Part shown: one piece after another, positions 1 through 64,000 of the stretch
Layout of the letters: the number at the start of each line of letters is the position of its first letter
How positions within the stretch are numbered: the first letter of the stretch is position 1
DNA from: a virus
Lineage: Duplodnaviria > Caudoviricetes
Strand: one strand, 5' to 3'
IMG/VR virus record: IMGVR_UViG_3300033121_001133
Coordinates: 1-64,000 of that record
DNA length: 64,000 nt
The notes under the pieces: generated by a model
Databases searched by the model: none
Told to the model about the DNA's origin: nothing
Seen by the model: the letters and a program-made list of their open reading frames with translations, nothing else
Made by a program: the position numbers and the translations under genes

Positions 1-2
1 TG

Positions 3-80
3 CTAGCCTTTGGCTGCTTAGGTCTGACTTCACTAGATAAGTTTACATCACGCCCTTCCAACAAACCAGTCTCTGATTAG
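3..80 (+). CDS. 3' end of a small membrane (holin-like) protein, truncated by the window edge
   Basis: Frame 3 reads LAFGCLGLTSLDKFTSRPSNKPVSD* (TAG at 78-80): a hydrophobic segment followed by a charged tail. Confidence 0.45.
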   Translation, partial: LAFGCLGLTSLDKFTSRPSNKPVSD

Positions 81-104
81 CACGACCCCCGAAAAACTAA
101 AACA

Positions 105-659
105 ATGGCTCCAATCAAACTAAAAAACCTGATCAAGAGGGAGCAGTCTCCAGACCAACTATCAAGCCTAGCGACTCCAGATCTAAGTCAGGGTATTGGA
201 TCTGCATACAGGCTTAGAGTTAAAAATGACGTATACTTCTACGTTGTAACCAAAGCCTCAACAGGCTACACTATTAAGGACATTGTATTTAAGATTGACC
301 CTCTAGGGTTCTGCAATCAGATGCGTGGAGGCCTAACTCCGGATCAGATTGTTATGATAACGGTGGATGAGGATGAGGCTCTCTCAGCAGCACATGATCA
401 GATAGGAGCTCCTGATACTGAGCCCAAAGGTAAGAGCAAATACTACAACAACACCAGGCAGTTTGTTCGGGAGGGAGACTATATGGGCAACCCTGGTGAT
501 CAGGTATACATAACAAAACAAGGTCAGGGTGAGACAGCTCAGTACCGCCTACTAAATCTCAATCACGACCTAATCGGTATGATGTTCTCCTCTCCTGAGG
601 AGGCTCAGAAGTATGCTAGCAAGAAGAGTCTAAAGGTTATACCTAAACCGACAAGCTAA
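105..659 (+). CDS. hypothetical protein, possible internal head protein
   Basis: 184-aa ORF with an A-rich leader. The N-terminus IKLKNLIKRE resembles the KL..(I/L)xE leaders of other ORFs here. Confidence 0.6.
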   Translation: MAPIKLKNLIKREQSPDQLSSLATPDLSQGIGSAYRLRVKNDVYFYVVTKASTGYTIKDIVFKIDPLGFCNQMRGGLTPDQIVMITVDEDEALSAAHDQIGAPDTEPKGKSKYYNNTRQFVREGDYMGNPGDQVYITKQGQGETAQYRLLNLNHDLIGMMFSSPEEAQKYASKKSLKVIPKPTS

Positions 660-946
660 TGATTCTACTACAAGTGGCAGAGGTAGAGAGCTTTGGTATA
701 TTCAAAGCGTTAGCTGAGTATGGTGTGCTCGGTTTGGTTACCCTTGCGCTTGGTACTATGGTGTGGTTCTTACTACGTCGAGAAATTGCCTCCGAAGACA
801 AGCTGAGAGAGAAGGTTGAGGAGCTACAAAAGGAGCTTACTAAGTATGTGGCAGAAGATCGAGCCGAGATGATTGAAGTGTTGAAAGATACTACTGAGGC
901 CTTGAAGCATCTTGAAAGAACTATTGATAACCTTTCGCGACGATGA
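659..946 (+). CDS. holin-like single-pass membrane protein
   Basis: YGVLGLVTLALGTMVWFLL transmembrane helix then a charged coiled coil. Coupled to neighbours by TAATG and ATGA overlaps. Confidence 0.55.
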   Translation: MILLQVAEVESFGIFKALAEYGVLGLVTLALGTMVWFLLRREIASEDKLREKVEELQKELTKYVAEDRAEMIEVLKDTTEALKHLERTIDNLSRR

Positions 947-1314
947 CCAGCTCAAAACTTACTCTAGCCCTGGTTGGCTTGTTTGTGGTGATGGTACTAA
1001 TGGGGGTAGCAAGCACAGGGATCAGGCACGTAGAAGTAGTTGTCAACAACGTGGTGCTAGTCGAGCAGAATGACAGTCTAAAGAGTGAGGTGCGCCAGCT
1101 AAAAAGCAACCTAGACTCTACAAGCGTCCTTGTGATAGATTCCATCTCCAAGGCAGCTCGAACAAGTGATTCGCTCAATCAGGTGATCATATCCAAACTA
1201 GACAGCACTGAACAGAAACTAAACCATGCGGAGCTTAATAGCATTACTAATCCTTACAACACTTCCCCTTATAGGCTGGAGCCAATTGATTTACCCAGTC
1301 CAGAAGATAATTGA
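943..1314 (+). CDS. inner-membrane anchored coiled-coil protein (i-spanin-like)
   Basis: N-terminal TM helix and heptad-rich body. Its 3' end is overlapped 89 nt by a signal-peptide gene. Confidence 0.5.
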   Translation: MTSSKLTLALVGLFVVMVLMGVASTGIRHVEVVVNNVVLVEQNDSLKSEVRQLKSNLDSTSVLVIDSISKAARTSDSLNQVIISKLDSTEQKLNHAELNSITNPYNTSPYRLEPIDLPSPEDN

Positions 1315-1813
1315 GGGAGGAGATACGCTAGTGATTATGACCAAGGCTCAGGCAGATCATCTGACTGGAGCTTTGAGTGCTCAATCTGCTTACATCAAGC
1401 AGATCAAGTTGAAGCATGATAGGCTAAAGACCAATCACTTTAACCTGCTGCAGGTGTTCGAGGATTGTAGGATTGAGTTGATGCGCACCAATCACTATAA
1501 TGACTCTTTGATCAATCATCTAGGAACCAACATGGCTCTACTATACAAGATGAATGACAGTAGTGAGGTGTTCTTTGTTGATCTGAAGTATTACACTGTG
1601 GATGTGTTTCGTAATGGGACCATCTTTTTAACCTCCATGAACGAGAGAGAGCGTGGTGAGGCTAGAGTTCACATGGAAAGCTATCCAGAGTGGAAGTTTC
1701 TCAACGTAGCTAATGAGCTAGATCCCTCGCATCGAGATTTTGTTGACTATGTTCGCCTATACCCAAGCAGACATCAGAATAGATTAGACCAGGAGCTATA
1801 TTTAAGACCATAA
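1226..1813 (+). CDS. exported protein with signal peptide (spanin-partner-like)
   Basis: MRSLIALLILTTLPLIGWS|Q looks like an SPI signal peptide. It starts inside the upstream TM gene in another frame. Confidence 0.55.
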   Translation: MRSLIALLILTTLPLIGWSQLIYPVQKIIEGGDTLVIMTKAQADHLTGALSAQSAYIKQIKLKHDRLKTNHFNLLQVFEDCRIELMRTNHYNDSLINHLGTNMALLYKMNDSSEVFFVDLKYYTVDVFRNGTIFLTSMNERERGEARVHMESYPEWKFLNVANELDPSHRDFVDYVRLYPSRHQNRLDQELYLRP

Positions 1814-1823
1814 CACAGACACA

Positions 1824-2003
1824 ATGAAGAACCTTTCATACGACCAGTGGGTAGGCCTGTTCCGCCACGGACTGACTATTCTTGGAACCATCCTAGTAAG
1901 CAAAGGAGCAATGGACGACTCCAACTGGACTGTTATCTCAGGTGCTGCTCTCAGCATGGCAGCAATCATCTGGTCAGTTCGATCTAAGAGCACGACTAGT
2001 TAG
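1824..2003 (+). CDS. small two-TM holin-like protein (59 aa, below the ORF-track cutoff)
   Basis: MKNLSYDQWVGLFRHGLTILGTILVSKGAMDDSNWTVISGAALSMAAIIWSVRSKSTTS*: two hydrophobic helices, a basic C-tail and an A/C-rich leader. Confidence 0.7.
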   Translation: MKNLSYDQWVGLFRHGLTILGTILVSKGAMDDSNWTVISGAALSMAAIIWSVRSKSTTS

Positions 2004-2006
2004 ACC

Positions 2007-2038
2007 GTTGTAGGTAGCTAACCGATTGCTTATATTAA
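2007..2038 (+). promoter_or_regulatory. Bacteroidota-type early/middle promoter (GTTG-N20-TATATTAA)
   Basis: TTG at 2008-2010, 20-nt spacer, TATATTAA at 2031-2038. The same geometry recurs at 3620, 32788 and 33744. Confidence 0.55.
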
Positions 2039-2042
2039 ATCG

Positions 2043-2546
2043 ATGAGCAATCAAACCAAAGCGCTGCTTAAACAAGCCAGCGCACTTCCTTATTTAGGAT
2101 ACCTCCGAGAGCAGCTTAGTGAGGTGAGAGTGCGCGTACGTCAATGGATTCCATGGAATGGTGATTACGTCTACGAGAGCTTTCGTGAGACTCGACAGGT
2201 GGTGATTCCTATTCCTGAAGACAGTTGGAGCTTTCTTGTTGCGCTACATGAGATTGGGCATATAAGTCAAGGAGAGAGGTGTGATGCCTATCTTGATGAG
2301 TATAATGCTGAGCGGTGGGCAATCAAGAGAGCAGGGCAGCGCTACGGGATCGTTAATCTGGACTATGAGTTGGATGCACGTCACTATGTAGTAAACACCA
2401 TCATCACAGACTGCTTGCATAGAGGACTAGACCCCAACAAGATCAGACCTTATGTGCTGGACTGGATTGGGGATGGCTGGACGGTCGAGTCCGTCAAGCG
2501 AGAGTTGGAAATGATTCGCTGCCACCAGCCTACACTAACTGCCTGA
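2043..2546 (+). CDS. HExxH zinc metallopeptidase-like protein (ImmA/IrrE-like)
   Basis: Motif ALHEIGH followed by a downstream E-x-x-A (DEYNAERWA). Confidence 0.65.
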   Translation: MSNQTKALLKQASALPYLGYLREQLSEVRVRVRQWIPWNGDYVYESFRETRQVVIPIPEDSWSFLVALHEIGHISQGERCDAYLDEYNAERWAIKRAGQRYGIVNLDYELDARHYVVNTIITDCLHRGLDPNKIRPYVLDWIGDGWTVESVKRELEMIRCHQPTLTA

Positions 2547-2587
2547 TGCTCAGGGAGTTAGCTAACTAGTTGAGTATCAGGGAGTTA
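2536..2587. repeat. two tandem 25-bp dyad sites TAACT-N3-TGA-N3-TCA-GGG-AGTTA (IHF-like)
   Basis: 2536-2560 TAACTGCCTGATGCTCAGGGAGTTA and 2563-2587 TAACTAGTTGAGTATCAGGGAGTTA. Confidence 0.75.
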
Positions 2588-2775
2588 TGAAATCAAAATC
2601 TTCGATTTAAGCGTCGATCGTCTTAGCCGGGTCTGAGAGGCCCGCTCCAGCCTGAAAGCGTGTCAAAATCGAGATTTTCCACCAAAAAACGCCCCTCCAA
2701 TTGCAGGCTGAACTGCCACGGAATTCTAGCATGCTCAAAAGTTATGAACCGCTGTTGCAAGTGTGAACAAAAAAG

Positions 2776-3105
2776 GTGATGCACAAGCGCTTGAAGATCG
2801 AATACCCATTCAACACTGCTGCCAATCTGGAAGTGGAGTTTCAGCCTGGGCGATGGGCACGGGTTACTCCAAATTGGTTTAGGTCTTTTGTTGGAGTTCG
2901 CCGAATCGATGGTCAACCATACACCGGTCCGGTATTTTATGAAGGTACCAACACACTATACCATCCCTCCGAGCAAGAGTGTCATCGAATTGTGGGGATC
3001 GAAGAGCTGAACTCAGTCAAACCAAAACGTAATGCGACTCGACAAGTTAAGCTGCTTTACCCAAATAAGAGGCAGCGTAGAGACCTTAATCAAACGCCAT
3101 CCTAA
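2776..3105 (+). CDS. hypothetical protein
   Basis: 109-aa ORF (GTG 2776 or ATG 2779) abutting the next gene. Confidence 0.6.
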   Translation: MMHKRLKIEYPFNTAANLEVEFQPGRWARVTPNWFRSFVGVRRIDGQPYTGPVFYEGTNTLYHPSEQECHRIVGIEELNSVKPKRNATRQVKLLYPNKRQRRDLNQTPS

Positions 3106-3106
3106 A

Positions 3107-3439
3107 ATGCTAGCGCTAGCAGCTCTATGTCTCCTAATACTTGCTCAAAGTATGGCCTGGTTCCAGATCAATGGTCAGTTTCTATCCAAGTGGAGTAAGG
3201 AACATCCAATCACACTATCTCTGCTCGGAGTTCCAATTAGCTACCTATTCATAGTGGCCACCAAGCTGGCATTCGATGGTCTTGGCCATAAGGTATGGCC
3301 TCCTCGCCTAATAGGTGCAGCCTCTGGCGTTATAGTATTCACTCTACTCACTTACTGGCTGCTCGGAGAGTCATTGACTTGGAAGTCAGCTGTGAGTATT
3401 ATACTGTCGTTGGTGATAGTGGTACTGCAGATTGTGTAG
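3107..3439 (+). CDS. small multi-TM membrane protein (SMR/DMT-like, 4 TM)
   Basis: Likely start is ATG 3107, just after the upstream stop. Four hydrophobic helices and a LGESLTW motif as in DMT/EamA-type proteins. Confidence 0.6.
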   Translation: MLALAALCLLILAQSMAWFQINGQFLSKWSKEHPITLSLLGVPISYLFIVATKLAFDGLGHKVWPPRLIGAASGVIVFTLLTYWLLGESLTWKSAVSIILSLVIVVLQIV

Positions 3440-3480
3440 GTTTATCTTCTTACGCACTACCTATAGTATAACACAACCCC

Positions 3481-3615
3481 ATGGCAAAAATTGCTCAGAC
3501 TTCAACTAGGCTGGCCCGCCCACGTCGAAAACGCCCAGGAGTGCACGCTAAGTCAAAAACCTCTCGTAACAAGAAGTCGAGAAACTACCGCAAACCTAAT
3601 GTAGGCCAAGGCTGA
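3481..3615 (+). CDS. very basic 44-aa peptide (not in ORF track)
   Basis: MAKIAQTSTRLARPRRKRPGVHAKSKTSRNKKSRNYRKPNVGQG*. Preceded by TACCTAT (3458) and an A/C-rich leader. Confidence 0.7.
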   Translation: MAKIAQTSTRLARPRRKRPGVHAKSKTSRNKKSRNYRKPNVGQG

Positions 3616-3618
3616 CCA

Positions 3619-3650
3619 GTTGTCTGGTAGCTAATAAAGTCGTATCATTA
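3619..3650 (+). promoter_or_regulatory. Bacteroidota-type promoter (GTTG-N20-TATCATTA)
   Basis: TTG at 3620-3622 and TATCATTA at 3643-3650. The spacer shares GGTAGCTAA with the 2008 promoter. Confidence 0.5.
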
Positions 3651-3674
3651 GGTATAACCAATACCAATTACTAG

Positions 3675-4037
3675 ATGTTGATTACGTATTTGACGGCAGG
3701 ACTGGCAGCTTCCCTTCTTGGATTTGTTGTGTCAACAGCCAAGTGGCTACAAGCTAAGAACAGAATCTCAGAAGTTGAGACTGCGCTGGCAGTTGCTCGC
3801 AATTTCGCACAGCGGGAATCCAATCTCAAAGACACCTATAAGAAGGAGGCTGATGAATTGCGCGCTGTGGCACAAGTGCAGCTCGCCAAGCTGCAGGCCC
3901 AAGAGGTAAAGACTACGTCATTAGTACCTCCAACCTCTGGAGGCCCTACCCCTCTTGCTCAGAAGCAAACTCTAAATCCCAGCCAACCAAACCGGGAGTC
4001 CGGTAAGCGTGGCCCCAAGAAGAATAACAAGGGTTAA
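3675..4037 (+). CDS. membrane-anchored coiled-coil hypothetical protein
   Basis: N-terminal TM helix, coiled coil and a Pro/Lys-rich tail. Confidence 0.65.
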   Translation: MLITYLTAGLAASLLGFVVSTAKWLQAKNRISEVETALAVARNFAQRESNLKDTYKKEADELRAVAQVQLAKLQAQEVKTTSLVPPTSGGPTPLAQKQTLNPSQPNRESGKRGPKKNNKG

Positions 4038-4040
4038 CCT

Positions 4041-4502
4041 ATGAATTGCTTTCGACGGCTTATCGAGTGTAAGTTCTTGTCAGAAGCAACGCGGGAGCTT
4101 CAACAGGCTCGGGATGCTATAAGTCAAGAGACTCAGTCTATGGTAGAGGAGGAAGAGGCCTCCTCTACTCACACAGTAAATTCTCCCCTCTACTACATTT
4201 ATGGCTTAGCCTCTAGCGCTAAGAGGATATTCTACACCAATTGCATTAGACAATTTAGATTAGTAGAATCGATGCGCGACACTCTAACGGAAGAAGCTCG
4301 TCAACTGTTTTTCATTCGCATAGAGTATCTCCACTTCTTCTTCAGTAGATCTAAGTCTGTATTGGAAAGTGCGTGCACTTATGCGTACAATGTCAACGGG
4401 GAGATTCCCTACTATAAGGGTAAGCATAAGGTTGGAGGAAGGGTTTTTTACACTGCATTGATAGACACTAGATTCTCTCTAGTGCCAAATTCACCAAACT
4501 AA
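4041..4502 (+). CDS. hypothetical protein
   Basis: 153-aa ORF that fills the gap exactly. No recognisable motif. Confidence 0.4.
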   Translation: MNCFRRLIECKFLSEATRELQQARDAISQETQSMVEEEEASSTHTVNSPLYYIYGLASSAKRIFYTNCIRQFRLVESMRDTLTEEARQLFFIRIEYLHFFFSRSKSVLESACTYAYNVNGEIPYYKGKHKVGGRVFYTALIDTRFSLVPNSPN

Positions 4503-4508
4503 CTCATT

Positions 4509-4691
4509 ATGAGATACAAAGACCAGATTGACAAGGCTCTAGACGAAGCATTCGCATTGGCCACGCAGCTAAGGCAGGAGGTTGAGTCGGGTCAACCCTA
4601 CGTCACTCGTGAGTATGTTAGCGCTAAGCTACTCGACACGATTCGTAAGATTGACACGGCTTCACATCTGCTAACTCTAGAGGATGAGTAA
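4509..4691 (+). CDS. hypothetical protein
   Basis: 60-aa helical ORF overlapping the next start. Confidence 0.6.
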   Translation: MRYKDQIDKALDEAFALATQLRQEVESGQPYVTREYVSAKLLDTIRKIDTASHLLTLEDE

Positions 4692-5088
4692 TCTAGTACC
4701 ATGTAAACTTTGTGGTCAGCTAGTTAGCACTAAAGCTAAAGCGGTCACTTGCTGGCAGTGTGTTAGTGATATAGTCGAATGGCCTGAACATACCACACGG
4801 AAGAAGTCCCAGGGGTTTGCCCGCGGGTGGAAGTTTATGAAGGTATTTGTGCATGAAGATGGGCGAGTGTTTCATAAAGGAGAGGAGCAGCCTGAACTAA
4901 AGGGAACTCTTCCCCCCACTCAAATTCAAACCAAGCCTAAGAAATCAAAAGCTGAGAGAAAGCGAGATCGACAAGCGGCTCTTGCTGAGCTAGGTCAATT
5001 AAAGAAGGACCTAAAGAAGGCCACAAGAAAAACTGAGCAGAAGAAGCTGCTTAAGCGAATTAGTAAAGTTCAAAAGTTAGCCAAATGA
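4684..5088 (+). CDS. zinc-ribbon protein with basic coiled-coil tail
   Basis: CKLC...CWQC and a Lys-rich C-terminus. Confidence 0.65.
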   Translation: MSNLVPCKLCGQLVSTKAKAVTCWQCVSDIVEWPEHTTRKKSQGFARGWKFMKVFVHEDGRVFHKGEEQPELKGTLPPTQIQTKPKKSKAERKRDRQAALAELGQLKKDLKKATRKTEQKKLLKRISKVQKLAK

Positions 5089-5822
5089 GTCATCTATCAA
5101 CCGCCTACATGGCAGAGAATTACAGTAAGCTGTTACGTTTCATTGACAACTACATTACCGGAGAGCGAAAGGATAAGCTCAAGAAGTTGTACGAGGATCA
5201 CGCAGAGAGAATTGCATTCATGCCAGCCAGCGGTACAGAGCATTATCACAACTGCTTTCCTGGAGGTTATGTGGACCACGTGATTCGGGTAGTTGAAGCG
5301 GCACTAGAATTACGAGCCTTATGGTCGAGGTATGGTGCAACCTTACTTCCCACAGAAGAGGAGCTTGTATTTGCAGCTTTGAATCACGATCTTGGTAAGA
5401 TTGGAACCGAGCAAGCTCCTCAGTATATTCCCAACGACTCTGAGTGGCATCGTAAGAATCAGGGTAAGCTGTATAAGAACAATCCTGCCAATCCATTCAT
5501 GACGGTGCCAGATCGCAGCTTAAAGCTGCTAGCTGATAGGGGAATCGCAGTCAGTGAAGCAGAGTGGTATGGAATCAAGCTGCACGATGGAATGTATGAA
5601 GAGGCAAATAAAGCCTACTACGTTAGCTACGATCCTTCAAGTCGATTGCGCACCGACCTTCCTTACATCCTTCATCAAGCTGATTTGCTGGCCGCGCGGG
5701 TGGAATATGAGCAGTGGGTGGTGCGATCAACAGCTAAACCAGAAGCAAACAAACCAGCATTGGCGAGCGGTCCGGGATCCGGAGACATGAAAGCTAAATT
5801 CGACGCTCTATTTAACCAATGA
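5085..5822 (+). CDS. HD-domain phosphohydrolase (YhaM-like)
   Basis: GGYVDH...LNHDLGKIG...LHDG...ILHQADLLA gives the H...HD...D signature. Confidence 0.85.
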   Translation: MSHLSTAYMAENYSKLLRFIDNYITGERKDKLKKLYEDHAERIAFMPASGTEHYHNCFPGGYVDHVIRVVEAALELRALWSRYGATLLPTEEELVFAALNHDLGKIGTEQAPQYIPNDSEWHRKNQGKLYKNNPANPFMTVPDRSLKLLADRGIAVSEAEWYGIKLHDGMYEEANKAYYVSYDPSSRLRTDLPYILHQADLLAARVEYEQWVVRSTAKPEANKPALASGPGSGDMKAKFDALFNQ

Positions 5823-6124
5823 TCTGGCTACTAGTTCTCAGTCTACTACTTAACGGGGTGTTAGGCTACCTAGTCTACGCCAGCATTAAGAAGTACAATG
5901 CAGTCTCTGTATACTGCGAAGCCTACATTAGGCTGATCGGAGCACTCTATCTCAAAGTCATCGAAGTTAAAGACCAGTTAGCTGCTGTAGATAGGCTCGG
6001 GGCCTTCAGGGCAGATGACGAGGTGGGTTTTGTGTTTAAGGAGATAGATTCTATGGTGCACGATCTCCACAACTTTATTGTCAAGTATGTTAATGTCCCA
6101 GACCAAGAGAAAGAGAAAGCCTAA
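5819..6124 (+). CDS. membrane-anchored hypothetical protein
   Basis: N-terminal TM helix and an ATGA overlap. Confidence 0.65.
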   Translation: MIWLLVLSLLLNGVLGYLVYASIKKYNAVSVYCEAYIRLIGALYLKVIEVKDQLAAVDRLGAFRADDEVGFVFKEIDSMVHDLHNFIVKYVNVPDQEKEKA

Positions 6125-6851
6125 AGGGGAGGGTGATACTAGTAGGTATTACTTCACCTCCGCAGTCGATGAGGCTATTGTGGAGTACAATAACAGCACA
6201 GACGACTTCGAGCGTAGTAGGATTTACCAGCTAAAGATCAAGCCCGCGTTTGAGAAACTTGTAGAGTGTGTGATAAACACATTCAAGTACTACTACATAG
6301 GAGATCAAAGCATGCAGCAAGCCCAGCAAGAGGTGGTTAGCTTTCTAGTGGAGAAGCTGGGTAAGTTTAAGCCTGCTAGTGGTAAGGCCTTCAGCTACTT
6401 CAATATGATAGCTAAGCACTACTGCATCCAGCGGAATAAGGCAAACTACAGAAAGCTAACCTCACACTACACCCTAACTAGTATTGGGGACTCCGGAGTG
6501 GAGGATCGACTAGTGGACGAGGGGTATGAAGAGTCTAACTCACTTGAGAGGTTCCACAACCTGTTTGTTGATTACTGGGACAGCAATCTCGAGCGTTTAT
6601 ACTCTAAGAAGGGCGATCACTATCTAGCGTCTGCTATAATCGAGCTGTTCCGGCGTCGTAACTCATTGGAGCTATTCAACAAGAAGGCTCTCTACATCTA
6701 CATCAGAGAGGTTGCAGACATTAGCGGTGCTCCCAAGCCCACCACCACACCTCAAATTACGAGGATGATTAAGGTGATCAAAGCTAAGTACCAGGAGATG
6801 TATGCAGACTACCTACGACATGGGAACCTGATACGGAATAAACTGTACTGA
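6078..6851 (+). CDS. phage sigma factor, T4 gp55-like (late transcription)
   Basis: Sigma region-2-like KFKPASGKAFSYFNMIAKHY and an N-terminal YYFTSAVDEAIVEYN. The start may be ATG 6093. Confidence 0.6.
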   Translation: MSSMLMSQTKRKRKPKGEGDTSRYYFTSAVDEAIVEYNNSTDDFERSRIYQLKIKPAFEKLVECVINTFKYYYIGDQSMQQAQQEVVSFLVEKLGKFKPASGKAFSYFNMIAKHYCIQRNKANYRKLTSHYTLTSIGDSGVEDRLVDEGYEESNSLERFHNLFVDYWDSNLERLYSKKGDHYLASAIIELFRRRNSLELFNKKALYIYIREVADISGAPKPTTTPQITRMIKVIKAKYQEMYADYLRHGNLIRNKLY

Positions 6852-7075
6852 TGAACGTCACTCTAGCCAAGAGATCCTTGCAAACTCTAATCGAGGAGGA
6901 GATTAACGCTTGGTATCAGATTGCAGGGGGACCTAATCCCGATGCTTTTGACTTCAATCCTAGGACAACTAGTCCGGAGCAGTTACGCGAGTTAGGCTAC
7001 TATGATAATAAGGATGCTTGGATTGCCGGAGTGCGAGTCCAAGCGCTGCAGAGGTTTCTCGCCGACTTAGGGTAA
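6851..7075 (+). CDS. hypothetical protein
   Basis: 74-aa ORF with TGATG coupling. Confidence 0.55.
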   Translation: MNVTLAKRSLQTLIEEEINAWYQIAGGPNPDAFDFNPRTTSPEQLRELGYYDNKDAWIAGVRVQALQRFLADLG

Positions 7076-7101
7076 TCCTCATTCATAAACTAGCTAGTTG
7101 C

Positions 7102-7108
7102 TACTTAT
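7102..7108 (+). promoter_or_regulatory. putative late promoter TACTTAT
   Basis: Intergenic copy of the recurring TAYTTAT motif, 15 nt before ATG 7124. Confidence 0.6.
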
Positions 7109-7123
7109 AGCAAAGCCTAGTTT

Positions 7124-7498
7124 ATGGATAAGGATACAAACCTGTTTGATGATACGTCACTTGCTGACTTGATGCGCGACGTGTATAATAACAACAAGCG
7201 TAAGGACAATCAGATTAAGGAACTGATCAAGCAGCTAAGCGAGATGATTAAGGACCTCAGGGACGCGTCCTTAATCGTTCCTCTGATCAAAGAGTACCTG
7301 GAAATATCGGTTAAGAACGACGATAATCTCGTCAGACTAACTTCTATCGTGCAGCGACTTTTGGTTACGGCAGATCGCGGAAAAACGGAAGATTTAGGGT
7401 TGTCTGAGGAGGAGAGGAATCAACTTCTGATTCAGAGCAAAGAGGAGCTGCAGCAGCTTCAGGACGAAGCTCAAGAAATCCTAGACGGTACTAAATGA
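7124..7498 (+). CDS. helical hypothetical protein
   Basis: 124-aa ORF at the head of the late baseplate operon. Confidence 0.7.
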   Translation: MDKDTNLFDDTSLADLMRDVYNNNKRKDNQIKELIKQLSEMIKDLRDASLIVPLIKEYLEISVKNDDNLVRLTSIVQRLLVTADRGKTEDLGLSEEERNQLLIQSKEELQQLQDEAQEILDGTK

Positions 7499-8397
7499 GT
7501 TTGTTCTTAGGACTCGGAGACAACTACAAGGCACGGACGGCCGATAATCAAGGTAATGTCCGGCAGCAACTTGCTGTGTCTCCTGCGCAGGTACTCGACG
7601 TCTGTCTCGATGTGAATTCTCCTCTGTATAAGAGTCCAAGTGATATAGGTTGCATTCGGTTCCGGTTGATTGGAATTGGTGAGGCTTATAGTCGAGACTT
7701 TGAGGATCAAGTTACTACCATAGCCTATCCTCTAGATCGATCCTTTACTCGGTACCCCTTCCCCGGAGAGCAGGTCATTATATACTCTGCTGTAGGAGAT
7801 CTGCAGCGTAGAAGTGCTGATAGCGATCAGCTGAGCTCAATTCCGTTTTACAGTATGGTGGTGTCCTCCTTGATGAACATCACATACAACGGTCACCCTT
7901 TTATGGGGAACAACAAGAAGGTGATCCGAGAGGGTGAGGTATTATCACAGCAGGAGGCAGCTGGACGGTTTGATCAGAAGGTGGGTGATCCTAGCCTAGT
8001 CAAGGATGATGGGAATAAGGTTAAGATCTTCAAGCAGCTTCGTCCATTTGAGGGCGATTTCATCCTACAAGGGAGATTTGGTAACACAGTTAGGTTTGGA
8101 TCCACTTCCACCACTTCTAACGCTCCATGGTCTCCTACACAGGCCGGTGCACCGGGAATGTCTGGTGACCCTATAATGCTAATTAGGGTTGATCGTAACA
8201 ACACAGTTAGTTCGGAGGATATGTTCACCGTTGAGGACATCAATCAAGATGACGCCTCAATATATCTCTGCTCTAGTCAGAGAGTCGAACTTAACCTATC
8301 ATGCTCCTCGAGGATGAAAACCTGGGCTCGAACTCTTGGTGTCGAGGATCCTAGCAGTAAGGCAACTTCAGAGTTAGTTAAGTCAATACAACCTTAG
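7495..8397 (+). CDS. baseplate hub/spike (gp5/VgrG-like) N-terminal part
   Basis: OB-fold-like YPFPGEQV, then EGDFILQGRFGNTVRFGST and EDINQDDASIYL. Located in the baseplate block. Confidence 0.55.
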   Translation: MSLFLGLGDNYKARTADNQGNVRQQLAVSPAQVLDVCLDVNSPLYKSPSDIGCIRFRLIGIGEAYSRDFEDQVTTIAYPLDRSFTRYPFPGEQVIIYSAVGDLQRRSADSDQLSSIPFYSMVVSSLMNITYNGHPFMGNNKKVIREGEVLSQQEAAGRFDQKVGDPSLVKDDGNKVKIFKQLRPFEGDFILQGRFGNTVRFGSTSTTSNAPWSPTQAGAPGMSGDPIMLIRVDRNNTVSSEDMFTVEDINQDDASIYLCSSQRVELNLSCSSRMKTWARTLGVEDPSSKATSELVKSIQP

Positions 8398-8398
8398 A

Positions 8399-10042
8399 AT
8401 GGCTTTTGAGCAGTCCATTGCAAGACTAGTATCACTAATAGACTCTGACTCAGAGGTCTATGGAGCTATCTTTAATAGGCTGCTGGATGGGGGAATCCAA
8501 GAGGGTATAGGATACTTGGGCAGAGATCAGCTATCTCAGCTACTAACCACGATCATACTACCATCCAACTTAACTCGGGATCGAGGTTGGCAGGACTCTC
8601 CTCGTACCTCACCTGGAGTACAGCCTGGTAGTGATACCATGAATGGAGTTAGTCTGGACGTGGTTCGATCGTTTTTTGATTCAGTGTTCATCAACACTGA
8701 GGTTCAGTCTGCGGCCAACATTGCGCAGGAGGTTAATCAAACTGATTGGAGATCATCAGAAGAGAGCAGTTCTTTACTTCTGTTCACCTTATGTGCAAGT
8801 GATCGTATTAGCAGCCTATTTTACTTAGCATTAGCAGGATCAGCCTTGTCTCAATACGCTCTGAGAGTGATGACTGTGGACCCCTGTGCCGGATACCTTC
8901 TGGCTCAGTGGACCTTTGAATCAAGTCCTCAAGACGGCTCCCACTTCACGGAGAGTGGACTGGCCAACTTACGAACCCCAACAGGTGCACCCAACCCATT
9001 TCCCAGCTCCTACGCTACCTCATGGACAGCTAATCCAGATGCTGTAGTTGATGGAGGAGGTGCTCGCTTTTCCGCCGAGGCCATCAAACTTAGAGAACAG
9101 TGGATTGAGCGGCTTACCAGTCCAGTTGATAGCAACCCACTAGGATTATTGCAGCAGTCGTGGAAAGCCAGACTAAATGCCGAAGCAGACTCTCAGCTAG
9201 CCACTCTGATCCGAATCAATGAGCAGTTTAACCTTAATAGTAGCTCCCTTTACTCGAGGACTGATGCTGATTTGGTTGACAAGCTAACTCGACTAGGTCA
9301 ATCCTACAAAGCAATTGCGGATGTGGCAGGATCCTCCGATCCTGAGGTATCTATAACAGGGGTGGTGGGGGTTGTCCCTACAAGTGGTGTCACTGGTACT
9401 CCACCAACAAGTCTGGATCAGCTACTGTCTATCCGTAATGGAGAACAAGGGAAGGTAAATACGTTTGGTGGACGACAACTCCTATTGAGTAGTGATCGGA
9501 TTATACTGAACACTCGAACCGACTACTTGATGCTGTTTGGTGGAGCTGGTGTTGCCATATCGTCCCCAGGATCGATTAACATTGATGCTGAAGGAGCTGC
9601 TACTATATTCGGAGAGGATGGGGTGTTTCTGGGCCTACCAAACAAAGGTAACCCAGTTACATCTAACAATTCGGATTTGGAGTATGAGCCCTTAGTGCTG
9701 GGCAGTAAGCTGTCAGACCTAATTGAGGATCTAATTCTAACTCTACGGAATGCTACTATTCTAGGACCTACAGGTGCGGCCTACTTTGCTGAGGATACTC
9801 TGGATGAGTTGGCAAAGATTCAAGCAAGGCTGCCTGAAATTATGAGTACATACGCCTATGTTGATGGGCAGAGCTACGAGTCCCGCGATCCTCAACCAGA
9901 ATCAAAGCCAGCTGAGCAGCAGACTGCTAATCCTCAATCATCATCAACTCCAGTGGCGCAGGAAACTACGACTGCAACCAGCGACTTGTCGACGCTTGCC
10001 GACTACTACGTAACTAATCCTCTCTACCAAGATCCAATCTAA
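8399..10042 (+). CDS. baseplate spike-like C-terminal part with a large unique N-terminal domain
   Basis: Beta-strand-repeat tail GRQLLLSSDRIILN...SINID...EPLVLGSKL, starting at about 9464. Confidence 0.5.
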   Translation: MAFEQSIARLVSLIDSDSEVYGAIFNRLLDGGIQEGIGYLGRDQLSQLLTTIILPSNLTRDRGWQDSPRTSPGVQPGSDTMNGVSLDVVRSFFDSVFINTEVQSAANIAQEVNQTDWRSSEESSSLLLFTLCASDRISSLFYLALAGSALSQYALRVMTVDPCAGYLLAQWTFESSPQDGSHFTESGLANLRTPTGAPNPFPSSYATSWTANPDAVVDGGGARFSAEAIKLREQWIERLTSPVDSNPLGLLQQSWKARLNAEADSQLATLIRINEQFNLNSSSLYSRTDADLVDKLTRLGQSYKAIADVAGSSDPEVSITGVVGVVPTSGVTGTPPTSLDQLLSIRNGEQGKVNTFGGRQLLLSSDRIILNTRTDYLMLFGGAGVAISSPGSINIDAEGAATIFGEDGVFLGLPNKGNPVTSNNSDLEYEPLVLGSKLSDLIEDLILTLRNATILGPTGAAYFAEDTLDELAKIQARLPEIMSTYAYVDGQSYESRDPQPESKPAEQQTANPQSSSTPVAQETTTATSDLSTLADYYVTNPLYQDPI

Positions 10043-11319
10043 TGTCAGACATCAGAACTAGAGCAGTTGAGGTGGGTAATAGTGCGATTACCGTCAATGA
10101 GGTGCTAACCCAGTTCAAGGAGCTAACTGCTAAACTGAAAGCGGATACTAATGTCCAGCTTGCAATCTCAGAAGGCTACAAGTCGCGTTATGAGATTCTA
10201 GAAGAGTTGCGTGGTAACGTCAAGGACACTAATCCATCAGATACCCGGTTTGCTGATCTGCTGTCGAGGCCTATTTCAGGTTCGGGCGAGTATTTGGAAT
10301 TAGAAGGCTATCTGATGGATCTAAGGCCTACCCAATACGATCCTACTATACCTGAGCCTTTGAGCTCGGTGGTTAACTCATCAACTAAGATCTACTACAC
10401 TCCTAATTACCCCAATCTCGATCCTCGTAGGACTGGACGTTTCTTAGTTGTAGATCCACCACAGTCAATTCGATCGGCTAATGTCCGGACCTGGCTGCTA
10501 AATAATAGCATGCTATACGGATTTCTTCTATATGGGGACATTGGACTGTACTACGAGGGAGTGGCTAAAATCAGGCAGCAGATCCAGGCTGGTAGTACGG
10601 TGCTGCAACTGGTTTCCAAGTATCAGGCTGCATATCCTAATAGTGCCATCATCACAACCACTACCCAAACCATACTAGGAGTAATTGCTCCGTCTAATTC
10701 AGGAGTGCCTACTAGTGTGGAATATGTGATCGGAACTCCGGTCCAAGATAACAGTGGAGGTAGGCCAAAGCTACTAGTTGTTGATAACAAGGTGATCACC
10801 GAAGGTCTAGCTGAAGCATACTTCACCATGAGATCTGCTGCTCAAGAGCAAGGAGTCACTTTAGAGATAGTGTCTGGATTTAGACCTGCCTTTGGACCCA
10901 ACGTAATGCTGGAAACGTCTAAAGGTCGGAGAATTGCTGCAACTACCCAAGAAACAATACGCCGTAACAGGTCCACGTGGAGTAGGCGATCAAGCTGGCA
11001 AGGGGATGATGAGAGCTTTGTGTTTCAAGCGCCCTCTAACTACTTCACCCCAACGGCAGCAAAACCAGGAACGTCTAAGCATGGATCTGGATTAGCCTTG
11101 GATTTGAACACCAGCTCACGCCCTCATCTAAACACTAGCGTGTATGTGTGGCTGGTTAAGAATGCTCATAGGTATGGGTTTGTGCGTACTGTTTCTAGTG
11201 AGGAGTGGCACTTTGAGTATCTGCCACAACAAGCTATTCGAGGACCTTATGCAGTCTTGGCTGACACTAACGCCAACAGATTCTATGCCGATTTAGGATT
11301 GTCAGGTCTACCAGCATAA
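10042..11319 (+). CDS. virion-associated peptidoglycan peptidase, M15B/VanY (D-Ala-D-Ala carboxypeptidase) domain
   Basis: C-terminal SGFR...AAKPGTSKHGSGLALD...WLVKNAHRYGF...EEWHFEY contains the SxHxxGxAxD and ExWH motifs. Confidence 0.85.
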   Translation: MSDIRTRAVEVGNSAITVNEVLTQFKELTAKLKADTNVQLAISEGYKSRYEILEELRGNVKDTNPSDTRFADLLSRPISGSGEYLELEGYLMDLRPTQYDPTIPEPLSSVVNSSTKIYYTPNYPNLDPRRTGRFLVVDPPQSIRSANVRTWLLNNSMLYGFLLYGDIGLYYEGVAKIRQQIQAGSTVLQLVSKYQAAYPNSAIITTTTQTILGVIAPSNSGVPTSVEYVIGTPVQDNSGGRPKLLVVDNKVITEGLAEAYFTMRSAAQEQGVTLEIVSGFRPAFGPNVMLETSKGRRIAATTQETIRRNRSTWSRRSSWQGDDESFVFQAPSNYFTPTAAKPGTSKHGSGLALDLNTSSRPHLNTSVYVWLVKNAHRYGFVRTVSSEEWHFEYLPQQAIRGPYAVLADTNANRFYADLGLSGLPA

Positions 11320-11320
11320 C

Positions 11321-14257
11321 ATGCCTTACAACTTTGAAGCTACCTTTACACAACCCCTACTAGCAGAGCTTGATGCCGGTAGGATAGGTAACGCTCAATC
11401 CTGGGCTAATGCAATCACCAGACACTATCTAAACACTGTCAAGCTGGGGATGCCTCAAGGAGTCCCACTAGTACTTCCTGCTCCAGGATTAAATCCTGGT
11501 GGACCACCTCCTCCATTTACTATTGGCACCTCTCCCTATACTACTGTAGAGGCAAGAAGGCACTTAATGTACAATGTGATATACTCCTACTTTCACGCAA
11601 AGGAGTTGAAGCTGCAGCGTAACTCAATTGAGGGTACGATTAGTGCAATCAAACAGGTGCTGAGGAAGATCAAAAGAACTACAGAGAGAGTTAAAGCGCT
11701 TAACAATCAGATCAAGTTGATTACTGAGCAGCTTGATCAGCTTCCATCCTTACTAAAGCACATTGATGAGGGGATTGGCCTGTTCGTTAAAGACCAAGTA
11801 GACCAACTTAACACCCTACTAGACAGTGTTCAGGATGGTACATTTGGTGTGCAGATCAGTCCTCAAGAACTCCGTACTGTATTTGGTGAGGAGTTGAGGG
11901 CAATTGAGGATGTTAAGCAGTTCTCACTGACCAATAAAGAAGGGATTACTCGATTGGCAACTTTCCTAGAGAGGCAAAGTCAAACTTCTGATCAACTACT
12001 CGATTCAAACAGTCGCCATCAGCTTATTAAGCTACATTTGACCAGAAGGCTGACTCGGCTGGTTAAGGAAATGCTGAACTTCGTTCAGTTACCCCTACAA
12101 CCAAACCTATTCATTGACTATGCCAATAATCTGGAACGGACTTCTACTAAGTTTCGCAACTTTGCACGTGCAATCAGACAGATCGCGTTTATTGAGCGTT
12201 TCATTCGACCTAAGCTAGCTAAACTCAAGGCATTAGTCAACGGCCTAGTATCGCGGATCAAAAACAAGCTGCAGCTAAAGGTCAAGGCTCTTCGTGAGAA
12301 GCTAGCCACAAAGATCAAGCTATTCAACAGCAATTCCAATCAAGGTAAGAGTGGAGGATTGTTCAAAAAGGCCCGACGCACTATTCGTCAAGAGCGGCAA
12401 AAAAACGCACGGCTGATAGCGAATCAAACGGCCAGGGTTAAAGCTGGGCGAGATTTGATCAAGCAGTGTGTGGCATTGGGAGTTAAAACAACCGCACTAA
12501 CTGTCTCACTTGAGCAGGAGTTAATTTCTGCTAAGGCAGAGTTGGCTAAGAAGCGTAGAAAGCTACTGGATATAGAGGACTTGAGCACTGACTTGACGAG
12601 GGCTCGTTCTGAGACTAGGATCGAGCTAGACCAACTGAGTAACTATCTTGAAGGTAACGGGCTTGGTAGCTTTTACCAACTTAGTGCTCGCCTACTAAGC
12701 ACTACTGGATCTAGTGCTAGAGACTTGATTACATTGTTTGAACAGCGCAAGACTCGGTATAAGTTGTACGCTAGAGAGATTGCACAAGTAGGACAGGACA
12801 TCAGAGCCATACAGGACAGCATCAATGTGCTATTTGGATCGGGTACGAAGAGGTCTAAGTCTCGCTTCTCCCTTGACGTTGGTCAGACACCAATCAGCCT
12901 GAAGTCTCTGTTGGAGCTCATCGTTAAGTGGCTTAAACCGAAGCTAGCCAGCATCGTGTCTTGGCTGCGTAAGTTTGTTAATTCGGTGACAAAGTTCATT
13001 AAGGACAGTCTAAGAAAGGCCCAACAAGCCCTAGCAGAGTTAGCTCAGAACCTGATACCAGGCTCCAGTGCTAGTCGTGATCCGATCAATAAGAAGAAGA
13101 TCAGACGGGCTAAGGCTAGAGCTTTAAGAGATAAGGCTACGAAAGCTCGAACAATTGCACGGAGGTTGAGCATACTGACTCGGGCTATTCCGGCAGCAGC
13201 AGCACTTGCTGGTAATGTAACCCGAGGTAGATTCAAATTGTCTGAAAACCAAGCATCAATCAACAAGATTGCTAATGCCATTTACAGCTACAAGCGACAG
13301 GATCAGCCTGCCTCTATTCAGCATAAGCTAGTGTCAGAGCAGCAGAAATTCACCAGCAACTTCAATAGCTTAATGGTTGCTGAGTCAATTGCTAGTATTC
13401 TAATACTGACCAGGAAGTCTCTTGGAGCTCAGGCTAAGAGGGAGGTCGATCAGACATTTGCACAGCTGTCTAGTACAGCTCAGCCTCTCGATCCCAATAA
13501 AGCTAAGACCCTTCAAGCGCTGAGAGAGTTGGTTGATAACCCACCAACCGCCTTAGATAAGCTGGAGCGGGCTGGGGATGTACTTGGAGCTGCTGTCGTT
13601 CAGGATGTTAGTACTACCAATCGGCTGGTGGAGATGGAGAAACGAATTCTCCGAACCACAAGACAGGCGATCCAAGTAATCGTGGATAACCAGGCTCTAA
13701 AGCAGAGGTATCAACAGGCCTTAGTTTCTGGTAACACCAGTGGACTATTCTTTGTCGCATACCAAGAGCTCCAAAAAATCTCAGTTGGGCTATCGAGGCA
13801 GCAGTCTCTTATTTTAATGTGCTTAAGGGCCTTGTACAAGATTCTCTCTAAGCTGTACGCTTGGATCCGAGATCAAGTGACTTCATTTATTAACAAGGCG
13901 ATCAAAGCGCTGACCGAGCGCTTGAAGAAGCTTAGTCGCAACTCAGCTCGTGAATCCAAACATCGAGCTGGTAAGGGACTAAACTTAGATGGGTTTTTGA
14001 TGAGTACCGCCTTTGGACTAGCCACTAGAGCGTTGTGGACTGGAGCTTCTTGGGTTGGACCAACTGGCAGCAATCATACAGCCGTTTCTATAGGAGGGTT
14101 TAGACCTAGAATGAGGGCTAAGGTAGAGGATGGTGCTACTGGATTCGTACGTGAGATGGCTCGTGGATTCCAAACTCAACTTGAGCTGATGAGGGGTATT
14201 GTGGTCCCTCCGGCTGTAACAGGAATTGCTCCTCAACAGTTTGTTGGTTACAATTGA
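11321..14257 (+). CDS. large basic coiled-coil virion protein
   Basis: 978 aa with Pro/Gly-rich termini flanking about 800 aa of amphipathic Lys/Arg/Leu helices. Confidence 0.7.
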   Translation: MPYNFEATFTQPLLAELDAGRIGNAQSWANAITRHYLNTVKLGMPQGVPLVLPAPGLNPGGPPPPFTIGTSPYTTVEARRHLMYNVIYSYFHAKELKLQRNSIEGTISAIKQVLRKIKRTTERVKALNNQIKLITEQLDQLPSLLKHIDEGIGLFVKDQVDQLNTLLDSVQDGTFGVQISPQELRTVFGEELRAIEDVKQFSLTNKEGITRLATFLERQSQTSDQLLDSNSRHQLIKLHLTRRLTRLVKEMLNFVQLPLQPNLFIDYANNLERTSTKFRNFARAIRQIAFIERFIRPKLAKLKALVNGLVSRIKNKLQLKVKALREKLATKIKLFNSNSNQGKSGGLFKKARRTIRQERQKNARLIANQTARVKAGRDLIKQCVALGVKTTALTVSLEQELISAKAELAKKRRKLLDIEDLSTDLTRARSETRIELDQLSNYLEGNGLGSFYQLSARLLSTTGSSARDLITLFEQRKTRYKLYAREIAQVGQDIRAIQDSINVLFGSGTKRSKSRFSLDVGQTPISLKSLLELIVKWLKPKLASIVSWLRKFVNSVTKFIKDSLRKAQQALAELAQNLIPGSSASRDPINKKKIRRAKARALRDKATKARTIARRLSILTRAIPAAAALAGNVTRGRFKLSENQASINKIANAIYSYKRQDQPASIQHKLVSEQQKFTSNFNSLMVAESIASILILTRKSLGAQAKREVDQTFAQLSSTAQPLDPNKAKTLQALRELVDNPPTALDKLERAGDVLGAAVVQDVSTTNRLVEMEKRILRTTRQAIQVIVDNQALKQRYQQALVSGNTSGLFFVAYQELQKISVGLSRQQSLILMCLRALYKILSKLYAWIRDQVTSFINKAIKALTERLKKLSRNSARESKHRAGKGLNLDGFLMSTAFGLATRALWTGASWVGPTGSNHTAVSIGGFRPRMRAKVEDGATGFVREMARGFQTQLELMRGIVVPPAVTGIAPQQFVGYN

Positions 14258-14267
14258 CTGTGGATCA

Positions 14268-14274
14268 TACTTAT
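14268..14274 (+). promoter_or_regulatory. putative late promoter TACTTAT
   Basis: Intergenic, 16 nt before ATG 14291. Confidence 0.6.
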
Positions 14275-14290
14275 CATAAACAGTGATAGT

Positions 14291-14785
14291 ATGAATACCA
14301 AGCAGTTTGCCACAGTTCTTCGTAAGATAATTCGGGAGGAAGTTAGAGAGGCTGTCCGTGCTGAGTTTCAGCTGCTGAGGGAGCAGCGATCTCCCACCCT
14401 CACTAAAACTAAGACGGTATTACGCCCAACGGCTACACAATCAACCACTCCCCCAGTCAAGAAGTTTGGTGGTCCTGCAGGAGACATTCTCAATGAGACC
14501 TTGCATTCAATGATGAGGAATCCCTCCCTGTCGATCCCAGACAACGTCTCACCGATGGTGCAAGTGGATCCAGGAAGTGAGGAAGAGTGGCCTGAGATAG
14601 GCTCTGGTACCTTCACTTCAGCGATGCTGGGTGAGAATGAGGCTGATGGGTTTCAGGAGGTTGCTCCAGAGGCGCCATCTATATCAATGGGGATGGAATC
14701 AAATGATCCTACTATGGTCTTCGTTAAGGATTATAGAGCCACACTACAAAGAGCAGAGCAGCTCTCTAATGAGCGTAGACCGTAA
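14291..14785 (+). CDS. hypothetical virion/assembly protein
   Basis: N-terminal LRKIIREEVREAV motif. Sits upstream of gp25. Confidence 0.7.
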   Translation: MNTKQFATVLRKIIREEVREAVRAEFQLLREQRSPTLTKTKTVLRPTATQSTTPPVKKFGGPAGDILNETLHSMMRNPSLSIPDNVSPMVQVDPGSEEEWPEIGSGTFTSAMLGENEADGFQEVAPEAPSISMGMESNDPTMVFVKDYRATLQRAEQLSNERRP

Positions 14786-14787
14786 CA

Positions 14788-15210
14788 ATGGCTACCCCTA
14801 TTCGCATAGACCCTCTCGATCTTGAGGCCGATGTGGCTATTGGAATTGATCTGCCTATGATCGATTCTGTTGGAACTAGGTTTAGGTTGAACTATACGTC
14901 GATGGATCAGGTTAGTGCAAACGCACGTAATCTATTACTGACTAATAGGGGGGAGAGGTTGATGCTGCCCGACTTTGGTTGCGATTTACGCAAATCTCTA
15001 TTTCAACAGCTAACTGCAACCCTAGTATCAGAAACTGAACAGAAGATTCGGGAGAGCTTTGCTTACTGGCTTCCACACGTGGTAATCAACGAATTAACCT
15101 TAACGCCTAGTTATGATCAGAACCAGCTCTCACTTAGAATGATTGTAAGTCTAGCTGGTAATAAGTTTGATACCCGCTCGATCGAGCTAACCTTAAAGAC
15201 AAATGGCTAA
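14788..15210 (+). CDS. gp25: baseplate wedge subunit, gp25/GPW family
   Basis: NLLLTNRGERLMLPDFGCDL...FAYWLPHV is the gp25 signature. Confidence 0.9.
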   Translation: MATPIRIDPLDLEADVAIGIDLPMIDSVGTRFRLNYTSMDQVSANARNLLLTNRGERLMLPDFGCDLRKSLFQQLTATLVSETEQKIRESFAYWLPHVVINELTLTPSYDQNQLSLRMIVSLAGNKFDTRSIELTLKTNG

Positions 15211-17095
15211 TACCCCTGCTCAGAGAGCTAAGGATGTACCCTACCTAGGGAGGGATTTCAACAGCCTTAAGGCTGGTTTGATAGAGTTCGCCAAGAACTA
15301 CTACCCTAATACCTACAACGACTTCAACGAGAGCTCACCGGGAATGATGTTCTTGGAGATGGCTGCTTATGTGGGAGACGTACTTAGCTATTACACTGAC
15401 AGTCAGCTTAAGGAAAGCCTCCTACTCAAGGCTAACGAGAGGGGTAACCTACTGAATATAGCGAATGCTTTTGGATACAAACCAAAACTGAGCATTCCTG
15501 CCGAAGTGGATCTAGACGTGTTTCAGCTACTTCCCGCTTCAGGAAGTGGTGTGGGTGTAGCTCCAGACCTGTCCTACGCAATGCAGATCGCGGAGGGTAT
15601 GAAGGTTCGTTCCACAGCTGGTAGAGTTGAGTTTATTGTCCGAGAGCCGGTTGATTTTGCTCACAACACTTTGGAAGATCCAACTGAGATCACTGTCTAC
15701 AGCGTTGATGGATCGGGCGCTCCAAACTACTATCTGGCAAAGAAGGTTCGTAGGGCAATTTCTGCTACTCGAAAGCAGGCTACCGTGGAAGTGACGGGGG
15801 TTAAGAAGTTTCTCAAGTACAAGCTAGCTGATACTAAAGTAGTAGGCATTGAGAGTATCGTAGACTCTAACGGTAATACGTGGTACGAGGTACCCTACCT
15901 TGCTCAAGATACCATCTTTGAGAAGGTTGCAAACACAGCCTACAACGATCCTGACGCTGCCGTGTATAGTGAAGAGACTCCGTACCTTCTCAAATTGAAG
16001 AGGGTACCTCGTCGATTTATCACACGCGTGTTGGAAGATGGTCTAGAAATCCAATTTGGTGCAGGTATTAGCTCTGCACCTGACGAGGAAATCCTAGCGT
16101 TGCCGGAGAATTTCGGACTATCCCTGCCAACGGGTATTGAAAATCTTGATAGATCAATCGATCCTCAAGCACCGGTGGTAACCTCTGCCTATGGAGTAGC
16201 TCCCTCAAACGTAACCTTGACTGTAACCTACCTCGTAGGTGGTGGAGTTGAATCTAACTGTCCCAGCAACACCATCAACGACATCGTTGAGATGTCTCGC
16301 GACATCAGCAACTTTCCATCAACCACCCCAGCATTAAACGACTTGATTGCCAATTCTGTTGCTGTCAATAATCACACAGCTGCTAGTGGGGGTCGTGGTA
16401 TGGAAACCGTTGAAGAGATTCGACAGAATGCTCTAGCACAATTCACTTCCCAGAATCGTGCCGTTACCAGGGAGGACTATATTGTCAGGGCCTATGCGAT
16501 GCCTGGCGTGTTTGGTAGTGTGGCCAAAGTATACATTACTCCTGATGAGCAAGCTAATTTGGCAACCTCGGAGGTCAATGACACCGTATCCAACCCACTA
16601 GCCTTGAATATGTACATGCTTGGGTATGATAACAACAAGAATCTGACCCTGGTTAATCGTGCGATCAAGGAGAATCTAAAGACCTACCTATCCCAATATA
16701 GGATGCTAACCGATAGCATCAATTTTCGCGATGCCTTTATCGTGAACATTGGAGTAGACTTTGATATCATCCCTCTTCCCGACTATAATCTAAATGAGGT
16801 ACTGGCTCTATCTGTACAGGCTGTGAAGGACTTTTTCAACATTGACAGGTGGCAAATCAACCAGCCGATCATTCTATCGGAGATTGCCAGCGTGTTAAAT
16901 GACGTGCCAGGAGTGCAGAGCGTGGCCAACATTAGGATTAAGAATCTGCACGATCAGTCTGACGGATATAGTAATGTAGCCTACAGCATTGCTGATGCAA
17001 CCCGCAATGGTATTGTGTATCCTAGCATAGATCCGTGCATATTCGAGGTCAAGTATCCAAACTCAGACATCAAAGGCCGCATAGCCAGCTACTAA
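15203..17095 (+). CDS. gp6: baseplate wedge subunit, gp6/baseplate J family
   Basis: YLGRDFNSLK...YNDFNESSPG...AYVGDVLSYY and GG...ETVEEIR...QNRAVTREDY. Confidence 0.9.
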   Translation: MANTPAQRAKDVPYLGRDFNSLKAGLIEFAKNYYPNTYNDFNESSPGMMFLEMAAYVGDVLSYYTDSQLKESLLLKANERGNLLNIANAFGYKPKLSIPAEVDLDVFQLLPASGSGVGVAPDLSYAMQIAEGMKVRSTAGRVEFIVREPVDFAHNTLEDPTEITVYSVDGSGAPNYYLAKKVRRAISATRKQATVEVTGVKKFLKYKLADTKVVGIESIVDSNGNTWYEVPYLAQDTIFEKVANTAYNDPDAAVYSEETPYLLKLKRVPRRFITRVLEDGLEIQFGAGISSAPDEEILALPENFGLSLPTGIENLDRSIDPQAPVVTSAYGVAPSNVTLTVTYLVGGGVESNCPSNTINDIVEMSRDISNFPSTTPALNDLIANSVAVNNHTAASGGRGMETVEEIRQNALAQFTSQNRAVTREDYIVRAYAMPGVFGSVAKVYITPDEQANLATSEVNDTVSNPLALNMYMLGYDNNKNLTLVNRAIKENLKTYLSQYRMLTDSINFRDAFIVNIGVDFDIIPLPDYNLNEVLALSVQAVKDFFNIDRWQINQPIILSEIASVLNDVPGVQSVANIRIKNLHDQSDGYSNVAYSIADATRNGIVYPSIDPCIFEVKYPNSDIKGRIASY

Positions 17096-17096
17096 A

Positions 17097-18227
17097 ATGG
17101 TATTTAGATTCTATCCAACAAAGGACGCTACCCTATATGAAAGGTATCCCAGCAAGAATACCGGGATGGACTCCAGTTTGGAGCTCAGAAAGGATATTGT
17201 AGGTACGACCCTGTCATCAAGCATATACAATTCTAGAATCGTAATTGCATTTGCCAGCAACTCTCTTGATAGAATTAGAGAATTTCATACGGGCAGTACC
17301 AATCCCAATGCCGGAGGTGGTAATTGGTTTTTGAAGTTGTATGCATGCGAGACCTCAGAGATACCGTCAGACTACAACCTACACTGCTATCTACTATCCC
17401 AGAGCTGGACAATGGGTGTTGGCAAAGACGCTAACATTCCTCAGACCACGGAAGGTGTAAGTTGGAATTATAGGGTGGGGGCAGCTGTTACTAGCTCTGC
17501 CTGGTCAACAGGGTCCTACGGGGCAAATGAAACCGGATCTTGGACCACTAATCCAGGAGGGGGCGTGTGGCACACAGACGCAGTCAGCACCCAGTCCTTT
17601 ATGTACAGTACCACCAACATCAATATGTCTGTGAATAACTTGGTGTCTAAGTGGATTGGAGATGGACTATACGCAGTTGACAACCACATAAACTTCATCA
17701 TTAAGAAGAGTGATACCGATGAGCAGTCCCGTCTGACCTTCAGTAGCGTCAAGTTCTTCAGCAAAGACACTTCCACAGTATTCCTACCAGTATTAGAGTA
17801 TCAGGTCTATGATGCATCGTTTACGGGCAGTTTGACCTTCGTCGACACAGACGCTTCATATGGGCTAACCCCAGTAAACTTGCAAGCCACTTACGGTGAG
17901 AGCTCAACTCCAATTATTCGGTTTGTAGCTCGATCGAAGTATCCTAATCGATCATTTACGACATCCTCATTTAACATCACCAAACAACTAGTGTCTGGAT
18001 CTCGATACGCAATCTACAGTGCACAGAGTGATGATGAGGTGATTGGATTCAGTGAGGCTACTACAGTCAGCCACGATGGCACCAGCAACTACTTCAAACT
18101 ATACGTTCCGGGACTGCAGCCAGAGCGATTCTACAGAATTTTGATCCAGGTACCTAACAGTGGATCGGCAGGCCATCAAGTTTATGACCATAACTGGGTG
18201 TTTAAGGTAGTGCGCAATTCACATTAA
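17097..18227 (+). CDS. virion structural protein (beta-rich)
   Basis: KDATLYE...NTG...SW..G.G...GVSW pattern, within the baseplate operon. Confidence 0.65.
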   Translation: MVFRFYPTKDATLYERYPSKNTGMDSSLELRKDIVGTTLSSSIYNSRIVIAFASNSLDRIREFHTGSTNPNAGGGNWFLKLYACETSEIPSDYNLHCYLLSQSWTMGVGKDANIPQTTEGVSWNYRVGAAVTSSAWSTGSYGANETGSWTTNPGGGVWHTDAVSTQSFMYSTTNINMSVNNLVSKWIGDGLYAVDNHINFIIKKSDTDEQSRLTFSSVKFFSKDTSTVFLPVLEYQVYDASFTGSLTFVDTDASYGLTPVNLQATYGESSTPIIRFVARSKYPNRSFTTSSFNITKQLVSGSRYAIYSAQSDDEVIGFSEATTVSHDGTSNYFKLYVPGLQPERFYRILIQVPNSGSAGHQVYDHNWVFKVVRNSH

Positions 18228-18237
18228 AGGCTGTTTG

Positions 18238-21200
18238 ATGAGGTATCCTGATGGATCATTGGTTGGTGATTTGGGAGATGGGGTGCAAGCTACAACATCC
18301 TCCAGCCTAACTGTGCCTGATCCTTCCTCTACTAATGAGAATTTAACAGTCTACGACCTGCTCCCAGTTGTTGTCAACAAGACTCCGACTATTACAGTGC
18401 CTATTGTGGAGGGGTCTGATCCACAAATAAAGCCTATTAGGCTGGCTGATGCAACCGGACAACATCTGTATGTAAATGCGGACGGGGTGGTTCGCGTGTG
18501 TGTTGGAAGCTCCATCCAACTGCGATTTGAAGCTACGCAGCCTGATAAGTTTAATGTAGAGAATGGTGTGCCGGTAATTATCCCTGATCAGCAGGCTCTG
18601 GTATATTTGTGGAGGCTGAATGACCAACCACTGGCTAGCTTTGACATCCCTAGGCTGCGTAGTGAATTGTCGATTGATCGTGGAGTTTGCCGAATTGTGA
18701 ATATACAGCTGCAACATAGTGGGGTGTACCAATGTGAAGTGTCAAACGACATCGGTTCAGTGTTAAGTGAGCCCATTACTTTGGAGGTTTATAGTCCCGA
18801 TGCAGATCCTAAGCTGTTTACCAATCTAGTAGTCAACCCTTATGGAGAGTTGGGATTAGACGGGTGGAACCCATCCACATCTGAGATTGTTTCTAAGGAG
18901 TTCACAAGTGTCCCAGCTAGTCAGTTGAAGGCAGTTAATAACACGGCTGTGTTTGGTTACACTCCAGACATGCTGCATCCTAGGCCTTATCAGATTGATC
19001 CCGGGGTGATTAGAGGTGTAGACTATGGTAGCGATTTAGGCAAAAGAGGCAGCTACTTTGGTAGAGCTCCATACAAGTTTCTTGCAAGAGGAGGAAGCAC
19101 TTACACAAAAGCCTATCAAGACATTGATCTGTCTGATTTAACTGATCTGATTCGAGGTGGGGTGTGTGGCATTAGCGGTTTACGTGCAGTATTTGGTTGC
19201 TACATTGGTACTGCTATATCAAATTACAAGCCAACTCAGGAGTTAACTCCGATTGATAAGCGTACTAATAGAAGGCAGCATTACTTTGGTGCTCCCCGAC
19301 TGAGTGTCGAGAATCTACTCTCAGCTGGTCCGCCTGAACTGATAGATCGAGTTTATGTTACCGTGGAGGAGTTTGAGGATGAGGCTAGACTACCTAGCAC
19401 GATGTGGAGAGGAAACCAACCTCCGACCCTGCAAACCTCTACTATAACTCTACACGATCCCTACACTCGTGCAATTCAACAGGCCCCTTCAACTGCTTAC
19501 TATCCGGGATCTGAAAGGTTTCCGACTGACATATACCAACTTGGTATTAGCTCTTCGGCCGACGTCACTGATCGTATCTTATTTGCTGCAGATCAGCTGA
19601 TGCCAAACTATGAGGAGCGGTTCACGTTTGGTCAGTATGTGGAGTTTAATAGACTGATACTCGATAGGCTTAATCCTAAGACCAACAAGGTTAGAATTAC
19701 CCTGCACTTCTTCTGTGAAGACTACAGGCTAATTGAGCCTAGCTCACTAGCTACACTCGGTCCTGAGGAGGTATGGGATTTCCATTCCTGGCATCGTCCT
19801 CACAGTCGCAACACTTTTAGCGACACCACCACTTCAAACACCAGCTCAATACTGACCATCCTAGACAAACCGGGAGTACCTCCAGAAGAGAAGTTTTTGG
19901 TGCAGCCGGATCCTAGGCCAATGATAACAGGGTTGACTTTTGGTTTGATTCCGGTACTGAACAATCAGCCTGAGATTACGGACCTTTATACTGAGCAGGC
20001 GCTTGCTACAAATTCCAGGCCGCCGGCTGAGGTTCCTTCTGAGTTGCGTGTGGTTCCATTTGATCCTCTACAGCGAAGGCTGCATAGACTGCATACCACC
20101 TTCTTACACGATTCTAGCTTTTCAACTGCTTCACGCGAAGTGACAGCCATCAAGCTAGATGTGGTTTCCTTGGACAGCTCTTCCTATCAATTACAGGCAT
20201 CTCAGGATGGACTATTCCCATTTGATGCAACCTACCTGACTGACTTCCATGCCGGCGGTACAACTGCCGATACTCCTGAGTTGATGAACTGGCGAGTTGT
20301 GTCATCTCGTAGAGGAGATCTGGTTGGAACTTCTGATTGGGGTAGCCTTGTTGCGAGAACGGGAAGCACACAAGCGTCTCAACCGTGGAGCTCATACGCT
20401 GAGATAAGTGACACTGTTCGAGATAGAGCTGTGGCGGGGCTGGATTCTAGATTCTATGCAAAGGCTAGTGGTGGACCTAACAGCGCTATTCCATTTGATG
20501 AGGAAGGTACCTGGTCGATACCTAATCAGTGGCAGAATAAAGTCAGTTACATTTTACACTACGTCCTCAGAGAGAGGGGAGTGGATAACGCTACCAGTAA
20601 TCTAATACTGACTAGTAATCTAACCACTAATCCTAATACCGCATATGTGGGGGAGATAAGCAGCTCTAATCTTGCACTAACCTACAATAGCTATCTCTTG
20701 GAGATTGAGCATCCTAACCAGTTTAGGACAGCCTCTCGGGTGACCTTATCTAGAACTACCGACATGGTTGGCTCTGGATCATTGGAGCCTGTAGAAGTTG
20801 AACATGGTATTAACTCAGAAGGGTACTTTTACTTTAAGCTGCCTGATCGAATCTTATTCACTGGAGTAGATCAGGGTGGATTAGGCCTAGCCTTTTCTGG
20901 ACAGTTTGTTACTCAGGCAACCACACTACCTCGTAGTGGTAATAGTCTGATCACCAGCCTGATCGATAGTGCATCTCAATGGTGGACCGCTGGTGAGTTG
21001 TACGGAGATCTACTCCGTAGGCAGGCGATTCAGTCAATCTTTATTGGTCCTGAAGATGGTTTGGTTGTAACTACGAATGGTGTTAATGGATTTACTGAAG
21101 AGAGCTTTATCAGAAGCCAGTCTAGGGCGCTAATCAAGGACATTTTCTACGATGGATTAGTTTCAATCGCTAACGAAACAATCACCCCTCTGCAGCAGAT

Positions 21201-21732
21201 TAACCTAATCAACCTACTCAGTGAGCGGTATGAAGATCTCTATGGTCCTCAGGGAAATCAGGTTAGGATAAGCTCAATATGGCCTTTTGGTCTCCAGAAG
21301 ATTGAAGTCTATAGAGGGGATGTTAACGTTGGAGGGCTGAACAGCCTTCAGCCAGCCTCATTCAAGTTAGGAATCACCTACGACAATAAAGAAGCTGCCT
21401 ACTACCCCTCTTCATCGGAGGGGTCGCGAGGTAGTGTGATATTGGTTCCTTCGGCTAGCTTCGACACTGACAATTCAGTGCTAGTATTCGCTCGACAGAG
21501 AGAGGAACAGTCTCCTAACTTCACTATAGAGGAGCCTTATCGCAATCCTAATAAGGCGGTGAGCTTATATGCCGTGCAAGCAGCTGCATATGGTTCAACT
21601 GATGGACAGGTTTTTGGTGGAACTCCAGTACTAGGATATGATCAGCAAGGTAATTATTATCAGGTAGACATCCAACCTGTACAGGATAATATCATTCACG
21701 ATACCGTTCCATTCATCGGCTTTAACCCATGA
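18238..21732 (+). CDS. Ig-domain plus galactose-binding-like tail/baseplate protein
   Basis: Ig motif YLWRLN...HSGVYQCEVSNDIG, then TNLVVNPYGELGLDGW...AYQDIDL. ATG at 18238. Confidence 0.7.
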   Translation: MRYPDGSLVGDLGDGVQATTSSSLTVPDPSSTNENLTVYDLLPVVVNKTPTITVPIVEGSDPQIKPIRLADATGQHLYVNADGVVRVCVGSSIQLRFEATQPDKFNVENGVPVIIPDQQALVYLWRLNDQPLASFDIPRLRSELSIDRGVCRIVNIQLQHSGVYQCEVSNDIGSVLSEPITLEVYSPDADPKLFTNLVVNPYGELGLDGWNPSTSEIVSKEFTSVPASQLKAVNNTAVFGYTPDMLHPRPYQIDPGVIRGVDYGSDLGKRGSYFGRAPYKFLARGGSTYTKAYQDIDLSDLTDLIRGGVCGISGLRAVFGCYIGTAISNYKPTQELTPIDKRTNRRQHYFGAPRLSVENLLSAGPPELIDRVYVTVEEFEDEARLPSTMWRGNQPPTLQTSTITLHDPYTRAIQQAPSTAYYPGSERFPTDIYQLGISSSADVTDRILFAADQLMPNYEERFTFGQYVEFNRLILDRLNPKTNKVRITLHFFCEDYRLIEPSSLATLGPEEVWDFHSWHRPHSRNTFSDTTTSNTSSILTILDKPGVPPEEKFLVQPDPRPMITGLTFGLIPVLNNQPEITDLYTEQALATNSRPPAEVPSELRVVPFDPLQRRLHRLHTTFLHDSSFSTASREVTAIKLDVVSLDSSSYQLQASQDGLFPFDATYLTDFHAGGTTADTPELMNWRVVSSRRGDLVGTSDWGSLVARTGSTQASQPWSSYAEISDTVRDRAVAGLDSRFYAKASGGPNSAIPFDEEGTWSIPNQWQNKVSYILHYVLRERGVDNATSNLILTSNLTTNPNTAYVGEISSSNLALTYNSYLLEIEHPNQFRTASRVTLSRTTDMVGSGSLEPVEVEHGINSEGYFYFKLPDRILFTGVDQGGLGLAFSGQFVTQATTLPRSGNSLITSLIDSASQWWTAGELYGDLLRRQAIQSIFIGPEDGLVVTTNGVNGFTEESFIRSQSRALIKDIFYDGLVSIANETITPLQQINLINLLSERYEDLYGPQGNQVRISSIWPFGLQKIEVYRGDVNVGGLNSLQPASFKLGITYDNKEAAYYPSSSEGSRGSVILVPSASFDTDNSVLVFARQREEQSPNFTIEEPYRNPNKAVSLYAVQAAAYGSTDGQVFGGTPVLGYDQQGNYYQVDIQPVQDNIIHDTVPFIGFNP

Positions 21733-24116
21733 GTACCATAGCTTCTCTTCTTAGGCCTGCAGAGGATGGTGCATTACGAGTTGGGGATTTCACATTACTA
21801 CCTAGCAATCAAGCTACTCCAATAATCAGCTCCCAACCTGCTCGCAACCTCAATCAATACACTTGGATCAAGTCTGTTGCAGATCAGAAGATTGTATACC
21901 AGAAGGTTACACCGAGCGACGGTATTTACAGAGTAGTGGAGGGAACCAGGCTATCTTGGACGGTGTTTGCAGCTGATCCTTCTAATCTCAATGCACCAAA
22001 TAGTGACGCCTCTCTTAGGTTTGTTTGGAGGCGAGATGGTACCCCTTTAGTGGAAGTCAATAACAGTAATCACTATCAGGGCAGCCGCACCATAACAATT
22101 GAGAGTGCTCAATGTACTCCCTCTGCAACCGGCAACTATGTGTGCGAAGTACACAATAACAATGGTGTAGTGGAAACAGAGGGACTGCAGATTGAGGTTG
22201 TGGTGCTAGATAAGCACCCTAAACTACGAACTAACCTCCTGCTAAATGGTAATGCTGATTCCCAGCTAGATGGTTGGACCGTAGACTCTGACATACTCAG
22301 TAAGGAGTTTGTTTCTTCAACTTTCCTAAGTGCGGGATTTGGCAGTCTTCCTAAGCTACATGAGCTGCTTAGCTTGCAAGATGGCAATCGATATAACACC
22401 GGGGTAGAGTTTGCATTTAGTCAGGGTGATGCTGAGACTTTGCAGCGTGCTTTTCAATCCTGGATTGATTTAGGTCCAGACTGGAGAAGCGTTCAGCCTG
22501 CATGGATGCAGCAGAAGCCTGATCGAGATATTAACGAGCCTCTTGTAGGGTGGAGAAGGTGGGTAATCACAGGAGTGACACCTCAAATCATCGACAATGA
22601 GTCTACCCTTGATGGGGAGCCTTTTGGAGGATTCTTCCCCGCAATGAGATACATTGATCAGTTCAACCGCAACTTTGTGGAAGGCTCAACTCCTGTGATT
22701 GGTTTGATGGCTGAGTCGGCTAATCAAAGGCTGAGCTACTTCACTAGGGATAAGCTGAAGTTTCTTCGATACGGAGGTAAGGCAACTTCACAGATGTCCC
22801 AAACTATAGACTTGACAGAGCTTGCTGACTTCATTGATGGGAATGTAATTGGAGTGTCACATGCCACTTCTCAATTCTTTGCCTACGTTGGGGCTGGTCT
22901 GACTCGGTATCAAATACGAGCTCAGGTTGCAGGTCAGGGTAGCATTTCATCCCAGACCTTTAACTGGTTCGTGGCAGACTATCAGCAGATCATGGAGCGG
23001 TTGGAGCAAGATTCTGTTTCCGGTAGGCTATCCTTAGTACCAAATACACCCATTGAAATACTGCCCCTAGTTGAGGATGTCACTCAAGTGGAGATTCAGT
23101 ATCTTGATGGTGATGGTCGCAAGCTATCAAGGGATTTGATTGATGGTCCTAATGAGCGCGATGTGTTTGCAATCAAGGACTGCACCTTCTTACCAATTAG
23201 TCTATATCCTATATTTGAGTACTTCATTACCAACAACAATCCAATCAAGATATTTGGCCAGGTTTACACCAACACCAAGGCACTAGCCCCGTTGTTCGAG
23301 TCAACTTCACCATATACCATCGACTACCCCTCTTCCCCAGATGGATCTTCTCCAGCTGATCGATATGCAGCTTGGGGAGGAGACCCTTCAAAGTTGGATA
23401 GGCTGACCGACGTTCAAGCTAAGTTCGCACTAACCAAGCTAAACTGGACTATGTTTGGTAATCTAACACCATCTGGATATAACGTCCGAACTAATCGAAA
23501 GAACCGGGCGATTAGGGATTATGGTGCCGCGGCAATGTTTGGGGTGGAGAAGACTCGGGTAATTCCCCGTGGAGCACGATCTGCACAGATAACTGTGAGG
23601 TTCACCCATACATCAGACACCATCGCCGATAATGATCCAAAGACCAAGCAGTGGAGGGAGCAGACTATTTACCACGATGTGATGGGATCGTCTTCCAGCA
23701 CCGGAAAGCAGACTATCGATTACAGCTATCCGAGGTGCGGAATTACAAAGATGAAGTTCATTGTGCTGCCTAACAACTTTGTTGCAGATTCAACATACCC
23801 TAGCTATAAACTACCTCCTAGTAATCAAACCGTGGTTGGTTTTAGAAAGCAGCGACTGTCTGAAAATGTACACAATTCTGCTGACCCAGAATCATTCCCA
23901 CAATTCCAGGTTGATACTGCAAGAGGGTTGGTTAGGCTAGCAGCACCTCTCCCAACTGATCCAGTTAGTCCATTTCTGTCGGAGACAGAGGCGAGTTTCA
24001 TTATCGCTCAGCAGGTACAGGCCGCTGGCCAGGAGGCAGAGGATCGGCGCGAGGGGCAGCAGCCAAATCAGTCCACATTCCGCGCTGAAGAGAGTGGTGA
24101 GGGCTTGTTTGAGTAG
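21729..24116 (+). CDS. Ig-domain tail/baseplate protein, paralog of the upstream gene
   Basis: FVWRRDG...TGNYVCEVHNNNG...PKLRTNLLLNGNADSQLDGW...SQTIDL. Confidence 0.7.
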   Translation: MSTIASLLRPAEDGALRVGDFTLLPSNQATPIISSQPARNLNQYTWIKSVADQKIVYQKVTPSDGIYRVVEGTRLSWTVFAADPSNLNAPNSDASLRFVWRRDGTPLVEVNNSNHYQGSRTITIESAQCTPSATGNYVCEVHNNNGVVETEGLQIEVVVLDKHPKLRTNLLLNGNADSQLDGWTVDSDILSKEFVSSTFLSAGFGSLPKLHELLSLQDGNRYNTGVEFAFSQGDAETLQRAFQSWIDLGPDWRSVQPAWMQQKPDRDINEPLVGWRRWVITGVTPQIIDNESTLDGEPFGGFFPAMRYIDQFNRNFVEGSTPVIGLMAESANQRLSYFTRDKLKFLRYGGKATSQMSQTIDLTELADFIDGNVIGVSHATSQFFAYVGAGLTRYQIRAQVAGQGSISSQTFNWFVADYQQIMERLEQDSVSGRLSLVPNTPIEILPLVEDVTQVEIQYLDGDGRKLSRDLIDGPNERDVFAIKDCTFLPISLYPIFEYFITNNNPIKIFGQVYTNTKALAPLFESTSPYTIDYPSSPDGSSPADRYAAWGGDPSKLDRLTDVQAKFALTKLNWTMFGNLTPSGYNVRTNRKNRAIRDYGAAAMFGVEKTRVIPRGARSAQITVRFTHTSDTIADNDPKTKQWREQTIYHDVMGSSSSTGKQTIDYSYPRCGITKMKFIVLPNNFVADSTYPSYKLPPSNQTVVGFRKQRLSENVHNSADPESFPQFQVDTARGLVRLAAPLPTDPVSPFLSETEASFIIAQQVQAAGQEAEDRREGQQPNQSTFRAEESGEGLFE

Positions 24117-24138
24117 TGTGTGAGAAACTGCAGCCGTC

Positions 24139-24145
24139 TATTTAT
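24139..24145 (+). promoter_or_regulatory. putative late promoter TATTTAT
   Basis: Intergenic, 5 nt before ATG 24151. Confidence 0.6.
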
Positions 24146-24150
24146 TAGAG

Positions 24151-27100
24151 ATGCCAAGAGACACTCCTAACATTACTCTAAGAGGTGGTGGTCAACTAGA
24201 TCGAGTACTTACTCGGTTGAGCAGCTCGTTTGTCAGCGGCTCAAATTCGCCTAATTTGGTGGAGCCGTTTGGAGTTTATCCTAACCTGAGAGCACAATAT
24301 CCAAACGATGTTGTGCAGGTTAATATATTCAATGCCGTAGATCGATACCTTGAAAGTGTGTATCGATTTGATGGGTTTACGGTTCAATCTAATCAAGTTA
24401 CCGTTGATGTAGAGCAAGCACTAACTCAGCTAGGGTATCTATCGGGGAAGTATCGAACTGAGTTCAGGCTGCTTAGGAACCACTTAGGATCTGGGGATGG
24501 TAATAGACTTCGAGTTCAGGAGGTTAGTGCTAATGGCTTGGAGGTTCGCGTAGTTCCAGTCAGCTTGGATAATGAGTCGGCAGCTGATTTCTTTTCGTTC
24601 TTTGCTGGTGGATTCTTCCAACAGCCAAAGCCTGAAGTACTACCAAATCTATACCTGTTCAAGGATGCTGTGACGAGTATTGGCGTGTTTGATTACGTCC
24701 AAGATGCGTTCACGTTCCGCGAGTTTCCTTACAGTATCATATTCAAGCTGACCGTACCTTCTGCGGACACACTACGAGTCGGTGATTTGCTGTGGTTGGC
24801 CCAGGAGGTTAGCCCCTCTTTTGAGGATACTATCGTCCTAACTCCTCCTCAACTTGGCAATCCGCCTATACAGATAGGAGCACCTAACTGGGAGTGCTTG
24901 GTTGATGATCAATCCCATGTGACCACAGACTATAAGAATTGGGATGATCTGCTGTCTACCAATCCAACAACTACCCAAGCTCTCGTAAGGCAGTTGTTCA
25001 GTGGATCTTTATTAGAAGGCATACCTCTGAATTGTGATTTCAGGGAGTTCGACAACTTCGTACACTTCGGATCTGCAGAAGAGAGACTACGCAACTTTCA
25101 TCATAAGATGGGGTTGCTGGAGTACTATGATGAGCGTCTCACGCTACTTAATCCAACGCCTGCGATACCGGAGGCGTCTAGCTCATACTCGTTAAATAAC
25201 ATCCTTGATGCGCGTAACAAGCGGAACAACATTCTAGGATCATTTGATGCTTATGAGGAGTATCTATACTACCAATCAAGTAGTTATGAGTCTAGCAGCT
25301 TTGGGGTATGGTATCCTACCACTTGGCCAAAGTCCAACAACACTACCCCATATACTAATTTCTCCTACACCTCCTCTCAAGTAGAGTCCTGGTTCGTAGG
25401 TATTATTAGTTCTGCTAGCGCATTCGATGCACAGAATCCCCACACTCTAGCTAAGACTATCCCAGGTCACGTTCACGATGATCAGGTTAATCAGCAGTAC
25501 ATCCTTCTGGTTAATATGATTGGCCACTACTTTGATATCCTCTACGGGTACATCAAAGGCTTGACCGATATACACGATCGAAATGAATCTCTGTTTGAGG
25601 GATTCAGTAAGGATTTGGTCTACCACGTTGCACAGAGTCTGGGTGTGGATTTCAGTAATGGAAACACATTAGACGATCTGTGGAAGTATCTTCTAGGGAC
25701 CGATCAGGATGGTAACCTTCTATCTGAGTATGACGGTCAAACGTCCGATGGGACTAAGGAGATTTGGAAGCGCATCGTTAACAACCTACCCTACCTACTC
25801 AAGACTAAAGGAACTGAGCGTGGACTGCGGGCATTGATTAACTGCTTTGGTATACCTCAAACAATACTGCGAATTCGAGAGTTTGGAGGTCCTGAGCCTA
25901 GCTTTGAAAATCAAACTGACTGGAGCTACGATAAGTTCTCCTACTCTACTATTGTAGGCTACAACGGAGCTACTGGGGGAGACGTCAATCAGAAGATCTC
26001 AGTGCCTTGGGTGGGCATGACTGAGAATGGGGGTGCATTCCCTCGAACCATACAGCTACGTGTTGCAATGGCTCCTAGCCAGAGCAAGGATCAGACCATT
26101 CTCAAACTAGCTAATGACGACATCATTGTTGAAGCTGTTAATGGCGATGCCCTAAGACTGACCGTTAATGGAAGCTCAGTGGAGGTATCTAGCTCGATTT
26201 ATGATGGTACTTTCCACCTACTCTCTATAACTCGCGATGGTACAGACACCACTCTGATTGCAAAGAAAGCTAACTACGGTAAGGTGGTTAGCACCGTTAG
26301 CGCTAGCGTAGCTGACGTGTCTACTGCAATCTCGACGCTTTATGTACCAAGCGACGTTACTGTTGCAGCAAACAACTCACATTCAGCTACGATCTTCACT
26401 GGAAGCGTGCAGGAGTTGCGTCTATGGAATTCAGTATTGCAGGAGCGTATACTAGATAACCACGCACTAGCTCCAACCAGCTTCCAAGGAAGTGATAGCG
26501 ACACCTACTCAGGCAACACCTCAAGTTTTGCTGATTTGGCGTTCAGATTAACGCTGGGTAGTAATGCTCATAAGGTCAACTATGCAGCAACTGCTAGCGT
26601 GTCCTCATCCCATCCAAATCAGGGAATCGCCTACTTCACTAATGCAGTAACCTACCCTAAAATGGGTACGTTTACTAACTTCGCTGTTAGTTCAAGTATC
26701 CCTCACGTAGAAACTTACTACCAGGAGTGGCCTGATTTAGGAGCTAATCGTACTGTGGCCAATAAAATTAGGATTGACAGTACAATCGTAGCAGGGAACA
26801 ATCAACTATTCCATAATAGTAGCGTTGTTCGCAGCTTGAGCGATGACAATCCTCCGGATAGCTCTCGTCTCGGGGTGTACTTCTCGCCAACTAACGAAGT
26901 TGATCAGGACATCGCTGAGCAGTTTGGAGGATTGAGTATTGACGACTTTATTGGTGATCCTTCCTACTATGAGCTAGTTAATTACCCAGGCCTGGAGGCC
27001 CTCAAGTATCAGTACACTAAGAAGTATGGTCGAAGAAACAACCCACAAGCCTACATCAGGCTGCTGGCTAGTTTCAATTCTAGCCTGTTCCAGCTAATTA

Positions 27101-28587
27101 AAAAGCTAGTACCTTACCGAGCAAATACTCAGGTAGGACTTGTTATTGAGCCTACTCTACTTGATAGGTCAAAGTGGCCATCTCAGACTCCTTCATACGA
27201 GCAACTCCACTGGTCAGGGTCTCTGTCTCAGTTGCCAGATCCTGATGGTTTTGTTCAAGACGGAGATGGTGAACCCTTCCGAAACATGCAGGATTATGTC
27301 CAGGCTGGGGTGATCGAGGCTAATGGAGCAGATTATTTGATACTGGATGGTTTTGTTGAAGATGGAGATAGTGAAGCTCGTCGAGGAACTAGGGATTTTG
27401 TAGAGGAGGGAGTTATTGATGTGGATCCTATTCTGCCAGAGGTGGAGTATGATTACGTGATTTTTGATGAAACCATTCACGCATCTCCCACTGCGACTGG
27501 GGATACTGATCAGTACGGTCGACCTCTGTTTAATACAACAGGAAGTAGGATTGCAACGCAGTTCGGTACTGCCTACGACGAAATTAACCTAAGGGAGTCT
27601 CAGTATGGTAGGGATCTAGCAGCTTTTGGCTCCCAGTATGTATTCATGTCATATGCCACATCTGGCAGTGGTCCTACCAGATCTGAACCATATCTGATAA
27701 CTTCAAGCCGCTACGACTACCATGACCCGTTCAACGCAATTGTAATGGATGGTAGAAGAAGTGAGATTAGTAATGTAGCAGACCGGCCTTACAGTGGGGA
27801 TGTATTCAATGGCAAGGCATTTGCTCGATACATCGTTGAAAATGACCAGAATCAGATTGCCCTGAACATAAACGGTAAGCAGCAGTTTGACTTTACTCGA
27901 TACTTTGGTTTGAGGATACTCAGAGGAACTTGGGCTGTGGCTGCAGAAGCAGTTAATAGAGTGATTACTAGTGGTGGATTGGCTACGAACTATCCAGGAA
28001 CCTTAGGCAACGTGTCCGGAAATTATGCTCTGCTAGACTCCTTCTTCTATGAGGAAGATCAGCCTTGGACTAAGGAGTTGTTGTATAAGGTAGGCTTCAC
28101 TAATGATGAGCAGGACATTGTACCTTCAACAGCGTCCGTATGGGTTTTGGAGTATGGTCAAGTTGGATCAACTTACAGAACCGAGTATTTAGCTAGTCAG
28201 CTCAACCCCAGCTCCTCAGCTGAGGTTGTGACTAAGGCATCTGGTCCTTTCCTAGTACTAAACCGGGCACTTAATGGCCTATCCTTCATACCTAAATTGA
28301 CAGTGGAGTGCCTAAACTACAGAGCTCCAGTCCAAGACTTCCATCTACATGATAGCTACGGTATGAGAAATGCACGTTATGATGGCTGCAAATTAACTTC
28401 TGCAGATTGGAATGTGGACAGTCAGGATACTGTAGATGGTGGGCCAGTAGTGTTGATTACACAGGGAGGAGGCACTACTCTGGTAACTAGACCAAGTGCA
28501 AGAGGCACCTTTGAAGTACAGGGAACTGAGCAGGGAATTCCTACGTCAACGCGCACCGGAACTCGAACCGGTTTGCGTCGCCAGTGA
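24151..28587 (+). CDS. large baseplate wedge/tail protein with LamG-like domain
   Basis: LPYLLKTKGTERGLRALINCFG (tail/baseplate P2-I-like motif) and FHLLSITR...FTGSVQELRLWN (LamG-like). Confidence 0.7.
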   Translation: MPRDTPNITLRGGGQLDRVLTRLSSSFVSGSNSPNLVEPFGVYPNLRAQYPNDVVQVNIFNAVDRYLESVYRFDGFTVQSNQVTVDVEQALTQLGYLSGKYRTEFRLLRNHLGSGDGNRLRVQEVSANGLEVRVVPVSLDNESAADFFSFFAGGFFQQPKPEVLPNLYLFKDAVTSIGVFDYVQDAFTFREFPYSIIFKLTVPSADTLRVGDLLWLAQEVSPSFEDTIVLTPPQLGNPPIQIGAPNWECLVDDQSHVTTDYKNWDDLLSTNPTTTQALVRQLFSGSLLEGIPLNCDFREFDNFVHFGSAEERLRNFHHKMGLLEYYDERLTLLNPTPAIPEASSSYSLNNILDARNKRNNILGSFDAYEEYLYYQSSSYESSSFGVWYPTTWPKSNNTTPYTNFSYTSSQVESWFVGIISSASAFDAQNPHTLAKTIPGHVHDDQVNQQYILLVNMIGHYFDILYGYIKGLTDIHDRNESLFEGFSKDLVYHVAQSLGVDFSNGNTLDDLWKYLLGTDQDGNLLSEYDGQTSDGTKEIWKRIVNNLPYLLKTKGTERGLRALINCFGIPQTILRIREFGGPEPSFENQTDWSYDKFSYSTIVGYNGATGGDVNQKISVPWVGMTENGGAFPRTIQLRVAMAPSQSKDQTILKLANDDIIVEAVNGDALRLTVNGSSVEVSSSIYDGTFHLLSITRDGTDTTLIAKKANYGKVVSTVSASVADVSTAISTLYVPSDVTVAANNSHSATIFTGSVQELRLWNSVLQERILDNHALAPTSFQGSDSDTYSGNTSSFADLAFRLTLGSNAHKVNYAATASVSSSHPNQGIAYFTNAVTYPKMGTFTNFAVSSSIPHVETYYQEWPDLGANRTVANKIRIDSTIVAGNNQLFHNSSVVRSLSDDNPPDSSRLGVYFSPTNEVDQDIAEQFGGLSIDDFIGDPSYYELVNYPGLEALKYQYTKKYGRRNNPQAYIRLLASFNSSLFQLIKKLVPYRANTQVGLVIEPTLLDRSKWPSQTPSYEQLHWSGSLSQLPDPDGFVQDGDGEPFRNMQDYVQAGVIEANGADYLILDGFVEDGDSEARRGTRDFVEEGVIDVDPILPEVEYDYVIFDETIHASPTATGDTDQYGRPLFNTTGSRIATQFGTAYDEINLRESQYGRDLAAFGSQYVFMSYATSGSGPTRSEPYLITSSRYDYHDPFNAIVMDGRRSEISNVADRPYSGDVFNGKAFARYIVENDQNQIALNINGKQQFDFTRYFGLRILRGTWAVAAEAVNRVITSGGLATNYPGTLGNVSGNYALLDSFFYEEDQPWTKELLYKVGFTNDEQDIVPSTASVWVLEYGQVGSTYRTEYLASQLNPSSSAEVVTKASGPFLVLNRALNGLSFIPKLTVECLNYRAPVQDFHLHDSYGMRNARYDGCKLTSADWNVDSQDTVDGGPVVLITQGGGTTLVTRPSARGTFEVQGTEQGIPTSTRTGTRTGLRRQ
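27244..27423 (+). repeat. 34-codon tandem duplication inside the baseplate gene
   Basis: gatggttttgttcaagacggagatggtgaa (27244) vs gatggttttgttgaagatggagatagtgaa (27346). Encodes DGFVQDGDGE...DYVQAGVIE and DGFVEDGDSE...DFVEEGVID. Confidence 0.7.
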
Positions 28588-28609
28588 TTAACATATTTGA
28601 AACAGGACA

Positions 28610-28616
28610 TACTTAT
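28610..28616 (+). promoter_or_regulatory. putative late promoter TACTTAT
   Basis: Intergenic, upstream of ATG 28647. Confidence 0.55.
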
Positions 28617-28646
28617 ACGCACAAGACTTGTCATACCTAACTCAGA

Positions 28647-29393
28647 ATGGGATATCTAGATAACAGCTCAGTAACCGTAGACGCAATTCTGACCAATAAA
28701 GGTCGTCAGATCCTTGCAGCGGGAGGCAAACTCAATATCGTTAAGTTTGCTCTAAGTGACGATGAGATTGATTACGATCTCTGGAACCCAGCACACACAC
28801 TAGGAACCAACTATTATGGTGCAGTAATTGAGGGCATGCCCATCCTAGAGGGACTGCCAGATGAGTCACAAATGATGAGGTATAAGCTAATCACCCTACC
28901 TAAGGACGTGATTGGTATTCCTGTGATCTCTGTAGCTCCTACTGCGATCACCTTTACCTCACTAGCTCAGGAAGTAACTATTACCCCGTCGACGCTAAAT
29001 CTAGCCGGTGGTAATGGTTCGCTTGGGTACACAGCCATTTTAAGTGATGATACTGTCGCCACTTTGAGCGTAGCACCAAGTGCACAAATCAGCCGTACAG
29101 CTGGTAGTACTAGGCAGACTCCACCACGCAGTGGAACCTCTGAATCCACAAATGCAAGCGTTACTAGCTTCCTAGATGATGAAGTTACCGGTATCACTAC
29201 CGCAGGTAAGACCATTACCGCAGTGGGATCGAAGTTTGTGCTTAAGCCAGTGATGCAGGCAGATACAACTACAATTCGTCGAGCTTTACTTACAATCATC
29301 GGCAATGAAACTGGTGGATTTAAGACAGTGGCAATCACTCTAAATCCAGCCAACTTCCTTGAGATTGACGTTCAAGAACGCATACCTCTATAA
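28647..29393 (+). CDS. virion structural protein (tail-fibre attachment/baseplate)
   Basis: N-terminus DAILTNKGRQILA...FALSDDEIDY resembles tail-collar/fibre-attachment N-domains. Confidence 0.65.
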   Translation: MGYLDNSSVTVDAILTNKGRQILAAGGKLNIVKFALSDDEIDYDLWNPAHTLGTNYYGAVIEGMPILEGLPDESQMMRYKLITLPKDVIGIPVISVAPTAITFTSLAQEVTITPSTLNLAGGNGSLGYTAILSDDTVATLSVAPSAQISRTAGSTRQTPPRSGTSESTNASVTSFLDDEVTGITTAGKTITAVGSKFVLKPVMQADTTTIRRALLTIIGNETGGFKTVAITLNPANFLEIDVQERIPL

Positions 29394-29407
29394 CAATCTG
29401 ATTGGCA

Positions 29408-30451
29408 ATGGCCCAAGTATACAAGAACTTTGACCCAGAACAGGACATCATCACCGGTGATGTGCAAACGATCTCCCAACCAATCTGGTCGGAGAATATG
29501 AACCCCTATTCCCAGTCGGTTGCGAATGGGATTGGATTTTTCACATCATCTGCGCAGGTTTCTCAGTCCGGGGACTATCACGTTAATGTGTACCATCGTG
29601 ATCCAGCAACTTCAGTTAATGCTGCAGTGCAATTCTCGATTGCATATGGACATCGACTGGGAAGTGGATCTTATGGAGATCCCAACACTCTAGGGCAAAA
29701 CATCAACGATACTCCTTCAAGAGCAATATACAGCCAGTATAGGAATCAGCTGCTTCCCCCAACGGATAGCGTGTTCTCCTTTGATGGTACCGACTCTGAC
29801 GAGATCTTCGTGGTCAACTTAGCTAGGGCTAGATTCCGCCAGAAGATTGATCCAGGAAACTGGGAATTGCGTCTTGGAAGCGGATCCACTTTGGGTAGTG
29901 CAACCGCATACTCATCATTTATCGACACCAGTGGAGCAGGAGATGATTACACTCTAAATGAAGCTGGTCGAGTATATTCGATTAAGTCTGGATCAGGTGG
30001 AGTGTCTGCCTCTAATACCGTATTTGGCCTGTTTTACCCTGATCAAGGGGTTTATGTATTCCATGCAGGTCTGCTAAGAAGTACTCTGGGATGGCCTATT
30101 AACTCAGCATCAGCGGCTTCTCTAGTACAAGCTAGGAACCACGTGACAATGTCAATGGCTATCAAGAACGCATCCTACTTTGCAGCAAGAAGCGAGGAGA
30201 AGGTCACATCCACTCACTACTTTGTTAGGATAACAAACCGAGAGTTCAACTTCTCCAACAATCCTACCTTTGTGACCGGAAGCTCTGGCCATCTAAGGCA
30301 TTCTAGCATGCTGCGTAATCCAAGCGTGTATATCACCACAATTGGAATGTACGATCCTAACAATAGGTTGGTTGCATTAGCTAAGTTGAGTCGGCCTCTG
30401 CTAAAGAGTTTCAATAGGGAAGCGTTGATTAAGGTCAAACTTGACTTTTGA
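29408..30451 (+). CDS. baseplate/tail structural protein
   Basis: C-terminus YITTIGMYD...LVALAKLSRP is shared with 30732..32387. ATG at 29408. Confidence 0.65.
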   Translation: MAQVYKNFDPEQDIITGDVQTISQPIWSENMNPYSQSVANGIGFFTSSAQVSQSGDYHVNVYHRDPATSVNAAVQFSIAYGHRLGSGSYGDPNTLGQNINDTPSRAIYSQYRNQLLPPTDSVFSFDGTDSDEIFVVNLARARFRQKIDPGNWELRLGSGSTLGSATAYSSFIDTSGAGDDYTLNEAGRVYSIKSGSGGVSASNTVFGLFYPDQGVYVFHAGLLRSTLGWPINSASAASLVQARNHVTMSMAIKNASYFAARSEEKVTSTHYFVRITNREFNFSNNPTFVTGSSGHLRHSSMLRNPSVYITTIGMYDPNNRLVALAKLSRPLLKSFNREALIKVKLDF

Positions 30452-30720
30452 TGAAGAAGCGGGCTAATATAAAGGAAAGCGCTACTGCGGATCTGCCTGA
30501 TTTATCTAAGTGGTGGGAGTACCCTAAGGAGCAGATTTTAGGAACAGTATACTGGCTTCAAAACCAAATACCACCTCAGGATCCTAAAAAGAGAGCAGAG
30601 GCTTGGGAGAAGCTTAAAGCTAAGTTGCAGAAAAAACATCCCGCTCCAACCCAAGATCGATCTGATATCGATAGTGGTAATGACGAGACTGCCTTTGATG
30701 ATTATCGCAATATCGAATAG
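30448..30720 (+). CDS. hypothetical protein
   Basis: 90-aa ORF with an N-terminal KKRANIKE motif. Confidence 0.55.
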   Translation: MMKKRANIKESATADLPDLSKWWEYPKEQILGTVYWLQNQIPPQDPKKRAEAWEKLKAKLQKKHPAPTQDRSDIDSGNDETAFDDYRNIE

Positions 30721-30731
30721 CGTACAATGAA

Positions 30732-32387
30732 ATGGCGGGTATTTTCAAAAGCATTGACAAGTCGGACATCCGGCTAACACCATTTAGAGCATACAAACTA
30801 GTATCTCTAACCGGTAGCTTTTTGAGTAGTAGTATCTACCAAGCAGATTACAACCCCTATTCATACTACACCAATCCTGACCCTATCCAAGATACCTTTG
30901 ATCAAGGTAACTTAGCATTAACCGCCACAGAACCTACTACTTCAAACGGTCACTACCAGCGAGTAGTTCACCGATCGTTAGATCACCTGTATTATCGCGA
31001 CTTCTACACCAACACACGAGCAACCTTCGGTGGTGGCAACATAAACTATCAACATAGGTTTCTTGAAGATAGGGCCACAGCTATTAGCATTCCTCAGACT
31101 AAGTTTGGTGAATCAATCCAACAAGATAGCGTACGATTGTATGTGACCTTTAGTGGGGCAAACTATACGCTAGTAGATGATTTATACGGCAACTTGTACC
31201 CTAGTGGAGGTATTGCAATACTAGGCACTACCGTATCTGGATCAATCTCTCACCAATTGATGGGAGAGTGGCCTTCAGACTCAGTATACAAGTACATTGG
31301 GGAAGGACGAGTCAGCTATCGATCTGAATTCAATCGCGGGCTATACTCAATGCAAAGTAGCCATACCAATCTACTAGCAACCCGATCAGCCGAAACAAGT
31401 CCTACTACTCTTGATCACTTAATTGGAGCAGCATTTCACTTCACCTCCTCGGCCAACTCTAGGATCGAAGCAGGAGCTCCTGAGGCTTTGGAGTACTATC
31501 AGTATCTCAATTTCGAGAATGGAGACTTCACCATCACTGCACTAGTCAAGCCAGAAGTGAATCTAGCTTCTAGCTCAGGCAGTGTGATACTGACCAAGGC
31601 TGGACCAAGTAAGAGATTACAGTTGGACCTAAATGGAAACTTGTTTGTGGAGGGTGTTGAATATAAAACTCCCTACAACCTCTACTACTCAGCATCTAGG
31701 TTTGTATTTGAGCGTAATGCTCTCTACGAGTCAGCACGCGTAATTTCTAATGCAGCTGCAACCGGCAGCTACTATCATATTGCTGCGATCAAAACTGGCT
31801 CAGTGCTGCAGCTTTGGGTTAATGGATCTCAGGTAGGTGGTAATGTTGCTGACGTAACAGCGTCAGCTGACTGTTCCAATCAATCCAATATCTACATTGG
31901 AAACTCGTGGGATAACTTGAGAGGTTTCAATGGTGTAATTGATAGCGCTAAGATATACAAAGGCGCTTTCACACCAGCCGATGTAGCACTATCCTACAGA
32001 ACTCAAAACGTAGGGAATGTCTACATGGGCAACGTATTCTACACTAATGGAATGATGGTGCTGACGTCCAACGTTGCTAAGTACTTCAAGGTGAATCAGG
32101 TTGATTTGAGATCGACTCAAACCATCTACCAGACTGAGATTTCATGCACAGTCAATCCTGGTGAGTTCAACCGCAGTGTCAATCGTACACTGCAATATTA
32201 CAATCCTAACACCAATCAGTTTGAGTTTAAGCCATTCTCAACAGGTTCAGATTTTAGACCATACGTCACTACGGTGGGTTTATATGACCAAGATCATCAA
32301 CTAGTTGCTGTTGCCAAGCTCAGCACCCCAGTACAGCTACCAAATAACATGGACACCACCTTCATCGTGCGATACGATCGATGGTAA
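30732..32387 (+). CDS. LamG-domain baseplate/tail protein
   Basis: DFTITALVK...YYHIAAIK...LWVNG...IYIGN...FNGVIDSAKIY (LamG) and a C-terminal YVTTVGLYD...LVAVAKLSTP. Confidence 0.75.
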   Translation: MAGIFKSIDKSDIRLTPFRAYKLVSLTGSFLSSSIYQADYNPYSYYTNPDPIQDTFDQGNLALTATEPTTSNGHYQRVVHRSLDHLYYRDFYTNTRATFGGGNINYQHRFLEDRATAISIPQTKFGESIQQDSVRLYVTFSGANYTLVDDLYGNLYPSGGIAILGTTVSGSISHQLMGEWPSDSVYKYIGEGRVSYRSEFNRGLYSMQSSHTNLLATRSAETSPTTLDHLIGAAFHFTSSANSRIEAGAPEALEYYQYLNFENGDFTITALVKPEVNLASSSGSVILTKAGPSKRLQLDLNGNLFVEGVEYKTPYNLYYSASRFVFERNALYESARVISNAAATGSYYHIAAIKTGSVLQLWVNGSQVGGNVADVTASADCSNQSNIYIGNSWDNLRGFNGVIDSAKIYKGAFTPADVALSYRTQNVGNVYMGNVFYTNGMMVLTSNVAKYFKVNQVDLRSTQTIYQTEISCTVNPGEFNRSVNRTLQYYNPNTNQFEFKPFSTGSDFRPYVTTVGLYDQDHQLVAVAKLSTPVQLPNNMDTTFIVRYDRW

Positions 32388-32400
32388 ACCGACAATCGTT

Positions 32401-32799
32401 ATGAAGCGTAAGACAAGAAAGCAGGTACAATTAGTCAAAGGTTTCCGTAGTGGTTTAGAGGAAACCGTACAGCAGCAGCTAGCTAAAGCTGAGGTACCTT
32501 TTCAGTATGAGGAGCATAAAATAGAGTACTTCGTTCCGTTGATCAGACGAACCTACACTCCAGATTTTCTATTACCTAATGGGATTTACGTTGAGACTAA
32601 AGGGCGATTTGTCATGGAGGATAGGAAGAAGCATCTGCTGATACAGCAGCAGAGGCCAGAACTTGATATTAGGTTTGTGTTCCAAAACTCACGCAACAAG
32701 ATCAGAAAGGGCTCAAAAACCACGTACGCCGATTGGTGTATCAAACACGGTTTCAAGTATGCAGATAAGCTAATCCCAGCTAGCTGGTTGTCTGAGTGA
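32401..32799 (+). CDS. endonuclease I (T7 gp3-like Holliday junction resolvase)
   Basis: FRSGLEE...YTPDFLLPNGIYVETKGRF...DRKKHLLI...PELDIRFVF...TYADWC..HGF. Start at ATG 32401. Confidence 0.92.
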   Translation: MKRKTRKQVQLVKGFRSGLEETVQQQLAKAEVPFQYEEHKIEYFVPLIRRTYTPDFLLPNGIYVETKGRFVMEDRKKHLLIQQQRPELDIRFVFQNSRNKIRKGSKTTYADWCIKHGFKYADKLIPASWLSE

Positions 32800-32818
32800 C
32801 TTTTTTGCCTTATGATCA
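32787..32818 (+). promoter_or_regulatory. Bacteroidota-type promoter (GTTG-N20-TATGATCA)
   Basis: TTG at 32788-32790 and TATGATCA at 32811-32818. If real, the primase starts at ATG 32824. Confidence 0.4.
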
Positions 32819-33747
32819 ACAGCATGACTGTAGATATAGCGCGCGTTAAGTCGATTGTAGATAAGCACTTAGGTAATGGTTTAACCCTTAGGCATGGAGA
32901 AGTTAGCTACTTTTGTCCATTCTGTAATCATAGGAAGCGGAAACTCCAAGCTAACTTTTTAGTCCAGAAATGGCATTGTTGGGTATGCAATGCTAGTGGT
33001 ATTTCTATCGCCTCTCTACTCAGAAAGAGTAACGCACCAATCGGCCTCTTTAAGGAAGTCAAGGACCTGTATGGTGGCTACAAGTCAAATCACAGTACTA
33101 AGAGCTTTAGCTCTAGCCTAGCTCTACCAGAGGATTACAAACCATTACACATAAAACAGAACACCCCAGCCTACAAGCAAGCCCTTCACTACGCTACTAC
33201 TGTAAGAGGGCTTTCTGCCATTGACATTCTAAGGTATCAGATAGGCTACTGCGAAGAGGGTCCTTATGGTGGTATGCTGATTTTACCATCGTATGATGGG
33301 GATCTTCGATTGAATTTTTTCACTGCTCGAAGCTATTACAGAGAGACTGCAACCCATAAAAATCCACCGGTATCCAAGGATATTGTAGGGTTTGAATCAC
33401 AAATTGACTGGAGTCAGCCAGTAGTGATCGTGGAGGGTGGATTCGATGCGATTGCAGTCAAGCGAAATGCAATACCGCTGTTTGGTAAGGTTATCCAACC
33501 TCGGTTGAAGATGAAGTTAGCGAGTAAGTCCAAGCAAGTTTACCTGGCTCTCGACAAGGATGCCTTTAAGGATTGCATTCCAATCGTAGAGGACTTGCTA
33601 CAGCAAGGATTGAGCGTTAAGTGGGTGGATTTACCAGGTAAAGATCCCAGTGAAGTAGGTTACTGTGAAATGGTTACAGCAGTGGAGCAAGCAAAACCCG
33701 TAGATTTCGCAGGCCTAATCAGGCTTAAACTAGGCCTATGGCGTTGA
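32812..33747 (+). CDS. DNA primase (zinc finger plus TOPRIM)
   Basis: CPFCNH...WHCWVC zinc finger, IVEGGFDA and LALDKDA TOPRIM motifs, KDPSE. Confidence 0.9.
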   Translation: MINSMTVDIARVKSIVDKHLGNGLTLRHGEVSYFCPFCNHRKRKLQANFLVQKWHCWVCNASGISIASLLRKSNAPIGLFKEVKDLYGGYKSNHSTKSFSSSLALPEDYKPLHIKQNTPAYKQALHYATTVRGLSAIDILRYQIGYCEEGPYGGMLILPSYDGDLRLNFFTARSYYRETATHKNPPVSKDIVGFESQIDWSQPVVIVEGGFDAIAVKRNAIPLFGKVIQPRLKMKLASKSKQVYLALDKDAFKDCIPIVEDLLQQGLSVKWVDLPGKDPSEVGYCEMVTAVEQAKPVDFAGLIRLKLGLWR

Positions 33748-33774
33748 CCTTCTGCTAATAATTTAGTAACTTGA
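33743..33774 (+). promoter_or_regulatory. Bacteroidota-type promoter (GTTG-N20-TAACTTGA)
   Basis: TTG at 33744-33746 and TAACTTGA at 33767-33774, upstream of the SbcDC fusion. Confidence 0.45.
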
Positions 33775-33796
33775 AAACAAGTAGTGATTGAGGAGA

Positions 33797-36700
33797 ATGA
33801 TAAATCAAATCAATAGTACTCTATCTAAAGTAGACTACATTCTTCACGTAGCAGATATCCATATTCGCAACTGGAAACGCCATCGGGAATATCAAGAGGT
33901 CTTCGACAAGCTATACGCTGCTGTCGACAGCCTACCGGCAAATAGCATTGTGACTGTGGGGGGTGATGTTGCTCACGCCAAGACCGATATGAGTCCTGAG
34001 CTGATTAGCATGATCACCGGTTTTCTCCAGCAGCTAGGAGATCGTAGACCGACGATTCTGATTGCTGGAAATCACGACACTAATCTGAACAACAATCAAC
34101 GGCTAGACGTACTAACTCCGATTGTAGAAGCATTGAAGCATCCTAATGTATTCTATCTTCGCAACTCGGGGACGTATCAAATCGGAGATCTTGACATCGG
34201 AGTGATGTCTCTGCTGGACGACAAGCAGACTTATCCGTTAATTAGCAGTGTTGATCCTACACGCTCTCGTCGACGGATTGCAATGTATCATGGTACTATT
34301 GCTAATAGTAAGGTTGATAGTGGGTTAAACATTGCTCATGGCTTGAACTGGGACGTGTTTGCTGGCTATGATATAGTGCTTCTAGGAGATATCCACAAGA
34401 GACAAGTCCAAAGTCAGTCAGATCCTCTGATGTTCTACCCAGGATCGCTAATCCAGCAGAATTTTGGGGAGTCCTTTGAGGGTCATGGGTTTGCGTTAGT
34501 TGACCTAACTCAACCTGATCCGAAGCTGAGTCTGCATGATATCCCCAACCAATACGGCTTCTTTACTATTGATGTTGTGGATGGAGTGGTACCTCCTAAC
34601 CTTCCTATCAACAGTAGGACTAATGTGCGGATTAAGTCTAAAGGGACTACTCCAAACCAGCTGAAAGAGATCTTACATAATCTGCGAAAGCAGTATGGGG
34701 TAGCTGAGGTGAGTATCAACAACTTGGACGGTTTGGGAAAGACTGGTATCTCCAATCAGGTAGGTGACGGTATTTACCAAGGGGATATTCGCAGTCCCCA
34801 AGTTCAAAGGCAGCTACTAGCTAACTACTACAAGGATAATCCCCTCTCAGACGAGTTAACTGATCAAATACTGCAGCTAAGCGATCAACTAAACTCTCAG
34901 CTGAATCACCCTGAAGTGGCGCGGGGTACAGTGTGGAAGCCTAGGAGATTTGAGTTCTCTAATATGTTCTCGTATGGTGAGAATAATGTGATTGACTTCA
35001 CTAAAATGAAGGGAACTTGTGGATTATTTGCACCTAACCACACTGGCAAATCCTCCATACTCGATGCTCTATGCTTTTGCTTGTTTGACTACACCTCCCG
35101 AGCTGGAAAGGCGGAGCATGTGCTGAATAATAAGAGCGACTGGTTTAGCTGCCAGTTCGAGTTTGAGTTGGAAGGCCTAGTATACACCATCAAAAAGCAA
35201 GCTTCCAGGTACAAGAAAGGACCACTAGCAGGCCGCCTCAGAGTTGATATTGATTTCTGGTATGTTAACGCTGAGGGAGCAACTGTATCTCTAAACGGTG
35301 AACAGAGAAGGGATACTGACAGGATCATTCAAAGCTATATTGGCACCTTCAATGACTTTGTTCTAACGGCATTGTCGATGCAAGGTAACAGCTCGAACTT
35401 TGTTGAGAAGACTCAGGGAGAACGAAAGGAGCTGCTTGCAAACTTCTTGGATCTAGCAACCTTTGATCAGCTGTTTGAACTAGCAAACAGAGAGGTTAAA
35501 ACCTTAGTAGTTCTACTGGAGAATCACCAGAGACAGGACTATTCATCTCAGATCATTGAACTTGAAGCTAAGTTAGATCAACTAGATAGCGATAGGACTA
35601 AGCAACAGGCTGATGTTGATGTTGCACAGGCCGTAGTTGATCAGCTTAATCAGAACCTAAACAATCTCAATAAGGAGCTACTACCTGTTAGGTATCGAGG
35701 ATCTTCAGTCGAAGATCTAAACGATGCAAAGCAGAGACTCAACAGCCAAATTACGGAACGGCAGAGTATGATTGAGAAGTTGCAACAGTTGCTACAAACT
35801 CAATCTTCGCTAGTGAGTCTTCAAGAGTCGGAGCTGGCAGGTGCCAAAAAAGCCTTCAATGTTGAAGCCTACACCAGGCTGGGACAGGACAGACAGCTTC
35901 TAGGATCAATGATGGATCGTCTTAGTAAGATTGACTTGATGATACCCACCATGCAGGCCAAGCTGGATATGCTCCATCAGCATCAATATGATCCAAACTG
36001 CAAGTATTGTGTTGCCAACGCGTTCGTTAAGGATGCGTTGGATACTAAAGCTGCGTTGGAATTAGATCAAGAGCAGAGGAAGCAGTTACTATCTGAGATA
36101 GAAAGTCTACGTCAGCAGATTGAACTTAATGCACCTCTGGAAGATCAGCTAAAGAGTATTCAAGATCTTGACGTGGACTTAACCACTAATCGAAAGCTAT
36201 TAGATGATACTAATAGTCAACTGCACATTGAGCGGCTTAAGCTAAGCTCACTCAATGACAATCTCAGAGAAGTGGGTTTGCAAATCGAGGCCTATCAAGC
36301 TGATAAACTGCAGCTTCTAGCCAATGAGCAGATCAACCTCAAGATCGAAGCAGAGAAGCTGCTTCTCCAGCAGGCTACAGCAAAGTTGACCCAAGCACAG
36401 CAGAAGTACAACAGAGCCTATGCCGACCTCCAGATTGGGATTCACAACCTTTCTAGTCTCAAAAAAGCCTCTAGTGAGGTAGATAATCTACTGAAGAAGC
36501 TAGAGTTATATGAGGCCTATTGTAAGGCCGTTTCCAAAGACGGTATTCCCTATGACCTGATTAGCAAGGCCGTACCCTACATTCAAAATTACGTCAATAA
36601 CATCCTGTCACAGATAGTAGAGTTTCAGGTGACTCTCGAGACCGACGGTAAGAATATCAACGCATTCATCGGATACGATGACCAGAAGTGGCCGCTGGAG

Positions 36701-36976
36701 CTGGCTTCTGGGATGGAGCGATTTGTGTCATCGCTGGCAATCAGAATTGCGCTGATCAAGACTACTAACCTACCTAAACCTGACTTCATTGCGATTGATG
36801 AGGGATTGGGAGTGTTGGACTCTTCAAATCTGAACTCCATGCATACCTTATTCACCTATATGAAGGATGTATTCAAGTTCAGCTTGATTATATCCCACAT
36901 CGATGTAGTACGAGATATGGTGGATAATATCCTAAACATCGATCGCAGGGAGGGTTTTAGCTGCATACGGGTGTGA
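33797..36976 (+). CDS. fused SbcD-SbcC (Mre11-Rad50, gp47-gp46) recombination nuclease/ATPase
   Basis: Phosphoesterase motifs DIH, GD, GNHD, HG, GDIHK. Walker A APNHTGKSS, hook CKYC, signature ASGME, Walker B IAIDEG, IISH. Confidence 0.92.
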   Translation: MINQINSTLSKVDYILHVADIHIRNWKRHREYQEVFDKLYAAVDSLPANSIVTVGGDVAHAKTDMSPELISMITGFLQQLGDRRPTILIAGNHDTNLNNNQRLDVLTPIVEALKHPNVFYLRNSGTYQIGDLDIGVMSLLDDKQTYPLISSVDPTRSRRRIAMYHGTIANSKVDSGLNIAHGLNWDVFAGYDIVLLGDIHKRQVQSQSDPLMFYPGSLIQQNFGESFEGHGFALVDLTQPDPKLSLHDIPNQYGFFTIDVVDGVVPPNLPINSRTNVRIKSKGTTPNQLKEILHNLRKQYGVAEVSINNLDGLGKTGISNQVGDGIYQGDIRSPQVQRQLLANYYKDNPLSDELTDQILQLSDQLNSQLNHPEVARGTVWKPRRFEFSNMFSYGENNVIDFTKMKGTCGLFAPNHTGKSSILDALCFCLFDYTSRAGKAEHVLNNKSDWFSCQFEFELEGLVYTIKKQASRYKKGPLAGRLRVDIDFWYVNAEGATVSLNGEQRRDTDRIIQSYIGTFNDFVLTALSMQGNSSNFVEKTQGERKELLANFLDLATFDQLFELANREVKTLVVLLENHQRQDYSSQIIELEAKLDQLDSDRTKQQADVDVAQAVVDQLNQNLNNLNKELLPVRYRGSSVEDLNDAKQRLNSQITERQSMIEKLQQLLQTQSSLVSLQESELAGAKKAFNVEAYTRLGQDRQLLGSMMDRLSKIDLMIPTMQAKLDMLHQHQYDPNCKYCVANAFVKDALDTKAALELDQEQRKQLLSEIESLRQQIELNAPLEDQLKSIQDLDVDLTTNRKLLDDTNSQLHIERLKLSSLNDNLREVGLQIEAYQADKLQLLANEQINLKIEAEKLLLQQATAKLTQAQQKYNRAYADLQIGIHNLSSLKKASSEVDNLLKKLELYEAYCKAVSKDGIPYDLISKAVPYIQNYVNNILSQIVEFQVTLETDGKNINAFIGYDDQKWPLELASGMERFVSSLAIRIALIKTTNLPKPDFIAIDEGLGVLDSSNLNSMHTLFTYMKDVFKFSLIISHIDVVRDMVDNILNIDRREGFSCIRV

Positions 36977-36980
36977 GTGA

Positions 36981-36987
36981 TATTTAT
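36981..36987 (+). promoter_or_regulatory. putative late promoter TATTTAT
   Basis: Intergenic, 5 nt before ATG 36993. Confidence 0.6.
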
Positions 36988-36992
36988 GACTG

Positions 36993-39212
36993 ATGCAAGT
37001 CAGTCTATACAAATATCCGCAACCCCGAGGATACGCTAAAGCTAGGTTCCTAATAGAGGACACCAGTCCGAATTCACCTCTCTACTTTGATGTGGTGCAA
37101 CTACCGCCTACTCTAGGTGGTGGTCGTAGCTCAATTGTGTTAAAGGGTAATGGTGAGGGGCTAGCTCTCAATTCCAGCATTGATGTAGAGATTGTAGATG
37201 CTGCTGGAAAGAATGTGTTTTGTGAGGTGGCTAACTTCATTGACCGATTCAACCAGTACTACATCACGGTTGAGGTGTATGACACCACAGCCCCAGGACC
37301 TGCAACAATCTACCTGGTGGGTAAAGCAGCGATTGATCCACAGGGTCAATCTATTGATCCCAACTATAGACAAAGGAGCTCTCGACTCGATTACCACGAG
37401 GAATTTGATGTCCGTTGGACCGGTACTATGGTGATAGCACCTAGTGAGCGTAACAATGCAGACCTAATCTTCGACGCTCCTCCAAACGTAGGAGTTACCC
37501 AGGTATATGGTCCAGCTCGCTTGCAAACTCAAGCTACCGCAAGTGGGTTTGTATATTCCACACTAACCTCTAGCGCGGATCAACTGACCATCATAAGCTC
37601 AGACTTCACTGGATTTGATCGTGATTTCAGTACCAGTCCGGAGATTCGTGATCCAAGACTGCAGAATCTACTAATCAATCCTAGACAACAGGCTAATACA
37701 GCAAATAGCATTAACACCACCATTCGCAGATGGGATGCTGATGTGATGGGAGGTTATCGAATTAGCTATACTGACCGTTTTAACACCGTAGTTGTAGCTA
37801 GTTCTTCGTTTTTCCGTAAAGAGCACTTAGGAGGATTCTTTGAGTTCCCTGACACGGGAAGTACCCCTCTAAACCTACTTCCACCTCCAATTTCGGGAGT
37901 TTCCGTGTCAGGAAGTATTAGCAATCAGCTTCTAAGCTATGGAGGGAATATAGTAGAGGTGATTAGCGATCGACAAATCGTTGTAGATCAGCCAGTTCAA
38001 GTCACTACAATTGATAGGAGGTTCCCACCTCAGGAGTATATTAGTACTCATCGCTACAAGCAAGTGTCATTATTTACAGGTAGCATAACCTATGCTCCAT
38101 CTGATATAACCTACGCTGAGAGCATCTTCGTATCTCAGTCCTATTTAGAGTTTACCTTCACCAATCTAGTACCCATAAGCGGAGAGGTGTATAGGATTAA
38201 AACCTACACTAAGAGAGGTGCTAGTACAGGGGATTTTAAGCTGCTGAATGATCAGGTAGTTCGACCAACTGAGTACTTGACCGATGCATCATTTCCTAAT
38301 GATACCAGCTACGCAAAACGTGAGTCTGACTATCAGTTGATAGGATATTTCACATCTCAATCTGTCCTCGACTTGTACTGGAATCTATACCAAGAGCTAC
38401 CAAATTCACTTGACCTGATCTCAGGATCAGTCTCCGATGGTGTTTTGATTGATTCGGTTGAGATGCACGCTGCTCACACCCAATCTTGTGTGTTAGCAGC
38501 TCGCTATAACCAGAACTACAACATCAATCAACCATACACCTTAGGGTTAAACCTCACCTTAGATCCTCATACTGAGTTGGAGGTTTACATGAGTAGTACA
38601 CCACTAAACTACAATGTGGTATCTCCTTCACTTTATCCACAAGCCTTTCTGCGTGATCGAGTACAAGACACCAAGTATGCCTCAAGCTCGCTTTGGAATA
38701 GAGAGAGGCGCAATGATAACGAGTATAGTGTGTTTGGCAAGTTGATTGGTAAGGTGGTAAATGACACTCCGTCGCGTAAGTACTACGGCAAAGTCGTGTT
38801 TGATTTTGAAACCGATGGTAGTGGGTTTGGTCGACCGGTATTACGATCTAGGGTGGTGGATGAGACTCCAACCATAAGTGGATCGGCTTATGTGGGAGAG
38901 TTGAGTATTAAGCCATTCCAACTTAATGGATTTACCCCAAGCATCGTGCAATACAGCGTACCACTTACCGTTGAATTAGCAACGTTCTTCTCGGTGATAT
39001 CACAGTCAGTAGATGTTAAGATTGAGTACTTTGACTATACTGGTAGACAGTCCGAATATGTTACCATGTTGGATGATATTACTGTCAACTTGAGGGGAGA
39101 GATACCATCAAACACCTGTCAAACCGAGACTAACCTATTCTCATTCTCCACACAGAATACTGGCACAGTAACTAGAAGGATGATTGCAGATCAGATACTA
39201 ACCTCACGATAG
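36993..39212 (+). CDS. virion structural protein (tail-associated, beta-rich)
   Basis: 739 aa, preceded by the late motif and rich in S/T-x-S like the other tail genes. Confidence 0.65.
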   Translation: MQVSLYKYPQPRGYAKARFLIEDTSPNSPLYFDVVQLPPTLGGGRSSIVLKGNGEGLALNSSIDVEIVDAAGKNVFCEVANFIDRFNQYYITVEVYDTTAPGPATIYLVGKAAIDPQGQSIDPNYRQRSSRLDYHEEFDVRWTGTMVIAPSERNNADLIFDAPPNVGVTQVYGPARLQTQATASGFVYSTLTSSADQLTIISSDFTGFDRDFSTSPEIRDPRLQNLLINPRQQANTANSINTTIRRWDADVMGGYRISYTDRFNTVVVASSSFFRKEHLGGFFEFPDTGSTPLNLLPPPISGVSVSGSISNQLLSYGGNIVEVISDRQIVVDQPVQVTTIDRRFPPQEYISTHRYKQVSLFTGSITYAPSDITYAESIFVSQSYLEFTFTNLVPISGEVYRIKTYTKRGASTGDFKLLNDQVVRPTEYLTDASFPNDTSYAKRESDYQLIGYFTSQSVLDLYWNLYQELPNSLDLISGSVSDGVLIDSVEMHAAHTQSCVLAARYNQNYNINQPYTLGLNLTLDPHTELEVYMSSTPLNYNVVSPSLYPQAFLRDRVQDTKYASSSLWNRERRNDNEYSVFGKLIGKVVNDTPSRKYYGKVVFDFETDGSGFGRPVLRSRVVDETPTISGSAYVGELSIKPFQLNGFTPSIVQYSVPLTVELATFFSVISQSVDVKIEYFDYTGRQSEYVTMLDDITVNLRGEIPSNTCQTETNLFSFSTQNTGTVTRRMIADQILTSR

Positions 39213-39213
39213 T

Positions 39214-40755
39214 ATGGCTTTTGTAACACGCGCATTCAACCAGTTCTACAAACTATTCAATCCGACCAACATTCCGGATCCGAACTGGCATACCGCTAGC
39301 TTCGTGTCAATGGTCACTACTGGTCAATTCAATGCAGGTACCAATTACTCTAGCTCGTATAGAGCTTTATCAGCTTCTTACAGCACATCTGAGAATAAGC
39401 TATGGATGTTTTCAAGCTCATTCATCAATTACCCAGGAGATCCTGTAGTACTTAATAGTAGGGGAGTGATACTACCAGGCTATTCCTATTTAACCACGCG
39501 TTGGATTTCAGCGTCGTTGGCTTTTAGAAACCAAGCCAATCAGCCAGTTTCGATGTCGGCAATACCATGGGGATCTCAAGCGGGGGATTTCTTGTGGAAT
39601 GTGTTAACTCCATCGTGGAGCTTTGTCCAGCAAGGAGGCTACGTCACGTGGATTCCAACCTGGACTTCAAAAAGCTTTCATAGTAGTTTTGCAGCAAATG
39701 GTCACCTGTACGGTATTGGCACATCTAGTGTATATCCTGTAACCAGTAGCTGGAAGGTATTTGATCCTAAGTATTTACCCTTTCAATATGGTACCTCATA
39801 TCCTTCCTCAATCACAGGACCTAGCACGTTTGCTACCCATAGTAGCTGCTACAAGATTCACGTGGATAGTGTAACTGGACGTATAGGAACAGCAGCTGGA
39901 TTGGATCCTATTCGTGATAGGGACTGTTTTAATGAGACCAACAACGCTCCATTTGACCTAGGAGGTGGAGCTGCAATTACTCAACTTGAGGTTTCAGCGA
40001 GCATGGCCGCTCAGCTAGACTTCAGTGCATCAGCCGCACCTTCAGCAATACGAGGTTACGATCAGGCATTGAAGTCCAGGAGGCTATTCTTTCCTATAAC
40101 CTACAGCGGCAGTGGAAACTCACAAGGCTCGGACTACTGGCTAAGGACGTTTACTGGATACAATGCGTCTGATATGTTCAGCGAAAATGGTGGAATCTAC
40201 AGGGTTAGGTTTACACTGAAGCGATGGAATAAGGCATGGGTAGCAAGTGATTCATCATCCTACTCTGGCTCAGCAACTAACTACTACTATAACCCAGCTT
40301 CCAGCTTAACAGAGCTTAATACAGGATCGTGGGATATGTCTACAGCATACCCAGCTGATAATTCGTACATGACCGTTTTCATACACGACGTGCAGTCTAG
40401 GGTTCCTGCACCTTCTGGACGAATTGATGGTGCAGAGGGCTGGTATCCCCCTCAGAACAACATTGTAACCATCGGCAGCGGGTATAGCAATACTCCTGTA
40501 CTTAGTTTTCAGGACGCTCAGTCAGGTTATCTTGAGGAGCAGTTTGAGTTGATACTAGTTCAATATGGTTACCCCGCGCAGCTATGCTTTGAGCCTTCGG
40601 GATCAGGTACATCCTACTGGGGCTGCATCATAGATAATGTTGAGGTGTGTAAGATCGGTGTGACTGAGGACTCACGGTTTATCAAACCTCAATCTGTATC
40701 AACAGCTACATCCCAAAGACGGGGTTATGATTATGAGGCATATGCAAACAAGTAG
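39214..40755 (+). CDS. Ser/Thr/aromatic-rich virion protein
   Basis: 513 aa. The C-terminal IIDNVEV resembles the end of a carbohydrate-binding jelly-roll. Confidence 0.6.
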   Translation: MAFVTRAFNQFYKLFNPTNIPDPNWHTASFVSMVTTGQFNAGTNYSSSYRALSASYSTSENKLWMFSSSFINYPGDPVVLNSRGVILPGYSYLTTRWISASLAFRNQANQPVSMSAIPWGSQAGDFLWNVLTPSWSFVQQGGYVTWIPTWTSKSFHSSFAANGHLYGIGTSSVYPVTSSWKVFDPKYLPFQYGTSYPSSITGPSTFATHSSCYKIHVDSVTGRIGTAAGLDPIRDRDCFNETNNAPFDLGGGAAITQLEVSASMAAQLDFSASAAPSAIRGYDQALKSRRLFFPITYSGSGNSQGSDYWLRTFTGYNASDMFSENGGIYRVRFTLKRWNKAWVASDSSSYSGSATNYYYNPASSLTELNTGSWDMSTAYPADNSYMTVFIHDVQSRVPAPSGRIDGAEGWYPPQNNIVTIGSGYSNTPVLSFQDAQSGYLEEQFELILVQYGYPAQLCFEPSGSGTSYWGCIIDNVEVCKIGVTEDSRFIKPQSVSTATSQRRGYDYEAYANK

Positions 40756-40757
40756 CC

Positions 40758-41306
40758 ATGATCAGCAATAATGCAATACGAAACTGTCGCACTAACTTTC
40801 CTGTACTGAGCATTATCAGTAATGAGCATGTGATGGGAAAGGTAGAGCTAAAAAACATCTACCAGCTGTGGAATGGTCAAAGCATAGATCAAATCAGACA
40901 GCAGACCGGTAATGCTAATCCATACTCAATTAGGATAGGCTCGCCGGCGACTGATGCAGCTATGAAGACCGATCCTGTGTACTTCATACTTGATTATCTA
41001 TCCTACAATCCCAACACTAAAGATATTGAAACCCGCGATCTGATACCATATCGCAATGTGGATAGGGTATATATTGGTCAGTCGGTAGATGAGGCACGAT
41101 ACCAGGACTATAGGCTATTTGTAGATGGAGCAGCTGTAATGGGGGATTTGTACTTGAAGGATATTCCATCCTTGCGAGATAGCTCCTTAGGACAGCTGTT
41201 GGTTCAATTGGTGTCTAGGGTGGAGAAGTTGCAGCAGGAGGTAGTGACATTAAAACGCCAGATCGATAGGCGACATACTTATCATCAAGATGAGTCTATT
41301 ATCTGA
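40758..41306 (+). CDS. hypothetical tail-associated protein with C-terminal coiled coil
   Basis: YRLFVDG motif followed by a LVQLVSRVEKLQQEVVTLK trimerisation-like coil. Confidence 0.6.
   Translation: MISNNAIRNCRTNFPVLSIISNEHVMGKVELKNIYQLWNGQSIDQIRQQTGNANPYSIRIGSPATDAAMKTDPVYFILDYLSYNPNTKDIETRDLIPYRNVDRVYIGQSVDEARYQDYRLFVDGAAVMGDLYLKDIPSLRDSSLGQLLVQLVSRVEKLQQEVVTLKRQIDRRHTYHQDESII
41276..41282 (+). promoter_or_regulatory. putative late promoter TACTTAT
   Basis: 7 nt before ATG 41290. Confidence 0.5.
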
Positions 41307-43143
41307 TTATCTGGCTAGGACCCTATTAGAACAATCTAGTTCAGGAATTGTGGTACTCCTTCCGGGAGGATTCAAGCCACCCCACGCCGGCCACCTAGAC
41401 TTAGTAAAGCGCTACCTGGCGAGACCAGAAGTCAGTCAGGTTAGGATTTTGGTTGGACCAAAGGAGAGGGATGGGATAACTCGTAAGCAAAGTTTGGCTA
41501 TATGGGCTATCCTACTGGCTGGTAACTCAAAGGTGGTAGTAGAATCTGTGCGGGAGGATAATCCTATGTTAGCTGCTTTCAAATACATTGAATCTGCTGA
41601 GCCCGGGACATACGCCCTTGGTTCTAGCGATAAAGGGGATGACTATACGCGCGTCAAGGCTTTCATAGCAAAGCATGCTCCCCGAGGCCCTTACGCTAGG
41701 GCTGGAATTCGTGTAGTCGAGCTGGCAGTATCTGTTAAACCTCTGCTATACAAGAATAGGAAGGACTCACTTTCTGGCAAGCCTATAAGCGCTTCGGTAT
41801 TGCGTGCAGATATTGCATCCAAGGACACTTCAAACATAGCAAGTAATTATCCAGGAGTACCAGCTGAATCTGTTAAGCAAATTACCAAGATACTTCTTAA
41901 TAGGTTGGATGAGGGAGGAGCTGCAGGTCATCTTGCACACCCATACGAGGATATGGATCTGACGTTCTCAGATGTAGAGAATATGATCACAGCTGCACTA
42001 GGTGGGGAAGTAGAGCTTGCGCAGGAGAAGCTGGACGGACAGAACTTAATGGTTTCTTACAGGAATGGTCAGATCGTTGCCGCGCGCAACAAAGGACACG
42101 TTAAGGATTTTGGTGCAAATGCACTCACTCTAACCGAGTTGGAGAGTTTGTTCGCAGGTCGAGGAGCAATTCAGGCAGCGTTTACTGAGGCGATGAGAGA
42201 TTTAGAGCAGGCTATTGGAAAGCTAACCACCTCCCAACGCAGTAAGTTCTTTGGTAATGGTAGAAGGTTCCTCAACTTAGAGGTACTATACCCAGACACT
42301 ACTAACGTAATTCCGTACGGAGCAACTCAACTAAGACTGCATAACATAAGAACCTACGACCAACAAGGTAATGTGGTTTCAGAGAGTCAGGATGAGGCTA
42401 AGATGTTGGATGGGGCGTTAAGACAGGTTCAGGCGGATAATCAGAAGACCTACCAGATAAAGGTTACCAATCCACTAACCATAAAGCGGTCTAAGGACTA
42501 TGAGAACCAGAAGAAGCAACTACTAGATCAGCTAGAGCAGCTTCGCTCCAAGTATCAGTTAACTGCTACCAGTACCCTAGGCGATTACTACACCCAGTGG
42601 TGGTCTGAGAGGATTGATCAACAGGCAGCACAACTAGGTTTTAAGTTGCCATCTAAGCTAAAGAAGGCATTGATTGCGAGGTGGGGATTTGACCGTAAGA
42701 CGGTTGATATTAACACCTTACGTAAGCTGGCTGGGTCAAATGGTGAATTTGTGCAGTGGATCAATAGCATTGAGCAGAGTGTGCGTGATTTACGCAAGCA
42801 AGCTGCTCGCCCTCTAGAAAGTGTGTTTTTGAAGCTAGGTGTGTACACGCTTCAAAATGCAGAGAATCTAATAGCGCTTAATCCTAATCAGAGTCTGAAG
42901 GCTATGAAGCAGCAGCTTAAGAGCACTATTCAAGATATCAAGCGCCTTGCTAGCCAAAGCGAAGATGGAAGTAAGCAGTCGTTGGAGTTTCTCAAGCGTG
43001 AATTAGCTCGATTGAAGGACTTGGGAGGGTTTAGTGCGATTGTTCCTAGTGAGGGATTGGTGTTTAAGTATGACGGCAAACTTTATAAGCTCACCGGATC
43101 TTTCGCACCAGTAAATCAAATTCTAGGTTACCTTAAGTTCTAA
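41290..43143 (+). CDS. fusion of a HIGH-family nucleotidyltransferase (cytidyltransferase-like) and an RNA/DNA-ligase-like adenylation domain
   Basis: N-terminal PGGFKPPHAGH...ISASVLR. C-terminal QEKLDGQN (KxDG), LNLEV, EGLVF, LYKL. Confidence 0.7.
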   Translation: MSLLSDYLARTLLEQSSSGIVVLLPGGFKPPHAGHLDLVKRYLARPEVSQVRILVGPKERDGITRKQSLAIWAILLAGNSKVVVESVREDNPMLAAFKYIESAEPGTYALGSSDKGDDYTRVKAFIAKHAPRGPYARAGIRVVELAVSVKPLLYKNRKDSLSGKPISASVLRADIASKDTSNIASNYPGVPAESVKQITKILLNRLDEGGAAGHLAHPYEDMDLTFSDVENMITAALGGEVELAQEKLDGQNLMVSYRNGQIVAARNKGHVKDFGANALTLTELESLFAGRGAIQAAFTEAMRDLEQAIGKLTTSQRSKFFGNGRRFLNLEVLYPDTTNVIPYGATQLRLHNIRTYDQQGNVVSESQDEAKMLDGALRQVQADNQKTYQIKVTNPLTIKRSKDYENQKKQLLDQLEQLRSKYQLTATSTLGDYYTQWWSERIDQQAAQLGFKLPSKLKKALIARWGFDRKTVDINTLRKLAGSNGEFVQWINSIEQSVRDLRKQAARPLESVFLKLGVYTLQNAENLIALNPNQSLKAMKQQLKSTIQDIKRLASQSEDGSKQSLEFLKRELARLKDLGGFSAIVPSEGLVFKYDGKLYKLTGSFAPVNQILGYLKF

Positions 43144-43239
43144 GGGCGATTTAGCCTGTTAGGTATAAGTAAGGACATCCGCAAAGTCTTAAACATATCC
43201 CACCCAACGCTACAGAAATATACGAGGTTACTGAACTAA
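43144..43239 (+). pseudogene. start-less helix-turn-helix relic
   Basis: Reads GRFSLLGISKDIRKVLNISHPTLQKYTRLLN* with no start codon. Confidence 0.3.
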
Positions 43240-43243
43240 GTTC

Positions 43244-43251
43244 TATTTATA
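43244..43251 (+). promoter_or_regulatory. putative late promoter TATTTATA
   Basis: Intergenic, upstream of ATG 43265. Confidence 0.6.
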
Positions 43252-43264
43252 TCAAAGGCCCAAG

Positions 43265-44164
43265 ATGAAACTGAAGAAACTGCACCAAGAGAGCGTAACC
43301 TTTACCCAGGCTTTAAGGCGAGATTTATCTGCACCTTCTAGTGCAAAACAGAAAGCTTACATTGCAAAAATGCAAGCAGCTAGCGAAGGAAGCTATAGTG
43401 TTGGAGTTCCGGTCAAACTAAGGACTGGAGAAGTTGGTTTGATATCCTTTGTTAAGTCTAACACACTTGAGGTAGAAAAGGTGACAGGAGGAAAGGTAAC
43501 AGTATCCAAAGATCAGATTGAAAAGCTCATCAGCATGGGAGAGTATCTGAGGCTTAGAAGAACAACTCACGAGTCAATGAACCTATCTCAAACCATACGT
43601 AAAATCATTAGAGAAGAGCTGCAGGCCTCCCTCCAGAACAAGGCAAGTAAGGCTAAACCTACCTCTGAAGTGTTTGGGTTGGAGAAGCATGGCCGTGGAG
43701 ACGACCAGATGCTGAGGAAATATCAGAAGGATGCTGAAGCTCAAAGCAAAGCTGGACACGTAGTGCACGTCAATAAGACCGCTGCTGGGTTTGAGTTGTC
43801 TGATATGTACGATGCAGACAGCACCGTTGCTTCCTACGAAAATGGCAAGAAGCTAAACGAGCAGGGTGATGTAGAGAATCTGATGGAGAAGAAGGAGGCA
43901 ATTGCCACCTCTCCTCACACAAACGTTACTCTTCACTTTGATGAAGACTTCAAGCAGGTTGGAGAGAGTGGCGGTCCAGAATCTACTTTCACTATCAGCG
44001 TGTCTTCCACCGGTGGAAAGGAATTCTTCCGATCGGCTGGTGATAGTGAGGAGAGTGCTAAATTAGCACAAGGAGTGCGTCTCGAGTTACGCAGAGCTTT
44101 GAGGCGCTTCGATAAGCACATTGCATTGATTTTACAAAAGTACAAGTATCAATCTCGGTTGTAA
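43265..44164 (+). CDS. putative internal head (poly)protein
   Basis: MKLKKLHQE leader with internal IRKIIREE, LNE and LME sites. Confidence 0.6.
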   Translation: MKLKKLHQESVTFTQALRRDLSAPSSAKQKAYIAKMQAASEGSYSVGVPVKLRTGEVGLISFVKSNTLEVEKVTGGKVTVSKDQIEKLISMGEYLRLRRTTHESMNLSQTIRKIIREELQASLQNKASKAKPTSEVFGLEKHGRGDDQMLRKYQKDAEAQSKAGHVVHVNKTAAGFELSDMYDADSTVASYENGKKLNEQGDVENLMEKKEAIATSPHTNVTLHFDEDFKQVGESGGPESTFTISVSSTGGKEFFRSAGDSEESAKLAQGVRLELRRALRRFDKHIALILQKYKYQSRL

Positions 44165-44691
44165 TGGGAGATCTGTTTCTCAGCATTGGAAGTTCAGCCC
44201 AAAGCCACAAGGAGGGCGATGTGTGGCAGGAGGGCAGCAAGACGTGGACTATTAAGAATGGGATCAAGCGAACAATCAGCAAATTAGCGAGTGTTCGAGA
44301 GGAACATCTAGTCCCGCTATGCTGTCCTAAGTGCAATGGGACAATGAAAGGCCCAGTTAATGAGATTATGTGGAAGGTGCACAAGTCGTGTATCAACTGC
44401 GTTGTGTTGTTTGAGCATGATCTAATCACCAACGGTCAGTGGGAGGCCTATCAGAGAGCTAAGGTAACTGCAAATGCAGAAGCTTTCTGCCTAGATATGG
44501 AAGGTGCTTTACAGGACTATCTTAGTGGAAGCATAGCTCGGTCTAGAGTAACCGAGGACGGGATTGTGGAGAGGTGGAGAGATCCCAACAAAGCCACACT
44601 ACAGCAAATTGCTGATAATGAGCTTAACCAGCTTCGTAATATGATAGACGAATACAAACAAGAACCCAGTGAAGATACTAAAGGGAGTTGA
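44164..44691 (+). CDS. zinc-finger hypothetical protein
   Basis: GDVWQEGSKTWTIKNGIK, then CPKC...CINC. Confidence 0.7.
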   Translation: MGDLFLSIGSSAQSHKEGDVWQEGSKTWTIKNGIKRTISKLASVREEHLVPLCCPKCNGTMKGPVNEIMWKVHKSCINCVVLFEHDLITNGQWEAYQRAKVTANAEAFCLDMEGALQDYLSGSIARSRVTEDGIVERWRDPNKATLQQIADNELNQLRNMIDEYKQEPSEDTKGS

Positions 44692-44695
44692 TCAC

Positions 44696-44730
44696 GTCCT
44701 GATCCCTATAGACTAGGGATAGGGCTTTTG
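44696..44730 (+). terminator. intrinsic terminator-like hairpin
   Basis: gtcct-g-ATCCCTA tagac TAGGGAT-agggc followed by TTTTG, right after stop 44691. Confidence 0.55.
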
Positions 44731-44756
44731 TCTAACCAAAACCGAGTACATGGACG

Positions 44757-44993
44757 GTGATAGTAAAAGGGAGAACGATCAGACAGTGGATTCAAACCAC
44801 ACTACTGATGTCGGGGATGTTCTTCAACCCCCTCGGCTTCGATGCTCTATTCAAGCAGGTTATGGATTGGACCGGCTCCTACTGGACTACGGATGTAATT
44901 TTCTACTGCCTTTCAGCTGTGTGCTTTACATTGTACTACTTATTACAAAGGTCTAAACCTAATGAAACTATCAAAGCTGATTCCAATCCGTGA
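44757..44993 (+). CDS. small two-TM membrane protein
   Basis: LLMSGMFFNPLGFD...VIFYCLSAVCFTLYYLL. GTG start. Confidence 0.55.
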   Translation: MIVKGRTIRQWIQTTLLMSGMFFNPLGFDALFKQVMDWTGSYWTTDVIFYCLSAVCFTLYYLLQRSKPNETIKADSNP

Positions 44994-45633
44994 AGCGGAG
45001 GATGAGGCTAAGTCTAATCCAGATTTAGCTGCAATTCCCTTCTTTCGAGAATTCCACTCAAAACACGGATTTAAGCCGCTCTTCAAGTATATCGGCACCA
45101 AGGGTGGTGAGATGATTTTCATCGCTGATATCGAGGATTTAGGCGCGTTAAACCTGGTAATCAAGGATGCTCAGCTGATTGCGAAAGTTACTGAGAAGGA
45201 GGCCATGTTTGGTGCAGTTTGCACTACAACTGGATTAGACAAATATGACTATCCAATCTGCAAGATGAAGCTGAAGGATGGTCAGATTGAGCATATTTGC
45301 TACGATCCCAAGGATAAAAAGAACTTTGGAGCTGCGGCTACCAAGTTCATGTCTCTCACGGAGACCACAACTGCAGTATCTAGCCAACCAGGATCCTCAA
45401 TTAAGGAAGCCTCAAACAAGGGTCTCTACCCAGTAGATCCTGGGGCAATTGTCAATCTGAAGCGAGCAGTCGCTCAGTTCAACAACTACATAAAGAACAC
45501 CAAGGCCCCTCAACCTGAGTTGTTGGTTCAGTTGGTATTGAATTTGGTGGAGGCAGAGGTTGAGCAGGAGCATGAAGATAATGGTACTAACAAGCGAGGA
45601 GGTAATCCACCTACTCCTTGGGCTGATCTCTAA
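44962..45633 (+). CDS. putative internal head protein
   Basis: MKLSKLIPIRE|A leader with internal LTE and IKEA sites. Confidence 0.6.
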   Translation: MKLSKLIPIREAEDEAKSNPDLAAIPFFREFHSKHGFKPLFKYIGTKGGEMIFIADIEDLGALNLVIKDAQLIAKVTEKEAMFGAVCTTTGLDKYDYPICKMKLKDGQIEHICYDPKDKKNFGAAATKFMSLTETTTAVSSQPGSSIKEASNKGLYPVDPGAIVNLKRAVAQFNNYIKNTKAPQPELLVQLVLNLVEAEVEQEHEDNGTNKRGGNPPTPWADL

Positions 45634-45647
45634 AACTGAAAAATAGC

Positions 45648-46433
45648 ATGGATAACAAGAGACAAAAGGCTAAGCAGGCCAAGGATCAGCTGGTGCGAGA
45701 GCTTATTAGAAAGGAGATTGCCAAAATAACTCAGCAGCTAGGCGAAGGATTCTCTCGCATGGATTATGTTCAACACACCACTAAGCTACCATCTTCAGCA
45801 CGCGATCAAATAAAGCAGTTCATTAGTCGTTTGGGTCTAAAAGCTCTAAGGGGATACATAACTCCATCCGGCCGATCGCTCGTTCTAGAGTATGATTCCC
45901 CGCATGTTAGTATGATGGATAGACCTAATAAGGCTGATCGCGAGCGCATCATGCAGATGATTGCTCACGATGTACCTAAGCTGAAAGGTGCAGGAATTGG
46001 ATTTGCACAGAGTGGGCTTAGAGTGGTTTGTACTATCAAGGATACAGGCATTCAGCCCGTCAGTGAGGCATCCACCGACAGGCAGGGATCCATAACGGCA
46101 TCTACACCAAAGCAAGCTGCCAAGTCTGAACCAAGCTCAGCACCCAAGGTATCTGCTCCACCAGCAAAACCGCAACCAAAGGCTGCTCCTAAGCAGCAGC
46201 CTGAAAAGCCTGAGAACAAACCTCAACCTGATCAGCAAGAAAAGCCACAAGACACAGATGCTGAGTTGGCATCGATGACGGCCGGCTTTATTCAGAAGAT
46301 CAAGCATAGTGTGGGAAGTCCTACGCCAGAGAGTCTGACAACTATGATAACCTCACTAATCCAGGCTTGGGGACTTACCAGTGAAGATAAACTTGCAATA
46401 CTAAAAACAGTTCGCAACACCACTGTGCGATAA
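45648..46433 (+). CDS. hypothetical protein (putative head protein) with Pro/Lys/Gln linker
   Basis: LVRELIRKEI, LGE and VSEA sites. Confidence 0.6.
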   Translation: MDNKRQKAKQAKDQLVRELIRKEIAKITQQLGEGFSRMDYVQHTTKLPSSARDQIKQFISRLGLKALRGYITPSGRSLVLEYDSPHVSMMDRPNKADRERIMQMIAHDVPKLKGAGIGFAQSGLRVVCTIKDTGIQPVSEASTDRQGSITASTPKQAAKSEPSSAPKVSAPPAKPQPKAAPKQQPEKPENKPQPDQQEKPQDTDAELASMTAGFIQKIKHSVGSPTPESLTTMITSLIQAWGLTSEDKLAILKTVRNTTVR

Positions 46434-46438
46434 GCTCT

Positions 46439-46801
46439 ATGGAAAAGGGCAAGGTTGATATTGTTACGTTGGTTCTTGTCTGCTTGGTTATTCTGCTAGG
46501 CGGTTACATTATTAGCTCTAGAAGTCATGTTGACTACAATCAATCCAACCACAGACTGGACAGCTTGAACCAAGTAATGTCTAGACTGCAGCGTGAGCAG
46601 CTAGAAAGCGATAGCATACTACGTATGTATGAGATGCGATATCAAGCTATTGAGCTAGAAAAGCAATCTCTAAGTAAAGAACTCGAAGCTACACGACAAT
46701 TCTATGGTAAAGCTATTAGGGATATTGGTAAGCTGTCTACTGCTCAACTTGACAGCTTTTTCACAGACCGGTACGATCGTACTAGATTACAGCACCGCTA
46801 A
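46439..46801 (+). CDS. inner-membrane anchored coiled-coil protein (i-spanin-like)
   Basis: N-terminal TM helix and coiled coil, overlapped 98 nt by the next gene. Confidence 0.55.
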   Translation: MEKGKVDIVTLVLVCLVILLGGYIISSRSHVDYNQSNHRLDSLNQVMSRLQREQLESDSILRMYEMRYQAIELEKQSLSKELEATRQFYGKAIRDIGKLSTAQLDSFFTDRYDRTRLQHR

Positions 46802-47105
46802 ACAGGTCGCAGAAGATTTGCTTAGAGGAGATTCTGCTGCAGCGGAATTGAAAGTTGCTAACAGGACTTTAACGGTACTAGAGACTCAACTAGCCGTTCG
46901 TAATAGTGAGATGGCTGAGATGAGGCGTAAGCAGGACAACTATCTCACTCAATTAGGCACTCTAAACGAAAAGGAGTCAATCTACCTTGGGCTGAATGAT
47001 CAGCTAACAAAGGACAATCGAAGATTGAAGGTTGAGGTCAAGATACTAGGAGCAACGGCTTCAGTTAGCATGGTAATCGCAACTGTTGCATTATTACTAC
47101 GCTAA
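46704..47105 (+). CDS. exported coiled-coil protein with C-terminal hydrophobic anchor (spanin-partner-like)
   Basis: MVKLLGILVSCLLLNLTAFS|Q signal and a C-terminal VKILGATASVSMVIATVALLLR. Confidence 0.55.
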   Translation: MVKLLGILVSCLLLNLTAFSQTGTIVLDYSTAKQVAEDLLRGDSAAAELKVANRTLTVLETQLAVRNSEMAEMRRKQDNYLTQLGTLNEKESIYLGLNDQLTKDNRRLKVEVKILGATASVSMVIATVALLLR

Positions 47106-47106
47106 C

Positions 47107-47952
47107 ATGAGCAATCCCAGCCTCAAGGAGCTAATCAAAAAGGAGTACGTTAAATGTGCTACGTCTCCTGCGTACTTCATGAAGAAGTATTGTATGATTC
47201 AGCATCCAACTAAAGGGAAGATCCCATTCCACCTCTATCAATTCCAGGAGGACACTCTACAAGATTTTACTGAGCATGATAGACTAGTGATTCTGAAGTC
47301 TAGACAGCTAGGAATCTCCACGCTGATCGCTGGATACGCTTTATGGTTGATTTTGTTCCACAGCGATAAGAACTGCCTGGTTGTAGCTATCGATCAAGCA
47401 ACCTCAAAGAACCTAGTAACTAAGGTTCGAGTAATGTATGATTGTCTGCCTAGCTGGCTGCGAATCAAGTTTGTTGAAAGGAACAAGCTATCAATGAGGC
47501 TGTCAAACGGATCACAAATCAAGGCAGTTGCTAGCACAGGTACCTCAGGTCGATCAGAAGCGCTATCTCTAGTAATCATCGATGAAGCAGCGTTCGTAGA
47601 AGGAGCGGAAGATTTGTGGGCATCATTGCAGCAGACTCTATCTACTGGGGGTCAAGGTATTATCCTATCAACTCCTAACGGTACCGGTAACTTCTTCCAC
47701 AAGATGTGGATTAAGGCAGAGAACAATGAGTTCAGTGTGCCTTACAAAGCAATTAGACTACCGTGGACCGTTCACCCAGAACGCGATGCTGCATGGAGAA
47801 TGAGACAGGATCAAGAGCTTGGTCCTCGACTTGCCGCTCAGGAGTGTGACTGCCTCTGGGGTCAGAGCACCATTATCGTACAGGATGAGGACGGAAGAGA
47901 GTTTGAAATCTCTCTAGAAGATCTATACGATCATTTACAAGAGGGCGACTAG
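47107..47952 (+). CDS. terL: terminase large subunit, N-terminal ATPase half, fused to split-intein N fragment
   Basis: gp17-like motifs: PFHLYQFQ, LKSRQLGIST (Walker A), VIIDEAAF (Walker B), LSTPNG, RLPWTVHP. Ends AQECD|CLWGQ...; start ATG 47107. Confidence 0.92.
   Translation: MSNPSLKELIKKEYVKCATSPAYFMKKYCMIQHPTKGKIPFHLYQFQEDTLQDFTEHDRLVILKSRQLGISTLIAGYALWLILFHSDKNCLVVAIDQATSKNLVTKVRVMYDCLPSWLRIKFVERNKLSMRLSNGSQIKAVASTGTSGRSEALSLVIIDEAAFVEGAEDLWASLQQTLSTGGQGIILSTPNGTGNFFHKMWIKAENNEFSVPYKAIRLPWTVHPERDAAWRMRQDQELGPRLAAQECDCLWGQSTIIVQDEDGREFEISLEDLYDHLQEGD
47851..47949 (+). mobile_element. split intein N fragment (IntN, 33 aa)
   Basis: CLWGQSTIIVQDEDGREFEISLEDLYDHLQEGD: Cys1 block A and the I..L.. 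helix, then a stop. Confidence 0.85.
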
Positions 47953-47969
47953 TTATAATAAACGCACTC

Positions 47970-48713
47970 ATGTATCCAACTACCTCCAGTATGAGGACCA
48001 AGCAAACTTGGGATAAGGCCAAATCAGGCCTGCGTGAGTTGGAAACTTACACGCTAGCGGACACCATCAAGATGCTTAACCGGGATGATTTACACCTTAA
48101 GCTGCGAGGGAAGGCTAAGAATAGGACACTACTCAAGACCAATCCGATATTGTATAAATCCATACTTGAACACACAAGTCAGTTGGAAAGCTTGTTTCGT
48201 ACACAAGGCGCTTACAGATCAAACTACAATCTATCGCATAGGATCAGATTCCTAGTGGAGCGAAACTGCAATATAGACTCTTTAGTCTGTAAGTGTGGTA
48301 GAAAGTATACCTGGACATCGTATTGCAGACATTGCCCCGACTACAAGCGAAATCAGTTAGGTAAACCTCACACCGAGGAGACTAAGAAGAAGATGAGGAT
48401 ATCTACCCTGCGGTATCTGGCTGGTTTGAAGGGGCAGGTGATTCCACGGTATAATAAAAACAGTATCGCCCTCATAGAGGCGTATGGCCAAAAGCACGGC
48501 TATGTTTTTATGCACGCAGAAAATGGAGGTGAGTATTTTGTCAGGGAGTTGGGGTATTTTTTGGATGGCTATGATCCTATTCACAATGTAGCCATTGAGG
48601 TAGATGAAAGAAGTCACTTCCATAAGGGTGTGCTTTGTGATAGAGACATTCAAAGGCAGAAGCAGATAGAGGCCTTATTAGGATGCACTTTTGTAAGATT
48701 GAAGTATGATTGA
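47970..48713 (+). CDS. free-standing homing endonuclease, NUMOD3 plus Vsr/DUF559-like nuclease
   Basis: CKCG...YCRHC, GKPHTEETKKKMRIS (NUMOD3), YFLDGYDPIHNVAIEVDERSH...RDIQRQKQIEALLGCTFVRL. Lies between the two intein halves. Confidence 0.8.
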   Translation: MYPTTSSMRTKQTWDKAKSGLRELETYTLADTIKMLNRDDLHLKLRGKAKNRTLLKTNPILYKSILEHTSQLESLFRTQGAYRSNYNLSHRIRFLVERNCNIDSLVCKCGRKYTWTSYCRHCPDYKRNQLGKPHTEETKKKMRISTLRYLAGLKGQVIPRYNKNSIALIEAYGQKHGYVFMHAENGGEYFVRELGYFLDGYDPIHNVAIEVDERSHFHKGVLCDRDIQRQKQIEALLGCTFVRLKYD

Positions 48714-49029
48714 GTATCGTAAAAATACCAAGTACTTGGTAAAGACCCCAACAGGCTTCAAGAGCTTTACTGGAGTGAGGCGCACCACTAAGTCCTCTGT
48801 CTTGGAGATACTATTCAAGGACAACACAAAACTTCAATGCTCCCTAGATCACAGGTTTATTATTGGAGGAGAGGAAATCTTAGCGAAAGACCTAACAGTG
48901 GGAAATCAGCTAACCTCGGACAAAACCATCATAGCTATAACAGAGCTAGACAATTCTAGGTTTCTGTATGACTTGGTGGGTGTAGACGATGGTAGTTTGT
49001 ACATAGCAGATGGTATTGTATCACACAAC
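48706..49029 (+). mobile_element. split intein C fragment (IntC, 108 aa)
   Basis: VKTPTGFKSF, block B CSLDH, AKDLTVG, block F LYDL, block G GIVSHN, then Cys+1 at 49030. Confidence 0.9.
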
Positions 49030-49863
49030 TGTGACTTCTCCACCTCTGGTAACACAGTAGTTTCTCCAACTATTATAACCGAGTACGTAAACAAGTATCA
49101 AAGGGACCCTATTGAGAAGACCGGCTTCGATTCCAATCTATGGATCTGGGAACATCCCGACTACAGCAGAGATTACATCGTGTCTGCAGACGTGGCGCGT
49201 GGAGATGGCACTGACTATTCTGCATTTCACGTGATTGATGTGGAGACAGCGCGGCAGGTTGCCTCATATAGAGGACAGTTAACTACCAAGGATTTTGGCA
49301 ACATGCTAGTTGCAATAGCAACTCAGTATAATGACGCACTGCTTTCGATTGAAAACGCTAATGTAGGTTGGGCAGTACTTCAACAGGCGATTGATCGAGG
49401 CTATCGTAATCTGTATTACACTCAAAGGGACGATGCTCTTGATGCAGATCGATACCTTCTTAGAGGCAGCGACTTGACCAGTAAGTCTAATATGGTGGCT
49501 GGATTCACCATGTCTCATAAAGTTAGGCCTCTGGTGATTAGTAGGCTAGAGCTATACATGAGAGAGTTCAGTTGTGAAATTAGGGACAAGAGGCTCTTAG
49601 ATGAGCTATACACTTTTGTCTATCACAACGGACGTCCTGAAGCAGCACAGGGATACAATGACGATATGGTTATGAGTTTTGGTCAGGGGTTGTGGGTAAG
49701 AGACACAGCAATCAAGCTCCGTCAAGCGGGAATGGAGCTTAATAGGTTGGCAATTTCAAACATTCGCTCTAGTACTGGAGTCTATAAGGCAGCTACTCCA
49801 AACAATCCATGGGAAATGCACACTCCCAGCGGTCAAAGGGAGGATCTTAATTGGTTGCTCTGA
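48706..49863 (+). CDS. terL: split-intein C fragment fused to terminase large subunit nuclease half
   Basis: After SHN|C: DFSTSGNTV...IVSADVARGDGTDYS...IENAN.G...GYNDDMVM, the RNase H-like terminase nuclease. Confidence 0.92.
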   Translation: MIEYRKNTKYLVKTPTGFKSFTGVRRTTKSSVLEILFKDNTKLQCSLDHRFIIGGEEILAKDLTVGNQLTSDKTIIAITELDNSRFLYDLVGVDDGSLYIADGIVSHNCDFSTSGNTVVSPTIITEYVNKYQRDPIEKTGFDSNLWIWEHPDYSRDYIVSADVARGDGTDYSAFHVIDVETARQVASYRGQLTTKDFGNMLVAIATQYNDALLSIENANVGWAVLQQAIDRGYRNLYYTQRDDALDADRYLLRGSDLTSKSNMVAGFTMSHKVRPLVISRLELYMREFSCEIRDKRLLDELYTFVYHNGRPEAAQGYNDDMVMSFGQGLWVRDTAIKLRQAGMELNRLAISNIRSSTGVYKAATPNNPWEMHTPSGQREDLNWLL

Positions 49864-49887
49864 CTATCTATAACAAATAGAGTTTGA

Positions 49888-51723
49888 ATGGCGGATTCTT
49901 CCCTTTTTAGTAGGCTGAAGCGACTCTTCAGTACGGATGTGATTATCCGCAACGTGGGCGGTAATCAGCTTAAGGTTATAGACACTGCTCGAATCCAGTC
50001 TGACGGTAACATCAACACCAACAGACGAGTCGATCGGTTTTCCAGAATGTTCTCAACCAACTCTTCTGGATTCTCCCACTACGCAGGACAGCTTCAGCTA
50101 TACACTCGACTAGAGCTATTCCGAGACTATGAGGCAATGGACTCTGACAGCATTATAGCCTCAGCACTGGACATATATGCCGATGAGTGTACCGTTCAAA
50201 ATGAATTTGGGGATGTGATTGCAATCTCCTCTACTAACGAGAAGGTACACAAGCTGCTACATAATCTATTCTACGATGTGTTAAACATCGAGTTTAATCT
50301 ATGGCCATGGGTGCGCAACACTCTAAAGTACGGGGATTTTTTCCTCAAGTTGAATGTAGCTGAGAAGTTCGGGGTGATCGGGGTAGATCCCATTTCAGCC
50401 TATGAGATGATCCGAGAGGAGAATTACGATCCAGAAAATCCCCAGAAGGTTAGATTCCGTCGAGATCCAACAGCCTTATCTTCCAAATACTCTGCTCAGT
50501 CTGGCGCCCGCGAAGAGGAGGTGTATGACAACTATGAGATTGCACACTTCCGCCTTCTAACCGATACCAACTTTTTACCCTACGGTCGTTCGTTGGTAGA
50601 ACCGGCTCGTAAGGTGTGGAAGCAGTTGACTCTGATGGAGGATGCAATGTTGATTCATAGAATCATGCGTGCTCCAGATAAGAGGATGTTCAAGATTGAC
50701 ATCGGTAACATTCCTCCTAATGAGATTGATGCTTTCATGGAAGCGACAATCACTAAAATGAAGAAGGTACCTTACGTTGATCCCCAGACTGGAGACTACA
50801 ACCTAAAGTACAACATGCAGAACATCCTGGAAGACTTCTACTTCCCGGTCCGCGGTAGTGAAAGTGCAACCACCGTAGAAAACATCTCTGGACTACAATC
50901 AGACGCAATCCAGGATATAGAGTATCTGCGTAATAGGATGCTGGCATCGCTCAAGATTCCAAAAGCCTACATTGGATATGAGGAAGATACCAGCGGTAAG
51001 AGCACTCTAGCCTCCCAGGATTTCCGCTTCGCCCGCACTATTGAGAGAATTCAACGAATCATAGTGTCTGAGCTTCACAAGATTGCAATCGTGCACTTAT
51101 ATGCACAGGGATGCTCAGATGAGGAGTTGGTTGATTTCTCCCTACAGCTAACGGCCCCCTCTACTGTGTATGAAAAGGAGAAGATAGAGTTGTGGCAGAG
51201 CAAGGCAACCTTGGCTGGAGATCTTCTAGAGAAGAAGCTGTGCAGTAGGTACTGGGTGTACAAGGAGGTGTTCAATATGCATGAGGAAGAGTACCTCGAG
51301 GAGCAGAATAGGATCATCATTGATGCCAAGGAGCAGTTCAGAATTGAGCAAATCAAAACAGAGGGCAATGATCCTGTTAAGACAGGACAGTCGTTTGGTA
51401 CACCTCACGATTTAGCTACCCTATACAAGGGAGGAGGAGGGTTGCCAAGAGGATATGATGAGCGAACAGCTGAGATGCCTGAGGGGGGGTGGCCCGGTGC
51501 AGGGCGACCCGAGGAGCCAGGGACTTATGGGACCCACAAACACCCACTAGGATGGGATCCTCTCGGAAATAAGGGTAACAGGAAGGTCTATGAGCAAGCT
51601 ACGGCTGCGAAGTATGGTGGCCTGATTCGAGAGATTAAGAAGAAGGCGGTTACTGAGACGTTTGATTTACGCCCAGAGGAGCCTGAGCCTCCTATGCTCG
51701 ACGAGAACAATCTTTTACCTTAA
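49888..51723 (+). CDS. gp20: portal protein (T4 gp20-like)
   Basis: ALDIYADE, LMEDAMLIHRIMRAPDKRMFKIDIGNIP, EDFYFPVRG, LASLKIPK. Lies between terminase and protease; TATCTAT upstream at 49865. Confidence 0.93.
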   Translation: MADSSLFSRLKRLFSTDVIIRNVGGNQLKVIDTARIQSDGNINTNRRVDRFSRMFSTNSSGFSHYAGQLQLYTRLELFRDYEAMDSDSIIASALDIYADECTVQNEFGDVIAISSTNEKVHKLLHNLFYDVLNIEFNLWPWVRNTLKYGDFFLKLNVAEKFGVIGVDPISAYEMIREENYDPENPQKVRFRRDPTALSSKYSAQSGAREEEVYDNYEIAHFRLLTDTNFLPYGRSLVEPARKVWKQLTLMEDAMLIHRIMRAPDKRMFKIDIGNIPPNEIDAFMEATITKMKKVPYVDPQTGDYNLKYNMQNILEDFYFPVRGSESATTVENISGLQSDAIQDIEYLRNRMLASLKIPKAYIGYEEDTSGKSTLASQDFRFARTIERIQRIIVSELHKIAIVHLYAQGCSDEELVDFSLQLTAPSTVYEKEKIELWQSKATLAGDLLEKKLCSRYWVYKEVFNMHEEEYLEEQNRIIIDAKEQFRIEQIKTEGNDPVKTGQSFGTPHDLATLYKGGGGLPRGYDERTAEMPEGGWPGAGRPEEPGTYGTHKHPLGWDPLGNKGNRKVYEQATAAKYGGLIREIKKKAVTETFDLRPEEPEPPMLDENNLLP

Positions 51724-51741
51724 GGTTGAGTACAGATCCTA

Positions 51742-51748
51742 TACTTAT
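51742..51748 (+). promoter_or_regulatory. putative late promoter TACTTAT
   Basis: Intergenic, 6 nt before ATG 51755. Confidence 0.6.
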
Positions 51749-51754
51749 TGATAG

Positions 51755-52609
51755 ATGAAAAGATCAACACATTCCAAGTTCAGAAATACGGCGATCTTAT
51801 TCGAGTTGCTAACTCGTCAGGTTGCCTCTGATACCATCTGCGGTGTTGAAGCATCTCCCGCATTGGGGATAATTAGGCAGTTCTTTAGTAAGGATAGTGA
51901 GCTATCCAAGGAGCTAACCCTATACAATACTCTACTCAGAGAGAGGTTAACTCAAACCAATCGTGCCGATTACTTAATTAACGCAGTATTGAAGCTGCGC
52001 ACTAAGCTAAATAACAACAAGCTGCGTGAGCAGAAATATGGGTTGATTAGGGAGATCAAGAAGCATTACGATCTTAACAAGTTCTTCAGAACTCCACTAA
52101 GTGAGTATAGACTATGTGCTTCGATCTACAGGTTGTTTGAAGGAGCTACTATTTCCCATGTAGCGGAGGTGGTTAATAGTAGATTCACCATTTTAGAGCA
52201 TCTCACTCGCAGGAGTGGAGTTGTTGCAGAAAGTGGTGTTTCGGTTGAGGGATATCTCAATCAGGATGAGGACGTTCGGCTGCTAGCTTACAAGCTGATG
52301 TTGGATAAATTCAACAGCAAGTATGACGGGCTTTCCGCTAAGCAGAAGAGCATTCTCCGCGAGTACATCAACAACGTGTCGAATACGCCTAAGCTGCGAG
52401 ATTTTGTTGTGGCAGAGTCTGCTCTGATTAAGAAGCAGATCGAGGGGCTTCTCCCTAAGATCGACGACACCGTAACTTCAATCAAGTTGAGAGAGGTTGT
52501 TAAGTTGCTAGATCGCTATACTAAGATTCGTGTAGTTAAGGAGGACCACGTACTATCGCTACTTCTGTATCACGAACTGATAAAGGAGCTGAAGAATGTT
52601 AAGTCCTAA
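51755..52609 (+). CDS. head-module helical protein
   Basis: 284 aa (HSKFRNTAILFELL...), between portal and protease. Confidence 0.75.
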   Translation: MKRSTHSKFRNTAILFELLTRQVASDTICGVEASPALGIIRQFFSKDSELSKELTLYNTLLRERLTQTNRADYLINAVLKLRTKLNNNKLREQKYGLIREIKKHYDLNKFFRTPLSEYRLCASIYRLFEGATISHVAEVVNSRFTILEHLTRRSGVVAESGVSVEGYLNQDEDVRLLAYKLMLDKFNSKYDGLSAKQKSILREYINNVSNTPKLRDFVVAESALIKKQIEGLLPKIDDTVTSIKLREVVKLLDRYTKIRVVKEDHVLSLLLYHELIKELKNVKS

Positions 52610-53318
52610 GGAGATACTCGAAGTTAAGAGTTTCATCAAGAAGCTTCGCAAAGAGGGCTCTACAACTGCTGGGGTCGGTGGCTTTGCTACACCCAACGCT
52701 TTTGTAGGTAGCTCTTCTGCATCCGGTAGTGCAAAGGCAACGGGAGCAGACAAGACCTATACCATCAAGCCCTCAAAGAAGAAGAGGCACTTTGTCAAAC
52801 TGTCTGAGGCAAGCTACAAGGAGTTCAAGCAAGATGACAGCCTAAGCGAGGTGCAGAAGATCAATCAAAGAATTCTGGCCGCTAATCGGATGCTGAGGGA
52901 GGTATCACGAGCTCTGGATCACAGCTTGAAGCTCAAACAAGAGTCTGCCGTTGACAACTCAGCCTACTGGAAGAGGACTAATGAGTCCATTTTGAAGATG
53001 GTTAAGAGGGTGAGTGAGGTTCGTGGAAAGGTTGCTTCGCTAGCTAACATCAAAGAGTTGGCTGCAGGATCGGTGAAAGATAAACTGGCAAAGCTGCTCA
53101 CCAAAGCGGGACTGCAGGTTGTATCAGCTAATATAAGTCACAACCGATTGGGTAATGAATTGTACGAGTTCGATATCTACATCAATGGTGAACCGATTGC
53201 CATTGATTACAATAATGGGGACCTGATTTACCAAGATGTTGATAAGGAGGTGTATCTAGGCAACATAAACCAGAACGAGCAGGCTCTAATCGCTAACATA
53301 AACAAGGTACTAAAGTAA
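52596..53318 (+). CDS. putative prohead core/internal protein
   Basis: LRKE|GSTTAGVGGFATP, LSEA and IKE sites. Confidence 0.65.
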   Translation: MLSPKEILEVKSFIKKLRKEGSTTAGVGGFATPNAFVGSSSASGSAKATGADKTYTIKPSKKKRHFVKLSEASYKEFKQDDSLSEVQKINQRILAANRMLREVSRALDHSLKLKQESAVDNSAYWKRTNESILKMVKRVSEVRGKVASLANIKELAAGSVKDKLAKLLTKAGLQVVSANISHNRLGNELYEFDIYINGEPIAIDYNNGDLIYQDVDKEVYLGNINQNEQALIANINKVLK

Positions 53319-53914
53319 TGCAACTACTAGTTGACTACATAGGATCATTAGAGGTTACTCCAGCTCAGATTAACGAGTCTATCAATCGAAATGATGGAAA
53401 GTTGATTGTTTCTGGTATTGCTCAACGCTCTGATTCCTTCAATCAAAACAACCGAAGGTACCCATTCGAGGTCCTGAAGAGGACATCAGACAAATACAAG
53501 CGGACTTTCATTGCTGAGCGTAGAGCAATGGGCGAGTTGGATCACCCAGATTCTGAGGTGGTTAACTTGGCTAATGTATCCCACAACATGCTTGATCTGT
53601 GGTGGGAGGGTAATAACTTAATGTGCAAGTTGGAGATTCTCCCAACTCCATCAGGTAACATCGCAAAGGAGCTGCTAAAAGCTGGCATCCGAGTAGGGCT
53701 AAGCTCTAGGGGAATGGGATCTGTTCGCAATTTGGGAGAGGGTAAGGTTGAGGTCGAAGATGACTTTGACATCGTATGTTGGGACCTTGTCAGCAATCCT
53801 TCCACCCAAGGAGCATTTATGAATCCAACTCTAAACGAGTCTGTTAAGGCCAACAAGGTGCAAAAATATCACACCATCAACAACTTGATTGGTGACATCA
53901 TCTCAATTATGTAA
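53318..53914 (+). CDS. gp21: prohead protease (T4 gp21-like)
   Basis: NQNNRRYP, GELDHP, NVSH, GLSSRGMGS, WDLVSNPS. Confidence 0.93.
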   Translation: MQLLVDYIGSLEVTPAQINESINRNDGKLIVSGIAQRSDSFNQNNRRYPFEVLKRTSDKYKRTFIAERRAMGELDHPDSEVVNLANVSHNMLDLWWEGNNLMCKLEILPTPSGNIAKELLKAGIRVGLSSRGMGSVRNLGEGKVEVEDDFDIVCWDLVSNPSTQGAFMNPTLNESVKANKVQKYHTINNLIGDIISIM

Positions 53915-53918
53915 CACC

Positions 53919-54350
53919 ATGAAGCTGAAGAAAATTGTCGAGAGCCTCGATCAAAAGGTCGAATTGAATGAAAAGGCTGCGTTCCTTAAGGAGGTTAGTC
54001 GATTCAACGAGTATGGTCGTTCAATTTACAGGACCGAGGGCCTGAGGCAGGTTGCCGAGGCAATCAACAACCTAATTGAGAAGGCTGAGAGGATCACTTT
54101 ACAGGAGACTGATGAGTGGTTTGATGAGGTTACGGTAAAGCGTAACATGAAAGCTCTACGCTCCAACAACGAGCAATTTCAACGCACTCTCAAAGAGGTG
54201 TCAAAGCTTCAACAGAGATTAGAGTCCTTGTATGAGGAGATTGGCAACGGTCTATCCAGGTACTTTGAGATCCAAGATCCAACGGCTGATAACCCATCCT
54301 CTACGGAGCTAGGGGTGACAGGTATCAAAACCCCCTCTAAAAGACTGTAG
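53919..54350 (+). CDS. head-module coiled-coil protein
   Basis: Start ATG 53919, MKLKKIVE|S. Confidence 0.7.
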   Translation: MKLKKIVESLDQKVELNEKAAFLKEVSRFNEYGRSIYRTEGLRQVAEAINNLIEKAERITLQETDEWFDEVTVKRNMKALRSNNEQFQRTLKEVSKLQQRLESLYEEIGNGLSRYFEIQDPTADNPSSTELGVTGIKTPSKRL

Positions 54351-54353
54351 TCA

Positions 54354-54941
54354 ATGAAACTTAGTCGGGAGATCCCAAATCGTATTAGAGAGTCGTCTAC
54401 TAATTCTGCTCTCAAGCTGGCTCGTAGTTTTCACGACTTGTATGAGTCTCTTGCTCCCTCCTTTGGTTATCAGACTAAGAAGGAGACCAGGCAGTTTGAT
54501 CCTAATACTCCGAACGGTAAGTTGATGGTAGCCGTATGCTCTGAGATCTTAAGGAAATACCCCTCTCTTCAATTGGAGGCTGCCAAAGACGAAGATCCAC
54601 CCCCAGCCGAGGATGCCCCAGCAGATGAAGAGGGTCAAGATCAGTCAGCCACTCCGGATCCAAAAGACTTGACAATCAACTTTAATGGAACTAGAGTTCG
54701 CCAGTACAACAAAGTGTTGTTCAAAAGCAATACTGGACTAGTCAAGAGAGTAACTAAGGATGGACTAGTTGTAACGGTTCAACCGGATCAAGTTGATGTG
54801 TTTGTCAACTTCGCAGATATTGTTGAGCAGAAGATCAGCAGAGGTGCGATTAAAGAGGCTTCAAGTGAGGGTGTAGTCAAAACTGGCCTACTCGAAGATA
54901 TCACCGACTTAGGAAAAAAATTCTTTCGAGACAAGCCCTAA
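54354..54941 (+). CDS. putative internal head (poly)protein
   Basis: MKLSREIPNRIRE|S with internal LQLEA, IVE and IKEA sites. Confidence 0.6.
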   Translation: MKLSREIPNRIRESSTNSALKLARSFHDLYESLAPSFGYQTKKETRQFDPNTPNGKLMVAVCSEILRKYPSLQLEAAKDEDPPPAEDAPADEEGQDQSATPDPKDLTINFNGTRVRQYNKVLFKSNTGLVKRVTKDGLVVTVQPDQVDVFVNFADIVEQKISRGAIKEASSEGVVKTGLLEDITDLGKKFFRDKP

Positions 54942-54966
54942 TCGGCGGTTTTGAACTGGCCCGTGA

Positions 54967-55059
54967 TACTTATGGCAGAATACGCCGTTGGTATTACGGT
55001 GTCCCCAACATTTCAGGGTTGCAACTCTAATAGTTGCAGAGTCAAATCCAACAATTAGG
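54967..55059 (+). promoter_or_regulatory. late promoter TACTTAT plus structured 5' leader of the scaffold-capsid operon
   Basis: TACTTAT at 54967. Hairpins ACGCCGT-tggtatt-ACGGTGT and TGCAACT-ctaat-AGTTGCA precede ATG 55060. Confidence 0.5.
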
Positions 55060-56115
55060 ATGAATAAGCTATTGAAAGATGCAATCGCCGATGCGAAAGC
55101 TGTGCGCGCTGCTGCATTGGCCCAAGCTAAAGCCACTCTAGAAGAGGCCTTTACGCCCAAGCTTCAGTCCATGCTATCTCATAAGATCAAGGAAGAGCTT
55201 GACGATGAGATGCCTGAAACTGAACTTGAGCCTGAGATGCCTCCTACAGATGAGGCTGAACTAGCAGAAAAAGCCAGGATGAAGCGCCACGCCGGTATTA
55301 TGGGCGAGGAAGAAGATGGTGAAGATGTAACTGATGAGGTTCCAGCAGAAGAGCCTCCAGTAGAAGCGCCAGCTGAAGATGAGGTACCACCGGTAGATGA
55401 CATGGAAGCTCCTCCAGTGTCAGACGAAGAGCCGATGGAAGAACCAATGGAAGAGCCAATGGACGGTGGCGATGAAGGCGAGGAAGTGTCCGATGAGGAA
55501 CTAGCCGAGTTGCTGCGTGAATTGGAAGGAGAAGAGGAGGGAGAAGAGGTGCCCGAGTCTGAGGATCCGGAGATGCCGATGATGGAAAACAGCGAGGAAG
55601 GTGAAGAAGATGAGACCTCTGAAAAGGAGGATTCATTGGAAGAAGAAATCAACCTCGAGGAGATTATCAAGGCGTTGAAGGAAAACGACGATGAGGATGA
55701 GGACGATGAGAAGGATGGTAAGATGGACGAAGCAGCTAAGGCTAAGGCTGAGTTGCATGAGGCCTACACCACCATTAACTTCTTGCGTGCTAAGCTGAAT
55801 GAGGTTAATTTGCTGAATGCAAAGCTGCTATTTGTTAGCAAGCTGTTCAAGAAGAATAACCTTACTGAAGCTCAAAAGGTGAGGGTGATCGAAACCTTCG
55901 ATCGTGCGAAGAGCGTACGCGAAGCTAAGTTGATCTACACTACCTTGGTAGAGTCGGTACGAACAGTGACTGCTGCACCAACACCGAAGCCTACTAAAAA
56001 GAAGATGACCGAGGGACTGGCTTCTGCTCCGCAGAAGAAGACTGTGATCGTTGAAGAGACAAGTGCACAGTTCAATCGTTTCAAGGATCTAGTCAATTTT
56101 AACCGTAACAACTAA
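55060..56115 (+). CDS. prohead scaffold/core protein (gp22-like)
   Basis: Highly acidic middle with coiled ends (AIADAKAVR...; LNEVNLLNAKLL). Immediately upstream of the capsid gene; ATG 55060. Confidence 0.85.
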   Translation: MNKLLKDAIADAKAVRAAALAQAKATLEEAFTPKLQSMLSHKIKEELDDEMPETELEPEMPPTDEAELAEKARMKRHAGIMGEEEDGEDVTDEVPAEEPPVEAPAEDEVPPVDDMEAPPVSDEEPMEEPMEEPMDGGDEGEEVSDEELAELLRELEGEEEGEEVPESEDPEMPMMENSEEGEEDETSEKEDSLEEEINLEEIIKALKENDDEDEDDEKDGKMDEAAKAKAELHEAYTTINFLRAKLNEVNLLNAKLLFVSKLFKKNNLTEAQKVRVIETFDRAKSVREAKLIYTTLVESVRTVTAAPTPKPTKKKMTEGLASAPQKKTVIVEETSAQFNRFKDLVNFNRNN

Positions 56116-56126
56116 ACCCAACGAAC

Positions 56127-57749
56127 ATGAATCTTTTTGAGAACATGGGTACAGTCAACAGGGCGGACGAGGTCAAGCCGTTGATTACCAAATGGTCGAA
56201 AACCGGCCTGTTGGATGGTCTGAAGACAGCGAACGAGCGTTCAACTGTCGCCATCCTCCTAGAAAACCAAGCTCGACAGCTTGTAAAGGAAGGCTCAGCC
56301 AACTCAGCTGGTGCCGGCACCACAGGTGGTGTTGGTTTCGAGCAGTGGACTGGTGTAGCTCTGCCTCTGATCCGTCGTATTTTCGCTGAAATCTCCTCAA
56401 AGGAGTTTATGAGCGTTCAGCCGATGAATCTGCCAGCAGGTCTGATCTTCTACCTAGACTTTAAGTATGGTAATGACAAGCGTCCTTTCGGCTTCTCGCC
56501 AACCGGCAAGAATCAGACAGGTACCTTGCAAGGTATCACTTCACAAAGTGGTGCACCATCTGACGGTCTGTATGGTGCTGGTCGCTTCGGCTACTCGATT
56601 CCTTACTTCACTTCAACTGTGGCAATTGTCACAGGATCTGTAACAGCTGCTGACGTTTATTTCGACGGTAACTACACAGCTTCTGTTTCAACCCTGAAGA
56701 AAGTGACTTACGCTCTGCCAACCAGCGCAGACGCCGCTGCAGTACGTGCATTCATCCCAGTGTCAGCTTCTACGACTCTGACCGCTGGAACTCACTACTA
56801 CCCAGCATTCACCACTTTCGCTAACGGTTCGGCTTCGTTCATCGTAACTGGCTCAGCTCTGACAGGTACCTTCGGTGGTGCTGTTGCTACAGCTGCTATC
56901 AGCTACTCGATCATGCCTACCAACGATGCTCGTGGTGACTTTGAAGTTGTGACACCTCGTACAACCGACGTGACCAACAACCTAGACACAGACCTGAACA
57001 TCCCAGAGATCGAACTGCAAATGCGCTCGATCCCAGTAACTGCTAAGACTCGTAAGTTGAAGGCAAGCTGGACACCTGAATTCGCTCAGGACTTGAATGC
57101 TTACCACAGCGTTGACGCTGAGGGTGAACTGACTTCGATGCTTTCTGAGTACGTGTCAATGGAAGTTGACCTGGAGAACATCGACATGCTGATCACCGCA
57201 GCTGCTTCGACTGAGTACTGGTCTGCAAGAACTAATCAGATCTGGAACGGATCAACCTTCGCAGCTGATCCTAACGTTTCTGGTAACGCGTACATCCAAG
57301 GTACATGGTTCAGCACTCTAGGTACTAAGCTGCAAAAGGTTAGCAACCAGATCCACGCCAAGACTTTGCGTGGTGGTGCAAACTTCCTAGTTTGTTCGCC
57401 TGACGTGTCAACTATCTTGGAATCAATCCCAGGATATGCTGCTGACACTGACGGTGACAAGGTGAAGTATGCAATGGGCGTACAGAAAGTGGGTTCTCTA
57501 ACCAGCCGTTACAAGGTGTGGAAGAACCCTTACATGCAGGAGAACACCATTCTGATGGGCTTCCGTGGCTCACAGTTCCTGGAAACTGGTGCTGTGTATG
57601 CTCCGTACGTTCCTCTGATGCTGACCCCGCTGGTATACGATCCTAAGAACTTCATCCCACGTAGGGGGGTAATGACTCGCTACGCTAAGGTGGTGACTCG
57701 TCCTGAGTTCTATGGAAAGGTGTACGTTGCTGATCTGAACGCTTACTAA
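56127..57749 (+). CDS. gp23: major capsid protein (T4 gp23-like)
   Basis: KWSKTGLL, ILLENQ, SVQPMNLPAGLIFYLDF, VTAKTRKLKASWTPEFAQDLNAYHSVDAE, YAPYVPL, GVMTRYA. Confidence 0.96.
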   Translation: MNLFENMGTVNRADEVKPLITKWSKTGLLDGLKTANERSTVAILLENQARQLVKEGSANSAGAGTTGGVGFEQWTGVALPLIRRIFAEISSKEFMSVQPMNLPAGLIFYLDFKYGNDKRPFGFSPTGKNQTGTLQGITSQSGAPSDGLYGAGRFGYSIPYFTSTVAIVTGSVTAADVYFDGNYTASVSTLKKVTYALPTSADAAAVRAFIPVSASTTLTAGTHYYPAFTTFANGSASFIVTGSALTGTFGGAVATAAISYSIMPTNDARGDFEVVTPRTTDVTNNLDTDLNIPEIELQMRSIPVTAKTRKLKASWTPEFAQDLNAYHSVDAEGELTSMLSEYVSMEVDLENIDMLITAAASTEYWSARTNQIWNGSTFAADPNVSGNAYIQGTWFSTLGTKLQKVSNQIHAKTLRGGANFLVCSPDVSTILESIPGYAADTDGDKVKYAMGVQKVGSLTSRYKVWKNPYMQENTILMGFRGSQFLETGAVYAPYVPLMLTPLVYDPKNFIPRRGVMTRYAKVVTRPEFYGKVYVADLNAY

Positions 57750-57768
57750 GCGTAGATCAACTAATATA

Positions 57769-57804
57769 GGAACGGCCCCGCCACAAGCGGGGCTTTTCCT
57801 TTTT
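57769..57804 (+). terminator. intrinsic terminator after the capsid gene
   Basis: GCCCCGC-cacaa-GCGGGGC stem followed by TTTTCCTTTTT. Confidence 0.85.
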
Positions 57805-57815
57805 AACCAACCTGG

Positions 57816-57823
57816 TATATTTG
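57816..57823 (+). promoter_or_regulatory. Bacteroidota -7 box TATATTTG
   Basis: Exact TAnnTTTG just after the terminator. No TTG at the 20-nt spacing. Confidence 0.35.
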
Positions 57824-57853
57824 TGGGTATAACATACCTGCTAGTGGAATGAG

Positions 57854-58342
57854 ATGTCTGAGGGATCCGACAGATCTCAGGTTAGTCTGGGTTTAACTTA
57901 CTTGGGATCACTGGTTGCTGTAGTTACCTTCAATCCACAGCGACGATCTCTAGGCCATAAAAACAGCACTCCAGGCACTTGGGAGTTAGTTAGATACGCT
58001 ACCAGCAGGCAGGTAGTGGGTGGTGCTAGCAAGCTGATTAGCGCTTTTGTAAAGAAGTACCGGCCTAATCAGATAGTATCGTATGCCGATCGGAGATACA
58101 CAAATCCTAGTAGTAATTTATACAGAGCTTGTGGGTTTCAATTGATAGGGGAGACTCCACCCAGCTACTGGTACATGAGAAACTACAAGGAGAGGTTGCA
58201 TCGGTATGGATTTACTAAAGGGCGCTTGGTGTCTAAATTTGGAGCAAGTCCCAATCTAACCGAGTGGGAGAGCATGCAGTTATTAGGTTATGATAGAGTG
58301 TGGGATTGTGGCTGCTTTAAGTTCAGCAAGACCTATGTATAG
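57854..58342 (+). CDS. isolated C-terminal (GNAT/Mom-like) domain of a Hef-like homing endonuclease, probably truncated
   Basis: WELVRYA...VVGGASKL...IVSYADRRY...LY...GF...P.YWY...LTEWE.M...GYDRVWDCG. No nuclease part; in-frame stop at 57842. Confidence 0.65.
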   Translation: MSEGSDRSQVSLGLTYLGSLVAVVTFNPQRRSLGHKNSTPGTWELVRYATSRQVVGGASKLISAFVKKYRPNQIVSYADRRYTNPSSNLYRACGFQLIGETPPSYWYMRNYKERLHRYGFTKGRLVSKFGASPNLTEWESMQLLGYDRVWDCGCFKFSKTYV

Positions 58343-58378
58343 AAGACAGGCCTATGTTAAATTAACTTAGTAGTTTCA

Positions 58379-60133
58379 ATGGAGCACAGTGGGAAGGTCA
58401 GTAACCTGGAGAAGAGGAAGCCAAAAGGGGATATTAGATTCAAGGTTGAGTTGAATGAGGAGCAAAAGGAGGCCAAACGAATTGTATATGACAATCCAGT
58501 AGTGTTATTAAAGGGTGCAGCCGGGTCAGGCAAGGCCCAGCCTCTGGACAGTCCGGTCTTAACTCCAACAGGGTATAGACCGATGGGTAGTCTGAGAGTA
58601 GGAGATGAGGTTTGTACGCCTGAGGGTGGTAGAGCAACCATTCTCGGCGTATTCCCCCAAGGGCAGAAGGATGTTTATAGAATAACCTTCAGCGACGGTT
58701 CGACCACTCTCTGCTGTAAAGAGCATCTGTGGAATGTACAGCATAGAAGGGATGAACATACTCCTAGTAGGCATAAGGGTTACAAAAACAGTAACCATGA
58801 TAGATGGATCACTAGGTCTGTTGAGCAGCTATTGGAGCAGCCCCTTCAAGATAGTCAAGGTCTGAATAAGTGGTTTATACCCATATCACATCCTGTGCAG
58901 TTTGATTGTCCGTGGATTGAAAATAAGATTGATCCCTATTTGTTGGGGTGCTTACTTGGAGATGGTCATCTAGGTAAGAATTCTGTGGTAATGACTAGCG
59001 CTGATCTTGAGGTGTTGGAGGGGGTAGAACGCGCTGCTGATAAGGTTGGAGTGCTTGTCAGGCATACCAACTACGGATATGACTATAGACTCGTTACAGA
59101 GAAGGGTCAGTCAAACCCTCTACTCACGCATATGCGGGAATTGGGATTAACAGGCACTCGCTCTCAAAACAAGTTCATCCCAAAAAACTACCTACTCCAG
59201 AGTGTTGAGGATAGGCTATCACTACTTCAAGGCCTACTTGATACAGACGGTGGATTGGAGAGCTCCTCTGTGTGTTTTAATACTACTTCCAAGCAGCTAG
59301 CTGAGGATGTTGAGTTTTTGGTACACTCACTTGGTGGAACTACCAATCGCAGACTGAGGGCGAGCAAACTATATGGAAAGGAGACAGGTACAACCTGCTA
59401 CACCATCACTGTCAAGCTTCCAGGTCAGTTTGCAAATCAATACTTTAGGTTGAGTCGCAAGCAGCGTGCAATTGGAGTGAATAAAAAACAGCCCTCGAGG
59501 TCAATTAAAAGCATCGAGCTGCTTGGTAAGCAAGACTGCCAATGCATCTACGTGGACAGCGACAGTCATCTATATCTAACAGATAGTATGATTGTCACTC
59601 ATAATACCCTTGCAGCCTGCCAAGTTGCCTTGGATATGTTCTTCAAGCGGCAGATTGAGAAGATTGTGATCACAAGGCCTACAGTTTCTCGGGAGGAAAT
59701 AGGCTTCTTGCCCGGGGACATGAAGGAGAAGATGGATCCATGGTTAGCACCAATCTATGCCAACCTATACATGCTCTACAGTAGAGATGGGATCGATAAG
59801 ATGGTAGCGGAGGGAGAGATTGAGATTGTTCCTTTTGCGTTTATGAGAGGTCGAACTTTCCCTAATACGTTCGTGTTGGTAGACGAGTGTCAAAACATCA
59901 CTCACAGTCAGACAGAGATGATGTTAGGGCGATTAGGTAAGGGAGGAAAGATGGTATTCTGTGGAGACCTAGCCCAGATAGACTTGAAGACCAAGAAGGA
60001 TTCCGGGATTGGATTCTTTGTTAGGTTGGAGGAGAGAGTGCCAGGTGTACGGATTGTCACATTGAAGACCAACCATAGGCACGAAGTAGTCGAATCAATC
60101 CTACAAGTATACGCAGAGTATCGAGATATCTAG
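58379..60133 (+). CDS. phoH: PhoH-family ATPase interrupted by an intein
   Basis: GAAGSGK|intein|TLAA, ITRP, IGFLPG, FMRGRTF, VDECQN, GDLAQID, NHRH. Confidence 0.93.
   Translation: MEHSGKVSNLEKRKPKGDIRFKVELNEEQKEAKRIVYDNPVVLLKGAAGSGKAQPLDSPVLTPTGYRPMGSLRVGDEVCTPEGGRATILGVFPQGQKDVYRITFSDGSTTLCCKEHLWNVQHRRDEHTPSRHKGYKNSNHDRWITRSVEQLLEQPLQDSQGLNKWFIPISHPVQFDCPWIENKIDPYLLGCLLGDGHLGKNSVVMTSADLEVLEGVERAADKVGVLVRHTNYGYDYRLVTEKGQSNPLLTHMRELGLTGTRSQNKFIPKNYLLQSVEDRLSLLQGLLDTDGGLESSSVCFNTTSKQLAEDVEFLVHSLGGTTNRRLRASKLYGKETGTTCYTITVKLPGQFANQYFRLSRKQRAIGVNKKQPSRSIKSIELLGKQDCQCIYVDSDSHLYLTDSMIVTHNTLAACQVALDMFFKRQIEKIVITRPTVSREEIGFLPGDMKEKMDPWLAPIYANLYMLYSRDGIDKMVAEGEIEIVPFAFMRGRTFPNTFVLVDECQNITHSQTEMMLGRLGKGGKMVFCGDLAQIDLKTKKDSGIGFFVRLEERVPGVRIVTLKTNHRHEVVESILQVYAEYRDI
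58535..59605 (+). mobile_element. class 3 (Ala1) intein with LAGLIDADG endonuclease, 357 aa
   Basis: AQPLDSPVLTPTG, block B CCKEHLW, LLGCLLGDG and LLQGLLDTDG, block F CQCIYV, block G IVTHN|T. Confidence 0.9.
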
Positions 60134-60143
60134 TTCACATCAC

Positions 60144-60150
60144 TATTTAT
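60144..60150 (+). promoter_or_regulatory. putative late promoter TATTTAT
   Basis: Intergenic, upstream of the fibre gene. Confidence 0.55.
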
Positions 60151-60177
60151 TGGTAATGATGGCCAATACAATAGTCG

Positions 60178-63100
60178 ATGCCTGAGTACGTATCTAAAGC
60201 TGGTGGTGTAGGGCTTGCCCTAGTGCTGACTGTCGAGGACATTCCCTCACTGACAGGGTCAATGTCTGGATCAGTTGACACAGGTTCGTTCCTGATCACA
60301 GCTTCGTTTGCTAATCCTTTCTTATCCTTCTCCAAGGGAGATGGTACACAGTTCTATCTCAACCTTGAGACTCTTGTGCCGATTAACGCACAGACAGCGT
60401 CGTTTGTTACGGGTTCCAGTGTATATGGTCCATATGGTTCAAATAGCGTAATATCGTCATCCTGGTCCGCTACGGCGGCTACTGCATCCTATGTCCCACC
60501 CTATGGAGCTGCAGCATCTCCACCGGAGACTTCTGTCCAGTTTAATAGTGGAGGATTTTTTGAGGGGCGGGCTTTCTTCACATACGAGTATGGAACAGAG
60601 AGCTTGCAACAAGGACTCAAAAACGAAGCTCTAGGCTACTACAGCCACGCAGAGGGAGCTGGAACTTGGACTGGTCAATATGGATACTCCGCCAATCGTG
60701 TGGGATACCATATGGTGCTAGATGCAGGTTATGGAGATGTGACTGGTGTGTTCAGTGGAGTTGATGTTGTTGTGATTGATGATCTGTTTTTTTTCAGTTT
60801 TCCCACTACCGTAGGAATACAAATTACAAGCACCAGCTTTGATGGTACAAATACTCTGATCTACTCGGATCAATTTGATCCAAACTGGAGCTACCTCATT
60901 ATAGGAGTCCCGTTTGAAACAAACCCACCGTCAGCTGACCAGCTAATTAGAGGCTGGATAGGTTATGGAGACGCTATTGACGGAAACGCTGCCCACAGCG
61001 AAGGCGACTACACAATCGCAGCTGGTCACCGTTCACACGCAGAAGGTTCAGGCTCACATGCCATCGGAGGATGGTCTCATGCCGAAGGTAAAAAAACTAT
61101 TGCAGCAGGTCTTAATTCACACGCTGAGGGTGAAGATACTTTAGCGCTTAGAGCAGCTGCTCACGCTGAGGGATCTGGATCAAAAGCGCTGGGATTGGGT
61201 TCCCATGCCGAGGGATACAACACTATTGCAACTGGTGCATATTCACATGCTGAGGGATATGCAACCTTCGCTGCCAGCCTTGGTCCTTACCCTGGACACG
61301 CAGAGGGGTCGGATACTGTGGCTGTCCTCGGTTCTTCTAGGGGTATAGGAACAGTGGCCGCTGGATCTGGTGCTCACGCGGAGGGAGCAGAGACTGTTGC
61401 CGGATTTTTAGGATTCTCCGCCTTACAGCAGGCAGCCTTCAACGAGACCGGATCATGGCTAGTACCAATACCCGGGGATCCAATCGTAGATGTTAGTAGT
61501 TTCTTCACGCCTGGCAACAAGCTATTTGGCTACTTCTATGATTTTGGAGGCAATCCAGTAGGCCTACGGGAGTACACGATATCGTCCTCTATCTATACTC
61601 CAGGAGTTGGTACGTTAGTAGGAGTCTACGAGCTGATTCATTCTATCTACGTTAGTTACATACTAGACCTAGACAGCTGGACGCAGAACCCACGTGCATA
61701 TGCCACAGCGTCAGGGATTAGCTATTATATTCCCAATATCAATAATAATGCCCAGTCGTGGTCATTTCACTCGGAAGGTATTTCTACCGCGGCTCTCGGT
61801 CAGGGATCCCATGCGGAGGGAGGTTATACTAGCACACGGGGACTTTACTCTCACACCGAGGGATACTTCACGCTAGCTCTAAATACCGCCTCTCACGCTG
61901 AGGGGTACTATGCCACTTCTTCGGGCGTGTACGCCCATGCAGAGGGCTATTACACCAGAGCACAGGGACTTGCATCTCACGCTGAGGGTAATTTTGCTGC
62001 GACTTTAGGAAGCGCCTCTCATGCAGAGGGAACCTACACATCAGCTTCAGGTAACTACTCACATGCAGAGGGTAGTTCTAGCTTTGCTGCGGGAGAAGCT
62101 TCTCATGCGGAGGGAATAGGCACGAGAGCAGAGGGCGTAGGTGCCCACGCCGAAGGATTAAGGACTAGGGTACCGGGAGATTTTGCACATGCACAGGGAG
62201 AGTTGACAGTTGCCTTTGGAGCAGGATCGCATGCCGAAGGACACTTCACCACAGCATCAGGAGATTACTCCCACGCAGAGGGATATCTAACCATTGTGGA
62301 TGGGGGCTATGGTCATGCCGAGGGATCGCAGACGCTAGTTGGTGTGGATTTTGCACATGCCGAGGGAAGTGCGAGCGTAGCTGCAGGGGTAGCCTCTCAC
62401 GCGGAGGGATTTTACACAACAGCTTCTGGTGAGTTTGCACACGCGGAGGGATATGAAAGTCAGGCAGTAGGGTCTTATTCTCACGCCGAGGGCATAAACA
62501 CCATCTCAATTGGTCACGCTTCTCATGCAGAGGGAGAAAATACCCAAGCGCTTGGAGAGCATTCCCATGCGGAGGGAATTCAAACAGTGGCAACAGGCAT
62601 TAGTGCTCACGCTGAAGGATTTAACACGAATGCTGTTGGAACATACTCTCACGCAGAGGGCAATGGCACTATAGCTTATAGAGTCGGTCAACACGCAAGT
62701 GGTCAATATAACATCGACCTAAACAATCGTGACTTGTTTGTTATAGGAGATGGCACTAATAGCAGTAATAGGCATGATCTGGTAAACGCATCGATAGGAT
62801 GGTTCCGGATCAGTGGATCAGCAGTAGTGTCAAGCAGCTTGATTGTAGTTGGTAGTAGCACTGTTTCAGGCTCAAACACAATTACTGGTTCTTGGCAGTT
62901 GACTGGTGGAGGTCAGGTGACAGGATCACTAATCGTATCGGGTAGTTTGATTGTACAAGGAGCAACTAGCTTAACAGGATCTGTGCTAATCACAGGAAGT
63001 GTTGTGCATCTTGGCAGTCATACGTTAACAGGATCGTTGACTGTTAGTGGATCTCTAATCGCGAACAGGGTTTATCTCACGGGATCGCTAACAGGATCCT

Positions 63101-63855
63101 TCTTTGGTAGTGGTTCAGGTCACTTCAATGGTATATTTTCAGGGTCGTTGTTTGGTACCTCTTCCTGGGCTATAAATGCGATCACAGCATCGTACATTAC
63201 TAGCTCTGGAGTGAATGGACCATATGGCCCAAACAGCATACTATCAGCCTCTTACTCAGTTACCTCAAGCCACTCAGTAACTACTAGACCTGCAGGCGGA
63301 TTGAACGAGATTCAGTTTAATGGTGGATCCGGCTCTCTAGCTGCTAGCAGCAACCTATCATTCACTGAGCTTAACGAGCTTAACATCAGGTCTATCACCG
63401 ATAATGGTTCAGGTAAGTTGCCAACGAATGCTGGAGTTCGTTTGTGTGATCTTAATGAGACATCAAACGTACAGCGGATCAGCGTGCAGCAAGTGTCCAT
63501 CAACAGGTCCGTTGGTGCAACAACCCGCACTAGCGTAATAACAATACCGGTGGAGGCTCCGGAGAGAGTGGGATTCTTGTGCAATTATGTGATCGTCAGC
63601 GTTAGCGGGGATACAAGATGCGGCCAGCTAATTTGCAGCTGGAAGCATATAGCTACTGGCCCCACTACTGCGGACTACTCTCTAGTTGATACCAACAACG
63701 TCGCATCCACACCAGGATCTGAGGTGGGTCTCGTTAGGTTTGATTTAGACTACGACGTTGTAAATAAGCAGGTATCTCTATATGCTGATTGCACTATGTT
63801 AGTTGATAATGTCAACATCGGAGGTATGTATACCATATTCACATATCCATACTAA
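60178..63855 (+). CDS. tail fibre/adhesin with YadA-head-like SHAEG repeats
   Basis: Dozens of 14-residue xSHAEGxxTxAxG repeats ending HASGQYN...LFVIGDG...RHD, then a TGS/SGS beta-repeat stalk. Confidence 0.85.
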   Translation: MPEYVSKAGGVGLALVLTVEDIPSLTGSMSGSVDTGSFLITASFANPFLSFSKGDGTQFYLNLETLVPINAQTASFVTGSSVYGPYGSNSVISSSWSATAATASYVPPYGAAASPPETSVQFNSGGFFEGRAFFTYEYGTESLQQGLKNEALGYYSHAEGAGTWTGQYGYSANRVGYHMVLDAGYGDVTGVFSGVDVVVIDDLFFFSFPTTVGIQITSTSFDGTNTLIYSDQFDPNWSYLIIGVPFETNPPSADQLIRGWIGYGDAIDGNAAHSEGDYTIAAGHRSHAEGSGSHAIGGWSHAEGKKTIAAGLNSHAEGEDTLALRAAAHAEGSGSKALGLGSHAEGYNTIATGAYSHAEGYATFAASLGPYPGHAEGSDTVAVLGSSRGIGTVAAGSGAHAEGAETVAGFLGFSALQQAAFNETGSWLVPIPGDPIVDVSSFFTPGNKLFGYFYDFGGNPVGLREYTISSSIYTPGVGTLVGVYELIHSIYVSYILDLDSWTQNPRAYATASGISYYIPNINNNAQSWSFHSEGISTAALGQGSHAEGGYTSTRGLYSHTEGYFTLALNTASHAEGYYATSSGVYAHAEGYYTRAQGLASHAEGNFAATLGSASHAEGTYTSASGNYSHAEGSSSFAAGEASHAEGIGTRAEGVGAHAEGLRTRVPGDFAHAQGELTVAFGAGSHAEGHFTTASGDYSHAEGYLTIVDGGYGHAEGSQTLVGVDFAHAEGSASVAAGVASHAEGFYTTASGEFAHAEGYESQAVGSYSHAEGINTISIGHASHAEGENTQALGEHSHAEGIQTVATGISAHAEGFNTNAVGTYSHAEGNGTIAYRVGQHASGQYNIDLNNRDLFVIGDGTNSSNRHDLVNASIGWFRISGSAVVSSSLIVVGSSTVSGSNTITGSWQLTGGGQVTGSLIVSGSLIVQGATSLTGSVLITGSVVHLGSHTLTGSLTVSGSLIANRVYLTGSLTGSFFGSGSGHFNGIFSGSLFGTSSWAINAITASYITSSGVNGPYGPNSILSASYSVTSSHSVTTRPAGGLNEIQFNGGSGSLAASSNLSFTELNELNIRSITDNGSGKLPTNAGVRLCDLNETSNVQRISVQQVSINRSVGATTRTSVITIPVEAPERVGFLCNYVIVSVSGDTRCGQLICSWKHIATGPTTADYSLVDTNNVASTPGSEVGLVRFDLDYDVVNKQVSLYADCTMLVDNVNIGGMYTIFTYPY
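60643..62703 (+). repeat. 42-nt period coding repeats (SHAEG)
   Basis: Degenerate caYgcNgaRgg units every 42 nt, in three blocks. Confidence 0.85.
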
Positions 63856-63856
63856 C

Positions 63857-64000
63857 ATGGCAGCAGGTAGGTATTCATTTGTGATTGAGCAAGGTGCAAC
63901 AGTAGACTTTGAAATCCAATATAAGGACTCCAGCAATCAGCCGATAGACCTATCAGGGTACTCAGGCCGAATGCAGATCAGATCTTCAGTAGAGAGTGGT
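63857..64000 (+). CDS. tail/baseplate accessory protein (BppU-N-like), truncated by the window edge
   Basis: MAAGRYSFVIEQGATVDFEIQYKDSSNQPIDLSGYSGRMQIRSSVESG... Confidence 0.65.
   Translation, partial: MAAGRYSFVIEQGATVDFEIQYKDSSNQPIDLSGYSGRMQIRSSVESG

Follow-up and report, generated by a model that had tools for sequence, protein, structure and literature searches.

A fractured phage terminase gene with the halves of a putative atypically split intein on either side of a Vsr-like endonuclease gene

The window analyzed here is a 64,000-nt stretch (positions 1 to 64,000) of the Caudoviricetes record IMGVR_UViG_3300033121_001133. Within it, the large terminase subunit (TerL) is encoded by two ORFs on the + strand, at the coordinates given by the first-pass annotation: an N-half (47107-47952, 281 aa) and a C-half (48706-49863, 385 aa). 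Between them lies a free-standing gene of 247 aa for a putative homing endonuclease (47970..48713, +). We place the TerL start at 47107 and not at the TTG at 47086 because the alignment with intein-less TerL begins at the 47107 Met. The N-half ends AAQECD|CLWG...LQEGD*, while the C-half opens with MIEYRKNTKY and has 108 aa ahead of the junction ...SHN|CDFSTSG. These junctions delimit an N-extein of 248 aa ending in AAQECD (47107..47850, +), an IntN (47851..47952, +), an IntC (48706..49029, +), and a C-extein of 277 aa plus stop with Cys+1 as its first residue (CDFSTSG; 49030..49863, +).

The N-extein is the ATPase domain of a terminase, with a deviant Walker A (KSRQLGIST), a Walker B (IIDEAAF), and an STP motif. 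It matches Pfam Terminase_6N (E 2.5e-11), phrog_5989 (E 3e-39), and the ATPase structures of T4 gp17 (E 1e-28), and is 56% identical to the N-terminal part of TerL from Flavobacterium phage immuto. The C-extein is the nuclease domain and matches terminase nuclease structures (3C6A, E 5e-7; gp17, E 2e-5); from residue 108 on, the C-half is 49.5% identical to immuto TerL, and the catalytic residues D162, E216, and D319/D320 (C-half numbering) are invariant in relatives. PHROG terminase profiles run on over the break (phrog_2 positions 260-458, then 451-589). As the same layout also occurs in many independent contigs, the split is not due to chance. The first-pass annotation had further proposed that splicing would leave a continuous linker between ATPase and nuclease, and the alignment bears this out: the predicted spliced TerL of 525 aa matches an intein-less Flavobacterium phage TerL (524 aa) from one end to the other at 53% identity, gap-free at AAQECD|CDF (AAQECDCDFSTSG vs AAQECDCDFLSSG), with the predicted junction peptide ...AAQECDCDFSTSGN.... 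The intein site AAQECD|CDF is a conserved TerL motif that corresponds by alignment to approximately residues 346-348 of T4 gp17, just ahead of the ATPase-nuclease hinge.

Known atypically split TerL inteins have an IntN of 25-37 aa and an IntC of 104-115 aa (PMC11766414). They include AceL-TerL and GOS-TerL, from which the consensus intein Cat (PDB 6DSL) was built (cited after PMC11766414: Thiel 2014, Bachmann & Mootz 2015, Stevens 2018). In our locus, IntN has 33 codons (Cys1-Leu-Trp-Gly ... LEDLYDHLQEGD) followed by a TAG stop, and IntC has 108 codons; the sizes, the junctions, and the split after block A are thus as previously annotated. The core of IntN is ~28 aa, and its final four to five codons are shared with the 5' hairpin of the endonuclease cassette. 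IntC carries block B (CSLDH, with S46 and H49), block F (LYD, 87-89), and block G (SHN, 106-108), an assignment that the alignment with CatC, the invariance of the key residues, and NCBIfam TIGR01443 (intein_Cterm) all uphold. Specifically, IntC matches CatC (6DSL_B) at E 4e-16 over residues 5-110 (~39% identity, counted from the printed alignment), with S46-L-D-H49 paired to CSDNH of CatC, and the C-half scores 23.0 bits against TIGR01443, above its curated cut-off of 15.6. The match of IntN to CatN (6DSL_A) has an E of 0.08 across 28 aa (residues 2-29), and Pfam Intein_splicing stays under its cut-off (18.9 vs 35.8 bits).

We compared catalytic residues among 27 C-halves and six N-halves at 46-78% identity. 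All six N-halves keep C249 (Cys1), L250, W251, and G252; S46, H49, L87, Y88, D89, S106, H107, and N108 are invariant among the 27 relatives, as is the +1 Cys (C109) of the C-half. The sequence features of a class-1 intein are therefore present, namely a Cys1 nucleophile, a block B S/T-xx-H, blocks F and G, and Cys+1. These comparisons support an atypically split class-1 intein of the AceL/GOS-TerL type, which would be expected to splice. A structural model of IntC(1-125) with the N-half tail (236-281) gave an ipSAE of 0.61 (best control, 0.00); 58 of 80 solved complexes attain this mark, as do 2 of 110 mismatched pairs. Runs of the model agree in at least 76% of contacts, and the partner pLDDT is 65 or higher. 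The contacts involve blocks A, B, F, and G, and the interface spans N-half residues 247-278. Because a like complex, 6DSL, is already solved, we take this result as likeness and not as binding, and the pass may stem from the model's memory of 6DSL.

In its host protein, its split just after block A, and its short IntN with long IntC, the intein resembles Cat, AceL-TerL, and GOS-TerL, and it has the Cys1/Cys+1 nucleophiles in common with AceL-TerL and Cat. It differs from these three in being a diverged allele with a very acidic IntN (net -9), in the four- to five-residue IntN tail (QEGD) that comes from the endonuclease cassette hairpin, and in its host, a relative of phage immuto. We confirm the charge counts of the first-pass annotation, which gave 10 Asp/Glu and one Arg for IntN and eight Lys/Arg for the first 30 residues of IntC. 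The resulting net charge of -9 is the most acidic of the six IntNs compared and faces +7 at the IntC N-terminus, but this acidic/basic split is missing in some relatives (IntN net charges of 0 and -1). According to a review, the GOS-TerL IntN can be replaced by the AceL-TerL fragment (PMC11766414). Given this exchange and the sequence homology to Cat, AceL-TerL, and GOS-TerL, cross-reaction within the TerL intein family is to be expected. Neither the orthogonal pair nor the electrostatic capture suggested in the first-pass annotation gained support from our analysis.

The gene between the intein halves is, as the earlier annotation had it, an independent ORF. Its product comprises an N-terminal helical domain (~1-105), a CxC...CxxC knuckle (107-122), a NUMOD3-like motif (~131-142), and a C-terminal Vsr-like PD-(D/E)xK nuclease domain (~155-247), in which D199, E210, E213, H216, D226, and R229 are invariant among 37 relatives. 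The AF2 model has a pLDDT of 91.6. Fold comparison of residues ~155-247 with VIA-align gave Z scores of 6.8 for I-Bth0305I (3R3P), 6.8 for 3HRL, 6.6 for Vsr (1CW0), and 10.5 for RAP domains; the nuclease domain superposes on 3R3P with an rmsd of 4.1 A over 74 residues (Foldseek probability 0.98). Foldseek alone returned nothing at E<=0.001, sequence and profile searches of the PDB gave no usable match and none to I-Bth0305I or Vsr, and a residue-level alignment with 3R3P was not obtained. The lineage has no Pfam family. Among the 37 relatives, NUMOD3 is found in 20, and MTES_1575 and DUF559 are weak hits in 7 and 3, respectively. NUMOD3 is below cut-off in the endonuclease of the window (E 0.033), with a best E among relatives of 8.5e-15. 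Comparison of the ~105-aa helical domain with the PDB gave nothing above Z 3.5, which does not imply a novel fold; the domain is not covered by any Pfam family either.

The C-terminal nuclease belongs to the same fold class as I-Bth0305I (Taylor et al. 2011, PMC3239194; PDB 3R3P). The Asp...His...Asp spacing is 17/10, compared to 17/9 for D196/H213/D222 of I-Bth0305I (PMC3239194), and an association with split inteins in phages is common to our enzyme and the I-Bth0305I/EDxHD family, with a probable NUMOD-type motif in the N-terminal region as a further likeness. However, sequence similarity to I-Bth0305I is undetectable, and a NUMOD3-like motif and a Cys4 knuckle stand in place of its two NUMOD2/HTH motifs. 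Since Z scores of 6-7 tie with other PD-(D/E)xK nucleases, our subfamily assignment follows from the D-17-H-10-D spacing and the genomic context. Based on sequence and model, the middle gene is best read as an EDxHD-type homing endonuclease with a Vsr-like PD-(D/E)xK domain.

The start of this gene is embedded in a predicted RNA hairpin (47936..47974, +) that covers the tail of IntN and the 17-nt spacer as well as the ATG of the endonuclease. Its 5' arm is CAAGAG (47938-47943), its 3' arm CTCATG (47967-47972) includes the ATG at 47970, and its loop contains TTATAATAAA. The MFE is -17.3 kcal/mol, with a z of just -1.79 within the window alone. The stem CAAGAA/TTCTTG is kept in 10 loci, with two-sided changes at two of eight pairs. 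At the other end of the gene, IntC and the endonuclease share 8 nt, from the ATG of the former to the stop of the latter (48706-48713, ATGATTGA). At the protein level, the IntN tail QECDYL (QEGD here) resembles the splice junction QECD|CL. We considered and rejected an ongoing duplication or gene conversion of the junction: within each locus the DNA agrees at 11-14 of 18 bases, and the tail DNA is kept between loci while the junction codons drift. Judged from these sequences, the tail is explained by the conserved hairpin, which probably throttles endonuclease expression by covering the start codon. The loop element TATAATAAA was also evaluated as a general late promoter and discarded, as it occurs twice in the whole window, and TATAAATA once on the opposite strand. 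The upstream regions of neighboring late genes do not share the motif, and sigma-70 and terminator scans found no more sites than in shuffled sequence.

In IMG/VR, 433 stretches encode a relative of this endonuclease. In all 80 loci that we fetched, the gene lies within a split TerL, with both flanks present in 75 and the upstream side cut off in five; L006-L008, L012, and L046 have the same three-gene layout. A search with IntC gave 952 cluster representatives at E<=0.001. On a 110-row C-extein tree, in which sampling is uneven (intein-bearing rows were chosen by intein similarity, intein-less rows by extein similarity), intein presence requires at least 13 changes, at least nine of which are forced by strongly supported branches. 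Such scattered presence is as expected for a mobile element. One pair of loci, L102 and L103, has cassettes that are 99% identical and exteins that are 89% identical; extein and cassette identities correlate overall (Spearman 0.57). Two loci suggested by tblastn as intein carriers, L031 and L082, proved intein-less when inspected. P0002 is the closest relative, and P0028 represents the contiguous intein form.

The overall layout was described by Dassa et al. (2009, NAR 37:2560; PMC2677866), whose fractured genes include a GOS "Terminase" locus. That study singles out the terminase intein as broken at an unusual point; its passages on the locus do not name the endonuclease type (PMC2677866). 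Our locus and theirs agree in the one-strand order of host-N/IntN, short spacer, endonuclease, and IntC/host-C, and in placing the endonuclease start in a hairpin whose AT-rich loop resembles a late promoter. In that loop we find TATAATAAA, compared to an exact TATAAATA there; the spacer is 17 nt here and 27-51 there, and the overlap of the endonuclease 3' end with IntC is 8 nt here and 6-69 bp there (PMC2677866). The layout has thus been known since 2009, and it is widespread among environmental phages, so that the allele is one more case and not a new kind, in agreement with the first-pass annotation, which did not present the architecture as new.

Altogether, we consider it very likely that this TerL is fractured by a class-1 AceL/GOS-TerL ("Cat") intein that was broken by a homing-endonuclease cassette and is trans-spliced. 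The cassette would have broken the intein gene after block A, giving an ATPase-IntN (33 aa) and an IntC (108 aa)-nuclease. IntN would supply the strands missing from the nearly complete IntC and so rebuild the Hint fold, in which Cys1, Ser46/His49, Asp89, His107-Asn108, and Cys+1 are predicted to perform standard class-1 trans-splicing and so to join the exteins through a native peptide bond into a TerL of 525 aa. DNA packaging would then depend on splicing. The endonuclease most likely cleaves intein-less TerL alleles at or near TGTGAT|TGTGAT, which would allow the whole unit of intein and endonuclease to spread in co-infection.

The two halves might instead dock without splicing, or splicing might be dispensable, leaving TerL as a non-covalent two-piece enzyme. 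A precedent is the fractured Aeh1 NrdA, whose pieces are held together by non-intein interaction domains without splicing (PMC3045599). However, all class-1 catalytic residues are invariant at only 46-78% identity, which is otherwise hard to explain and argues for selection on splicing chemistry, and a 141-aa Hint domain would stay wedged beside the ATPase-nuclease hinge; we regard a non-splicing TerL as quite improbable. We give hardly any credence to an assembly error, frameshift, or mis-join in a gene that is truly contiguous. The sequence does come from an uncultured IMG/VR record (137,379 bp, 81% complete), but dozens of independent contigs, taken from different samples, share its ORF boundaries and 8-nt overlap, the stop that closes IntN, and an IntC that opens with Met-Ile, and the inserted endonuclease gene is complete and well folded in the model. 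Joining at the RNA level, with the endonuclease ORF in a self-splicing intron, has its own parallel in the Vsr-like endonucleases of group I introns, e.g., I-Bth0305I in recA (PMC3239194). Yet an Rfam search of 46500-50500 found no intron or other RNA family at E<=1, intein blocks A, B, F, and G are recognizable in the flanks and follow the reading frame of the exteins, and removal of the endonuclease region from the RNA would still leave an intein, so that we judge the chance of an intron to be close to nil.

The endonuclease might also no longer be active. It could have been domesticated or be decaying (e.g., as a regulator or DNA-binding protein), with the element now passed on only vertically, and the correlation between extein and cassette identities does fit vertical descent. 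Against this, the ORF is intact and its six key residues are invariant in the 37 relatives, close TerL relatives differ in the presence of the cassette, and the near-identical cassettes of L102/L103 sit in more diverged exteins. An inactive endonuclease is therefore unlikely, if less so than a TerL that does not splice.

A trans-spliced TerL of this kind would not overturn current understanding. For phage biology, it would add another essential late enzyme that relies on a selfish element. The endonuclease lineage is apparently single-target (one TerL site in every examined locus), which makes it a candidate for specificity studies. Atypically split TerL inteins are useful as tools, since an IntN this short is accessible by peptide synthesis; natural variants provide starting points for pairs that are faster or mutually orthogonal, and this allele and its relatives enlarge the pool. 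The new details are the overlap of IntN codons with the hairpin at the endonuclease start and a GIY-YIG-like endonuclease at the same split in a cultured Vibrio phage.

Two more novel readings can be put forward, though it is rather doubtful that even one of them holds. The -9 IntN and +7 IntC may associate by an electrostatic steering that Cat and AceL lack, and, if so, the pair would be faster than, or orthogonal to, Cat/AceL. Alternatively or in addition, the endonuclease cassette, and not the intein, may set the atypical split point, with the final IntN codons as its own regulatory hairpin and through an enzyme that may include a DNA-recognition domain without a solved relative; endonucleases would then land repeatedly at this point of the intein gene, following a homing logic particular to it. 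The comparison that bears on this second reading is with cultured Vibrio phage VP-1 and VAP7-like phages (MH363700), in which the TerL break falls at the same place in the intein (IntN CLWGQSNIIL..., IntC ...SHN|CSF) with an endonuclease between. The same point is thus occupied by two unrelated endonuclease types, Vsr-like here and, judged by eye, GIY-YIG-like in VP-1, where the enzyme is fused in frame to IntN and not free-standing as in our locus. The VP-1-like TerL has an additional contiguous mini-intein at Walker A. In GenBank, its pieces are labeled "terminase large subunit" and "terminase like family protein."

Three ORFs on the same strand make up 47107-49863 in the ORF reading of the window, which confirms the claim of the first-pass annotation that TerL is carried on two ORFs with an endonuclease between them. 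The N-half (47107-47952, + strand, 281 aa) holds the TerL ATPase domain in residues 1-248 (Pfam Terminase_6N, E 2.5e-11; phrog_5989, E 3e-39; T4 gp17 ATPase structures, E about 1e-28) and ends in AAQECD, then CLWG...LQEGD and a stop, a 33-aa IntN. The C-half (48706-49863, + strand, 385 aa) starts with MIEYRKNTKY, reaches SHN/CDF (slash, splice point) after 108 aa of IntC and continues in residues 109-385 as the TerL nuclease domain (RB49 and T4 nuclease structures). Between them lies the endonuclease ORF (47970-48713, + strand, 247 aa), which is without a significant family match. The phrog_2 terminase profile is continuous over the break, with positions 260-458 matched by the N-half and 451-589 by the C-half. 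The annotated lengths of IntN and IntC and the residue and charge counts were also correct.

The IntC matches PDB 6DSL chain B ("consensus engineered intein CatC") with an E-value of 4e-16 over residues 5-110, pairing CSLDH with CSDNH, LYDL with LYDL, and SHNC with SHAC, while for the IntN the match is to chain A (CatN), with an E-value of 0.08 across 28 residues. The NCBIfam model TIGR01443 (intein C-terminal splicing region) scores above its curated cut-off at C-half residues 91-109; Pfam Intein_splicing stayed under its cut-off in the scan of the window's proteins. Cat is the consensus built from AceL-TerL (25 + 104 aa) and GOS-TerL (37 + 115 aa), two TerL inteins with an atypical split (PMC11766414), with which the window shares both the host protein and a short IntN with a long IntC (33 + 108 aa). 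Dassa et al. 2009 (PMC2677866) describe a terminase split intein "fractured at an unusual point", the long C-part of which retains all N-motifs but N1. Judged by sequence, the locus joins the AceL/GOS-TerL family of atypically split inteins as a new member with predicted trans-splicing; its layout, a "fractured gene" that carries a Vsr-like homing endonuclease, is of an already known kind.

The first-pass annotation had placed the split just after block A, in a known architecture, which the Cat matches and the 2009 report bear out, and its predicted splice product holds when the exteins are joined. Over its whole length, from Met1 to the C-terminal residue, the joined 525-aa protein can be aligned to the 524-aa intein-less TerL of Flavobacterium phage vB_FspM_immuto (53% identity), with zero gap at the junction (AAQECDCDFSTSG vs AAQECDCDFLSSG); because this alignment begins at Met1, the N-half start is set at 47107 and not at an upstream TTG. 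Alignments to gp17 put the insertion site at about residue 346-348 of the T4 protein, which we take, from the gp17 structures, to be just before the ATPase-nuclease hinge. The Walker A motif (KSRQLGIST, 47296-47322, N-half residues 64-72) has Ile at the P-loop Lys position of T4 gp17 (SRQLGKTT), and its invariant Lys opens the motif. This type is common to all relatives, the cultured immuto phage included, and is the "deviant Walker A" described for lambda gpA-type terminases. Directly downstream of the C-half is a gp20-like portal gene (49888-51723, 611 aa); immuto has the same TerL-portal order, with the portal homologue annotated "capsid assembly protein".

A break introduced by assembly is excluded, since the layout is repeated in independent contigs: the same three genes occur in five other IMG/VR loci (L006, L007, L008, L012, and L046), and the endonuclease alignment, used as query, retrieved relatives encoded on 433 IMG/VR stretches, with TerL split around the endonuclease in all 80 loci fetched from these (both flanks present in 75; upstream flank lost at the contig end in 5). 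Joining of the halves at the RNA level is unsupported, as Rfam gave no match in 46500-50500 and the intein blocks are in frame with the exteins. An intein that docks without splicing is unlikely given its invariant catalytic residues. S46, H49, L87, Y88, D89, S106, H107, N108, and C109 are invariant in 27 C-halves, and QEC-x-CLWG in 6 N-halves. The two predicted trans-splicing partners were modelled together: IntC(1-125) and residues 236-281 of the N-half scored 0.61, against 0.00 for the best control. Of solved complexes, 58 of 80 come up to this mark, and of mismatched pairs, 2 of 110. Contact agreement between runs was at least 76%, partner pLDDT was at least 65, and the modelled contacts involve blocks A, B, F, and G. 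Because 6DSL is already solved, the model speaks for likeness to a known complex and not for binding by the window's copy.

Metagenomes hold at least 90 cluster relatives of the middle gene; all are unnamed, and in none of them is the core covered by a Pfam domain. The gene's AlphaFold model (pLDDT 91.6) predicts a PD-(D/E)xK nuclease fold at residues about 155-247, and VIA-align places it near RAP domains (Z 10.5), 3HRL (DUF559-like; Z 6.8), I-Bth0305I (3R3P; Z 6.8, rmsd 4.1 A, 74 residues), and Vsr (1CW0; Z 6.6); Foldseek gives 3R3P a probability of 0.98 and E 0.06. Of 37 relatives, 20 have a Pfam match to NUMOD3, 7 to MTES_1575, and 3 to DUF559, and D199, E210, E213, H216, D226, and R229 do not vary among them. 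Asp, His, and Asp are 17 and 10 residues apart, a spacing like that of D196/H213/D222 in I-Bth0305I (PMC3239194). Since sequence and profile searches gave no residue-level alignment to 3R3P, we describe the modelled protein as Vsr-like and probably an EDxHD homing endonuclease. Its N-terminal helical domain (residues 1-105, 47970-48284; pLDDT 88.4-about 90), with zero PDB matches above Z 3.5 in structure comparison, is presumably a DNA-recognition module, and C107, C109, C119, and C122, invariant among relatives, look like a zinc knuckle. L012 encodes a second endonuclease paralogue (1411-2280, 289 aa) immediately upstream of its TerL N-half; this protein is extended at the N-terminus by a C2H2-like segment, which also occurs in the metagenomic proteins P0109 and P0114-P0116 (ROS/MUCR matches).

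Members of the window's subclade have QE(G/C)DYL as the IntN tail, and the DNA for this tail (CAAGAAGGNGACTATTTATAATAAA) is conserved at synonymous positions too. Its pairing partner is TTCTTG, where the endonuclease begins; 10 loci share the resulting 6+2 bp stem, and two stem pairs have changes on both sides; in the window, the stem CAAGAG/CTCATG encloses the ATG at 47970 (MFE -17.3 kcal/mol, z -1.79). Dassa et al. 2009 (PMC2677866) report, for other fractured genes, a translational hairpin with an AT-rich late-promoter-like loop and a 3' overlap, the same hairpin type and overlap as here. With this pairing, the IntN tail is best read as belonging to the control region of the endonuclease cassette, which fits the trimming of the GOS-TerL IntN from 37 to 27 aa (PMC11766414). 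The window's IntN has 33 and not 36 aa because TAG stands where relatives have TAT. At the protein level, the tail (47934-47949; QEGD, QECDYL in relatives) resembles the N-splice junction QECD/CL (47839-47856), although at the DNA level only 11-14 of 18 bases agree. Charge complementarity, in which the first-pass annotation saw possible electrostatic capture, is strong in the window (IntN net -9; first 30 aa of IntC +7) and is not a family constant, the IntN net charge being 0 in L012 and -1 in L046. Orthogonality within the AceL/GOS-TerL family is unlikely.

On a tree of 110 C-exteins, accounting for intein presence takes at least 13 changes, at least 9 of these forced by well-supported branches, counts that are only indicative because sampling is uneven. 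Close sisters pair intein-less with fractured alleles (such as L004/P0009, L011/P0012, and cultured immuto/L006); nearest to the window is the fractured metagenomic protein P0002 (79% identity, 277 columns), followed by the intein-less loci L005 and L004. Extein and cassette identities correlate (Spearman 0.57), and the loci L102 and L103 are 89% identical in exteins vs 99% in the cassette. The insertion site, GCnGCnCARGARTGYGAY/TGYGAYTTY, is among the gene's most conserved DNA stretches, with the insertion point in the middle of a TGTGAT-TGTGAT repeat and a flank consensus identical in fractured and intein-less alleles. Five loci (L148, L153, L155, L160, and L161) have a second insertion register two codons upstream (AAQE/C...), with C-exteins starting CDTEF, CDTDF, CDADF, or CDCDF; the intein therefore precedes either Cys of the CDCD repeat.

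With the IntC alone as query, 952 cluster representatives match at E<=0.001; at E<=1e-10 there are 232. Among the 150 matches listed, judged by eye, more than half have the IntC at the extreme N-terminus and are split forms; the rest are internal, contiguous forms, several with multiple matched stretches. The metagenomic protein P0028 (672 aa) is a natural contiguous mini-intein at the same TerL site (linker ...IQEPEYLLKSTRITCKKNTKY...) and nests among fractured alleles on the extein tree. Because it retains a tail-like QEPEYL, it may derive from a fractured allele by loss of the endonuclease gene and re-fusion of the halves. TerL genes with two inteins of the Cat-type family occur in the IMG/VR loci L155-L158 and in Vibrio phage VP-1 (L002, 843-3059); the second C-junction of L155 is SHN/CAFIDN at Walker B. 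VP-1 is a cultured phage in which the TerL break falls at the intein position seen in the window, whereas its endonuclease is of GIY-YIG type (motif, by eye) and fused in frame to the IntN, the window's being free-standing and Vsr-like; the second, contiguous mini-intein of VP-1 lies at Walker A, after SRQSGK.
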